A program made the translations under genes and the position numbers. From positions 14,942,001-15,006,000 of the forward strand of contig NC_088856.1 in assembly GCF_963853765.1 (NCBI RefSeq): DNA of 64,000 nt, in the 5' to 3' direction. Positions 1 to 64,000 of the stretch are shown one piece after another. How positions within the stretch are numbered: position 1 is the first letter of the stretch; each line of letters begins with the position of its first letter. This stretch comes from Magallana gigas (taxonomy: Eukaryota). The notes under the pieces were generated by a model, which worked only from the letters and a program-made list of their open reading frames with translations, was not told where the DNA came from and made no database searches.

Positions 1-98
1 AGAAACCCTGCAAAATAGAAACATTACACTCACATTATTATTGCACATTTCTGTTAAATATCGATCTGCATGGAATCTATTCTAATCATTAATGTATA

Positions 99-136
<38 letters not shown>

Positions 137-2438
137 GAACATTAGGTATGATAAAGTCAGCTTAATGGAGTCATAATACAAACAATCTGGACAATGTACA
201 ATAATACATGTAGATCCTGTATAAATAAAATCCATTTTTCCCCCTAGGAACTCGGATAGCCGATTGATGCCAATACTTACAAGAGCAGACTTTAATCACC
301 GCTCCTGCACATATATAGGGACTCAACGTTACGCAAGCAGGGATGACCGCACACCTACGCAACTCAACAGGTACCAACGTTAACGCAAGCAGGGATGACC
401 GCACACTTGCGCCAACAGCTCAGTCTAACGCAAGCAGGGAGTGCCGCACACTTGCGCTAGAAAGGGCAGAACACCAGCAGGGATGACCACACACTAGTGC
501 TCCACCGCAACCACCACCAATACAAGCAGGTATGCCCGCACACTTGTATTAATGCGATACAGGGCAGGGATGACCACACACTCTGTATCGTAGGTTAGAA
601 AACACGGAGATTATATAGAGCAGGAATGTCCACACACTCTATCTATCCGTACCTGTTCAAATTTAACCCCAAAAACAGTCGCTCGTCATAATGCAATAGA
701 CACTGTCCCTATATATGTGCCGGCCTAAAATAATTCATAGTATCTAAAAATTGGAAATCAAAAATAAACAAACTTATCCGGCCTAACCCAAAACTACTTA
801 TGCAGAACAACTTATATACATTGAATATTTATTATTGTATAAAAATAATCGTCACAATAATTGGTTAACAGTGGATGCATTAATTAAAATAATCAAGAAT
901 CGATAAATCAAAGGCAATAACTCAATACAGTAATACAAAAAGATTCTAATGAAAAAATAGCTGCCTGCTTCAATTTTATAGTCATATCACATGTTGGGAA
1001 TGCAGTTCTCAAAAAGATCCTTTACAATTGTTTATATATGGGATATTTAGCTACATCAAACTCTGAACCTTTTTGTGAGGCCGAAGAATTGTCCTGGAGC
1101 CAAAGTCTTAACAATTATAAAAGAATCATCTTGCTGATTAGTTTCTGAGAAGAAGATTTTTAAAGATTTACTCTATATATTCCTATGTAAAACTTCAACA
1201 CCCCCCCCCCCAATGTGGCCTCACCCTACCCCCAGGGATCATGATTTTCACAACTTTAAATCTACACTACCTGAGGATACTTCCACACAAGTTTCAGCTT
1301 TCCTGGCTGATTAGTTTCTGAGAAGAAGATTTTTAAAGATTTACTCTATATTTTCCTATGTAAAACTTCGACCCCCCATTGTGCCCCACCCTATACCCAG
1401 GGGTCATGATTTTCACAACTTTGAATCTACACTGCCTGAGGATGCTTCCACACAAGTTTCAGCTTTCCTGGCTGATTAGTTTCTGAGAAGAAGATTTTTA
1501 AAGATTTACTCTATATATCCCTATGTAAAATTTTAACACCCACCCCCCAATGTGGCCTCACCCTACCCCAGGGATCATGATTTTCACAACATTGAATTTA
1601 CACTACCTGAGGATGCTTCCACACAAGTTTCAACTTTCCTGGCTGATTAGTTTCTGAGAAGAAGATTTTTAAAGATTTACTCTATATTTTCCTATGTAAA
1701 ACTTCGACCCCCCATTGTGGCCCCACCCTATACCCAGGGTTCATGATTTTCACAACTTTGAATCTACACTACCTGAGGATGCTTCCATACAAGTGTCAGC
1801 TTTCCTGGCTGATTAGTTTCTGAGAAGAAGATTTTTAAAGATTTACTCTATATATTCCTATTTAAAACTTCGACCCCCCATTGTGGCCCCACCCTACCCC
1901 CAGGGATAATGATTTTCACAACTTTGAATCTACACTACCTGAGGATGCTTCCACACAAGTTTCAGCTTTCCTGGCTGATTAGTTTCTGAGAAGAAGATTT
2001 TTTTAAAGATTACCTCTATATTTTCCTATGTAAAACTTCGACCCCCCATTGTGGCCCCATCCTACCCCCAGGGGTCATGATTTTCACAACTTTGAATCTA
2101 CACTACCTGAGGATGCTTCCATACAAGTTTCAGCTTTCCTGGCTGATTAGTTTCTGAGAAGAAGATTTTTAAAGATTTACTCTATATATTCCTATGTAAA
2201 ACTTCGACCCCCCATTGTGGCCCCACCCTACCCCCGGGGGTCATGAATTTCACAACTTTGAATCTACACTACCTGAGGATGCTGCCACACAAGTTTCAGC
2301 TTTCCTGGCTTTCTGGTTCTTGAGAAGAAGATTTTTGAAAATTTCTCGAAATTTTTCATTAATTTCTAATTATCTCACCTTGAAAACGGGTGTGGCCCTT
2401 AATTTTCACAACTTTGAATCCCCTTTGCCTAAGGATGA

Positions 2439-2470
<32 letters not shown>

Positions 2471-2575
2471 AGTTCTTGAGAAGATGTTGAAAATGTGAAA
2501 AGTTTACGGACGGACGGACGGACGGACGGACGGACAGACGGACAGACAGACAGACAGACAAAAAGTGATCAGAAT

Positions 2576-2608
<33 letters not shown>

Positions 2609-5560
2609 TAAAAAAGTAAATCTGAGCCCTGAAGGCATATAAGGCCAGCGCTCATCTCTGAGACCAGTTCAAGAGAGGGGGTGCACGCGAGCGCTCACCA
2701 AAATTCCCTATACCTGCAACACAAATTTTGGCAAGCGCTTGTGAGCACTCACTCTGCTGAACACACCTTAGGTTTCTGTGGTGCTAAGTGGATGAGAGTC
2801 ATTGCCTCCCCCTGGATGGGACACCAGTCCATCCCAAGTAAACCCCCAGCCTAAACCAGTACCCAATTTCAGCTGGATGGACTGAGACAAAGTCGATAAA
2901 GTGCTTTGTCTAAGGACACAACACAAACCATCAATAGACCACAGTGGGGCTTAAACTTTTGGCCATGGGCTACTGGCTTAACACCTTTGAGCATTGAGCT
3001 AAGTGTTTAATGTATCATATGAAGAAAATAAAATAAAACATAAAACAACTTAAGGTCTCTGTTTGCCAAAACATTTTAAAATACTGTTAACTCAGACACT
3101 GACATGTAAAGACTGGTTAATGATGAGAAATATTCATGATGACAAAAATGTTGCAAACTTCAAAAAAAGGTTCTCATTAGAACAATAAAAGATTAAACTT
3201 GGATTTATTTATGTTTCTGAATATAAACCCGAGTTGACATTTGCTTGGATAATATTAATTATGATAGTCATTGTATAATCTAAGTACAGATTCTGGACAA
3301 TTACCAATTACTAGCATTGTTATGTTGTCTGATTCTTAGGAAAGGTTTCTCATAGTGAGACAATTTAAAATGCACACTACTATAGGATATAGCAGAATTT
3401 ACATGGTATGAAATCCAGCTAGAGCAACATATCAATTACTACATTCTAGTGATGGGAAATCGGAAAATTTTCATAATCGATTATCGGAAATAATCGAAAG
3501 TGTATAATCGATTAAATAATCGAAATTTTTCAAATTATGTTTAATTGAATGAAACTCTGAACAAAAACTTGCGTCTTGCGTTGTATATACAGTAATATAT
3601 ACTTGTTTCAGTTGTTTGAAATTATTTAATATTTTTTCAAATAAATCAAATATGTTAATAAAATTTTTATATTATAACTGTAACATGTATGCACATACAA
3701 TCTTATTTACTGCACCTGGTTAGAATAAAAGAAAACTAGGAATTGTACCTTTTATAGTGACTAGGAAGTTAGGAACAAGTTCAAATTTCGAACAATAAAC
3801 ATAAACAATTTAAAATATAACAAATTAATTTGAAATTCAGAGTTCAAATCCTATTTAAAAAACATTAAACCAAAACAATTTAACATTTAAAAATCGTGAC
3901 TAGAAAGTTTACTACTGGCCGAGTCACATGACATACCATTTCAATGTTTCACCAATACATTTCAAGGTTTTTATTCAAGAAAATGAACAAGTCAACAATC
4001 CAAAATACTTCCACACCGTGGATTTAAAGTTTGTATTTGGACATGGAAATATTTCCTGAGTCATGTTATTGTTGGGATCTTGATAAGTGGCATTTGCCTC
4101 GTACGTGGGGCTTGCACATCGCGCTGCCATTTTGTATAAACCTATTTTCGTTTCTGATGTTTGTATTAAATTTTTTTTTTAAATAATCGATTATGAAAAT
4201 CTTAATTGATCATCGACATCGGGAGACATTTAGCGACCAACTTTCGATTGTCTGTGATAATCGGCCCATCACCACTACATTCTCTTTTTTTAAAGCACTT
4301 ACCTGCACGGTACTGACTGTGTAAAGCTTGCGTATACTGGCTTCATACTGAGCAGCTGAGGAGCCTGGGATAGACCTACACACACATAAGAGAAACCATT
4401 TTACTAAAATGTAATTAGAATAGCAGTCATTAAATAAATAGCAAATATTAAACAGTCATGCAGCTAGACTACCTCCCAACTAAGTAATGTGATTATCTTT
4501 GCTAGAGCCCTAGCCCAGGGTGACACAACCAGTCTTGGATGACAACAGGTCAACTCAAGAATTTCTCCTACATTCTCAGAAATATTTATTATTCTCTAGC
4601 CTCCAACAAGTTAACATTTTAGCTTTTAGAGGTATGAAAACTAAATCATGATGTGAATACAGTTGTTTACTGATGCATATGATTGTAATCATATCAAATA
4701 GATTGGCGAGACATTTCCTGTACGAGAGTTAGGAGAAGTCAATATGGAATAGGGCATGTTTATTGATGAGAACAGTCAGTAAGTGTACTTGAGAATGTCC
4801 ATGGTATTCTGATGAGAAGTGTAACAAGAATCTCTTCGTCTCTTCTCTTGAAAAGAGAAGGATTAGCATATATAATCACATTTGGATTCCAAAAAGGCAC
4901 AAATATGGTCATCATTTTTAACGTTGATTACTTACACAAAAAGCTATATATCTAATCTTAAGCTCATATTCACAATGCACGTCTTTGTAAATTTTCCTGA
5001 GAATACCATATTACAGAATTTTTCAAATATTGTCTTGATGTACAGTATGTGATGAGACAATGAATTTTCTACTTCTAACACTTGATGGCTTGATTTTGTA
5101 CAAAAACTATTCAGAAAGAAAAGTATTCTTTTCGTCCATGTTATGATCAATTGTCAATTTCTTCCAAGTGAATGGATTAATTCAACATACTTCCACTTTC
5201 ACATTCACCTTTTTTTCCGCTAAATAAGCATATTCATGCCCTATAAGTTTCCGGCACGATAACATCTCAAATATTATTCCGATTGATCTGATCTTTGCCA
5301 TTTTACTTTCGATAATGAAAATTTCCTTTCAAATAAAAATATGCATTTTTTAAAAACAATGCCATTTGAAAGTAATCATTAACGATATTTAGCCATATTT
5401 ACTTATCAAGCCAGAACGTCCATGGGGTGTTCAGTGGGACCCCCGACTGTTCGGAGGAGTGGATTTCGTTGATGGCTGCACGTTGGAGTTGTGGACTTCC
5501 GACAGGACGAGCCTCGGCCGATTTTACGCAGTCGACTGACTGAAGGCTCGATACCGCCAT
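1..5560 (-). CDS. EIF4E3: Eukaryotic translation initiation factor 4E type 3, 5' part (exons 5560-5403, 4375-4303, and exon 3 starting at 7 and running off the window)
   Basis: Spliced translation MAVSSLQ...GVPLNTPWTFWLDK|SIPGSSAAQYEASIRKLYTVSTVQ|GF(W) matches the eIF4E3 N-terminal motifs (GVPLHSxWTFWLDR, KKIYTVQTVQ.FW). GT-AG sites and phases (2, 0) are consistent. An upstream in-frame ATG at 5587 is an alternative start. Confidence 0.9.
307..720 (-). other. Array of 7 stem-loops with a conserved 16-nt loop, enclosed by a 16-bp perfect inverted repeat (candidate structured RNA or novel element)
   Basis: Loops CAGGNANNNCCRCACA at 338, 390, 435, 478, 527, 565 and 621, each closed by a different complementary stem. 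IR gcacatatatagggac (307-322) / gtccctatatatgtgc (705-720). Confidence 0.75.
1130..2480 (+). repeat. Tandem ~166-170 bp satellite monomers (Cg170-like), about 8 copies
   Basis: gattagtttctgagaagaagatttttaaagatttactctatat...cacaactttgaatctacactacctgaggatgcttccacacaagtttcagctttcctggct recurs about every 165-173 bp. Confidence 0.9.
2625..2990 (-). mobile_element. SINE fragment (bivalve Meta/Nin-domain-like), interrupted by a ~110-bp hairpin insert
   Basis: gccagcgctcatctctg...gtttctgtggtgctaag...ccccctggatgggacaccagtccatc...tacccaatttcagctgg...gtgctttgtctaaggacacaac resembles conserved mollusc SINE central domains (recalled family similarity, not searched). Confidence 0.5.
3447..4274. mobile_element. 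hAT-type non-autonomous DNA transposon (MITE)
   Basis: TIRs tagtgatggg / cccatcacca (9/10 match) and an exact 8-bp TSD ctacattc at 3439-3446 and 4275-4282. Confidence 0.9.
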
Positions 5561-6484
5561 CACGTACCAAGACCGCAATCGGGTCATGTGATCAAAACAA
5601 ATGACGTAGAATTATCGTTCGGAATAACCTCGGGTCAATAATTTCGCGCCATCTTTCAATAGTTTTACGGACAAGTGGGCGGATTATGTTGGGTGACACG
5701 GGGACTATTGTAAATACATACAAACGCTGTATTAGTTAACTTTTAGAGTGATCAGTAAATATTAATATTTTCAGATAAAAGTACAGTTATTGATAAATAA
5801 ATATTCATGTAAAATGCAAAGCGTTTAAGCCAACGATTTCTATTGACTGATGCACTTTTGGGGCACTTACCTAATGGCCAAACTTCCGATCGAAATAAGG
5901 AATAATCATATCTTTCCCAATTATTTATTGCCTAACAGCGTACCGCGATGTGTTATAATAGAGGGTTTACAACTGATATGACTCTAAGTCATGAGTGCGA
6001 ATCTCGCTGTGCCTTTTTATAATTTTTACCTTTTCCAAATATTTTAAAAACATTTTATTTGGTCAATTGACAAATATTGTAAAATTTGAAAATTCTACAA
6101 CGATGAAAGGAAGCTTATTTTAATTAAAATGTACTTTTGTCCATGTGAATATCGACAGGAGTCCCATCATAGTAGTACCACCTTAAATTGAACATGTCAC
6201 AAATACATATTTCATCGTAATTCATTAAACAATAGCACACCCTGTCTTTAATTAGTATTTTTTGTGTCTTAGCGAATTACATACTGTAATTTATATTAAA
6301 GTATTCTTCCCAGTTTTATTATTCAATGTGTTTCAACTAAATCTAAAAATAGTTTAGAATTCTAAACTTATATCTATTTAGAGAGCTATAAAACCTTCTT
6401 TGTTATAAATAATCACCAATATTTAATCTTAAATTTGTCTTGAGTTTACAACTCTCAATTGGAACATCTACTATATTTCATATA

Positions 6485-6633
6485 NNNNNNNNNNNNNNNN
6501 NNNNNNNNNNNNNNNNNNNNNNNNNNNNNNNNNNNNNNNNNNNNNNNNNNNNNNNNNNNNNNNNNNNNNNNNNNNNNNNNNNNNNNNNNNNNNNNNNNNN
6601 NNNNNNNNNNNNNNNNNNNNNNNNNNNNNNNNN
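6485..6633. other. Assembly gap (N run); further gaps at 43418-43547 and 52956-53112
   Basis: Direct reading. Confidence 0.99.
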
Positions 6634-6795
6634 TAGAAATCTAGTAGTAACGGGTAAACAACTTTCATTCAAAGATTTCTAAGATACAAACTCAACTGTT
6701 ACTGTATAATATCAATGGATTGCATGTACAATTCTCAATTTAACCACATTATGTACAAGATAATCCTATAAATTACATTAAGAATCTTGGTATAT

Positions 6796-8004
6796 TCATT
6801 CCTCATTACACACAAAGTCTGACGGTTTCAACTCATCCCAAGCTTTCCCTGCGACTTTCGGCGGTCCACTACACACAATCAGGTGCGGATCCTGAATAAC
6901 GTAAGGCGCGTGGTCCATTTTCTCTCTCAGCCACCTCAGATTGCAGTCACAGTTCCAAGGATTTGAATCAATGAACAGAGTGTTTAGTTTGGTCAGGTGA
7001 CTCGTGTCTAACACCTCGGGCTTTAGGGTAGACAACTGGTTGCTTTGGAGCCACAGGGACCCCATACTCTTCAGCGGATACAGAGCACCCGGCTCTATGT
7101 GGCTGATATTGTTTAAATCTAGGTAGAGGGTGTCTACACTGGAGAGGCCTACAAAGGTATTGTTTGTCAGTGTAGATTTGATGTGGTCCTGCATGAAATC
7201 CAGTAAAGTAAGCTTGTCAAGGCCGTGGAACGCATTGTCCTCAATGGTTTCTACCTGTCCCTGCCAGAAAGCCAAGGTCTGAAGATTGACCAGGTCTTTG
7301 AAGCCAAAGGAAGGCAGGGTTTTTATCTGATTGCCCACAAAGCAGAGATGTTGGATGCATGTAGGGATATCATTGAGAATACTTTGCATTTGGTTGAACC
7401 TGAAATCAATGGAGTTGATGCTTCTACACTTCGAAAAAGCATTTGGTGGAAAACTTGCGTCGGTTAGCTTGTTGAATCCGATGTAGAGTGTTGTCATTGC
7501 AACAAGAGGGTCAAACGCCCCGGGTTGGATTTTGGATATTTTATTGTTTGAGAGGTCAAGATAAACGATCTTTGGATAAAGATTAAAGCTGTCTGATTGA
7601 ATTGTTTCCAAGTTTCCTTGCATCATCCTGAAGGTGTCCATGATTTTCGGAAGGACTTTCGGAATCGTAGTGTAGTCCGTCATGGACAGATCGACATCCG
7701 TTAGACTGGGAAGGTCAAGGGCACCTGGTTCGATTGACCCTTCCTTTAAACGGGCACCCGACGCGTCCAGCGCATTCAGATTAACGAGCTTTGATAATGA
7801 ACCCTTTTTGATTTCGCGGATTGGATTATCGCCGATGTACAGGATTTTGGTGTCGGTCGGAATATTATCCGGGATCTCTGATATTCCCGTTCCGTTGCAG
7901 AAAACTTGTCCCGGCGGCCTGCAGTAACAGGGGGACGGGCATGACTGCGCATCGACTGTCACAGTCCACCACACACAACAGACAATCAAGAGGAGAGTGG
8001 ACAT
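6796..8004 (-). CDS. Secreted leucine-rich repeat protein (signal peptide, LRRNT, ~11-12 LRRs, LRRCT; no TM), 402 aa, single coding exon
   Basis: MSTLLLIVCCVWWTVTVDA signal peptide; CPSPCYC LRRNT; LxxLxLxxNxI repeats; NPWNCDCNLRWL...C.GP LRRCT. Acceptor at 8014 and a probable 5'UTR exon donor at 8559. Confidence 0.92.
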   Translation of the reverse strand: MSTLLLIVCCVWWTVTVDAQSCPSPCYCRPPGQVFCNGTGISEIPDNIPTDTKILYIGDNPIREIKKGSLSKLVNLNALDASGARLKEGSIEPGALDLPSLTDVDLSMTDYTTIPKVLPKIMDTFRMMQGNLETIQSDSFNLYPKIVYLDLSNNKISKIQPGAFDPLVAMTTLYIGFNKLTDASFPPNAFSKCRSINSIDFRFNQMQSILNDIPTCIQHLCFVGNQIKTLPSFGFKDLVNLQTLAFWQGQVETIEDNAFHGLDKLTLLDFMQDHIKSTLTNNTFVGLSSVDTLYLDLNNISHIEPGALYPLKSMGSLWLQSNQLSTLKPEVLDTSHLTKLNTLFIDSNPWNCDCNLRWLREKMDHAPYVIQDPHLIVCSGPPKVAGKAWDELKPSDFVCNEE

Positions 8005-8994
8005 GGGTACAAATCTGAAGAATAAAAATGCGCATTTTAAAATGGATTGATAACTGATGGAAAATTTAATTAATTCGCAGACCTAGTTTTGCTCTATTCT
8101 CATGGGAGGGAACAACCGACTCCCCTCCCACTCCCTCCCTGGACCCCGAATACGAACTTGTACTAGTGAGATATCAATTTTTGATGCATCCCAGTATATC
8201 TGTATGTATATATATAGTGTACAAATGTATACATTATACATGTTATATATTAATATAATAAGGGGTTTCGAGAGAGGGGATACGGGACAATTCCAGAATC
8301 ATGCATTCACTATTTTATGTCAAATTTAGAAAAATGTTTGCTGCGATAAAAAGTGGGGGGCCAGTCCACAACCCCCCCCCCCCCCTCCACACCACCCCCA
8401 TCCCGATGCTACGTGCTTGTAATCATTTCAACGCCTGGCGCGGTAATTGAACGTTACAAATAAAAAAAAAGTTATGTTGCAATATTCATTGCTACTTTTT
8501 TGATACAGTCAAATACAGTCAACTTAGTAGTACAGTTAATTACATGTGTAAATCTTACCTTTGGTTTTTCTATCGTTAAATCACAAATGAATCTGTTGTA
8601 TTACGTACAACTGATACCGCATGAGACATATATTGGACAGCAAAGTAAATAAATATTGATATGAAAATGTGTCGCTTCGTATCAGATTGAAGATAAGTGT
8701 ACATGTATATGCATCTTTTTGGATTGATGAGTAGATTTGCCTAATCGGTTAATTTTCATGTTGTATGTAAAGTAGAATGATTGTATATTGTCTGAGAAAC
8801 ATCATTTTGATCAATTTTGGACCACTTTTGAATTAAAACTATCGTTCATAAATTTTACGGAAATTGTCGTGTTGTTCGTAAGTATTTCGCATTTAGCGTC
8901 ATCAACTATATTCCTGCATGATATTTGAAACAACATGCTTTGATATTCTTAATTTATAAGTCTTATTTAGTCATATTGACAACTTTGAGAAATA

Positions 8995-11900
8995 ATGGCA
9001 GCTAAAGTTATCCCATGTGGACCTTATCCAGAATGTAATATGACTTTGATGTTGTTTTCTAATGTTTTAAATGCGGCAGAAGTACGGAAATGTGTCATGG
9101 GGGGAGAATTTGAAGCAGCCCTTCTGAAAACGTCAATGGTATTACACTCTGACTTGACTAATATAATGATTTTCTTTGCTTTTCAGCCCTGAATCATTGT
9201 AATTTATCGCAAGTTCTTATCATTTTGTGAAAAAACTAATATACGGGTAATATTGCCTACTAACAACTACATGTATAGTCTCTCTACGTACATCAAAGAC
9301 TTTATACTGCTTTGACACATATCAATCAAACTATACTGACTTATTCACAGCATTAAATGCACCCAATAATGAGAGAAACTGCACATTTTCAACATTACGA
9401 AAGACTCGGTCTGTCCCAGGTTCATTTCATCCAAGGCACTTTTAGCTCACCGAGATGAAGTCGGGGAGCTTATGTTATACCCCCAGCGTTGGCGTCCAGA
9501 CCTGGTTAAAATTTTTGTTGCAGGTCCTGTATGGTTGATGCATCTGGACCTACTTATGGACTTGAAAGACTTGGATGCTGAATCTGGGTCTCAAATTTCA
9601 GATGCTGGAGGAGTTTATGGTTTTTGGAGCAGTGCCCTTTGATAGCCATTTCTAAGTTACTAGTGGTCTTAACTTCACCAAACTTGCATAGAGGATGCGT
9701 CTTATGATACTGATGCACCAAAGGGGGTTTAGGTTTGTAGATCTGGTAAAAGTTTTTGGAACAGATGCCCTGTGATGATTATATCTTACATGTAGTTATA
9801 GATGATCCTAACTTCACTAAACTTGCATGGATGATGTGTCTTATGATAATGATGTACCTGACAGGCTTGAATGCTGAATCTGAGCCGTAGGTTCGGGATG
9901 ATGGATGAGGTTTAGTTTTTTGGAACAGGTCTCATATCTAATAGATATTAATAGAACTATTTCAAACTTGCATAGTTGATTTAACTATAATTTATGGATG
10001 GTGCATTTTATGATACTGATGCACCTGACTTGATTGAATGCTGATTCTGAACCATAGGTTTCAGATCATGAGATGCTGGAGGGGTTTAAGATTTTTAGAG
10101 CTGGTTAAGTACTGAAAAGTACATCAAGATTCATGTATTGAACATCTTGATATTGACAATTTTTTTTCGATGACTGTGTTTTTCTAATATTTATGTTTAA
10201 AATATTTGTTTATGTCATTTTTATTAGATTTTAGAACCATTCCAAGTAATTGTGGCTGCAAATAGAGCAATTCATCTACACAGAATGAAGAAGATGATGA
10301 CCAAAAATGTACACTCAGAAGTCTTGTTTAGTCTCTCACCTAGCAAAAATGTGAGTTGAAAGAGTTCAACAATAAAAAAAAAGTTTTCAATATGTGAATG
10401 AATGTAAAGCTATTTTGTATGAATAGGAATTAACCAAAACTGAAAGAAAAAAAATTGAAAAAGGCTTGCCTGATAGAAAAAAAGTTATGAGCCTTAAGAG
10501 TTAATAAGGTATGCAAACACAATGTACATGTAGATTTTGTATATGTGTACTTTGGGCACACCAAAGCTCTTGAATTTTGCTAAATTCACTGAACATGAGA
10601 CAGCTAGTATAAACAAAGGCTAGTGAGGAGGTAGTTTTTGTAGAATTTTAAAGCAGTTCATTCTTTATCTATGTATGTTTTGAATAGATTTCAGACTCCT
10701 TTCGAAAGTTTGGGCTTGCTGACAATGAGACGTCCATGTTTGTGGTGATTGTCAATGATACCGATGGTTCCACCTGTCAAGCAGTCATCGACCGGGTCAA
10801 AGGTCAACTCACAGATATTACTGACGTTGGAAAATATTCAGATCTACCAACAATTCAAAAAGTGAGATATCTAACTTCTTTGTATAATATGGGTGGGTTA
10901 AGTTAAGGAATAAGAAATCAATTTTTCGATTATTATGAGGTGATTAAATATGGTCGAGTGTGATCAAATCCAATAAAGCCGGAAGGAATCATTTAAATTC
11001 ATGGGGGCCAATTTTCGTGATACATGACTTTTTTGCTCATTCATGGGGATGTAATTTCGTGGATGCATCGGTTACTGTTTCAGTAACAAAGATAACTCTT
11101 TCCAAAACTGTTTTTGTTGAGGATTTAAATTCGTAGGGCAGGGCTTCCCACAAATACCACGAAAATTGAGCCACCACGAATTCTAATGATTCCACAGTAA
11201 TATTTAAAGAATGATTTCTCATTACTAATATTCATGTAATTTTCAGAATTTTTTTGATTAAATATTAAAGGGGAAGGAAACAAAAAATGTGTTTTACAAT
11301 AAATCAATTAATTGTCCATCTACTATAATTATAAATCAAATTTATTTTCATTAAAAACCCTTAGGCTGGAACAATTAATAAATCAAGAAAAATCACTCCC
11401 TTAATTTGAATTTCCCACTAGCTGTACAGTAGTTTACTTCATAATGCAGTTATTAATTCAAATATGAAAAAAATGGATAAAACATTTGTGCCAGAAACAA
11501 TGAACAATCTGTATTATCACAGGCACCTAATATTTTAAGTATTTTTTTTTTTATATAAAAAATCAATTGTTCTCTTTAACTTATATTAATTACACGTTAG
11601 GGGGTTACCATTTTACCATAGGAAAAATATAATATTATCAGGTGCCTGTGATTCTCATATAATTTATGCTAGCCAAACAACCATTAATTGATTTCACAAT
11701 CTTACATCTTAAGAAAAATAATAAGAAATTTTTTACATGTAAATTTGCATAAAACTTGCTTAACACAATTTTACCCTCTAGCTTTGCATATAACGACTTA
11801 AGCTGACTGAAAATGCTTAAATTATATTAGACTTATATTGGCTTTATGAAATGATATGATTAGTTAAGCCCAAATGATACATAGATTTTTCATTGGATGA

Positions 11901-12012
11901 TTCAAAACCTTTTTTTCAGGTATACAAAATTTCTGAGACAGAGCTGTCAGTGTGCAGTGCAGTTGATGCAGTAGTGTCCAGAATATCAAGTAAAGATATT
12001 GTCACAGTGTGA
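8995..12012 (+). CDS. TPRKB: EKC/KEOPS complex subunit TPRKB (CGI-121), 177 aa; exons 8995-9138, 10228-10350, 10688-10861, 11920-12012
   Basis: Spliced protein contains [39 protein letters not shown] and SRISSKD, typical of CGI-121. All introns are GT-AG, phase 0. Confidence 0.95.
9441..10110 (-). mobile_element. HINE-like repeat (second family) in TPRKB intron 1, with degenerate ~145-bp internal repeats
   Basis: ttttagctcaccgag...ggggagct terminus like the other HINEs; three copies of aacttcaccaaacttgcat...cttatgatactgatgcacc. The right boundary is approximate. Confidence 0.5.
10986..11199. mobile_element. Tc1/mariner-type MITE (tactgtggaatcatt...aatgattccacagta family), left end eroded
   Basis: Ends aatgattccacagta; same family as 40760-40979 and 55295-55504. 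Confidence 0.65.
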
Positions 12013-13199
12013 CACTGATTCATTGAGCAGATGCTGGAATGAATGAACGTTACAATGGATTGAGGAGTTTTTAGACTTCAATCTTGTTTCTTCAAATATT
12101 CACAAAAGGGATCTGTATTTAGGAGCTCTGTGTCCTTAAAAATATGACTTTAATGAAGGTACTGACAACATTGAGGAAGAATAAATTTTTCACAATGGAA
12201 TTAAGATTTCTCCTCAAGCTGAACATCATTTTATGAATATAATGTGTTTATCATCTAAATCATGTGTTAAGTTGTAATATTATGTCTAGAGTTGTCTGCA
12301 TATTCCTGCCTTGTAATGTATAATTACAAATGTTAAGATTGTCTTGTACCTCTGTCTAGATTTCATGGAAAATAAAAAAAAAAAAACATCTATCATTCAG
12401 TATTCAATGTGGTGGTACAGTGTACTGGTATTAATAAATGCAATTTGAAAAAAATGTGATTTTATCATATTTCAATTATACATTGTTTTTTTTTTTTTTA
12501 CTACCATCCTTACATACCGTTGATGGAATTTCAGTGTGTGGTAATTAAATAATGCATTTTTTGAAAAAATCAGAAAAAGTGAAAAACTCTCTAAGTATTT
12601 CAACAGTTGGCATATTAAATTGTGAAATTTTTACAAAAGTCATCGGTATGACAGAAAGCTTTATTTAGGACGACCATATTTATATTTATTGGATTTTTGT
12701 TGTGGACTTTTAATCAAAATGATAAGCATAAACCTTATAGGGTATGTAATTAAAAAATTAATGTATTTATATTTTTAGATATATATGTATATACCATGTT
12801 TTATGACAATTGCAAATTACATGTATTAGGGTGAGAACATAGTAAGTTGCAAGAACTTGTGTTCGAACCTTTTGTAAATTATATATGTACAGTAAAATAT
12901 GTTCAAACCAAATATGTTTAGATAATTATAAGGGAAATTTAATTAATTTTACATAATTTGTTTTATTTGACAGTCAGAGCATCACTGAATTTATAAAGTT
13001 ATATGAATTAATTTTCCTCTTTATTTTGATTTGAGAAAAATGAAGAGTCGTGCTAAATAATTTTGAATTCAACGAAAAAAATGTATGAAGCATTTTTTTT
13101 AAACGTTTTTTGATAAACAATTCGACCTTTTTCATCTCTTGAAATAGTAGAAATGAAAGGGAGTTGTACGAGTTATTTCCCCTTATACGGAGCGCTTTG

Positions 13200-16100
13200 A
13201 AGGAAAGGAGGATTAGAATCACGCCGGTTTTCTATATTGAGCGACCAGGCGTGTGAATTAGAGGATGCCGAGAGAAAAACCATTCTGTTGACGAAGTAAG
13301 TGTTTTTTTCTGTTTAAATGCAGTGTTGCATATGTTACAAATAATGAATCGATTGGATCTTATCATCTCAGCTTCATTGGTCTTGTCTGGCTCGAATTTC
13401 CTCGGAGCATTGTTCTTAACATATCAATACACTATGCAAGCTATGTATTGATTGCACGCTGGGTGAATGCTAATTTATCTGTTTTCTGTCACATGTGATA
13501 CAACAAATAAATGCAACGGAATATGCAACTTGTGTAAAATGTGAAAACGAATGGTAAGTCATATTTTATCAGATTAAGTTTTACAAATGAGCTGTAATTA
13601 CAGTTGGTAAATGGAACAAAAATAAAGCGTAAGGTATGAAAATGCCAAGAATTAAAGAAAATATTACATGCCTTTGTTTTATTTTAATTGCAAAGATTTA
13701 GAGTTGTGTTAGGAAAATTTGGATAAACGTACAATTTATGTTTTAAAATTGTTGATCATGCATGTTTGTAAATAATCTCAGCAAGAATTGCCTATAAATT
13801 AAAAGATCTGTCTCTTCTGAAAATGCCTTTTCTTGGAAGTGACATTGATACAAATTTTACATATTGATGATCGAGTCTAATTGACTTCAGTTTGTAAACT
13901 GTATCATTCATCATCAATATACAACATGTAAATACAATCATGTAACTATTGATATGCAATAGACATGTTGTTTTCCTATAATGTACAAATGCATGGTTTG
14001 ATAAACAGATGTCTTCAGTTCAAATCACTGATATCAAGCTAGACTGTTATACAATCAAATGCAATGAATGACACAGTGAGTCACACACATTTAAAATAAC
14101 AGCTGCTTGTTTTTCTATTCTCTTTTGAGAAGTGGACAGGCATAGCCTACATCCATGGATGTAGGCTATGCCTGTCCACTTCTCAAAAGAGAATACTTGT
14201 TTTTCCAGTGTATTTTAGTATCAATCCACACCGGGTGAATTTTAAAGTATGTTACCTCAAAAATATTTGAAGGGCCATAAAGCTTGAAGCAACAAGTGAA
14301 TATTAAATAAATCACTTCCCCAAAAGTGACTAGTAATGAAACTAGTCAATATGTAAGAGTTGGAAAAAAACTCAAGTGTAAACCTCAAATCACTGAGATC
14401 ACAAGTAGTTCTTTAGAAATGACCCCTCAATAAAGTAATCAAGTGTGATAGACTGGTGATGTAATAGGGAATAAAATAAAATGAGGTGGGCCATTGTGTG
14501 GGTTCCACTGAGAGTGGTATACACGCCCACACACAAAGGGGCTTTACTACCAGCCCAGAAAGATTATGAATACAGGTATATAGTACAGAATATTTGTCCA
14601 ACAGGTAAACATGGTTTTGTGTATTATTAAGTTCATACAGCTTAATACAGCTGTAGTTTTTGAAAATGTTAATAGTACATTGTACATGTATTTACTCTAG
14701 AAATCATAGTTTTAAAATCACTTTGGTCTATGGAGAAAAAATAATTATTCTTTTGAAAAAACACCTGCCTTTATGTGAATTAGTCAGTTAGAAAGATCAC
14801 TTTAAATTGCAAAGTGCAGCTACTAACTAACAGCTAGTATTTTTCTCATGGCCATCTTATTTTTCTTCATTCATGATTTTCCCCACATGGTCTGTTGTTG
14901 TAAAAGACTACATGGGATCACACTGACATGGTTGTAGTTCTATGACTGCGTGGCTCTTACTCATTGATGTCAGACCGGTTTGATTTTTTGATAAATCTGT
15001 TCAGGTGTGTATTCTACTGTCGTCAGGTATGTGCGGCATACGTTGTGGAGTGATAAAACTATTATACATGTGCTGCCTTCAGGTGCAATGACAACAAACT
15101 GAGGGCGTGTGCAGCTAAGTATGACTGGGATTGTCTGATGTAGGTGTGAACGAATTTTCGGCGGTGAAATTTATAATCTGCAGGGCCTGATCAGTTAAAA
15201 CTCTTCTTGTTTATTCAGAATTTTCTTCTAAAGCCTGTGGGCGAACCAGGAATCTGATTAACACAGACCTTTTAAATGTCCCGAGTCAGGGCTTTTCGAT
15301 ATTATTTTTTTTACTACGTTTAAATTGTTCCAACAGCAACTTTCACTCTCACTGCATGAGGCCATGTGTACATATACATAGAGACAGAAGTGGGTAGAAT
15401 GTAAATCATCTCTCAGTGTTTACCCAGGTAATTTCAAGTTTAATAGTCACAGAGACTTCTCTCTGATTTATGTCTATAATTGCCATGGATTGAGGTTTAC
15501 ATCTATTCATTGTATGTACCGGTAATCATAGTGTTTATAAAGTTGTCCTCCTGTGTTAATTTTATTAACAATGATTATTATAGTGATCCTGAACCTTTGT
15601 AATTTCAGACTACCGGTATACTACTGTACTACATGTAGACAGTACACGTATAAGCTTTTGGATTGTGAATTGACTACATTAGTTGAATGATTGGATTTTT
15701 CTAACATGTCAAAGTTTTAGGAGATCTTGCTCTTGATTCATTAATATTCATTTTGCAGTTGTTATCGAGAAATTGTCAAGCAATGACCAGATTTAGAATC
15801 TGTAGTTTTTTGTATGACATAGTGTGGCAGCAAGGCCAGCTGATCTGTTTTACACCTGACTGACAATCATGTTAGATGAGATTTTTATCATTCTGTAAGA
15901 TTTCTTCCACAGACATGGTTCTGAATGAACAGGAATTAGTTTGTCCTAATTTCATAAACTTAAGCATGCGTGAAATAAAAAAACCCAAAATAATATGGGC
16001 TTCATTGCTAGATAACTCTTCTGCATTAGGGTGTAGAACTGAGCATGGTACAGTGTATATATATAAAAATTTAAGTTATTAAGTTGATATTATGATGCTT

Positions 16101-17393
16101 TATGCAATAACATTTAAAAAATCTGAATTGCACATTGTTCATGTACTGAAATTGAAAATCTACAGATATGAACGGTGATATCTGATAAAATGTGCTGAAA
16201 ACATGCAGAATTTGGAAGATAATTTCACCTATAATGCAAAGTGCTGTGTCCCTTGAAACTGGGCCACTAAATTCTGCATGGGGTTGACTGGACCTGATTA
16301 AGCAATAACCTATAACTGTATTTGTATGGATTTTTAGGGAAGCATGATTGTCTCAAGTGATGTTACACTTTTAAATTACATATTTCTAAAAAATCTCAGG
16401 CTGAGCTATTGTTAATAAAGTAACAGTTAAATTGACATGGTTGAGCCTTACAATTTCTATATAGTGGGTGAATTTACGCTGTCGAAGGTCTCACTCCCAA
16501 GATAGGCACTTGCATTAAACGTTTTTGATCTTCATTGATGCACAGTTCCACATTGCTAATGCTGATTTGCACATTTACAACAACAAAAAATGGATTATAA
16601 TTACTTATAATTATGGAAAGAGGCAAGCTAAATATTGAAATACATGCATATATGTTCCTAATGTAGTTAAATAATCTACTTAAGCCTTTATTTAAATGCC
16701 AAACATTGTCCAAACTGTGCACTGCACAGTAATACATATAAAAATTAAAAATCATAATAAAGACTTGCACAGCAAGATTCTCCTTTGTAGATTTATACAG
16801 AACTAAAATGAATAAATATTCAATGATCAGTATATTTGCAATAAACATGGATAACACATGCCTGTGCTTCTGTTATATATGCTGTGTTTTAGAATTAACC
16901 CAGCTACATGCATGTACATGTATTAATAGATAAACCATCTCTATTAGTCTGATTACTTTGATGAGGGGACCAGTCAACCAGTTTATACTGAGTGAACTTA
17001 TTGGTATAAGTACACTGTATGTATGTACCATTTAATAGCTGTTAGTTGTACATGCATTATACATGTATTTGTGTATTTCAAACTTCATAATTAGGTATTT
17101 TTACACAATCTTCCTAATGTCAAGGCTATAATTGTGGTTACATTAAAGTGAGGTACATGTATTAACTACTTAGTTTTGACATTGGGAAGATGCATGATCT
17201 AGTGTATTATTCTAATGTTAAATAGTCAGATTTCTCCATTGTCGTTATAATGTTTATACATGTATTTTGAAGCATATTTTATGTTGAATTTTTACTTTTT
17301 CAGATTCTTCAAGATGCAGATTATATAAGGAGAAGAACTGAGATTTGTAAGTGTAGAGGGAGCAGTTTCTGTTTCATCATCAAACACAGCCAG
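13200..17393 (+). other. Probable upstream exons of the kelch-like gene (first exon ending 13295; exon 17304-17393)
   Basis: Strong donors gaa|gtaagt (13295) and cag|gtaaat (17393); acceptor ttttcag| (17303). The 17393 donor joins the large kelch exon in frame. Confidence 0.55.
14116..14195. mobile_element. 80-bp perfect palindrome with a 10-bp target-site duplication (Mutator-like MITE/foldback?)
   Basis: 40-bp arms with no spacer, centred on cca|tgg; cttgtttttc lies directly on both sides (14106-14115, 14196-14205). Confidence 0.75.
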
Positions 17394-18878
17394 GTAAATC
17401 AAGATTTCCATTTCATTCATAAATTCTGAACCTTAAAAATTGTCTCTATTAGTCCAGTTGTGTGATTTGACCATATTTAAACATGCACTTACTGACAAGG
17501 ATTTATGTACTGTTACATACTGTTAAACCCCTGTTATCTGTAGATAACAAATTTTAAATTTCACTCTCACCACCATTTATTTACATTGCTGTATATATAG
17601 AAATTTTTAAACAGTATTTTTTCATCACATTTTCTGCATGATACACCTTACTAGCAATTTCATTAGCAGATTTACTGCTTTATAAATGCATGAAAATATG
17701 CAATATACAATTTTTGATATAAGAAAAAACTAAAGCAATCTTAAAAGCCATACTAGTATTTGAACAAAAGTAGCGGTACAGTAGTACATGTATTTGCAAA
17801 AACTGAAGTATATTATGTCCATTATTGTTCCCTAAGCTTTGTCATTAAATTTTCTGGCCAGCAAATTTCAATGACCTCAGTGTAATAGTTTCCAGTTTTG
17901 TCATACATGTAATAAAAAATAGTTCATGAAAAGGAAAATCCTTCTCCAACTGGGCATAAATAAAATGAATGATAATCCCTCGGAGGGGCGATGTTGTAAA
18001 AACCAGACCAAGCAAGCCACAATGTGGCTGGGGGGTGTAAAGTGACATCCAGGGTCTCCAGCAACAAGGGATGAGATTAATGTCCTGGCCAGCGAGGGAC
18101 ATCAGTTTCGTTATCACCAGCCCTCTGACTCAGTCTAAGGGAGCTGACTTTTTGCCCAGGGCTTTTGAAGTCTGGTGACAATTTCTTATAATCGTGACTG
18201 CTTCTGCAACATTGAGAGTACGCACTTTGAGTGGTTTTTTGGGGGGGAGGAGTTGTTTTGTTGTTGCGCAAGAGAAATCACATGACCTAAGATTCAGTGG
18301 ATAATTTCCCCGTTTTTCGGCTGTTGTTGTTAGTGGTAGTGACTGCATCGGTGACATTTAGAAGCTTGATAGTTTGGCCTTGTATTAGGGAGATAAAACA
18401 AGGCTGGGAATAGTTCAGGGTGTAAACTGGTTCTCTGGGGAACATGGAGAGTGTTAATAGAGACACCATGGAAAACTCCAACGATAAAAATCTGTAAGTT
18501 GCAATTGTCCATAATCCTTAAAAGATAAATTTTTTTTCAAATTTCCTAAAAAAAAAAAAAATTACCGATAATTAGATTTGAATCAGATGATTATTGTTTA
18601 ATTATTGCAGAGCCATATTATTGGAAGGTACCAGTTCTTTTTATGTTACATAATTGAAAATTTGGTTTGAATTTTCTTTAAAAAAAAGAAACAATTTTAT
18701 ATGTATCTTTAAGTAAAAGAACACTTTTGTTAATTCTGACAGTAGGTAAATGTACTTTTATGGGTGTTTTATCTCAATTGATGGCTAAAAAATTATTACC
18801 ATTCTAATTAAATGACATTTTATATTCTAAATCAGTAGCAGATTTACAACGTTTACATTTCGGTAAAATGATATTGTA

Positions 18879-19072
18879 ATTGACCCTTTCACGGTAACTG
18901 CGGTACTGCTCTTTTGCAGGGCAAAATGACATAGTTTGGTGAAATATGACGTAACATCAATTGTTTCAATTACGTCATTTAATTATCTACCTACTGAAAC
19001 TTTGGCAAAGTACCGGTATATCAATTTGCCCTGAAAGAGAGCAGTACCGCAGTTACCGCAAAAGTGTCTATT
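18879..19072. mobile_element. MITE with long imperfect TIRs
   Basis: cggtaactgcggtactgctcttttgcagggcaaa / tttgccctgaaagagagcagtaccgcagttaccg. Confidence 0.7.
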
Positions 19073-19616
19073 TGATAAGATTTCATTGATATTTCAAATA
19101 AAAATGAAGCTAATTACTTTATTACACCAGTTTGGAAGGATAAATGGCAATTTTTTTAACTTTGTGTACCTGGTCAATAGCTTTATGAAGACCAGCATTT
19201 TTTTCTTCTGATGTTTAAGGAGGCTGAATGGTCAACCAATTAACCATCCGATTTAGATCTACCTAAAATTTTATGATATGATTTAATGTTTAGCTATAAA
19301 CTGTTTTTCAGTAAAGAAAAATTTCATATATTTTACCTTTTAAATTTGGGTACCAGTATTTCCCTTATTTTATAAGGAGCTCTTCTTCTAAAGGAGATCA
19401 ATACAGTCTAACATTGGCCATGGCTATTGAGCCCTCTTAATGAATGATTTCAATAAGTAAGTGTATAATATAATGTAGGCAACTGTTTACTGGTTTATGA
19501 TATAAATTTTGTTTTCATGCAACCAATCAAAATGCATGTTACAACCATAATTAAATTAGGACTTTAAACATCATAATCTAATGTGCCTATAGCAATTATA
19601 AATGTCACATATTAAA

Positions 19617-20542
19617 CGCGGCTATGTTAAGGCTGTCCGAAGCTAAATATATATCAAAAAATTATACCATTTTAATTATCGAAAAATACTTTAACCAAGC
19701 AAGTTTCTTTAAACTTTTATCAAGTTTCTTTAAACTTTTATTACATGAATTAACAGGGACATCCAACACTATATTTCATGTATTTTTGTGACGTCATATA
19801 TTTTTCTTAAGCACGTGACGGGTGTATTCTAACACGGTAAATAATCTATAAAAATCGCATCGACGCAAGTGAATAATGACATTACATAAAAAATATTTTT
19901 ATGAAAAATCCTTCGATAAGTAATGTATTTTGCAGTTCTTGCTGGGGGTTCATATAAATATTTCGTTTTTTAAAAATATTGTCAAAACATTTCGCACCGC
20001 CATCGAAATTAGGCACATTTTTACCTTTTAGGCTCGATTTACACAAAATCGGGTCAATCGGTAGGTTTCCCCCAGCAAGATTCACATTGGTACTTATTTT
20101 CTCTCCTGATTTCACGTAAAATATAGTAAGATTGTTTTTATTGTTCACTTTCGCCAAGCTGTTTTTTATATGCATATACATATCACCATTCATTAGATTA
20201 CACGTAGCAGGGGGATTCTCAAAACCATTAGTTTATGAATAGTTATTTACCTATAATGAAGCTTTAAAACTGTTGATTTTTTTATAATCCATATCGGTGA
20301 TATTGAATTTAGTATCACTAGTATTTACAACAGTGTCTATGTAAAGGAATGAAGCGGTTTTATTATGCACAATGAATATCACTTATTACGTTATGATATA
20401 TTCCCTAAGAACGATCGAAAGGAATGCAGATCATGACGTCAAAGTTAACTATGATGTCATATCTTATGAAGAACAGACAAGTGACTTTCTACATATCGGA
20501 TTATCACTGTGAAATTAATTGGGCAGCCTTAACATAGCCGCG
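19617..20542. mobile_element. Non-autonomous TIR DNA transposon, superfamily unassigned
   Basis: TIRs cgcggctatgttaaggctgtcc / gggcagccttaacatagccgcg (21/22 match); no coding capacity seen. Confidence 0.75.
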
Positions 20543-21500
20543 AACTTAGTTGTTTAATTTAAAGATAGTAAACAGTATTTGATTTTTTTTTTAAACATCC
20601 AATTGCTAGAAATTTTTTAGTTTACTTTATTCAGAAATGTGTCAATGAGCAGTAGTTTAAAAGCATTGGTTAGTATACCGGTGTATAGGTGCTGGTAGTT
20701 TTCAATTTTTCATGGTGGAAAAATTTATCTGCATTGCATGGCTGATGCATTATCTTGTTCAGCAATCAATTATTTTGTTAATAACACACTTTCAATTAGA
20801 CATAACAAAGGGTGGACAATACTGTCAACTGATAAGTAATACTTACATATTATATATATCTTCATGGTCAGTGGTCAGATTACGCACTCCGGGCCCTGGG
20901 GGTCCAAGGCCTGACAGAGAAGACGTGTGATATACATGGTCTCTGTCCGCCCTTCCACACCTGGGTCTACTTATCAAGTCTCTGGGGAAGGGGACAAGTG
21001 TCCGAATGTCGTAAATCAGCACATGATAGGTGTGTAATGACAACAGAGAATATAGATGATTACTGGTGGCAATACAGATTATCATCCATCAAATACACTG
21101 TTCATGCTGGAAACTTGTTATATTGAAAGGCTGAAATTAAAATCTAAGAAAAGATTTTGGGAAACTTTAATTTCTTTTTTTTCACATTTTTAACTTTTCT
21201 ACATATCATATAATACATGTAATATGTAAATCATAAATTATTATGAAAATCAAAGGATATTGGAACCTCTTCACAATGAATTTTAAAACTCAAGAGAACA
21301 AAGAATTTCATTACATTTCAGTTTCGACATATGTATACATGTACATGGTTATTTGAATTATATTTTCCTTTCCACACCGTTCTTCTTTCTTCATGTTTTA
21401 ACTTTACATTCCAGGCATTAAGAGATCACAATAACTAATGCTTGTTTGGGAAATAAATAAATTATTTTTGTTAACAAATGTTTTGCTTTGTGTTTTCCAG

Positions 21501-24054
21501 ATCAAATGGAATCAATGGTAAAACCAAACCAGTAAAGACTGAAGGGAAATTCATATCACAGATCAAGAAAAATCTATCTCAGGGCAGAGACTCAGAGGGT
21601 GATCAAGGGGACAGCCTTACTGGAAAAAAACCCACAAAAAACACAGAAAAGTCAAAGACAAGTAGTGGCTCGGTGTTCAGTCGACTAAGTGAACCAACAA
21701 TCAGTAGTGCCAAGAAATCGGTAAAACCTGTCGAAACCGCAAAGCCAAATTCTATCAAAGGGGGTAAAACAAGTGTAGGTAAAGATAGTCCCAAAGTGCC
21801 AGCTCCCAAAGAAAACACAGCAACCAAAAAGCAACCCCCTCCTGTTTTGGAGAAGCCAAAAAAGAGTCAAAGTAAAGAGGAAGTTGTAGAAAACAAGGAA
21901 AGCTCCAAAGATTTGGAGAACAAACCTAAACAACAGTACACCAGAGAGGAAGAGGCATTGAAAAAAGACTCCGAAAACCCCATAGTAGAAGAGGTTGAAC
22001 ATATTGAATATCCAGAAATCTTAGAATTTAATAAAGAATTACTTCAAGAGGAAGAAAGAAGAGCTACTCAGAAGGAAGAAACAGAGCAAAGACTTGATTC
22101 TGACAGTCTCAATGCAAATAATCCCAGTAGATTAAGGAAAATCTCTGAAGATTCAGGGGACTCCTCATCAGGCAGTTACCTGAATTTAAAGCAGAAGTTT
22201 TTTGACAACCAGGAGACCACTTTTTGCACGTTGGACATAAACAGTGAAATGGCTACTGCTGCTGTCGCTCCACAAGAAGAGGATGGGATCCTCCCAAATC
22301 CAACAGAAAGGATTGTTATATCTGAAAATAAGGTGAAATACATCAATACCAATTACAAGAAAGTCTCTGCAAAGATGTATGATTACAGATGCGACATCAA
22401 ACTCAAGGTTGGAGACCAGAATTTCAAAGCTCATCGAGACGTTCTCTCTGAAGCAAGTGACTACTTCTCCGCCATGTTTTCTCACAACATGAAGGAGAAG
22501 GGACAGGATGAAATAGAATTGAAAGACATTAGCCCAAAAGGCTTTTCTGCCATGTTGGATTATTTCTATCATGGTCATGTGACCCTCGAGCCATCAAAAG
22601 TGGAGGAGGTTATTGAGGGTGCAAGGTTTTTCCATGTGGATTGGCTGTTAGAGGTTTGTTGCGAGTTTCTGATCCAACACCTTAGTTTAGACAACTACAA
22701 TGCTGTGATGGAAATAACAGATAAATACTATCTTGGGGATCTGAGATGGGACATTTTTAGATTCATTGGTCAAAATATAGCAGAACTTACTCAACAGGAG
22801 AGCTTCTTTGAAAATCTTTCATTAGAACTTCTGCTGCAGTTTTTGATGGAGAATATTTATTCTGAAGCATCCGAGTTCTATCTTCTTGATGTTGTGTTGA
22901 GGTGGGTGAAAAATGATGAGAAGAATAGAAAAGAACACCTGCTCTCTCTTCTTCGACAAATCAGATTTTATACCATGGAAACTGAAGAACTGGAAGCTCT
23001 TGCTCCAGAAGTGCTGGAGTTTCCGGAAATCAGAGATATTGTTGAAGATGCCATGAATTACTCACTGAACATCATGGGGCAGTGCCTAAAATATGGAGAT
23101 ATGTACAAGCAGAGAGGGGCTCGACCAGTCATTACTATTTTATCCTTCACTAATGATGGGAATATCTTAGTGTACAGAGACCCATCAAAGTGTGGACTCT
23201 TTGTAGAAGAACTTGGTCCATGTGGATTGGACACTGCATCATACCAGGCCATGAGTCAAGCCAAGATCGGGAACTTTTTGTATGCTGCAGGAGGCTATGA
23301 TGATATGTACTGTACAGTTGGAAGAGTCTTCATGTTTGATCCAAAATACAGAGGCTGGACTGAAGTAGCGTCAATGAATGAGCCCCGAGTTTCTTTTGCC
23401 ATGTGTAACTCTGAAAACAGGCTTTTCGCTGTTGGTGGAGTGAATCACACTATGAATGAAGAGAGCAAGGAGGAGTCGGAGCAGGTTCTGGCTTCGGTAG
23501 AGATGTACAAACCAGAAGATAACACCTGGACCAACCTCCAGCCAATGCCCATTAAATCTTCAGACCAGGCTGCTGTGTTCGTCAATGGCTGTCTGTATGT
23601 AACGGGCGGCATCAGTGCTGAACCAGAGGATCCGGTGCCATTGGAATCCACATGGTGTCTGAAGGTGGATGGATCAGAAGGATGGGTCCCAAAGGCAAAC
23701 ATGATTAATGGCAGACAGGGTCACAGCATTACGGCTGTGGGTGGAAAGCTGTATGCTCTTGGTGGATACACAGCAAAAGAAGACCGAATCACGTTCACCG
23801 AACAGCTGAACTGTGAAGTGTTTGATCTAGAAACTGGACAATGGACAGAAATTGCCCCCACCCCTGAAGCCTTTGGGCATCTGTTACCTTACAGTGCTGC
23901 GTTGTTCGATAAAGTGTTCCTGATGGGAGGTATTGACAATAATGTTAACCTATATATCTACGATCCGGAGAGTGACACATGGGAAGAAGCCGATGTGATT
24001 GGGCCTAATGTCCAAAAACTTGCCATCCTGGATGTAGCATATCCATACACTTAA
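21501..24054 (+). CDS. Kelch-like protein (Lys/Glu-rich low-complexity N-terminus, BTB, BACK, Kelch repeats); true start uncertain
   Basis: CDIKLKVGDQNFKAHRDVLSEASDYFSAMFS (BTB), BACK region, and GG-Y/W Kelch repeats (LYAAGGYD, LFAVGG, LYVTGG, LYALGG, VFLMGG). Acceptor at 21500; first in-frame ATG within this exon is at 22249. Confidence 0.92.
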
Positions 24055-25306
24055 TGACTTCCATTAGAAAATTAGGTTTCCAAATTCATGTATTGTAAAA
24101 TGTGATTTATGATGAGCCTTTAATTATCAGAGAAGTTGTTTACATGTAAATGATTTTGTTATAGCTTGCAATGATAGCAGTCATGATTTTCAGATTTACT
24201 TAAATTGCATTTATATTGTAAATATGTGTTATTATATTAATACTTTCATGATGTATTCAGCATAACTGCAATTCAAAGAATAAGAGAGAGTTTACTTTTT
24301 GCATTTTTCTGAATATGATTTTTATGTAATGCATAAATGTGGTACAAAAGGGTTGTAATCAAAAGTTTTCCTGCCATATTCCTTTACTTTTAATCAATGA
24401 CATGTGACAGTTCTATAAGTACCAGGTATAAGGTATGATTTTAAGTTTTTTTCTCAAAGTTTTCTATTGCCAGATAGTTCAAACTTCATTTATAAACTAA
24501 TTCTGGTATATATGTAGATTTAAAAAATACCTACCAGTATGTGTGTATAATATTGTACAATATTTTCAAAGTTTTTTTTCCTGCATAATTACGATTGGTT
24601 GTAAATGTTTTTATGATTGATTTGTATAGATGTACTATATATTGCAATCATATTTTGTTTTGTACCCTGCTTTTATAGCACTTTCTTGCCATTTCTACTG
24701 TAGTGATTATACGAAGTGTAGACTATAATTCTTGTACTGTATCTCAGATGCTGTTCAAATGGTTTGCAAGCATATTTTTCACTTTTGCGTTAATCTCATT
24801 TCAAATTGGTGTGTAAAATATTTATATACAGAATAAGATTTTAACGTGCAAGCAGCTAACACAAAATGTTGATCAATATACTGCTTGATATTCAAGTTCT
24901 GTGCAGCGCTAGTTTTCATACTTTTTCTCAAATGACGGACACGTAGCTAGTGTTGTAATGTATTTTATTTATAGTTTGCTAGGGTTAAGCTTATGTGAAT
25001 ATCATAGGTGTATAGTATAAAGGAATTAAAAAAAATGTTCATGCAAATATAGGTACTAATATATATGCTACACATGAGAATTAGAATGGCTGCGATGCAA
25101 TGTTTCATATATACATATGATTGGTTGATTTCAAATACATACCCGTCTTAATAAGCACCATGTTCTTTTTTCCACTTCAAAAACAGTAATCAACTGTCAA
25201 AAAGACAAATATAAATTCACAGATCAGCTTTATATCTAGTTTGAATATTAACTCTAAGCACAACTTGTATTACCAATGCATGTATAGATGGATTTGCTTG
25301 ACCTTG

Positions 25307-27043
25307 TGCTGTGTTCGTCAATGGCTGTCTGTATGTAACGGGCGGCATCAGTGCTGAACCAGAGGATCCGGTGCCATTGGAATCCACATGGTGTCTGAAG
25401 GTGGATGGATCAGAAGGATGGGTCCCAAAGGCAAACATGATTAATGGCAGACAGGGTCACAGCATTACGGCTGTGGGTGGAAAGCTGTATGCTCTTGGTG
25501 GATACACAGCAAAAGAAGACCGAATCACGTTCACCGAACAGCTGAACTGTGAAGTGTTTGATCTAGAAACTGGACAATGGACAGAAATTGCCCCCACCCC
25601 TGAAGCCTTTGGGCATCTGTTACCTTACAGTGCTGCGTTGTTCGATAAAGTGTTCCTGATGGGAGGTATTGACAATAATGTTAACCTATATATCTACGAT
25701 CCGGAGAGTGACACATGGGAAGAAGCCGATGTGATTGGGCCTAATGTCCAAAAACTTGCCATCCTGGATGTAGCATATCCATACACTTAATGACTTCCAT
25801 TAGAAAATTAGGTTTCCAAATTCATGTATTGTAAAATGTGATTTATGATGAGCCTTTAATTATCAGAGAAGTTGTTTACATGTAAATGATTTTGTTATAG
25901 CTTGCAATGATAGCAGTCATGATTTTCAGATTTACTTAAATTGCATTTATATTGTAAATATGTGTTATTATATTAATACTTTCATGATGTATTCAGCATA
26001 ACTGCAATTCAAAGAATAAGAGAGAGTTTACTTTTTGCATTTTTCTGAATATGATTTTTATGTAATGCATAAATGTGGTACAAAAGGGTTGTAATCAAAA
26101 GTTTTCCTGCCATATTCCTTTACTTTTAATCAATGACATGTGACAGTTCTATAAGTACCAGGTATAAGGTATGATTTTAAGTTTTTTTCTCAAAGTTTTC
26201 TATTGCCAGATAGTTCAAACTTCATTTATAAACTAATTCTGGTATATATGTAGATTTAAAAAATACCTACCAGTATGTGTGTATAATATTGTACAATATT
26301 TTCAAAGTTTTTTTTCCTGCATAATTACGATTGGTTGTAAATGTTTTTATGATTGATTTGTATAGATGTACTATATATTGCAATCATATTTTGTTTTGTA
26401 CCCTGCTTTTATAGCACTTTCTTGCCATTTCTACTGTAGTGATTATACGAAGTGTAGACTATAATTCTTGTACTGTATCTCAGATGCTGTTCAAATGGTT
26501 TGCAAGCATATTTTTCACTTTTGCGTTAATCTCATTTCAAATTGGTGTGTAAAATATTTATATACAGAATAAGATTTTAACGTGCAAGCAGCTAACACAA
26601 AATGTTGATCAATATACTGCTTGATATTCAAGTTCTGTGCAGCGCTAGTTTTCATACTTTTTCTCAAATGACGGACACGTAGCTAGTGTTGTAATGTATT
26701 TTATTTATAGTTTGCTAGGGTTAAGCTTATGTGAATATCATAGGTGTATAGTATAAAGGAATTAAAAAAAATGTTCATGCAAATATAGGTACTAATATAT
26801 ATGCTACACATGAGAATTAGAATGGCTGCGATGCAATGTTTCATATATACATATGATTGGTTGATTTCAAATACATACCCGTCTTAATAAGCACCATGTT
26901 CTTTTTTCCACTTCAAAAACAGTAATCAACTGTCAAAAAGACAAATATAAATTCACAGATCAGCTTTATATCTAGTTTGAATATTAACTCTAAGCACAAC
27001 TTGTATTACCAATGCATGTATAGATGGATTTGCTTGACCTTGT
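25307..27043 (+). pseudogene. Tandem 1736-bp duplicate of the kelch gene 3' end (last ~160 codons, 25307-25790, plus 3'UTR)
   Basis: Identical by eye to 23571-25307; the ORF-track peptides are identical. No promoter or N-terminus. May be an assembly artefact. Confidence 0.8.
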
Positions 27044-28263
27044 ACAGTTGATTTTTTTTTTTAATGAAACCTAATATGCTCAGGTTGCAGACTTTCTAAA
27101 GGAACAAAAAATGCTTTTTTAATTATATTTCCTTACATTCCAGTGGATTTTTATTTTTAACTGAACCATTTGTTCCATCGATCATTACCATTTTGTCTTT
27201 CTAAATCCAAGTTTTTATTTGAACAGCTGATAAATTATAATGGGCATTCCATGCATTGCTTTTTAAGTTTCATGCTAATTTCTACGATATATACACTTAG
27301 AATTTATACATACATATATATTTTTTGTTACGTGTATTTTGGTATTAGATTCTTTACTTATTTGCAATAAAGCTTTTAATGATGCTTTATAAAAAAGTGG
27401 TTTTTACTTTCTTCTTGAACTTACTAAAGTGAAAGGTATTTTTTTATTCAAAGTAATAAATTATATGATAAAAGCACTGAGGCAGATATTTACTGTAATA
27501 TAAATGATAAAAATTTGGAAGGTATATCCACAAATACTGACCATTGAATAAGAATTTATTACATTGTATTCTCTGCAATAGATGCAGGAGCAGATTATAA
27601 ATTATTGAAAGTGGAGGGAGGGGTCTATGGACCCCCATCAGCCCCCATGGAGCCCAAAACAAACTCTTAAATTCTAAATATTTTGTAAGGAAAAAAAGTT
27701 CTGAAGGAAATGTAAGCAAGTGACCCAAAGCCACCAAGATGATAGAATTTAATTTGTAGATAACATCAAACGTGTAAATACAAAGGTTATTAATTTTCTG
27801 AGTATTTTTATATGTTCCTTAATTGATCTTTATTACTGTGATTGATCAATAATGCTCTTTGATATGACTATAAACATCATTTGAAGTGAAGGCATTAATC
27901 ATCTACCAGTTGTTCTCATTGGACAGCAGGTATTTGGCACATGCAAAATGCAACTTGTGTTCTTGAAAACACCCAAAATGCCAGTATCAGTATCAATAAC
28001 TGTTTATAAAAAACATCGATAATGGAATATGTGTACATCATCTTAAAAGGGAGATAACTCTCCTGAAAGCACACCAATCTGTGCCTCCAAACTGTAATTG
28101 TCCTTATTTTGTCTCTCAAGAATTGCTTGTACATGCACCCTATGGCTACCCATTTGTCAAATGTATTTATAATTATGGATGATGTCAACTCTAAGAAACA
28201 GTTTTGAATCATGTGCATCCAAAATCCGAATATCAAAAAATTTAATTGGGCTATATTATTTTT

Positions 28264-29340
28264 AAACAAGAGGCCAATTGGCCTTAACAGTCACCTGATT
28301 AACATAGCCCATACACAAACTTGTCAAAGAGTCTCATGTATGCATTTAGTGAAGTTTCATTCTGGGGTAGAACAATTATATTATATTGCAAAGACAACCA
28401 CCTTCCTGATACGACTATGAAACCTATTATTTTAGAGAAATTAAACCTTGAAGATCACAATAGGGCACATGACCTAATACTCAAAAGATGCAAGACTCTG
28501 ATAGAAAATAATTTCCCCAAATTTGTTAACTTTTTTCAAGATCGGTTTTATGCCGATATGTTTTGAATTCATAGATAATTTAAAACAACCCATACCAAAA
28601 CATTCTCACAATATGCTCATGAGCAGCTCACATGAGGACTAACAAGATTTCCTCACGTGAGTTGCTCATGCGAGTCTTATGTGCAATTTAACATGCATAG
28701 GTAAAATGCTCACATGAGCAAGATTTTGCACATGAGCATGAGATTTATAATAGTTTTACTTACAGGTGTGTGGAAGTAAAGAAAATAATTGTTTAAAATT
28801 ATATGCATTAACAGTATAGAGCCATATCCCCCCCCCCCCCTTACGGCCCGAAGGCCTTGCACAGGGCCATAAATTTCACAATTTAAGTAGAGGAGTTAGT
28901 TGACATCATAACCGTGCATTCAATTTTTTCTCAACATGTGTGGGAGTAAAGAAGATTTTTTTAGATTTAATTCATTTTCACTATATGGCTATACTGGTCC
29001 CGCCCTAGGGCTAAACCAAACCAAGGGGTCAAGAATTTCACAATTTTGGCAGAGGGCTTCATGGACATCATAACCATGCATTCAGTCTCACTCACATGTG
29101 TGGGAGTATAGAGATGAAGATTTTTGAAAATTTGGCTTCTTTTTGCATATTTGGACCCGCCTGTGGCTCCCCGGGGGTAGTAGAGCCATGATTTTCACAA
29201 TTTAGATTCCTCTTATAAGATGCTCCACACCAAAAATGGTAACAAGTGCCTTGCAGTTTTTAAGAAGAAGTTAAAAATGTAAAATTGTTAAAGGACTACT
29301 GACAACGCATAACGACGGACAAAAACAGATAGCAATAAAA
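28264..29340 (+). mobile_element. HINE-like element (third family), 3' end truncated
   Basis: aaacaagaggccaattggccttaacagtcacctga start; internal repeats of aatttcacaatttt...gacatcataaccatgcattcag...gtgtgggagta; ends at ggacaaaaacagatagcaataa without the terminal palindrome. Confidence 0.6.
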
Positions 29341-29812
29341 ACCAATGAATTCTTTTTTATCATGTTTCAAAATTTTTATTTTGTGAAATTTTATAGAGAT
29401 AAAAAATTAAAAACAAGAATCAATATAAATTTTTAACAGTGCATATACTGTTCCAATACAACCCAAGCCATACACCAATTTTTTTCTCTACAAGTTAATG
29501 TACATTTGAATTTATTTCATAAGCAGCTTGACTTTGATAATAATTTCTACATTTACTCCATTTACATTCCCTTAAAGATAAGAGCCCTCTGTTTTCATGG
29601 TTTTGTGGTACAAATTATATAATATATTTAGACTCTATCCTGGTACATGTACTTTTATTTAACAGATGTCACTTGAAAAGCTCAAAACATCTAATGTACA
29701 TTAATGTAAATTTAGTACATATAACCTTGGAAAATATCTCTAAGCTGGCCTGCTGTTTGAGATAAAAACCATTAATGCCAATTTATGCAGCCAATTATGA
29801 TTTTCTATAGGT

Positions 29813-32809
29813 TTATCCATTATCACCATTCAAATCACAAATCTCAACTTTACTGCTGTGTTCCAGTTTGCTAGAAAGTTCCACAATGTCTGGTTTGTGT
29901 TTTGTCCTTTTGTTAATTCGTAGATTATTTTCTGTCACTTTTCCCATTAAACATTCATCTGCATCAGAATTGTCAGAATCTGAGTCACTAGAATGCTCTG
30001 AATCATTGTCCTCCGAAAAATCACTACTTTGCTCTACCACAGCAATGTTCTGGAAAAGAGATTTAAATGGTGAAGAATATACCGGTGATTATGGTAGATT
30101 ATGCAAACATTCAATCATTTAGTACGATCCTGATACAGCAAAATCTTGGATATAGCGAAATTTTGTGGAGTTCCTGGCAAGATTCATAAATAATCCTATT
30201 CCTTTTAATAAAATTTTACCATTGTAACGAAGTTAGTTAGACAAGTTTAATGAAAAAGCAAACCAATTTTGAGTCCTGTAGAGGTGAAAAAACTCCCCAA
30301 AACGAAATTTATATCTTTTATAGAAAATTGTAATATTATTCTAAACCATAGCTGTTTCAATCATGCCGATTAAAAAAACTACTTGAAAAATTTATTTCCA
30401 TGCGAGTCCTTTAATTTTTCATCCGGTTTTTTATTAATTTTAGAAGAGGGTACTTTAGCTACGCCTTAATAATCAAAAATGATAGTCATGTGGAATAAAA
30501 ACAAGGTATAAAGCAAATTCGTTATACCTATTAATATGAATTTGTTGTATAGATACAATGAACTATGAATATGGCAAAGTAAACCTATTTGTCCCTAAGA
30601 CTTTGCTATAACCAGGTTATTGATGTTACGTCTGGACTTCATAAAATTTTATATTCACAATCAAGTCCAGAAAAAAAAAATAGTCAATTAGAGTTCCAAT
30701 ACAGGAACTGAATACAGGAGCAAGGGTCATAACTCAGTGGAAAATATTAGTATAGTAATCTATTGTGTGAATGAACTGTCTTGTGGTTAAGGTATTGGTT
30801 TCTTCAGAAGTACTTTAAATCTATTCAATTTAATAAAAACCCAATAGAAATATGACATACAAATGTTAATTTACCATTTCTATGAAGCGATCTTGGTCGT
30901 CTGATACATGCTCTATGTCGATTTCTTCAGCAGGTCTGTTTTGCAGCTCTTGATTGGCCATTTTCATCTGAGGTAAGAAACTTTTTACTTGTGACAAAAC
31001 TGCAATAAAACTTCAATGATTTAATAATATTAAGAAAGTAATTTACCGGTATTATCTTGCATATTAATGCTCTTATTTTCAGAAAGCCATGCATATAAAG
31101 TGATATTAAAAAATATATATATCAAGATTTATATAAATACACCTTATCAAAAATGAAATATAAAGCAACAGGTACTGACTTGAGCTTGGAGGAAGTTTAA
31201 ATGTTTTCATCTCTCTTTTGTCTGGCTTCTTTTTCAGATCCAATACACTCTCTAAATGATTGGCTGAAAATGTGAATGGTTATTTTAGTTTTGAATAACT
31301 CGGATTCAAACCCTATAAATGCTTACATTTAGAGATGGGTAAAGATATTTCTAAGATAATCAAAAAGCATTAATAATAAATTGAATTTTCTTTTATTTCC
31401 TGGCCTGTTATAAAAACCCACAACAAAACAAAAACAAAGGACTGAAGGCCTTAAGGATGCATCACATCTCTGGTTGAAATGTTAAATAAGTTTAAATCAG
31501 TTTTACAATAAATTATAATCAGCATCATTGGCTGTACATGTAATTTTTTTTCACCATATAACAGGAAACAGATTCGGAAGTAGAAGGTCTGAGGAATGAG
31601 GTTATGTTATACATGTACTTTGAAAAAAAAACAACCTTTTTGAGACCAAGAAAAAAAAAAGATTATTCACAGCTTCCTACATGTATTTGAATTTAACTTT
31701 TTTTAAATGCCCAAGTGCAAAATTCAAAGCATCAATTCCTGTTCTGAATCAAAATGTTTATTTAAGATGAAGAACTGTAAGATAACACATTTCTGAGTAT
31801 CTGCGGCTGTGGTGAACATGATAAACTTTTACTTAAAAAAAATGCATGTGGACAGTCACATGACCCACATATTCTTTAGTATATTTAGGATACCATACAG
31901 GTATTTTACACCAAAAGGAGGTCAAACCATCAAGTCCTAAGCCCAACCTGCATGACAACACATAAACTTTTTAAAACAATAATTATAAATTTATTTCATT
32001 GACAAACTAAGATCAGAGACACTAGAGAAACCAAAAAACTATGTTGTTTGTTATCCTCATTTTACTTAACCTATGTTTTAAAAAGTTATGTGTTAGAGCA
32101 TTCAGTGCGGAGTTAAAATTTCGTGACGTCAGCTGATGGCTATCGAGCCTCGGGACGAAATTCAAAGTCTGCATGAATTTTAGTTGATAGCATTATCAAT
32201 GCGTTGGATTTAAACTTTAGGACGAAATGTATAGAGAGAAATATCACATTTGAACTCAATGTTGCACGCAAACCGGTAGGCATATCTGATTTATGTGGCA
32301 AATTGAAGCCTGAATCGATGAGGGGGTCAAAATGGCGTTGCATACCTTGTGTATTTATATATAGTAGGGGTAGAATTTTTCGATATATGACTTATTTAGC
32401 GACTGAATGATTAAAATTCAGGTGCCTGTGGTTTAAATAGAGATCAGGTCCTTTGATATCACCCTAATGTTAGTTGCAGTCCCATAAAAAATCAAAGAAC
32501 TGGGCATTTTACATCAAAATCTATTCAGAGACATGCTATTAACTGAAAACAATTATGGGAGCAAAACTTGGGAGCTTCTGGTTGATTTTCAACTGTTCAA
32601 TGAAGTGACATGTGCGTGTGATCAGGGCCTAGGATTGTATATTTTTTTTTTACTTCCAGTAAAATTGATCTAACACATAATCGTCAAGTACTAATGATTG
32701 AATACACATGTAAATAAATCTATATTGTACCATTTTCTGTTCTTTCCAATGCAAGGAGATCCGAGGATTTGTTTTTGTTGACACTCACGTTGTTTCTGGA
32801 GGCCGCCAT
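29813..32809 (-). CDS. NOPCHAP1: NOP protein chaperone 1 (C12orf45/DUF4598), 174 aa; exons 32809-32731, 31263-31180, 30999-30875, 30049-29813
   Basis: Spliced protein contains ILSQVKSFLPQMKMANQEL...IDIEHV...FIEMNIAV, an acidic S/D tract and KVTENNLRI, matching C12orf45 motifs (VxxFLPQMxxAN, IxMxxA). 525 nt, phases consistent. Confidence 0.88.
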
Positions 32810-33093
32810 CTTTGAAAATTATTTTGTTCAGTGTTACTTTGACATTTCGTATTTGATCAGAACCCGATTATAAACCACTGTAAGTTCGTTTAGTTATGAA
32901 TTGAATAAAGTATTGGTTAAAATAAGCGTAGTTTATTCAGTCAATAAATCTCTTGCACCATACAGTATATATTCACTCTGTTATCTTCAGACGAAATCTC
33001 TAAGAACGAGTTCACGAAGAAGAAAAAAAATTGTTTTGACAAGTTGGCACTTTCGGAGTTTTTCAAACTATTTCAGACTTCGTTGGGTGACAA
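32810..33093. promoter_or_regulatory. Compact bidirectional promoter and 5' exon region shared by NOPCHAP1 (-) and SLC41 (+)
   Basis: NOPCHAP1 ATG at 32809; a plus-strand donor caa|gtgagt lies at 33093, and a second candidate UTR donor acg|gtaagt at 35304. Confidence 0.5.
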
Positions 33094-33856
33094 GTGAGTA
33101 TATTGATCCAAAAGTATGTGTATTGCTCCTTACATGGCATGCTTGAAATACTGTTCTCAATAAAAATCTTATTGATTACGAATGAAATGAAATTTACCAT
33201 TTCGAATTATCTCAGCGCCACGTTATTCATGTTTATCACTGTTGAGTATATTCGTTTACCCTAAAAATGCCTTCGACCGTTGACGCATTGACGCCGTTCC
33301 TTCTTATTTCCGTTCGCCCAGAGTCCGTTTGCTCTATATATATATTGTTTAATGTATTCAAAAGATTGAATCTTTTTTTGATGAATAAAATATTCTTGAA
33401 AGAGAAAACTGATGCTAATTCCCTGTTCATATCCATTATCCGTTACAATTTCTTCAATGTTTTTTTAACCATGAGTTGTAAAATAAATAACAAAGACGGG
33501 TATCCATAATCAGGGACGTATATATACTAACTTAGAAGAAGTAAATTTAGGACAAGGTCACAAACCAGAATAAAATTCACTTTTAGTGGGGATACAAAGT
33601 CATTGATAAATCTTAAATTATATAGCAATTAGCTATCCAGATGTATCAATTTTTTTTCACTCTCATTTTAAAGATATCAAAATCATGAAAAATTTTTCTA
33701 TTACTATAACGCAACGTACATGTATACGAAGGGGCCGGTGATATGTTTTGGGATATCATCCTATTTCATAAAAGAAAGGTAGATAAAATTAAGATGCGAT
33801 ATTTTTTTTAAATCAACATATACTTTTACGTAGTACATTGTACACCCCCGCCTTAA

Positions 33857-34893
33857 GGTGGCTCGCGGGTTTACCTGCTAGCGAGAAAACCTACCTTGAA
33901 AATTTGTCCACGTGATCCATAGGTTTCAGAGTTTTATTCCTAAAATTTATTTGAGATTCGTCTGCCCGTTAATAATGTTATCGCTTTTTAAATACAGTGT
34001 CATTAATAAAATCAAGCACCGCCATTTCAATGAAATATATAGTAAAATGCACATCTTAGTCGAAAAACGCATTACAAAACTATGCTCCAAACTTTTAAAC
34101 GATTCAGACGAAATTAATTATACTCAACACAATAACAGAGGAGATAATTATGAATCAATTCATAAAAAATAATCAGTATGTGTTCTCGGCCAATTTTTGG
34201 CAAAACAACTTTAAAGATTTAAAAGATTTCACAAAACTTATATTTTCATTACGACGTAAGCCCGACGTCATCATTTTCTTACGTCTGAAAACCCCAAAAT
34301 TGAAATGCATTTATTGACAAAACTAGCTGATTAACACGTTTTAGAACATGTGAATACTAATTGGACATTATTGTGAATGTTACCAAATGCACAAATGCAG
34401 TTAATGTAAGGCTGTTAAGATACAGAAAGTTGCTATTTTGCTTTTATGAAACTCTGAGTCAATCAATGCAAAAAAAAATTGCCAGGCAACTACTGACATA
34501 ATAAGTTTGTAATCGTATAAAATAACTATCTCAAGCCAAAAGAATGTAGAATGTTAAAATAACGGAAATGATAATTGTTAAACAAAACGTACAGTTCAAT
34601 TAATTCACTTGTCTATTTTAAAACATGATTTTAAATGGAAGAGTTCCAACGCACACTCATAACTTTATAGAACAAAATGTGACAATGTATGTGACATATT
34701 TAAATTTTCAGCACTTGATATTATAAATGTTTGTATAAACAGTAATAACCTGCGTTTAAGCTTTTTGAAATATTTCCTTTTACGCTTCTAAATATCTCAT
34801 TTGTCATTTTTAAAAAAAAATGTAAGAGTTTACTAAGACGGTCAACTCTTTACGTTGATTCCTATTGTGACGTCAGCAAACCCGCAAGCTACG
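33857..34893. mobile_element. Kolobok-type non-autonomous element
   Basis: TTAA on both sides (33853-33856, 34894-34897); imperfect TIRs ggtggctcgcgggttt / aaacccgcaagctacg. Confidence 0.7.
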
Positions 34894-36389
34894 TTAAGAT
34901 GTCTTAAGGACCCGGTTTAACAATAGATTTCTTCCCATATACTCACTACGTAGCAAATAAAAAATTTATATCGCACTGTATCTTGCCTCAATTTTCATAT
35001 GATTGGTCTCAAATACCTACAATGTTGCTCTTTATAATCCCATACTACCACATTAACTGTTTTTGCAACGAAACTGCTGCCACTTTTAACATCACGTTTG
35101 AAAATTTGCTGTTAATGGTCGCCATGTTCATGATAAAATCTGAGACATTCCGAGTGCGATTTCCAATGTATAAAAATGTGTTTTTCCCCCGCAGATTATT
35201 TTTAACAGAGTTAAAATTGACGCGAAGCTGATCGGCTTCGCTGCTGCTACATTGCAAGTATATGGGATGAATTCTTACTGTGACCTGAGCATAGCCTGGT
35301 CACGGTAAGTTTATTCTTTCTGTAGGTAAATAAGATAAACAAACCTGATACCAACATGGTTATTGAAAGAAAAACAAATTAAACATAAAACCATTATTCA
35401 AACAATTTATTACATATCTTAAAATTTTCAGTACCTGTTATTTTTGGTAAAAGTGATCTAAATTGAATTTGATTTTAAGGTCTTTCGATTGTCGCATGAC
35501 GTCATTGTGAGCATTCCGGAATATTTTACCGTTATCGGTTATAATATTAGTGTTATATGATGCATAGTTTTGCCAATATTTCTTGATTTATTCTTGTGTT
35601 TAACACATTTTAAGCTATGTAAAGTAAAATGACACTCATGTTTATAGAGAGTAGTTTGAGTTGAAATCGCTGAACTCAATGAAAAAGTGATGAAACCGTA
35701 CATAGGCAAACTTGACAGAGACTGCAATTCATAATATTTTACCTCGCAAGGTTAACATTTCTTTGCAGATTCCGATAGGATATATTATGAATTACAAATG
35801 TACCAATTTTCAGTGAGTTTGAACCATTATTTCAAAAGTGATAGACATTTTATGTTGCTAAATTGTACTTATTCATGGTTGAAAAATTGTATCAAAATGC
35901 ACTGTAAATGTGATAGTTTTCATACTGGCAAGTTTAAATGGCCTTAAAATGTTAAAATACGTAAAAGAAAGGATTGCGATTAATTTCTTTAAAAAAATTG
36001 ATTTATTATATAGAAATCAATAAAAAAATGTGATGTTTGATTGGAGAGCAGTCATCGCTATTAATTGCCCTGATAGTGTACCTATGTTAGCTCCTACAGC
36101 ATGAACAAAACATTTGCAACATGCCAATATTTAAGTTCAATTTGAATGTTTACATAATAATCTTCAAATTTAAACAAAAAGTACACGGATTAAACCATAA
36201 AAACATCAAGGGTGGAGAAACCTTAAATTCATTGCCAGAGTAAAAAAAAACCTCACCTAAGACCTTGATCTGTAAACTATTGTATATAACCTAGTTTCAA
36301 CATTTAAACAAAAAGGATTAAAGAGAAAGTTTTATAATGGTATTTTTTTTATTACAGTTGAATTTAGGTGGACAGTATGTAAACTGATA

Positions 36390-39300
36390 ATGGCTGAGGG
36401 GAGATACAATCTGAGAAGCCGCCGAAAAATGGTTCCCAACACCCCTGACCTACTTACTCAGACCCCTCCGTCTGACCACACCCCCTCTGTACCACAACAC
36501 AAGGCCAAGTCAAGTAATGTGATTGAGCTCAAAGGAATCATTCCCCAAGGCAATGGCCACTTTGGCAGGGGAGAGGGTGATGTTTACATTGGTTCGGAGG
36601 AGGAAGAGACAGTGTTTGAGCAGACCAGTCTAACCCAGCCATTGTTATCAGAGGAGTCGCCAAGTGATGGAGAAACAAGGGTTAAAGAATCTGAAGTGCA
36701 GCTAAAGGAGAAGGATGAGGGCTCTTTCAGTATTGCACTGCAAGTCTTCATTCCGTACATTATTGCTGGATTTGGAACTGTAGGGGCTGGCATGGTCCTT
36801 GATGTTGTTCAGGTAAGGAAAATAGATAATATGCACATGTTGGATATTGCATGCAGTGTTTCTTTTGTTTAAAAAATTCTGCTATTTTTGTAACCCCATA
36901 TAATTGTCACACAAATTTTGCTTCATTGCAGCACACAGATGTTTTTGTGCAAGTTTCTGAGATTTTTATTTTGGTTCCTTCTTTGCTTGGATTAAAAGGA
37001 AACTTGGAGATGACATTAGCTTCCAGGCTTTCAACACAAGTAAGTCAATTTAGTTTGTAAAACTCAGAAAAAATTGTACATGTCAGATGTGAACATGATA
37101 CATATTGATGGTTGAGTTGATTTTGTGTTTGATATTTCCATATATATGTACATATAACATTACATTTTTTTCCTAATAGTTAAAACAGGTGTACAACGAA
37201 AAGAGTCTCTGATTTTTCTATTCAGTTATTGTTTGCAAAATACCCAAATTTACATACATACATGAATATTTTTTTGTTTTCAGGCAAATTTAGGGAACAT
37301 GGATAAAAAGTCAGAGCAGTGGAAAATGATTGGAGGAAACATGGCTCTTGTACAGGTATGTATGTGTGTGATTCTTTGATGACTGATATGTTTTGTTCGA
37401 TGATAACAATGTTTTATTGACAATTGAAAACATTTAATACCATAAAGAAATACAGTACATTTAAAAATGACCTTGATTTATAGAAATGTTGATATACATG
37501 GATTGTATTCATTTTCAGTGCCAAGCTATAGTGGTGGGTTTTTTAGCTTCAGTTGTTGCCATGATAATGGGATGGATTCCAGAGGGGAAGTTTAACATCC
37601 ATCATGGACTGTTGCTGTGTGCCAGCAGTGTGCTGACTGCCGCTGTAGCTAGCTTTGTTCTAGGTATGATTTGAATGTGTTTAGAATGTGGTATGACCTG
37701 GTTCACATTTAAAGAAATAAAGAGGTATAACTCTTAAAAGGTATTAAGACATGAAAAAAATAATCAAGTTTCGGAATACAGAAAAAAAATATCCCACCAT
37801 TATAAGTGATGTCTTAACTTTAATAATTAGACACTTGTGAATATTATATTGACCAAGATTTTAAAAAAGATTAAAATTTCATTTCAATTGATTGCAATTT
37901 AACTTTGATATTCTCTGCACAGGTGCTTTAATGGTTTTTGTGATCTTGGTCTCAAGAAAACTCAAAATCAACCCTGATAACATAGCGACACCCATCGCAG
38001 CCAGCCTCGGGGATCTCACCACCTTGTCTCTATTGTCGGGGGTGTCCATGCTTCTATACCAGGCTATAGGTACACAGGTGTGGCTCGCCCCCACCATCAT
38101 CGCTGTGTTCCTGGTGCTGACCCCACTGTGGGTCTATATATCAGTAAAAAACCACTATACCAATGATGTCATCTACTCGGGATGGACCCCTGTACTTAGT
38201 GCTATGGTTATAAGCAGGTCAGTGGGCATTCATGTACAGTTTGTTATATTAATTATTTTCATTCATGTGTTTATCATAGGTATCAATTATACACAATGTA
38301 AGAATTTCAAGACATTTTTTATAGAAAACTAATATTATATCAATAGATGGAGTTTATTTTTTATTCATTAAATAGTAAATAGATCATGTAAGTATGTGGA
38401 ATTAGTATTATATAAATTATAATAAAAAGTTATTTTATTCTTTTGGTATCTTTTTTTCAGTGTAGGAGGTCTGATCCTAGATTATACAGTGGCGAACTAT
38501 CATGGTATAGCTGTATTTCAGCCTGTGATAAATGGTAAGGGACGGTAATACGTGTACAAGTGTACTTTCCATGAAAATGAACATATTGTTAATAATTAAA
38601 TTAACATTTAATTTACCATAAAATCCAACAATGCTTTGATTTACCATGAAGTACACATTAGCAGAATAATCAGTTTTGTACAAAGAGATATGCCCATATA
38701 CATGATGAAGTCAATCATCATTGGCTGCTTGCATTATGATTTAATCTTTCAATCTAATGATCTAGCTGCAATGATGTAGGTCTTTCCTTATCTTTTTTTA
38801 ATGAGGGAAAGAGCTAGATAAAAAAAAAGAGAGAGGGCTTCATTATTGCAGCTACTAATGATCTATCTACAGAGATAGACTTAACAGTACCAATGCTGAA
38901 ATCAAAGATTTTATTTTTCTTTACCAAGAGATTTTAGAGCATGATTATACATGTGAAGAATAACATCTAGAATGTGTTGTGACCTTAAAAAAATTTGATG
39001 TTTTATAACCTTGGGGAATAATGCTTTCTGGTCTTCAGGAGTACAGGAGTAGGGGGTAACCTGGTAGCTGTACAGGCCAGCAGAATCACTACCTCACTGC
39101 ACATGTCAGGAAGTAAGCCCGGGAGACTCCCGTCAGGTGCCCTCAAGGGCTGCCCCAACCCAGGGGGCGCATTTTGTGGGACAAGTAAGTCTTCAAACAT
39201 AATAGAAGTGACTATTGATAGATATGTAATTTAATTAAGGGTTCTTGTGTTTATAAATTCTTTTTTAAGAGTTTCCGTAAATTTTAGTGTGATGATTGAC

Positions 39301-40124
39301 GAGGTAACTTTTGTTATAAATTAAAGTTTATGCATAAGGCACGTTTATCACAGTTGCCGTTTCATATGAGTCAGTGAATTGATTTCATTTTTAGACCAAG
39401 GACCTATGATTTTTCAAAACACTATCCACACTTTAACAATATTGGTTAATTTCTCCGTAGAGATGAATAGTTCTTCTATCTGTCTTGATATACAATTGCC
39501 CATATGTGATTTGTAGCCTTGAACTCCCGGGCTGCCCGAGTTTTAATTGCCCTTGTGATCCCTGGTCACCTGATCTTCATGTACACCATCTCCTACATGA
39601 AGGCAGGACACACCAGTATTACCTGGACATTCGCTCTCTTCTACCTCACAGCCGCTCTCCTTCAGGTTAGTCTCTTTGGTAAAATTCATGATGCTTGTTA
39701 CAAAAAAACCCATTTGCACCTTTGTAAATTAATATATGTTCAAGGCAAATTGAAATAAAATTCATTTGTAGAAAGCTAGCATGCACATTCAGCATTCTTT
39801 TTCACTAAAAGATTAAGAAGATTTTAGCCAATCAAAATACATGTAATTATGAATTCTGATGTTTCCTTATCCCGTGTGTGTTTGTTCAACACATACATAG
39901 GACATGCTCAACAGCCTCAAACTTCAAACATTTTGTAGGTTGTCATCCTTCTGTATGTCTGTCACTGGATGATTCACTTCATATGGAGGCTGGGGGATGA
40001 TCCGGACAACGTGGCCATCCCCTACCTGACCGCCATCGGGGACCTCCTGGGCACCGCCTTCCTGGCGGTTGCCTTCCACCTGCTCTACTTAGTTGGAGAC
40101 AAAGACGCCGACCTTGGGGACTAG
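36390..40124 (+). CDS. SLC41A: SLC41 family (MgtE-domain) Mg2+ transporter, 529 aa; exons 36390-36812, 36932-37039, 37284-37355, 37519-37663, 37923-38217, 38461-38534, 39047-39184, 39517-39665, 39939-40124
   Basis: [54 protein letters not shown] and [18 protein letters not shown] are SLC41 signatures. 1590 nt in frame. Likely co-ortholog of vertebrate SLC41A1-3. Confidence 0.95.
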
Positions 40125-40759
40125 ATCTGAGCCGGAGTATAACCTTGTAGACAGGAAGATAGCTCTGTAGACAGGGAGATAACTCTAAATTTTTACTGAC
40201 CTGCTCAAAAGCTCAAACAGAATAAACTACAAGGCTGGTTGTAATTTTATGTTTGAGGCTTTAAATACCCTTAAGGAAACATGGCATTTGATACCTCTGC
40301 ATGATATACAAAAATACATCAACAGCTTGTACATTTTGGTGCTTGGCATAGTAATGTTTTGTGTAGTGACATAGTCAAAGACAGCAAGTTTTTGCTAAAT
40401 CATGAAAAGAACTGTTGTTAATGCATGTATTTAGCCATAACAATTTATAAGAATCTAGCTGCTTGTCACTGTAGACACACAGGCCAACTGATATAAATTG
40501 TGTTATTGATGTTGATGTGTGTCTGCTGAATAATTATCATGAATTCATGTCTCCTTTTTTCCATGACATAAATATAATATTATTATGTACATGTATTACA
40601 TGAACACAGAAAAAAAATACTTGTCCAAATTTGTTGCAACAATTTTGAGTTTTTGTTGGAAATTTTTTGAAATGGCATTGCTGATTGAATGAATACTCTT
40701 TAAATGTTGTCTAGTCAGTGTAGAGAGCTTGCAATAAGTGCAATAATATCACGATAGGA

Positions 40760-40979
40760 TACTGTGGAATCATTTTTATTTGTGGTGTTCAATGTTTGTG
40801 GGTAGCCAAAATTTTCCTAGTCAGCGGAAACATAATTTCGTTGGTAGTGTAATCAGGATCATTTTGATTAATAATAAACAAGTGATTGTGTGTAAATTTG
40901 CATGGATGTAAATTCGTGGGCAAAGGTTACCCATGAAAGCCACAAACATTGGTCCTCTACGAACAATGACTCCACAGTA
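40760..40979. mobile_element. Tc1/mariner-type MITE
   Basis: ta|ctgtggaatcatt ... aatgactccacag|ta, with TA TSD. Confidence 0.75.
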
Positions 40980-41392
40980 ATATTTACTCTTCTGTATTCT
41001 GCTGGTTTACAGGTGGTTCAAAACATACAAACATGTACATGTTAACTATTGATATTTACTCCCATTATTATTTAAATATTATGAAGGGATATGAGTTATT
41101 GAGTAAACTAACTACAGTTTTTTGTATGCATTGTTAACAAAGTTTGTGAACATCTCTCAGTCACAAACATCAGTTCCCCATTTTTTTTAAATATAAGTGC
41201 TTTGCAAAAATTATTGGTAAATCTGTACACTATGGACATCTGTTTACCAAACAAAAGACATGTAAAACCATTGCTTTGAAATTTGTATATCGTTCAATTT
41301 AATGATTGATGCCTGCATTTATGATTGGAAACAGACCTAGATTTACTGCCAAACTACCGATAGTCCACCGGTATGTTCTTTTTAGTGTGAAT

Positions 41393-41554
41393 TACTGTAT
41401 GCAGGGAAATATTCGCCTCTGGTTTTTTTCTTGCTCCTTTCCCCTTGTTCCGAATTTCAATGTCTCAACTGTGTCTGGGTAAATTCAAGACTGGGCGAAG
41501 CCTTTTGCAAGTATAGAAGGCCGAAATAATACCTCGTGAAAATAACCCTGTTTA
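41393..41554. mobile_element. MITE remnant (tactgtatgcagggaaatattcgcc ... gaaaataaccctgt)
   Basis: Imperfect terminal inverted repeats; right end eroded. Confidence 0.45.
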
Positions 41555-41858
41555 GGGTCTAAGATAGTTAATTCTTTTAACGAGGCCCGAGCTAGTTCGC
41601 GTTTTCGATCTCATTGCGCAGCTCGAATGGTTTCCGGTTGGCGTTTTGCTCTCGCTTTCGTAATATGTAGAATAGATGGAGTTTAATCTAAACGTAAATA
41701 ATTACTTTCTTTTAAACATAAAATAAATTAATATTGCATATTTTTAGCAGTTTAACCTAGTTTGACACAACGAATTAATTTACGACTTCTTCAAGTTCTT
41801 GTCACTTTACGGCATTGTTTACGTTGACACCAGACGACTGTCAGACAGGCCGTCGAAG

Positions 41859-42549
41859 ATGGTTAACAGAACGAAAAAAGGAAGGTTTTTAAAACCGACA
41901 CAGGTTGCACGTTATAATCAGCAATTGAAAAATTTACACAAATCAAGTGAAGAATGTGACCAGCTCGTAAATCTTGATACTTTTGTGCCTTTATTTGATA
42001 CTCAATCTACTCCTGCTGCGGGCAGCACTTTAGATGATCATTCGTATATACAGTCAACAGGTTCTTTTGATGAAATTAATGAAGCATTTTTTAGTGGAAA
42101 ATTAAGAGCTTTAGACTTTACAAGACATGTGGTAGATCTGCAAGCATTGTTCAACAACATGAAATGCGTGGATTGCGCAAATGTGTCATTGAAGTTCAAG
42201 GATGCTGTGGGAGTTTTACCAGCTGGTATTTGTGGGCACTTGGTGATAAGGTGCTACAACTGTCTTCGGATTGTACAAGTTGCCATGGGAAAAACACATT
42301 CATCACCACATGGTCAACAGATATTTGATGTAAACACCAAATTAGCAACTGGTATGTATATATAATATACATGTATTTATCCTTTTTTTTAAATACCACA
42401 TAAAATTTCCACAAAATAAAAAGTGAAAAAAAAATTGAATCACAATGAAAATTAAAGAAAAACTATTCAATTATTATCATCAATTAAACACACAATTAAC
42501 TTATTTTCTAAAAATCAAAATAATTTAGTTTTTTATGTATGAGAGAGTC

Positions 42550-42592
<43 letters not shown>

Positions 42593-45500
42593 TATGAACA
42601 GTAGATATTTTATTTTAAAGTATGCAAAATGTGATTGTGCCTATTTTTTGTAAATTTGAAAGCTATACTGGCGTGCGACCAGTTCTCGCCGAGTATCATT
42701 TCTCGCCCGTACATTGTGATGTCATTTTATGAACACATAAAATTATAAACGAAAAATGACGTCACAATGTACTGGCGAGAAATGGTACTCGGCGAGAACT
42801 GGTCGCACGCCAGTACAATTTATGTATTAGGGATATTCACCATTAAATTTTGATGCCTTTAAATTTTCTGCTTTTACAGTTTTGCTATACACATTCTAAA
42901 TTTATAGGCATGTACCATAGTGGAATTGGTCCAGTCCAACTTAACAACCTTTTCACATCAATGAACTTGCCAAACATCAGTGAGAGCCTGATAAGAAGAA
43001 GATGTGATGAAGTAGGGCATGTGCTGGAAGACTTGGCCGAGGAATCTACCAGTAAAGCTCTATGTGAAGAGGGGCATTTATCAGCCACAAGTAAGCATAT
43101 TTGAACTTTTTCTAATGAACATGCATGTACATTTAGCTTTGACACTGTTGAAAGTAAGATTTTTAAATCAATTAAAGTTAACTTAGGTAAATATTACATC
43201 ACAAATTACACATTAAGGCCAAAAAAAAATTATTATAGTTATATATTTTAGTTTTTTATCAATGAAAACACATTTTTGCACAAATCTATTAATGTAATGG
43301 TATATACCGCCACCCAATCCTATCGCTCACCCAAAATAAATAATTGGCCTAAAAAAAGATTCAATGCATTCTAAATGGAAACAAAAATGAAAATCTAAAT
43401 GATACAACTAAAGTAAANNNNNNNNNNNNNNNNNNNNNNNNNNNNNNNNNNNNNNNNNNNNNNNNNNNNNNNNNNNNNNNNNNNNNNNNNNNNNNNNNNN
43501 NNNNNNNNNNNNNNNNNNNNNNNNNNNNNNNNNNNNNNNNNNNNNNNATTACAGTAAAAAATGGAATTGAGTCATTCTGTTGTACATTAATGTTTAACAA
43601 AATTTATCAATATTTTTAGACAGTATTGAGTCCACTGGAATAACAGCTTCTGCAGATGGTGCTTACCAGAGAAGAGGATCAGGAAGATGTTACAATAGTC
43701 TGTCAGGTAAATAACAAATGTCGATGTATTACATAAAGTTTAGTGTTATTTTTAATTCCTTTGTAATAAGACACAACATTTTATTAGAACTGACTGCTCT
43801 GCATGTACATAATGTACTGTACCCTACAGTGATCAGTTGGTCTGTCAATCTGTCCATTTATGAATCTTTGTTTGGGGCGGAACAAATCTTGCTTTTCCAT
43901 AAAGGCCAAACATATTTTTTTTATCTTGTTTATGATTCAGAAAGTAATTTTTTGGCAGATCAATATATATAGATTATTACATGGCAATTTTTATATCGCA
44001 TCCTATATTAGCCCGAGGTCGCTGTATATCATCTCTGATAAACTTCTATGGAATTTTTTGCGCCAGCTGTTTGTATACCAAGTTGACATTAATTGACGTC
44101 ATACTCGGAGATCGAAGTTGAAGGACGCATACCGAACTCTACATCATAATAGCCGATAATTAACGGAAAGGGTTGTGATATAACATACGAAGATTGCCGG
44201 GTTTATATCACACCCCTAGGCGAATTTACTGTTTATATCGCACAGGGCGGAAAAGGGTATATTTTCTATAAGTATACGATATATTAATAATGATTATACA
44301 TGCAGACTTATTAATGCTGTTTGAATATTACAGGCACTGCAACTCTAATTGGTAAAAGGACTGGCAAAATTGTGGGTTTCTCTGCTCGATACAAAAGATG
44401 CAGAAAATGTGATGTGGCGAAGGCGAAGCACAGAACCCCCAACAAGCATGCATGTAAGAAAAATTGGACTGGCACCGCGAAATCTATGGAACCTGACATG
44501 ATTGTAGAAATACTTAAGGAAGTCAAAGACAAGAATAATCCTGTTGTTACACTGATTGGAGATGACGATTGCACAGCTTTCAACAGAGCAAGATGTGAAG
44601 TTAGTTCTTGCATTGAAAAGTTAAGTGACAGAAATCATGTGAAAAAGAATATTTCCAACAAACTCTATAAATTAAAATCAAAACACAAAGAGCTTTCTGT
44701 TAAAACGATTACGGCCATAATGAAGAGTTTCAGCTACATGCTAGCACAGTGCAAGGAAGACACGGACAAAATAGAAAAATCTATAGACTCTGTTGTTCTT
44801 CACCAGTTTGGTGACCATGTAAAATGTGGCGAATGGTGTAACATGAAGGAAAACCCAACTGCTAGACACAAGAATCTTCCATGGGGAGCAGATCTACAGA
44901 ATGAAAAACTGAAAACTGATTTATTGACTTTGTTCAGAGATCTTGATCCCAGCAAGCTAAGCAGACTAGACTCTAGCAACTGCAATGAAAGCTTTAACAA
45001 TACGTTAAGATCTAAGGCTCCAAAAGACAAGCACTACAGTGAGAGTGGAAGCTTGGCATATAGACTTTCTGCAGCTGTTTGCCAAAAGAATGAAGGCTAT
45101 AGCTATGTAGCAAAGGTATTAAAACTTTGAGTGGAGCATTCTATTTTTTTTAGGACAAAAATCAATGATGATGTACATGTAATTATGAAATAATTTTCAT
45201 TTTCTTGTTTTAATAATTGAGTGCTATCTTTTAGGTTCATGAGAAGCTTGGACTTAGTCCTGGGACAGCAACAACCTCGCTAGCCTCCATCAGAGACAGA
45301 GATGTTCATCGCAAAAGAGAAGTTTCAAAAACAAAAGAATTCAAGGTATATAAAAATAATATAGATGAATTTCATACAAATTTTCTTTAAGCTTACACAG
45401 CAAAAAAAACCCTCAAAATATACCATAATTATAGTATTAAACTTCATATAGGCATAGATGTATATGTACGTATGCATGCATGATCAAACCTTTTCATTAG

Positions 45501-46167
45501 TAAAGATATATAGAAATTGTTTATACATGTAATTAAAATCTATTCATTTGTTACTTTACAAGATGACAATTAGATTGGTTTCTTTTTGCACAGTTGCAAC
45601 GTCAAAAACTAAAGAGTGAAAGGAGTGGAGAAACTAGGAGCCAAGAAGTCAGAGAGGGTGACAGCTACTCATCAAATCTTTTAGGTGATTTTACTTAGTA
45701 ATTCTATAAGAGTATATCTATTTTTGATTGATCATTTAGATATTTAGCCAAAAGTATGTACGATCTTATTACCGGTATATACCACTATGCAATCAAGGTT
45801 TAAGGGAAGGTGAGGAAAACATTAGAGTTGCCAAGTTTGTCCTGTGACTTTCAAATTTTGGGTGCAGATTCCAATCTGACTCATACTTTATACACAATGT
45901 GTATTTGGTGGGCAGTATAATTTGAACAAAGTTTCTAGTTCAAATGTGATGGTGATACTAGTAGTCTTATGTGTAAGTTCCTTATCTACTATATAATTAT
46001 ATCAGTGATACAATTATAATACATTTATTGTAGGAGACACACCTGACCCAGATATGGAAGTAATTCCTGGACCATCAGATGTTTGTAACGCCAAAACAAT
46101 TGTATACTATGATCTGGAGACAACAGGATTGAGTATGTCTACATTTGTACATTAATTTATATAGTTA

Positions 46168-46200
<33 letters not shown>

Positions 46201-46291
46201 ATTATGATCACATTTTGTCTGTCGTCCGTCTGTCTGTCTGTCCGTTTGTCCGTCCGTCTGTCTGTAAACTTTTCACATTTTCAACATCTTC

Positions 46292-46340
<49 letters not shown>

Positions 46341-46764
46341 AGCCTAAGGGGATTCAAAGTTGTGAAAATTAAGGACCACGCCCTTTTGCAAAGGGAGATA
46401 ATTAGGAATTTATGAAAATTTTCGAGAAATTTTCAAAAATCTTCTTCTCATGAACCATAAGACCAGGAAAGCTGAAACTTGTGTGGAAGCATCCTCAGGT
46501 AGTGTAGATACAAAATTGTGAAAATCATGACCCCCGGGGGTAGGGTGGGCCACAATGGGGGGTCGAAATTTAACATAGGAATATATAGAGTAAATCTTTA
46601 AAAATCTTCTTCTTAGAAACTAATCAGCTAGGAAAGCTGACACTTGTGTGGAAGCATCCTCAGGTAGTGTAAATTCAAAGTATGTATTATGTATTATTGT
46701 ACATTGTCCAGATAGTTTGTATTATGACTCCATTAAGCTGATTTTATCATACCTATTGTTTCTA

Positions 46765-46797
<33 letters not shown>

Positions 46798-48539
46798 TAT
46801 TAACCATGATTTTATGTTTCTTAACTATATTGAACAAAGTTTTTACGTATACTTCTGTTACTCTTAAAGATAATATAGAAGCTATAGAAAAATCCAAAAT
46901 GATAAATGTGAACCATTCAATCAATCAATCCGTCAATTTACAAATTATGTTCATTTGTTATTTTGTTTGATTTAGAGTTTTGCTGTTAAATGTTAGTTTG
47001 CATGATGTTTCCTTTTTGATACAATATTATCTTGTTTTTATTTTTACCAATAGCAGGTCAACATCAGGAATTCTAGGATTTCTACAATCACATCACACAG
47101 CCGACAGCTCTTTTCTTTGTAGCTAGTTCATCATTTATTTGCTGGTATATTTCTGATCAATCATAGAAATGTTTTATAGCTCGATTAAACATCTAATAAT
47201 CAGACTTCAAGCATAATATATAAGAAATTTATCACATTTTTAGCTCAAAATCAATGGATATCACTTTTTTTCATGCATAAAGTTGTTGACATACCAGTAT
47301 TGTAGTAAATGTGTTATGTGGCTTACAACAGTGAAATTTGTTGAACAGATCAAAGTTAAACAAAAGATGTGGAAAAACATGATAAAAAGATCTCTCATGA
47401 TTTGCGATGGCATATGAATTTTATCCAACTCGCTGTGTTTTCTATCCCCTTGCCAATACTAAGGGATAGAAACACAAGAAAAGAAATAAATAGCAATGTC
47501 GAAAAGTTCACTGGAATGTAAACTTGGTTGGTCACGTGACCAAAGGAAGGACTTCTCAGAAGATCTGATTATGTACCATTGCAACCAAGTTCATATCCCA
47601 GTGAACTTTTTAATATTGCTAATTATTACTTATATTAATTTACTTTTGAGAAAGTAAAATCTTTCTGAATTATAAATATAATGGTATCCTGTTTTTATGT
47701 TTTTGGATGTATGGGTAACCATTTCTCATTCCTTCTCTTCTCTTATAGGTAGAGAAAGCTCTATTATTCAAATTTCGGCAGTCTGTGAAGACCAAAAATT
47801 CAACAAATATGTCACACCAAGCCAGGACATTTCAGAAGAGGCCAGTAGAGTGACTGGAATGAAGTTTGATGCCTCAACCAATGAGCTGCTCCATAACAAT
47901 GTAGCTGTGTCACACAATCATCCACTACAAGTTCTTTTGGACTTTATTCAATTTGTTATGTTACTAGGGAAAAGCTGTGTATTAGTGGCACACAATAACA
48001 AATGTTTTGATTCTATTGTACTGTATAATCAGCTGAAATATTATAAAATATGGAACCACTTTTGTAAATATGTAGTGGGGTTTTGTGATACCTTGCCTTT
48101 TTTTAAAGTTGTGTATCCTGGTTTTGATTGTTATAAGCAAGAATATCTTGCTCAAAAAGTGTTGAATGAGTCTTATTCAGCTCATAATTCATTAGCTGAT
48201 TCTGAAATGCTTCAGACCCTTGTGAAAAGTAGTGGGAAAGTTGATGTTTTACTCGCTGATTTTTTTTATAGTACAGTTCAAGTGACTAGTCATGGTGTTC
48301 AACCATCTGTAGAATCCATAGAGTATTTACAGAAGCAAAATGTCATTTCAAAAGCAACTTTGAAAAAGATCAAATGTTCGTCACTATCATACAACCATTT
48401 GAAACTTGCATTTGAAAGAAAAGGTTTTGATGGTGTGTTTTTCTTGTTTAGTGAAAAGACAAGTGATGGTAAAGCTAGAGTAAGCAGCAATTATAAAGTT
48501 GCAAAGAAGGTTGCTGAATTTTTTTCAAGTTTGCAATAA
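41859..48539 (+). CDS. DDE transposase fused to a DEDDh 3'-5' exonuclease, 878 aa; exons 41859-42351, 42908-43090, 43620-43706, 44334-45115, 45235-45345, 45594-45684, 46034-46132, 47749-48539
   Basis: N-terminal CxxC...CxxC; catalytic-type motifs ASADGAYQRRG, LIGDDD and SNCNESFN; RCRKC...HACKKNW; C-terminal ExoI YYDLETTG, ExoII VAHNNKCFD and ExoIII AHNSLADS. 2637 nt in frame over canonical GT-AG introns. An extra exon hidden in the gap at 43418-43547 cannot be excluded. Confidence 0.85.
42553..42588 (+). repeat. (GA)n microsatellite
   Basis: Direct reading. Confidence 0.9.
42666..42815. mobile_element. Near-palindromic MITE with TA TSD in transposase intron 1
   Basis: ~63-bp arms tactggcgtgcgaccagttctcgccgagta... 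/ ...tactcggcgagaactggtcgcacgccagta. Confidence 0.85.
46168..46796 (-). mobile_element. Internally deleted HINE (same family as 101-2608) in transposase intron 7
   Basis: Reverse complement of both HINE termini, the (gtcc/gtct)n microsatellite and ~2 satellite monomers. Confidence 0.85.
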
Positions 48540-48829
48540 ATATATATCATCATGTTGTATTTGTTAAAACATTTTGTGTTATTACATTTTATGGATATCA
48601 ATCTTGTAATATGTCTGCATGTGTATTACATTAATTAAACTGTTGTCACTGTTATATCATCTCAATTCTGCCTTACTAACATGTTGTGTTTCAATGCAAT
48701 CCAACCACACTATAAATAAAAATTTTCAAATGATTCAATCATTATTCTCCTACTGATTGTAAATTTTATCCATTATAAGCAATATTAGCTCTCTGCATGG
48801 GAAAAAAATCCATACACAAGATTTGGAAA

Positions 48830-49990
48830 AAATGGCCTCTTTAACTATGAATTGGGTTTTGAGACACCCCTCTTCATATTTCAAGAGGGAAACGCCTTTT
48901 TTTCTTTTTTCAATTTTTGATAGAGGAAAATTATTTGAATGTAATATACATATCATTGAATTTCCATCCTCCAAAGTTTGAAAAATATCACAAGAATGGC
49001 TAAAGATGACCATTCATTTTTACCTTTATATTGGATTTTGAGATGCTCCTTCTTTGTATTTTCAAGGAAAACACATTTTCTGCATCAGTTTTGAAAGAGA
49101 GCGAAATGTTCTATGTTCATATGAAGCATTGAATCTTCCATTTTATAATATTTAGCTTAGCATAAAACGTAAGTTCTGCAAAAGATGACCATTTTCACCT
49201 ATACATTGGGTTTTAAGACGCCCCCTCTTTATTATTTTTAGGGAAACACCACATTATCTTCATTAATTTTGAAAGAGGAAGAACTGATGTGTGTTATATA
49301 TGTAGCATTGAATATTCCACCCTCTAAAGTTTAGCATAGCGTAAAAAGTCTTACAAAAGATGACCATTTTCACCTATATATTGGGTTTTGAGATGCTCCC
49401 TCTTCATTTCTTTTAGGGAAACACCTCATTGCCTTCATCAATTTGGAAAAAAGAAAAAATGATGTGTGTTATATATGCAGCATTGAATCTTCCATCTTCT
49501 AAACTTTAGCCTAGCATAAAACGTTCTGCAAAAGATGACAATTTTCACCTATATATTGGGTTTTTGAGACGCCCCCTCTTCATTTTTTTAGGGAAACACC
49601 ACATTATCTTCATCAATTTTGAAAGAGGAAGAATTGATCTGTGTTATATATGTAGCATTGAATATTCCACCCTCTAAAATTTAGCATAGCGTAAAGTCTT
49701 ACAAAAGATGACCATTTTCACCTATATATTGGGTTTTGAGACGTTCCCACTTAACATTTTCAAGGGAAACACCCCTCATTTTATATTTATTTTCAAAGAC
49801 GGAAGTAAAAGTGTTCATTTTGTATCAATTGTTCGATTTTCTACCCTCTAGAATTTTTTCTACATCAAAAGAAAGATACCAAATTTCCATTTTCCCTATA
49901 TAATGCATACAATTTTCCAACAAAATGAATACATATTTTGAGACTCCCCCTATTCACTACAATAAGGGAAACATGGTAATTTTTTTACGT
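48830..49990 (+). repeat. ~175-bp tandem array (about 6-7 units) near the right end of the transposon
   Basis: aagatgaccattttcacctatatattgggttttgagac...gggaaacac recurs at ~49003, 49181, 49358, 49532 and 49705. Confidence 0.85.
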
Positions 49991-51653
49991 CACTTAATTG
50001 AAAGTGTGATTTAAAGTATCTACCATAGAAATAAGCAAATTCCACCCTACAGTATTTTAATTATTCAACTAGAATGGGCCTCGTTAAATTCAATTGTTTT
50101 GCATTTTTTTACGTACACTTCCAAAAAGCTGCAAACTCAAATCTTTTCAGCTATAAAAAGTAAAGTTGTCTCACGTTTAGCTTCCAATAGGGAATTCTCC
50201 ATTATTTAGTTATAAAATCATGGACATACATACAATGTATAAAGGTTCACCCGTAGGAATCTTGTAGTCTTCACAAATCAGGAGCACATATCATAATGTA
50301 TATTCAAATTGTGTCAAATCTTTGTTTTTGAATTAGGTTATTACAAGTATTTTTATATGTGTATTTAAAATTTTATTGTTGGCAAAAGATTAATTGTGGA
50401 GTTTTTTATCAAGAAGTAAAAAAAAAATGGATTGTTTCACTGATATTCCACTGTAGCATGCATTTTAAATTAATTTGTCCTTGCTGCAATGGATGTCATT
50501 TATTTAAAATATTTAACAAATGTGATGATTCTTAATAATATTATGATTTTAATCATATTTTATTTGTAATGATTTTAAGGATGCTTGTCCTGTGATATTT
50601 TCTGAAAGAAAGGTTGTTTGATGTTGAAAGGGATTTTTTGTGTAATTTCTGTGTCAACATATCTAGATTTGAAGAGTTTGATAAGCCAACCTATCTGTAT
50701 TTTTAATGCTCAGTATGATGGTCATCAAATGACATTTTCTTGGCAAGAAACTCTATTCAGAATTAATAACTTGGGAATAATGTATCAGGATTCTATTTAT
50801 CGCAATATATGTATAACAAATTTTTTGTCTCATTTTAAACCCTTGTTACTCTGGTGACACAGATGCACTAGTATGTGGTGATATTGTATTGGGAAATGGG
50901 CTCTTGTAATTTACTTGTCAGTGAAGTGTGAAGTCTGTATTATATTTTTTATTTTCATCTACAAAGACAATCCTTTGAAATCTTAATCTATTTTCTATTT
51001 TAGAAAATGAAACTGATAACACTAAAGATACATTCATTCTTAAGACATCATGTACTAAGATTCATTTTGTGAAACATTAGAATTTGACCCTCTCCTGGCA
51101 TTCCACTACTTTTGGTACATTCCTCTCCTCTGTGTTTATATGGTGCTCATAGAAGGCAGTGATGTCAAGGAAAGTTGTCCCTATATACTGTAAGGTTATA
51201 TTTTGCCAAAAACAATAAACTTACAAACCATTGGAAGTGTTAGTTCTTGTCATGTTGACTGATGAATGTGGTTTGATTGATCAGTCATTTGTTGTAAAAC
51301 GTCCATTGCAGTAATTTCTTTTTATGATGTGTAAGTATTGCACAAAACTTCATCATATTTGGCTTCGAATTACAATGGGAGAATCGTTTTATGTTTACAT
51401 TTCCATTATGTGAGATTCTATTCTGCAAAGTTAGACCATTTACTTGAAAAGTGCGACTTCAAAATGGATATTTACTGATTCTGTAAAATCTGTCGGTTAG
51501 GATTTATTTGCTTGAATTATAAAGGGACTTTCAGTACTTCAGTACTTTGATTATATAAAGCATAGTAAAAGTTACACACTAACATGTACAGTGCTGCACA
51601 AATTCAGAAAAATGTGCTAAATGAGTGCAAAAGAAAATAATGCATATGACATG

Positions 51654-64000: not shown

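What the first reader, a model, noticed from the sequence alone, without database searches (positions are those of the whole stretch)
307..720. Seven covarying stem-loops with a conserved 16-nt loop inside a perfect 16-bp inverted repeat: candidate new structured-RNA or protein-binding array
Seen: loops CAGGGATGACCGCACA (338, 390), CAGGGAGTGCCGCACA (435), CAGGGATGACCACACA (478, 565), CAGGTATGCCCGCACA (527) and CAGGAATGTCCACACA (621), consensus CAGG-N-A-NNN-CC-R-CACA, spaced 38-56 nt apart. Each loop is closed by G-C and a 8-13 bp stem whose sequence changes while pairing is kept (cgcaag/cttgcg, aatacaag/cttgtatt, cgatacag/ctgtatcg, atagag/ctctat). About ten stem mismatches in units 1-5 are A.C on the + strand, which are G.U wobbles on the - strand; only two G.T pairs (unit 6) point the other way. 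The invariant GG..CC could form a mini-stem inside the loop. The array is clamped by gcacatatatagggac/gtccctatatatgtgc. Inference: simple tandem amplification does not produce stem covariation, so folding appears selected, most likely as minus-strand RNA, which is the EIF4E3 pre-mRNA strand (intron 2). Possible roles are a multivalent protein-binding sponge or scaffold, or a packaging/replication signal of an unrecognised mobile element nested in a HINE. I recognise no known family.
Basis: partly seen in the sequence, partly recalled or inferred. Interest (0 to 1): 0.9.

Follow-up and report, generated by a model that had tools for sequence, protein, structure and literature searches.

The report
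Retrotransposon LTR hairpin array inside a HINE
The seven stem-loops are real, but they are a decayed piece of the long terminal repeat of an oyster Ty3/gypsy retrotransposon that was trapped in, and copied about a thousand times by, a known Helitron-type element; they are of moderate interest as a likely RNA signal of the retrotransposon, not a new host RNA.

Summary
Seven hairpin units lie at 330-643, inside a perfect 16-bp inverted repeat. The motif occurs 7 times in the window against 0.07 expected by chance.

The array is not a unit bounded by that inverted repeat.
- Window 248-972 (minus strand) is a solo-LTR fragment of a Ty3/gypsy retrotransposon.
- It sits in a Helitron-N2_CGi-type HINE spanning about 101-2612.
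- The HINE-LTR junction has at least 996 candidate copies in this 564-Mb oyster genome.
- The autonomous element (782-bp LTRs, one 1696-aa gag-pol ORF) has only 7 copies.

The hairpins fold on the LTR sense strand, which is the window's minus strand.
- Summed unit energy is -113.7 kcal/mol on the sense strand against -59.4 on the antisense strand.
- Variable stems hold 13 G.U pairs against 2 A.C.
- On that strand the "16-nt loop" folds further into a bulged stem with a 4-nt loop.

Covariation is strong among the seven units (0 of 500 shuffles reach it). Among 56 genomic copies there is none. HINE-borne copies, including this one, are decaying.

Best reading: a cis-acting RNA hairpin array of the retrotransposon's genomic RNA, perhaps a repeated Gag-binding signal. 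That function is inferred. The U3/R/U5 borders were not mapped. No Rfam match. New variant of a known kind; moderate interest.

The parts
101..2612 (-). Whole non-autonomous Helentron (HINE, Helitron-N2_CGi group). Its 5' end is at about 2612 and its 3' end at 101/102.
   Evidence: Similarity among 30 genomic copies starts at window 97-103 and runs to about 2612. The left junctions of 40+ copies diverge just before AAACAAGAGGCCC. Box1, Box2 and Box3 of PMC8268682 Table S3 match.
103..141 (-). HINE 3' terminal box (Box 2): palindrome GGCCCATGGGCC at 109-120 and 3' subterminal inverted repeat GCTCACCTGAG at 124-137.
   Evidence: Sequence read. Matches the Box 2 string in the supplement of PMC8268682.
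248..972 (-). Solo-LTR fragment of a Ty3/gypsy retrotransposon. The LTR 5' end (TGAAGCAGG...) is at 972. The last ~55 nt of the LTR are deleted at about 248.
   Evidence: About 90% identical to positions 1-727 of the 782-bp LTR of the full element in L061. Alignment A1. HINE variants L072, L080 and L082 keep the complete LTR end followed by AAATCATCC.
973..976 (-). AAAT, one copy of the 4-bp target-site duplication of the original LTR-element insertion into the HINE. The other copy was lost in the deletion.
   Evidence: The 5' flank reads ...TAAAAT|TGAAGC. In L080 and L082 the 3' flank reads GTTACA|AAATCATCC.
705..723 (-). Upstream inverted-repeat arm in LTR sense (GCACATATATAGGGAC). It holds the TATA-like box that is the candidate LTR promoter.
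   Evidence: It sits where relatives have a canonical TATA box, 460-700 nt before the LTR 3' end.
613..643 (-). Its apical motif is damaged in this copy (GGACATTCC).
557..587 (-). Hairpin unit 6
519..549 (-). Hairpin unit 5. Its apical motif is damaged in this copy (GGGCATACC).
470..500 (-). Hairpin unit 4
427..457 (-). Hairpin unit 3 (4-nt loop CACU)
382..412 (-). Hairpin unit 2
330..360 (-). Hairpin unit 1 (last in LTR sense)
304..322 (-). Downstream inverted-repeat arm in LTR sense (GTCCCTATATATGTGC).
291..296 (-). ATTAAA on the LTR sense strand, 9 nt after the downstream arm. Candidate polyadenylation signal; not verified.
   Evidence: Sequence. No poly(A) loose ends were seen.
1133..2355 (-). 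Central 166-bp tandem repeats of the HINE (7.2 copies, 91% matches).
2400..2500 (-). [quoted passage not shown]
2506..2559 (-). HINE microsatellite: (ACGG)n on the plus strand, (GTCC)n in element orientation.
   Evidence: Matches the GTCY-type microsatellites described for Cg_HINE.
2570..2610 (-). HINE 5' terminal box (Box 1): 5' subterminal inverted repeat plus its complementary inverted repeat.

Best explanation
Shown: window 248-972, read on the minus strand, is a truncated solo LTR of a young, low-copy Ty3/gypsy retrotransposon. That element once integrated into a Helitron-N2_CGi-type HINE with target-site duplication AAAT. It collapsed to a solo LTR and was then amplified passively with the HINE. 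The seven stem-loops belong to the LTR. They lie between a TATA-like box (upstream arm of the 16-bp inverted repeat) and ATTAAA plus the LTR 3' end.

Shown: the hairpins are stable only on the LTR sense strand. Their stems are unit-specific and compensated. Their apical part, GUGUG(C/U)GG-NNNN-CCCUGC, is constant.

Inferred: they are kept by selection in the retrotransposon lineage as RNA hairpins of the genomic RNA. This holds wherever the transcription start lies: U3 would place them in the 3' UTR, R at both ends, and U5 in the 5' leader. My preferred role is a multivalent binding array for the element's own Gag (one CCHC knuckle), that is a packaging-type 'repetitive structural motif'. I rate that specific role at about 0.3.

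The copy in this window is a non-functional relic. Two of its seven apical motifs are already broken.
For: Identity of the elements:
- The same 782-bp unit occurs as same-strand pairs about 6.1 kb or 2.7 kb apart.
- L061 has LTRs at 583-1364 and 6717-7498 that are 99.5% alike, with TG..CA ends.
- L061 carries a 1696-aa ORF with zf-CCHC, protease, RVT_1, RNase H and integrase domains.
- A PBS-like TGGTGGCAGCGGTGGGAT lies 5 nt after the LTR, a purine tract lies before the 3' LTR, and the target-site duplication is CATG.
- The HINE identity rests, and the AAAT duplication.
- Copy numbers: 7 internal regions, at least 383 LTR 3' ends, at least 996 HINE-LTR junction candidates.

Strand of folding:
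- Summed hairpin energy is -113.7 kcal/mol sense against -59.4 antisense.
- The whole array folds to -176.9 (z -5.44) sense against -126.1 (z -2.90) antisense.
- Variable stems hold 13 G.U against 2 A.C (p 0.007), and each apical motif has 2 invariant G.U pairs.

Covariation among units:
- Cognate arms pair at 66 of 70 positions, against 42.9 +/- 5.1 over all 5040 arm permutations. Only the true arrangement reaches 66.
- 11 of 12 variable pairs change on both sides. The covariation score is 0.591 against 0.186 shuffled, with 0 of 500 shuffles as high.

Constraint in the LTR lineage:
- Substitutions shared by LTR-type copies keep pairing in 14 of 20 cases. Singletons do so in 19 of 59 and HINE-lineage shared changes in 13 of 36.
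- LTR copies keep 5-7 intact motifs, mostly 6-7. HINE copies keep 1-5, mean 3.3.
- The 3.5-kb non-autonomous derivative keeps all 7 hairpins in both LTRs.

Position in the LTR: relatives with about 50% Pol identity share the LTR end GCACGTTACA and a similar PBS. They have a canonical TATA box 460-700 nt before the LTR end, where the oyster upstream arm lies at 521 nt.

RNA: poly(A) RNA-seq reads cover the array, mostly in the sense direction if the libraries are dUTP-type.
Against: - There is no covariation beyond shuffles among 56 genomic copies: 95.0% of cells pair against 94.9% shuffled. The covariation evidence therefore rests on seven paralogous units of one family.
- The shared-versus-singleton contrast weakens to p 0.19 when restricted to transitions and when fixed differences are dropped.
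- The U3/R/U5 borders were not mapped. No read start or end pile-ups and no poly(A) tails were seen. Most reads come from HINE copies, shown by the loose ends at L061 1306.
- Library strandedness is assumed, not checked.
- Relatives lack this apical motif, so conservation beyond this oyster family is not shown.
- No protein-binding evidence exists.
- The downstream arm is also a good TATA box in the sense direction, so a U3 or enhancer position cannot be excluded.
Confidence: 0.6

Rival explanations
1. DNA-level element. The constant 18-nt core is a repeated transcription-factor site (enhancer or promoter-proximal array) in the LTR, and the hairpin potential is incidental.
For: Tandem arrays of factor sites in LTRs or 5' UTRs of retroelements are common (own knowledge; for example the Su(Hw) sites of Drosophila gypsy). 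The core contains GGTCA, which resembles a nuclear-receptor half-site. The downstream arm is a perfect TATAWAWR in the sense direction, which would place the array in U3. Relatives carry other short repeats in the same LTR region.
Against: A double-stranded DNA site does not explain unit-specific compensated flanks. It does not explain the strand-specific G.U excess. The 4-nt loop that contains TCA varies (UCAU, CACU, ACUU) while the flanking GG/CC pairs never do.
Confidence: 0.15
2. Neutral by-product. A palindromic unit was duplicated in tandem, and arm-to-arm template switching by reverse transcriptase or polymerase keeps the arms complementary without any function.
For: Template switching at quasi-palindromes can create and perfect hairpins (own knowledge). 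Among genomic copies there is no covariation signal. The constraint test is weak once stratified.
Against: Templated correction gives perfect Watson-Crick arms. It does not give 13 G.U against 2 A.C, nor a constant bulged apical motif with two G.U pairs. The array has been kept at seven units with intact motifs across LTR subfamilies that are 87-100% alike.
Confidence: 0.15
3. One reading: an independent unit clamped by the 16-bp inverted repeat. It would act as a MITE-like element, or as a structured RNA or protein sponge of the host pre-mRNA.
For: The 16-bp arms are 97.5% paired across 56 copies. The stretch is transcribed.
Against: No copy ends at the arms, and no target-site duplication flanks them. 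The stretch has about a thousand dispersed copies with decaying hairpins. Nothing ties it to one host gene.
Confidence: 0.03
4. The hairpins serve the HINE, as single-stranded DNA structures used in rolling-circle transposition.
For: Helitron-type elements move through single-stranded DNA and use terminal hairpins (own knowledge). The composite is very successful, with at least 996 candidates.
Against: HINE-lineage changes mostly break the stems, 23 of 36 shared changes. Motif counts fall to 1-5 per copy. Described Cg_HINE right flanks are about 60 bp and lack this insert. The array predates capture, since it is intact in the autonomous element.
Confidence: 0.03

Closest known systems
Packaging signals built of repeated stem-loops ('repetitive structural motifs') in RNA viruses: the concept in PMC8206606 (seen). 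Alphavirus stem-loops with a constant GGG and the multi-hairpin retroviral Psi are cited from own knowledge.
   Same: Several short hairpins in a row, with a constant apical or bulge motif and variable stems, located on the genomic sense RNA. The presumed ligand is the capsid or Gag protein.
   Different: No binding or packaging data here. The array lies inside the LTR rather than between PBS and gag. Seven near-regular units of 38-56 nt. No sequence or Rfam similarity.
Hairpins in the retroviral R region (HIV-1 and HIV-2 TAR, poly(A) hairpin, HTLV RexRE; own knowledge)
   Same: Structured RNA within the LTR-derived part of the transcript. HIV-2 TAR has duplicated stem-loops with a conserved loop.
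   Different: It is not shown that the oyster array is in R. The element has no transactivator gene; it has a single gag-pol ORF.
Tandem repeats inside LTR retrotransposons that seed satellite DNA (mentioned in PMC8268682)
   Same: A short tandem array carried within an LTR element and spread through the genome.
   Different: The units here are hairpins with compensated stems and have not expanded into long arrays. The motif is absent from the C. gigas satellitome supplement text.
Cg_HINE / Helitron-N2_CGi non-autonomous Helentrons (PMC7492417, PMC8268682)
   Same: The outer element has the defining subterminal inverted repeats, 3' palindrome, microsatellite and 166-bp central repeats, and it matches Box 1-3.
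   Different: This subfamily carries an extra stretch of about 1 kb between the central repeats and the 3' box. That stretch includes the solo LTR. The papers describe a right flank of about 60 bp.
MITE / foldback element
   Same: A short non-coding repeat with an inverted repeat and internal palindromes.
   Different: The inverted repeat is internal to the mobile unit, and no target-site duplication flanks it. It moves only as part of an LTR element or a HINE.

Membership tests
Ty3/gypsy (Metaviridae) LTR retrotransposon: the LTR | Two long direct repeats flanking an internal region | tested here: met
   L061 583-1364 and 6717-7498 are 99.5% alike. Further pairs occur in L062, L064 and L065.
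Ty3/gypsy (Metaviridae) LTR retrotransposon: the LTR | LTR ends TG...CA and a 4-6 bp target-site duplication | tested here: met
   Ends are TGAAGC...GTTACA. Target-site duplication is CATG at L061 and AAAT at the insertion into the HINE.
Ty3/gypsy (Metaviridae) LTR retrotransposon: the LTR | Primer-binding site next to the 5' LTR and polypurine tract next to the 3' LTR | tested here: inconclusive
   A TGG-initiated 18-mer lies 5 nt after the LTR. It has 178 exact genomic hits and is shared with relatives. GAGGTGGGGGTAA precedes the 3' LTR. The priming tRNA was not identified.
Ty3/gypsy (Metaviridae) LTR retrotransposon: the LTR | gag-pol with domain order protease, RT, RNase H, integrase | tested here: met
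   Pfam hits in that order on the 1696-aa ORF.
HINE (non-autonomous Helentron), Helitron-N2_CGi group | 5' subterminal inverted repeat with nearby complementary repeat; 3' subterminal inverted repeat followed by a palindrome | tested here: met
   Window 2570-2610 and 103-141 match Box 1 and Box 2.
HINE (non-autonomous Helentron), Helitron-N2_CGi group | Microsatellite plus central satellite-like tandem repeats | tested here: met
   (ACGG)13.5 at 2506-2559 and 166-bp x 7.2 at 1133-2355.
HINE (non-autonomous Helentron), Helitron-N2_CGi group | Insertion without target duplication, next to T | tested here: inconclusive
   The left junctions of 40+ copies show A or T before AAACAAGAGG. The right junctions were not tabulated.
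MITE | The inverted repeats are the ends of the mobile unit and are flanked by a target-site duplication | tested here: not met
   All copies extend beyond both arms, and there is no duplication at the arms.
Any curated RNA family (Rfam 15) | Covariance-model match | tested here: not met
   No relevant hit at E <= 1 on window 1-3000. No hit at all on L061 560-1500.
Retroelement cis-acting RNA signal (packaging-type hairpin array) | Structure kept by compensatory change on the genomic sense strand | tested here: met
   Met among the seven units. Not met among the genomic copies.
Retroelement cis-acting RNA signal (packaging-type hairpin array) | Specific binding by Gag or nucleocapsid, and requirement for packaging | not testable with these tools
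   No RNA-protein tool is available, and no published data were found.
Retroelement cis-acting RNA signal (packaging-type hairpin array) | Location in the transcribed part of the element | tested here: inconclusive
   Any LTR position is in the genomic RNA at least once. The TATA position by analogy with relatives suggests R/U5. The reads did not define a transcription start or a poly(A) site.

The most novel reading that the evidence does not exclude
The array is a repeated-hairpin recognition signal for a Metaviridae Gag; I found none described in two literature searches. The 16-bp inverted repeat would act as a switch. Its upstream arm is in U3 and its downstream arm in R. The clamp could then form only in the 3' copy of the RNA, next to ATTAAA, and so distinguish the 3' end from the 5' end for polyadenylation or packaging.
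Probability: 0.2. Interest if true: 0.6.

Novelty: new variant of a known kind. Interest (0 to 1): 0.35.

Why it matters
The finding turns a supposed new structured RNA into an explained composite: an LTR fragment that hitch-hikes in a Helitron-type element. That is a clear case of one transposon amplifying a piece of another about a thousandfold.

The hairpin array is still a clean candidate cis-acting RNA signal of an invertebrate Ty3/gypsy element. It has strong within-array covariation and a strand-specific wobble signature, and to my knowledge packaging or export signals are poorly known for this group of elements. It is easy to test in vitro.

The array also warns annotators. About 660 exact copies of the 18-nt motif in this genome could be mistaken for a host RNA family.

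Tried and rejected
- Rfam scans of the window and of the intact LTR gave nothing relevant.
- Covariation among 56 genomic copies showed no signal beyond shuffles.
- ADAR-type editing as the source of the G.U bias: A>G (12) is not above T>C (14) among LTR-copy singletons. Rejected.
- MITE reading: rejected.
- A scan of JGI metagenome contigs for the 18-nt motif gave 34 contigs with one hit each and no arrays. This is chance level.
- Relatives found through the Pol protein have at most 54% identity. The six loci fetched do not carry the motif, so no cross-species covariation test was possible. One relative (P0014) returned no DNA.
- RNA-seq laying, the one call allowed, did not define a transcription start or a poly(A) site. 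The depth step at L061 1167 is explained by the 95% likeness filter acting on HINE-derived reads.
- The supplements of the two C. gigas repeat papers do not contain the hairpin motif.
- A mistyped reading frame was corrected.
- Not attempted: the identity of the priming tRNA and the EIF4E3 intron claim.
Full report
**1. Observation**

A 31-nt core recurs seven times at 330-643 with spacings of 52, 45, 43, 49, 38 and 56 nt. A 19-nt inverted repeat (16 nt perfect) lies at 304-322 / 705-723. Tandem Repeats Finder also sees the first units as a ~45-nt array. The degenerate motif GTGYGGNNNNCCCTGC hits the seven units, all on the minus strand, plus one stray hit, against 0.07 expected hits per 64 kb.

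The stretch folds better on the minus strand: -170.1 kcal/mol (z -4.43) against -120.7 (z -2.83) on the plus strand. On the minus strand the "16-nt loop" is not a loop. It continues the stem through G-C, U.G, G.U, a bulged U, G-C, a bulged C and two G-C pairs, and ends in a 4-nt loop.

**2. What the stretch belongs to**

The genome is 564 Mb, with hits to this repeat on ten contigs (C1-C10), and the runs that hold the sequence are labelled as oyster samples. A search of it with 250-780 returned 435 candidates at 91-100% identity. All of them covered the whole query, so they run beyond both arms of the inverted repeat.

Comparing the first 6 kb of the window with 30 copies gave two results.
- A common unit runs from about 100 to about 2612.
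- A minority of loci share only 248-972.

*The outer unit is a known kind of element.* It is a non-autonomous Helentron (HINE) lying on the minus strand. Its features are:
- a 5' subterminal inverted repeat with its complementary repeat at 2570-2610;
- an (ACGG)n microsatellite at 2506-2559;
- 7.2 copies of a 166-bp central repeat at 1133-2355;
- a 3' subterminal repeat (124-137) and the palindrome GGCCCATGGGCC (109-120).

This is the architecture described for Cg_HINE (PMC7492417). [quoted passage not shown] In more than 40 copies the flanks diverge just before AAACAAGAGGCCC, so the 3' end is at window 101/102.

*The inner unit is an LTR.* Outside the HINE, the 248-972 stretch is part of a 782-bp unit that begins with TG and ends with CA (alignment A1). 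Its end-specific 103 nt has at least 383 candidates, many of them 100% identical. These occur as same-strand pairs about 6.1 kb or about 2.7 kb apart.

One such pair (L061) has these features:
- two 782-bp repeats that are 99.5% alike;
- between them a single 1696-aa ORF with CCHC knuckle, aspartic protease, RVT_1, RNase H, and integrase zinc-finger and core domains, in that order;
- a TGG-initiated 18-mer 5 nt after the 5' repeat and a purine tract before the 3' repeat;
- a CATG target-site duplication.

This is a Ty3/gypsy LTR retrotransposon. Its sense strand is the window's minus strand. Only 7 internal regions exist in the genome, six of them at 98-100% identity. A 3.5-kb deleted derivative keeps the LTRs, the PBS region and the PPT region.

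**3. How the LTR got into the HINE**

HINE variants L072, L080 and L082 carry the complete LTR 3' end, followed by AAATCATCC. On the other side the HINE reads ...TAAAAT before TGAAGC. The LTR is therefore flanked by an AAAT duplication.

The history follows from this.
1. The element integrated into a HINE, between its central repeats and its 3' box.
2. It recombined to a solo LTR.
3. It was then multiplied with the HINE.

The window's type lost the last ~55 nt of the LTR and some adjacent HINE sequence. Its junction has at least 996 candidates. Three copies are 98% identical to the window's over the 531-nt query.

**4. Anatomy of the array in the intact LTR (L061 coordinates)**

| Feature | L061 position |
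|---|---|
| AT-rich part with CCAAT motifs | 583-835 |
| Upstream arm GCACATATATAGGGAC | 841-856 |
| Seven hairpins | about 905-1230 |
| Downstream arm GTCCCTATATATGTGC | 1236-1251 |
| ATTAAA | 1260-1265 |
| LTR end | 1364 |

Each hairpin has 9-14 unit-specific pairs closing the constant apical part, GUGUG(C/U)GG-NNNN-CCCUGC. The 4-nt loop differs in two units (CACU and ACUU), while the GG/CC pairs never vary.

**5. Is folding more than an accident?**

Four lines of evidence bear on this.

*Strand.* The seven units sum to -113.7 kcal/mol on the sense strand and -59.4 on the antisense strand. On the antisense strand, units 4 and 1 fold no better than shuffled sequence. The whole array gives z -5.44 on the sense strand and -2.90 on the antisense strand. 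The variable stems contain 13 G.U pairs and only 2 A.C oppositions (p 0.007), and each apical motif has two invariant G.U pairs.

*Covariation among units.* The cognate 5' and 3' arms pair at 66 of 70 positions. The mean over all 5040 ways of re-pairing the arms is 42.9 +/- 5.1, and only the true arrangement reaches 66. On an ungapped alignment of nine units, 11 of the 12 variable pairs change on both sides. The covariation score is 0.591 against 0.186 for shuffles (0 of 500 as high) and at most 0.167 for slid partners.

*Among 56 distinct genomic copies.* The structure is 95% paired, but it shows no covariation beyond shuffles. This is expected for dead copies that are about 90% alike.

*Lineage contrast.*
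- Stem substitutions shared by two or more LTR-type copies keep pairing in 14 of 20 cases. Singletons do so in 19 of 59 and HINE-lineage shared changes in 13 of 36. Fisher p is 0.004 and 0.025.
- The contrast is only suggestive. Restricted to transitions, and without fixed differences, it falls to 9:2 against 34:23 (p 0.19).
- LTR copies keep 5-7 intact motifs, mostly 6-7. HINE copies keep 1-5, mean 3.3.
- In the window copy, units 5 and 7 are already damaged.
- A>G is not in excess among singletons, so RNA editing does not explain the wobble bias.

**6. Where in the transcript?**

Relatives found through Pol are at most 54% identical. They include a Pinctada imbricata genomic copy and several environmental contigs. 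They share the LTR end GCACGTTACA and a similar PBS.

They have a canonical TATA box far upstream of the LTR end: 576 nt in Pinctada, 463 nt in L089 and 706 nt in L090. The oyster upstream arm lies at 521 nt. This suggests a long R-U5 that contains the array.

None of the relatives has the oyster apical motif. They carry other short repeats in that region.

Three poly(A) RNA-seq runs and one contig set cover the array. Coverage is mostly in the sense direction, if the first mate is antisense as in dUTP libraries. Most of these reads come from HINE copies, because the loose end at L061 1306 continues into HINE sequence. No start or end pile-ups and no poly(A) tails were reported.

The U3/R/U5 borders therefore remain unmapped. 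Any position within the LTR is still present at least once in the genomic RNA.

**7. Mechanism**

The best-supported statement is that the hairpins are RNA structures of the retrotransposon's sense transcript, kept by selection in the replicating lineage. I give this about 0.65.

Their form is several short hairpins with a constant bulged apex and free stems. That form matches the "repetitive structural motifs" proposed to mediate selective genome packaging in RNA viruses (PMC8206606), and it resembles retroviral Psi hairpins (own knowledge). The element encodes a Gag with one CCHC knuckle. I therefore favour a multivalent Gag-binding signal, at about 0.3. Export, stability or poly(A) control remain open. 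All of these roles are inferred.

The rivals I considered:
- a DNA-level factor-site array (0.15);
- neutral palindrome maintenance by template switching (0.15);
- a role in HINE rolling-circle transposition (0.03).

**8. Comparison and novelty**

The outer element is a known family. The inner one is an ordinary Ty3/gypsy element. The composite shows one transposon amplifying a fragment of another.

The hairpin array has no Rfam counterpart. It is absent from the text of the two C. gigas repeat papers' supplements and from JGI metagenome contigs as an array. I rate it a new variant of a known kind, namely cis-acting hairpins of retroelement RNA, and of moderate interest.

The window copy itself is a relic.

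Noticed in passing
L061 (G000:C7:46272300-46281300), element at 583-7498: A full-length Ty3/gypsy copy with 99.5% identical LTRs and an uninterrupted 1696-aa gag-pol ORF. Only 7 internal regions exist genome-wide, six of them at 98-100% identity. The family looks recently active.
   Followed up: partly
L064 846-4264 and other pairs about 2.7 kb apart: A 3.5-kb non-autonomous derivative of the same element. It keeps both LTRs with all seven hairpins, the PBS, about 120 nt of the gag start, a diverged gag piece, and the PPT region.
   Followed up: partly
L089 about 755-815; L086 about 1836-1862: In two relatives, CUGAAUAAG sits in or next to the loops of short hairpins about 90-130 nt after the TATA box. 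L089 has two such hairpins with different stems. This may be a poly(A)-signal hairpin of this gypsy clade.
   Followed up: no
L086 1949-2060; L089 about 800-900: Relatives carry their own short repeat arrays in the post-TATA part of the LTR: GAGCT-type units of about 16 nt in Pinctada, and GCACTGGC repeated 5-6 times in L089. Repeated motifs in this LTR region may be a clade trait.
   Followed up: no
window 1133-2355: A 166-bp tandem array (7.2 copies, also scored as a 334-bp period). Copy number varies between HINE copies, as expected for Cg170-like central repeats.
   Followed up: partly
L061 1167-1318: Reads from three poly(A) RNA-seq runs are 4-15 times more frequent in one direction, the LTR/HINE sense if the libraries are dUTP-type. 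Most of them come from HINE copies, which are scattered in the genome in both orientations. This hints at element-driven transcription rather than intron read-through.
   Followed up: no
G000:C1:47616549, 47621848, 47627148 (L009-L011): Three identical HINE-LTR composites spaced 5.3 kb apart on one strand. The composite lies within a larger tandemly duplicated segment.
   Followed up: no

Follow-up and report, generated by a model that had tools for sequence, protein, structure and literature searches.

The locus studied here raises the question of what kind of mobile element joins a transposase to an exonuclease in one gene, and in which forms that gene is expressed. We analyzed a 64,000-nucleotide stretch of the Pacific oyster genome (Magallana gigas; hereafter the window, to which all coordinates refer), in which a transposon spans positions 41581-50083 (8.5 kb). 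The original prediction had described it as an apparently intact TTAA-flanked element encoding a spliced DDE transposase-DEDDh exonuclease fusion, reminiscent of KolobokP. Our results indicate that it is very probably a compact, coding-intact copy of a young, low-copy Pacific oyster DNA transposon family within the Kolobok superfamily, KolobokD lineage.

We delimited the element by its own sequence and by comparison with other copies in the genome. The 17-nt left end (CGAGGCCCGAGCTAGTT; 5′ terminal inverted repeat, forward strand, 41581-41597, beginning with CG) and the reverse-complemented right end (CGAGGCCCATTCTAGTT; 3′ terminal inverted repeat, reverse strand, 50067-50083, last letters CG) match at 14 of 17 positions. 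TTAA lies directly outside both ends, on the left at 41577-41580, where it recurs in copies on C8, C1 and C10 with differing flanks, and on the right at 50084-50087, as seen in the window and in genome copies. Similarity among copies starts exactly at 41577 and stops at 50087. TTAA flanked three complete copies on both sides and bordered each single end examined, the sequence beyond it being unrelated, and from these comparisons the element appears to insert at TTAA and to duplicate it. The predicted span, TTAA flanks and imperfect 17-bp repeats, shared with other genomic copies, were therefore confirmed. The CG termini held as well: directly inside TTAA, all copies examined read 5′-CGAGG...CCTCG-3′, departing from the RR...YY pattern of Kolobok. 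As claimed, no long terminal direct repeats were found in the element, whose sole long direct repeats form a 175-nt array near the 3′ end.

The genome-wide search recovered seven copies with exon 4, six left ends and eight right ends. The left-end 23-mer occurred six times in the genome (control pattern: 0) and the right-end 22-mer eight times. The four youngest copies were approximately 99% alike, with exon and non-exon sequence equally conserved (98-99%); two copies had complete frames, and most were decaying through frameshifts, insertions and truncations. The identity among copies suggests recent mobility. A search for an empty site via the left flank, which contains another repeat ending 10-26 nt before TTAA, found no uninterrupted paralogue. 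Of the earlier proposal of a potentially active or distinct lineage, activity is plausible given the young copies and the two complete frames, whereas the case for distinctness comes down to the CG termini.

The gene consists of eight GT-AG exons on the forward strand, which total 2637 nt (878 codons plus stop). This frame agreed exon for exon with the RefSeq protein XP_065937493.1 (Magallana gigas, "uncharacterized protein isoform X1", 878 aa): all eight exon peptides occur in it exactly and in order, with the residues G, N, G, none, none, G and S at the seven exon junctions. Whole-protein analyses were run on this public protein, which is identical to the exon model. Pfam matched PF20700, labelled Mutator-like, at residues 89-423 (1.7e-72), RNase_T at 606-770 and PML_C at 803-876, and Exu_RNase_H_like was also matched in the nuclease part. 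Exon 1 (41859-42351) carries the start codon, a low-confidence N-terminus, a CCCC zinc finger and the start of PF20700; exon 2 (42908-43090) was placed by the PF20700 profile and the public protein, and exon 3 (43620-43706), with the first catalytic aspartate D238, by profile, protein and a conserved column. Exon 4 (44334-45115) encodes a CCHC zinc finger, D331, DxxH (D353/H356), a second zinc finger and E473, and matched PF20700 on its own (9.8e-36). Exon 5 (45235-45345) and the linker exon 6 (45594-45684) were supported by RNA and the public protein, their joint being detected in three RNA runs at 45343->45592 (cut +2). Exon 7 (46034-46132), whose donor 46132 is used in RNA, encodes linker and exonuclease motif I (D609-L-E611-TTGL), and exon 8 (47749-48539) the remaining DEDDh residues (D703, H761, D766), a PML_C/SAM-like domain and the stop codon (RNase_T 2.5e-8; PML_C 6.2e-15).

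Conservation of these motifs was assessed in 31 full-length relatives. D238, D331 and all five DEDDh residues (D609, E611, D703, H761, D766) were invariant; E473, the third member of the DDE triad, and each cysteine of the N-terminal zinc finger (C103/C106/C132/C135) were conserved at ≥90%, and D353-x-x-H356 was invariant or ≥90% conserved. The CCHC finger (C277, C280, H293, C295) lies downstream of the first catalytic D, and the finger between DxxH and the catalytic E is conserved at H411/H416, C419 and C423. No further ORF longer than 102 aa was present on either strand, and neither the separate exons nor the complete protein gave a Pfam match to a His-Me finger (HNH-type) nuclease. A protein search with exon 8, within a length window, found nothing beyond sister families, none of them above 67% identity; exon 7 alone had no match among PDB sequences because it is too short. 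The modelled transposase (pLDDT 78.6) matched ISCth4 (Z 12.7, 268 residues), Hermes (Z 10.3) and the P element, and its predicted fold is RNase-H-like, with the IS256, hAT and P-element transposases as the closest matches. These results demonstrate a single eight-exon gene encoding an N-terminal zinc finger, an RNase-H-like DDE core, a disordered linker and a 3′-5′ DEDDh exonuclease with a PML_C tail, and the Pfam and fold matches support both enzymes of the predicted fusion.

Intron 2 contains an assembly gap (N, 43418-43547), across which the frame resumes via the splice 43090->43620. PF20700 is colinear over the gap, with exon 2 covering profile positions 80-136 and exon 3 positions 150-171, and 12 of 14 homologues align colinearly at this point, deviating by -6 to +4 residues. 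Exons 2 and 3 are also joined, with one split codon (N), in the assembled transcripts P0318 and P0214.

The lineage of the element was judged against published Kolobok groups. KolobokD comprises Kolobok elements of mollusks, arthropods and cnidarians that bear a DEDDh nuclease, and KolobokP elements have a His-Me finger nuclease as well as long terminal direct repeats that flank an internal region and measure some 450 or 660 bp (Kojima and Bao, 2022, Mob DNA 13:24, PMC9587614). The oyster element shares with KolobokD the TTAA duplication, short terminal inverted repeats, a DDE transposase with DxxH, whose CCHC finger follows the first D and whose second finger precedes E, a DEDDh (DnaQ-like) exonuclease resembling Exuperantia and TREX, a mollusc host and arthropod relatives. 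The CCHC finger is listed for both KolobokP and KolobokD, the second finger lying between C/DxxH and the catalytic E (PMC9587614). Together with the TTAA target, the bivalve host and the Kolobok-like transposase, the CCHC finger would fit the KolobokP-type element, or variant of it, that the original prediction pointed to, but that identity is refuted and scarcely conceivable: the defining terminal direct repeats, second ORF and HNH-type domain are absent, and the nuclease is of the DEDDh type that defines KolobokD. Because the lineage is KolobokD, the missing direct repeats, a KolobokP trait, and the single polypeptide are not the departures they were taken for; both enzymes occur in one polypeptide in 66 of the 150 best relatives (bivalves, insects, hemichordates), and such fusion appears, from these sequences, to be common. 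Kolobok elements with a PD-(D/E)xK nuclease likewise have the nuclease downstream of the transposase, a CCHC finger and a closely similar core motif string, but their nuclease is of the 5′-3′ type, in contrast to the 3′-5′ DEDDh enzyme here. A piggyBac identity was rejected, since TTAA specificity is all that is shared: piggyBac transposases belong to DDE_Tnp_1_7, Pfam gives PF20700 alone for the oyster transposase part, and the termini differ.

A Kolobok-related lineage of its own, defined by CG termini and set apart from the described KolobokD families, is suggested by the contrast between CG...CG in every copy examined and the stated 5′-RR...YY-3′ rule, and by the supplements of PMC9587614, in which no sequence gave an exact match to the motifs of the oyster protein. 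However, that paper gives no termini for KolobokD, where the rule may fail; domain order, both zinc fingers, nuclease type and host group fit KolobokD, and the transposase motif string, compared by eye with Data S5, resembles Kolobok-1, -7 and -9_CGi as well as KolobokE entries. KolobokD names are absent from those supplements. We consider a separate lineage quite unlikely. A domesticated host gene, that is, an immobile transposase-derived nuclease, could account for a RefSeq annotation that treats it like any protein-coding gene, isoforms included, and for the spliced, low-level transcription. It was rejected as extremely improbable, because exact terminal repeats and TTAA recur in several copies whose loci are unrelated, the non-coding parts of young copies are as conserved as their exons, and most copies are decaying as expected for a transposon family.

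RNA data revealed a further exon, 7a (47054-47144, forward strand), with an in-frame TAG after seven codons that yields a 622-aa product; its start was seen in reads, and its end was placed by the GT at 47145 and read depth. The joint 46132->47054 (GT..AG) was supported by 11 reads from three runs and is the sole joint from the exon-7 donor among the joints listed. The tail TGQHQEF ends the ORFs of the assembled transcripts P0318, P0214 and P0317 and the RefSeq model P0306 (on C10), and exon 7a is conserved in all element copies. These results show that transcripts often join exon 7 to exon 7a, giving a 622-aa transposase without the nuclease. Nuclease motif I (DLE) lies in exon 7 and the remainder in exon 8, so only the 46132-47749 splice yields a complete nuclease. 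At this predicted exon 7-8 junction, use of donor 46132 was borne out, but every joint seen leads to 47054, not 47749; the 46132-47749 joint, not seen directly among the RNA joints listed, draws its support in this family from the RefSeq model and homology. In C. virginica both isoforms are annotated and diverge at the same residue, and in related families contigs of 2.9-4.8 kb hold fusion ORFs of 833-924 aa that run without interruption.

These joints and transcript ends would also be expected if the fusion were never made, exon 7a being always included, the 622-aa transposase being the only product and the 878-aa frame a homology-aided prediction; moreover, among the retrieved family proteins, the exon 7-8 junction peptide occurs only in RefSeq X1. 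Exon 8, however, is open and nearly unchanged in 99%-identical copies, its DEDDh residues do not vary across the 31 relatives, and with motif I in exon 7 it would be useless unless directly spliced. The uninterrupted ORFs of related families and the paired isoforms of C. virginica argue in the same direction. Other introns that are necessarily spliced are also missing among the joints listed, so the absence of 46132-47749 is uninformative. We therefore regard absence of the fusion protein as unlikely and retain a gene that encodes both the 878-aa fusion and the 622-aa transposase.

The affinity of the nuclease was examined by sequence and structure. Foldseek matched it to Plex9.1 (TM 0.93, rmsd 1.6, 28% identity), with the Exuperantia EXO-SAM next, and exon 8 matched 9l8b at 7e-25. 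The profile of the relatives matched Plex9-like chains at 1e-55 to 1e-60, compared with 1e-11 to 1e-12 for TREX1/2, and a fish Plex9-like protein showed 38-41% identity with nucleases carried by transposons and with those of corals. The nuclease is thus closer to Plex9/PML than to TREX1/2, fish Plex9.1 being the closest, which confirms the predicted complete, PML-like DEDDh nuclease. It belongs by sequence and structure to the same family as the Plex9.1 and PML C-terminal exonucleases of fishes (Mathavarajah et al., 2023, PMC10123124; PDB 9MRC/9MRD); the DEDDh residues are intact in Plex9 as in the oyster element, and the C-terminal PML_C (SAM-like) domain is shared with the human PML-1 EXO-SAM (PXL, PMC13659232) and Exu. 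The oyster module is, however, the C-terminal part of a transposase in a multi-copy mollusc transposon, whereas Plex9 is a host gene in its own right, in synteny with PML; with the vertebrate PML synteny absent, the oyster nuclease is a relative of the Plex9/PML-CDE family and not an orthologue. In a nuclease-domain tree, the fish Plex9-like protein fell in an unresolved backbone among transposon nucleases; having no outgroup, this tree is silent on direction.

In the mechanism we propose, the DDE part would excise and insert the element, the fused nuclease would act on transposition or repair intermediates, trimming their 3′ ends or flaps, and exon 7a would govern how much transposase is made with the nuclease relative to without it. 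The nuclease role in transposition is conjecture, and we know of no Kolobok transposase that has been studied biochemically. In the Drosophila P element, splicing of the third intron is regulated, and the truncated product, which lacks part of the catalytic domain, acts as a repressor. The two systems may be compared in that their transposases belong to a related fold group and a late intron is processed in alternative ways, one of which yields a protein cut short at its C-terminus, but in the oyster product the DDE core stays complete and just the accessory nuclease is lost. An active site split across a regulated intron, with the same break point in a C. virginica family, hints at deliberate dosing of the nuclease. 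We tentatively raise the possibility that KolobokD has a conserved self-regulating splice switch after nuclease motif I, like P-element intron 3 in kind, and that the EXO-SAM of the element is the source or immediate co-ancestor of the vertebrate Plex9/PML-1 exon-9 exonuclease domain.

A trimming role was proposed for the KolobokD nuclease by Kojima and Bao, whose brief account of the lineage is without exon structure, single-polypeptide fusion, PML_C/SAM-like tail, closeness to Plex9 or alternative splicing (PMC9587614). The CG ends, the Plex9.1-like nuclease with its tail and exon 7a thus go beyond that text. Transposons are unmentioned in the PML papers (PMC10123124, PMC13659232), a link between transposon EXO-SAM and Plex9/PML-1 is absent from these and from the Kolobok literature (PMC9587614), and the 2026 PXL paper explicitly leaves the origin of the PML-1/Plex9 EXO-SAM module open (PMC13659232). 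Closeness to Plex9.1 together with PML_C offers a testable lead on that origin. As transposon annotation alone the finding is ordinary; intact ends, a complete frame and good RNA data make the element a usable entry to the role of a 3′-5′ exonuclease in cut-and-paste transposition.

The element also carries internal repeats. Intron 1 contains a nested palindromic MITE of 150 nt (42666-42815) with 63-nt arms that are 95% complementary, and at least 943 first-look candidates for it were found genome-wide. A 3′ subterminal array of approximately six 175-nt units (48836-49973) is family-specific, with just 12 candidate loci genome-wide, at element copies. Intron 7 holds a nested, highly abundant repeat with 165-nt internal units (46171-46791), which is missing in copies L016 and L018 and for which a first look across the genome gave at least 4999 candidates; RNA depth over it was 50-200, compared with 1-10 on the exons.

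The element at 41581-50083 was directly flanked by TTAA on the left (41577-41580) and on the right (50084-50087), and immediately inside these tetranucleotides lay inverted ends of 17 nt, which start with CG and match at 14 of 17 positions. We rebuilt the eight-exon, 878-codon frame of the original prediction on the + strand, with exon 1 at 41859-42351, exon 2 at 42908-43090, exon 3 at 43620-43706, exon 4 at 44334-45115, exon 5 at 45235-45345, exon 6 at 45594-45684, exon 7 at 46034-46132 and exon 8 at 47749-48539. All introns were GT-AG, the summed exons came to 2637 nt (878 codons plus a stop), and the coordinates of the exon 7-8 junction agreed with those predicted. The model was searched exon by exon, and all eight exon peptides were found, exact and in order, in the Magallana gigas RefSeq protein XP_065937493.1 ("uncharacterized protein isoform X1", 878 aa), whose junction residues were those expected from the exon model. 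RefSeq already lists the gene of the element as an uncharacterized protein, and whole-protein analyses were run on this database entry (P0307).

An assembly gap (43418-43547) falls within intron 2, and three independent lines of evidence show that it hides no coding sequence. The Pfam profile PF20700 was colinear across exons 1-4; between exons 2 and 3 just 13 of its positions stayed unmatched, where the model has 8 residues. Colinearity at the gap held within -6 to +4 residues in 12 of 14 homologues. In assembled transcript ORFs of the element's own family, the exon-2 and exon-3 peptides were joined by a lone split-codon residue, N.

The Pfam search of P0307 identified PF20700 ("Mutator-like transposase") at residues 89-423 (1.7e-72), RNase_T at 606-770, Exu_RNase_H_like, and PML_C at 803-876. 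We then aligned 31 full-length relatives and listed the residues that did not vary or were conserved in at least 90% of them. These comprised an N-terminal CCCC finger (103, 106, 132, 135), the transposase residues D238, D331 and E473, a CCHC finger (277, 280, 293, 295), D353-x-x-H356 with a further H/C cluster (411/416, 419, 423), and the nuclease residues D609, E611, D703, H761 and D766. The transposase part, modelled with AlphaFold (pLDDT 78.6, pTM 0.73), came closest to ISCth4, a transposase of the IS256 family (Z 12.7 over 268 aligned residues, rmsd 5.8), followed by Hermes (Z 10.3) and by the P element; the profile of relatives gave no sequence match in the PDB for this part. In the full-length model (pLDDT 80.9), the nuclease region superposed on zebrafish Plex9.1 with a TM of 0.93, an rmsd of 1.6 and 28% identity, followed by Exuperantia EXO-SAM and then DnaQ, TREX2 and TREX1. 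Against PDB sequences, the relatives' profile matched four Plex9-like entries at 1e-55 to 1e-60, Exu at 6e-19, TREX2 at 1e-12 and TREX1 at 4e-11.

The hallmarks of Kolobok elements are TTAA duplication, a C/DxxH motif and a zinc finger before E, and KolobokP, KolobokE and KolobokD have, in addition, a CCHC finger downstream of the first D (Kojima and Bao 2022, PMC9587614). All of these were present in the element, and its core motif string, compared by eye, resembled the Kolobok-1, -7, -9_CGi and KolobokE rows of Data S5 in that paper. The termini of all copies read 5'-CG...CG-3' instead of the Kolobok 5'-RR...YY-3'; that rule describes Kolobok at large and PMC9587614 gives no KolobokD termini, so CG may or may not be peculiar to this family. 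The lineage suggested in the original prediction, KolobokP, was the wrong name: the element is a member of the known KolobokD kind, either new or possibly already deposited. The underlying observation is confirmed, and its interpretation was right in part. Three features merit specialist attention: the CG termini, the stop-bearing exon that is conserved at the junction with the nuclease, and the relationship to Plex9/PML.

The single polypeptide had been regarded as a departure from known elements, and this did not hold. A search with exon 4 returned 2317 representative proteins at E ≤0.001, and in 66 of the best 150 of these the same polypeptide continued, at a constant distance downstream, into a nuclease resembling exon 8; in five of the 66, exons 7 and 8 aligned with zero extra residues at the junction. 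PF20700, PF00929 and PF25244 occurred together in proteins of Crassostrea, Saccostrea, Ostrea, Pinctada, Mytilus, Pecten, Argopecten, Mizuhopecten, Mya and Mercenaria, of the hemichordates Ptychodera and Saccoglossus, and of insects (Ischnura, Frankliniella, several wasps and ants). In some relatives the fusion was one uninterrupted ORF (833-924 aa) within a contig of 2.9-4.8 kb. The transposase-nuclease fusion is the rule, not the exception. The transposase clan counted at least 641 first-look candidates in the oyster genome. Two of its members there (C9:39411829-39412686 and C2:30052042-30054207) were one-piece open frames of 776 and 740 aa, which suggests intron-poor families beside the intron-rich one.

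Seven near-full matches to exon 4 were found in the genome (100, 99, 99, 99, 96, 96 and 93% identity). Similarity between the window and the other copies began exactly at 41577 and stopped at 50087, with unrelated flanks, and all copy ends read either TTAA followed by CGAGGCCC or GGGCCTCG followed by TTAA. The left-end 23-mer occurred six times and the right-end 22-mer eight times in the genome, and control patterns occurred zero times. The predicted transposon with shared ends was therefore borne out, its TTAA and inverted ends being common to other copies at unrelated flanks. Identity was about 99% among the four youngest copies, both inside and outside exons, and 90-97% for older copies. 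The majority were damaged: copies C10b, C4b and C7 carried frameshifts, C10a had lost its 5' part and gained a 7-nt insertion, and an insertion split exon 8 of C8. All eight exons were open in two copies, the compact window copy and the C1 copy, which insertions have enlarged to 32.7 kb. Private to intron 7 of the window copy were a 4-nt insertion (a TAGC duplication at 47120) and a deletion after 47265 of about 230 nt that every other copy retains.

Exon read depth was low (1-10) in the three polyA or cDNA runs. The intron-5 joint was as predicted (10 reads). Donor 46132 of the predicted exon 7-8 junction was in use; the listed joint led to 47054, not to 47749 (GT..AG, 11 reads in 3 runs). 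No joint from 46132 to 47749 was among those listed, which is absence of evidence, since the list left out 11 joints and also misses other introns whose splicing is required. Exons 7 and 8 were covered to about equal depth in run X23. The alternative exon 7a, starting at 47054, reached an in-frame TAG after seven codons, and the RNA depth profile was compatible with an exon of about 90 nt there. The resulting tail, TGQHQEF, ended three assembled transcript ORFs, P0318 (622 aa, beginning at the predicted ATG), P0214 and P0317, as well as RefSeq XP_065929957.1 on C10; the ORFs also confirmed all exon 1-7 junctions. Most reads lacked the private 4 nt of the window copy, which lie inside exon 7a, and hence came from other copies or alleles. 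Exon 7a was not a nested high-copy repeat, and it was conserved in all copies, the oldest included, together with the splice acceptor, the in-frame TAG and the GT at 47145. A related element in Crassostrea virginica (LOC111111186; P0320/P0321) had RefSeq isoforms of 893 and 661 aa, which shared 631 residues and parted exactly after ...FYDLETTGL, the break point of the oyster element, one going on to the nuclease and the other ending in a short tail.

The DDE core would excise the element and integrate it at TTAA, and the fused 3'-5' nuclease may process 3' ends or flaps, either in intermediates or in the donor or target after repair; such putative action was suggested by Kojima and Bao (PMC9587614). 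Inclusion of exon 7a would yield a transposase with the full DDE core and nuclease motif I only, so that splicing could set the amount of nuclease-bearing enzyme. The short product may be the active transposase, a regulator or a target of decay.

Fish Plex9.1 and exon 9 of PML-1 are the same module as the element's nuclease with its SAM-like tail. A fish Plex9-like protein (P0358, Eleginops maclovinus, 192 aa), stand-alone coral EXO-PML_C proteins (P0351/P0353, Montipora foliosa) and the oyster transposon-borne nucleases were 38-41% identical to one another. In an unrooted nuclease tree, built without an outgroup, the fish sequence fell among transposon lineages, a placement without resolution. 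Transposons are unmentioned in either PML paper (PMC10123124, PMC13659232), and in the literature searched Kolobok and PML appeared together only in one general review, with a single mention each. The possible transposon-PML nuclease relationship is a lead, not a result, and the unrooted tree gives it no direction.

The non-coding 3' part of the element held a tandem array (48836-49973) of about six 175-nt units. This unit was confined to copies of the element's family (12 candidate loci). The array is therefore a subterminal part of the element and may hold transposase-binding sites. Intron 1 contained a (GA)n microsatellite (42541-42590) and a 150-nt palindromic MITE (42666-42815; 63-nt arms, 95% complementary), for which the genome yielded at least 943 first-look candidates (94-97% identity). 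Intron 7 contained a very abundant nested repeat (46171-46791) with 165-nt internal tandem units, common to the window copy and the young copies and missing from the older copies L016 and L018. It had at least 4999 first-look candidates in the genome, occurred also in long arrays (e.g. C6 near 50.09 Mb and C3 near 52.80 Mb), and was abundant in polyA RNA on both strands. An inverted repeat in the same intron (47476-47636; 55-nt arms, 82% complementary, 51 nt apart) showed slightly raised RNA depth. Outside the element, the left flank (41390-41570) contained a portion of a different dispersed repeat, which has about 590 first-look candidates and ends 10-26 nt before TTAA.
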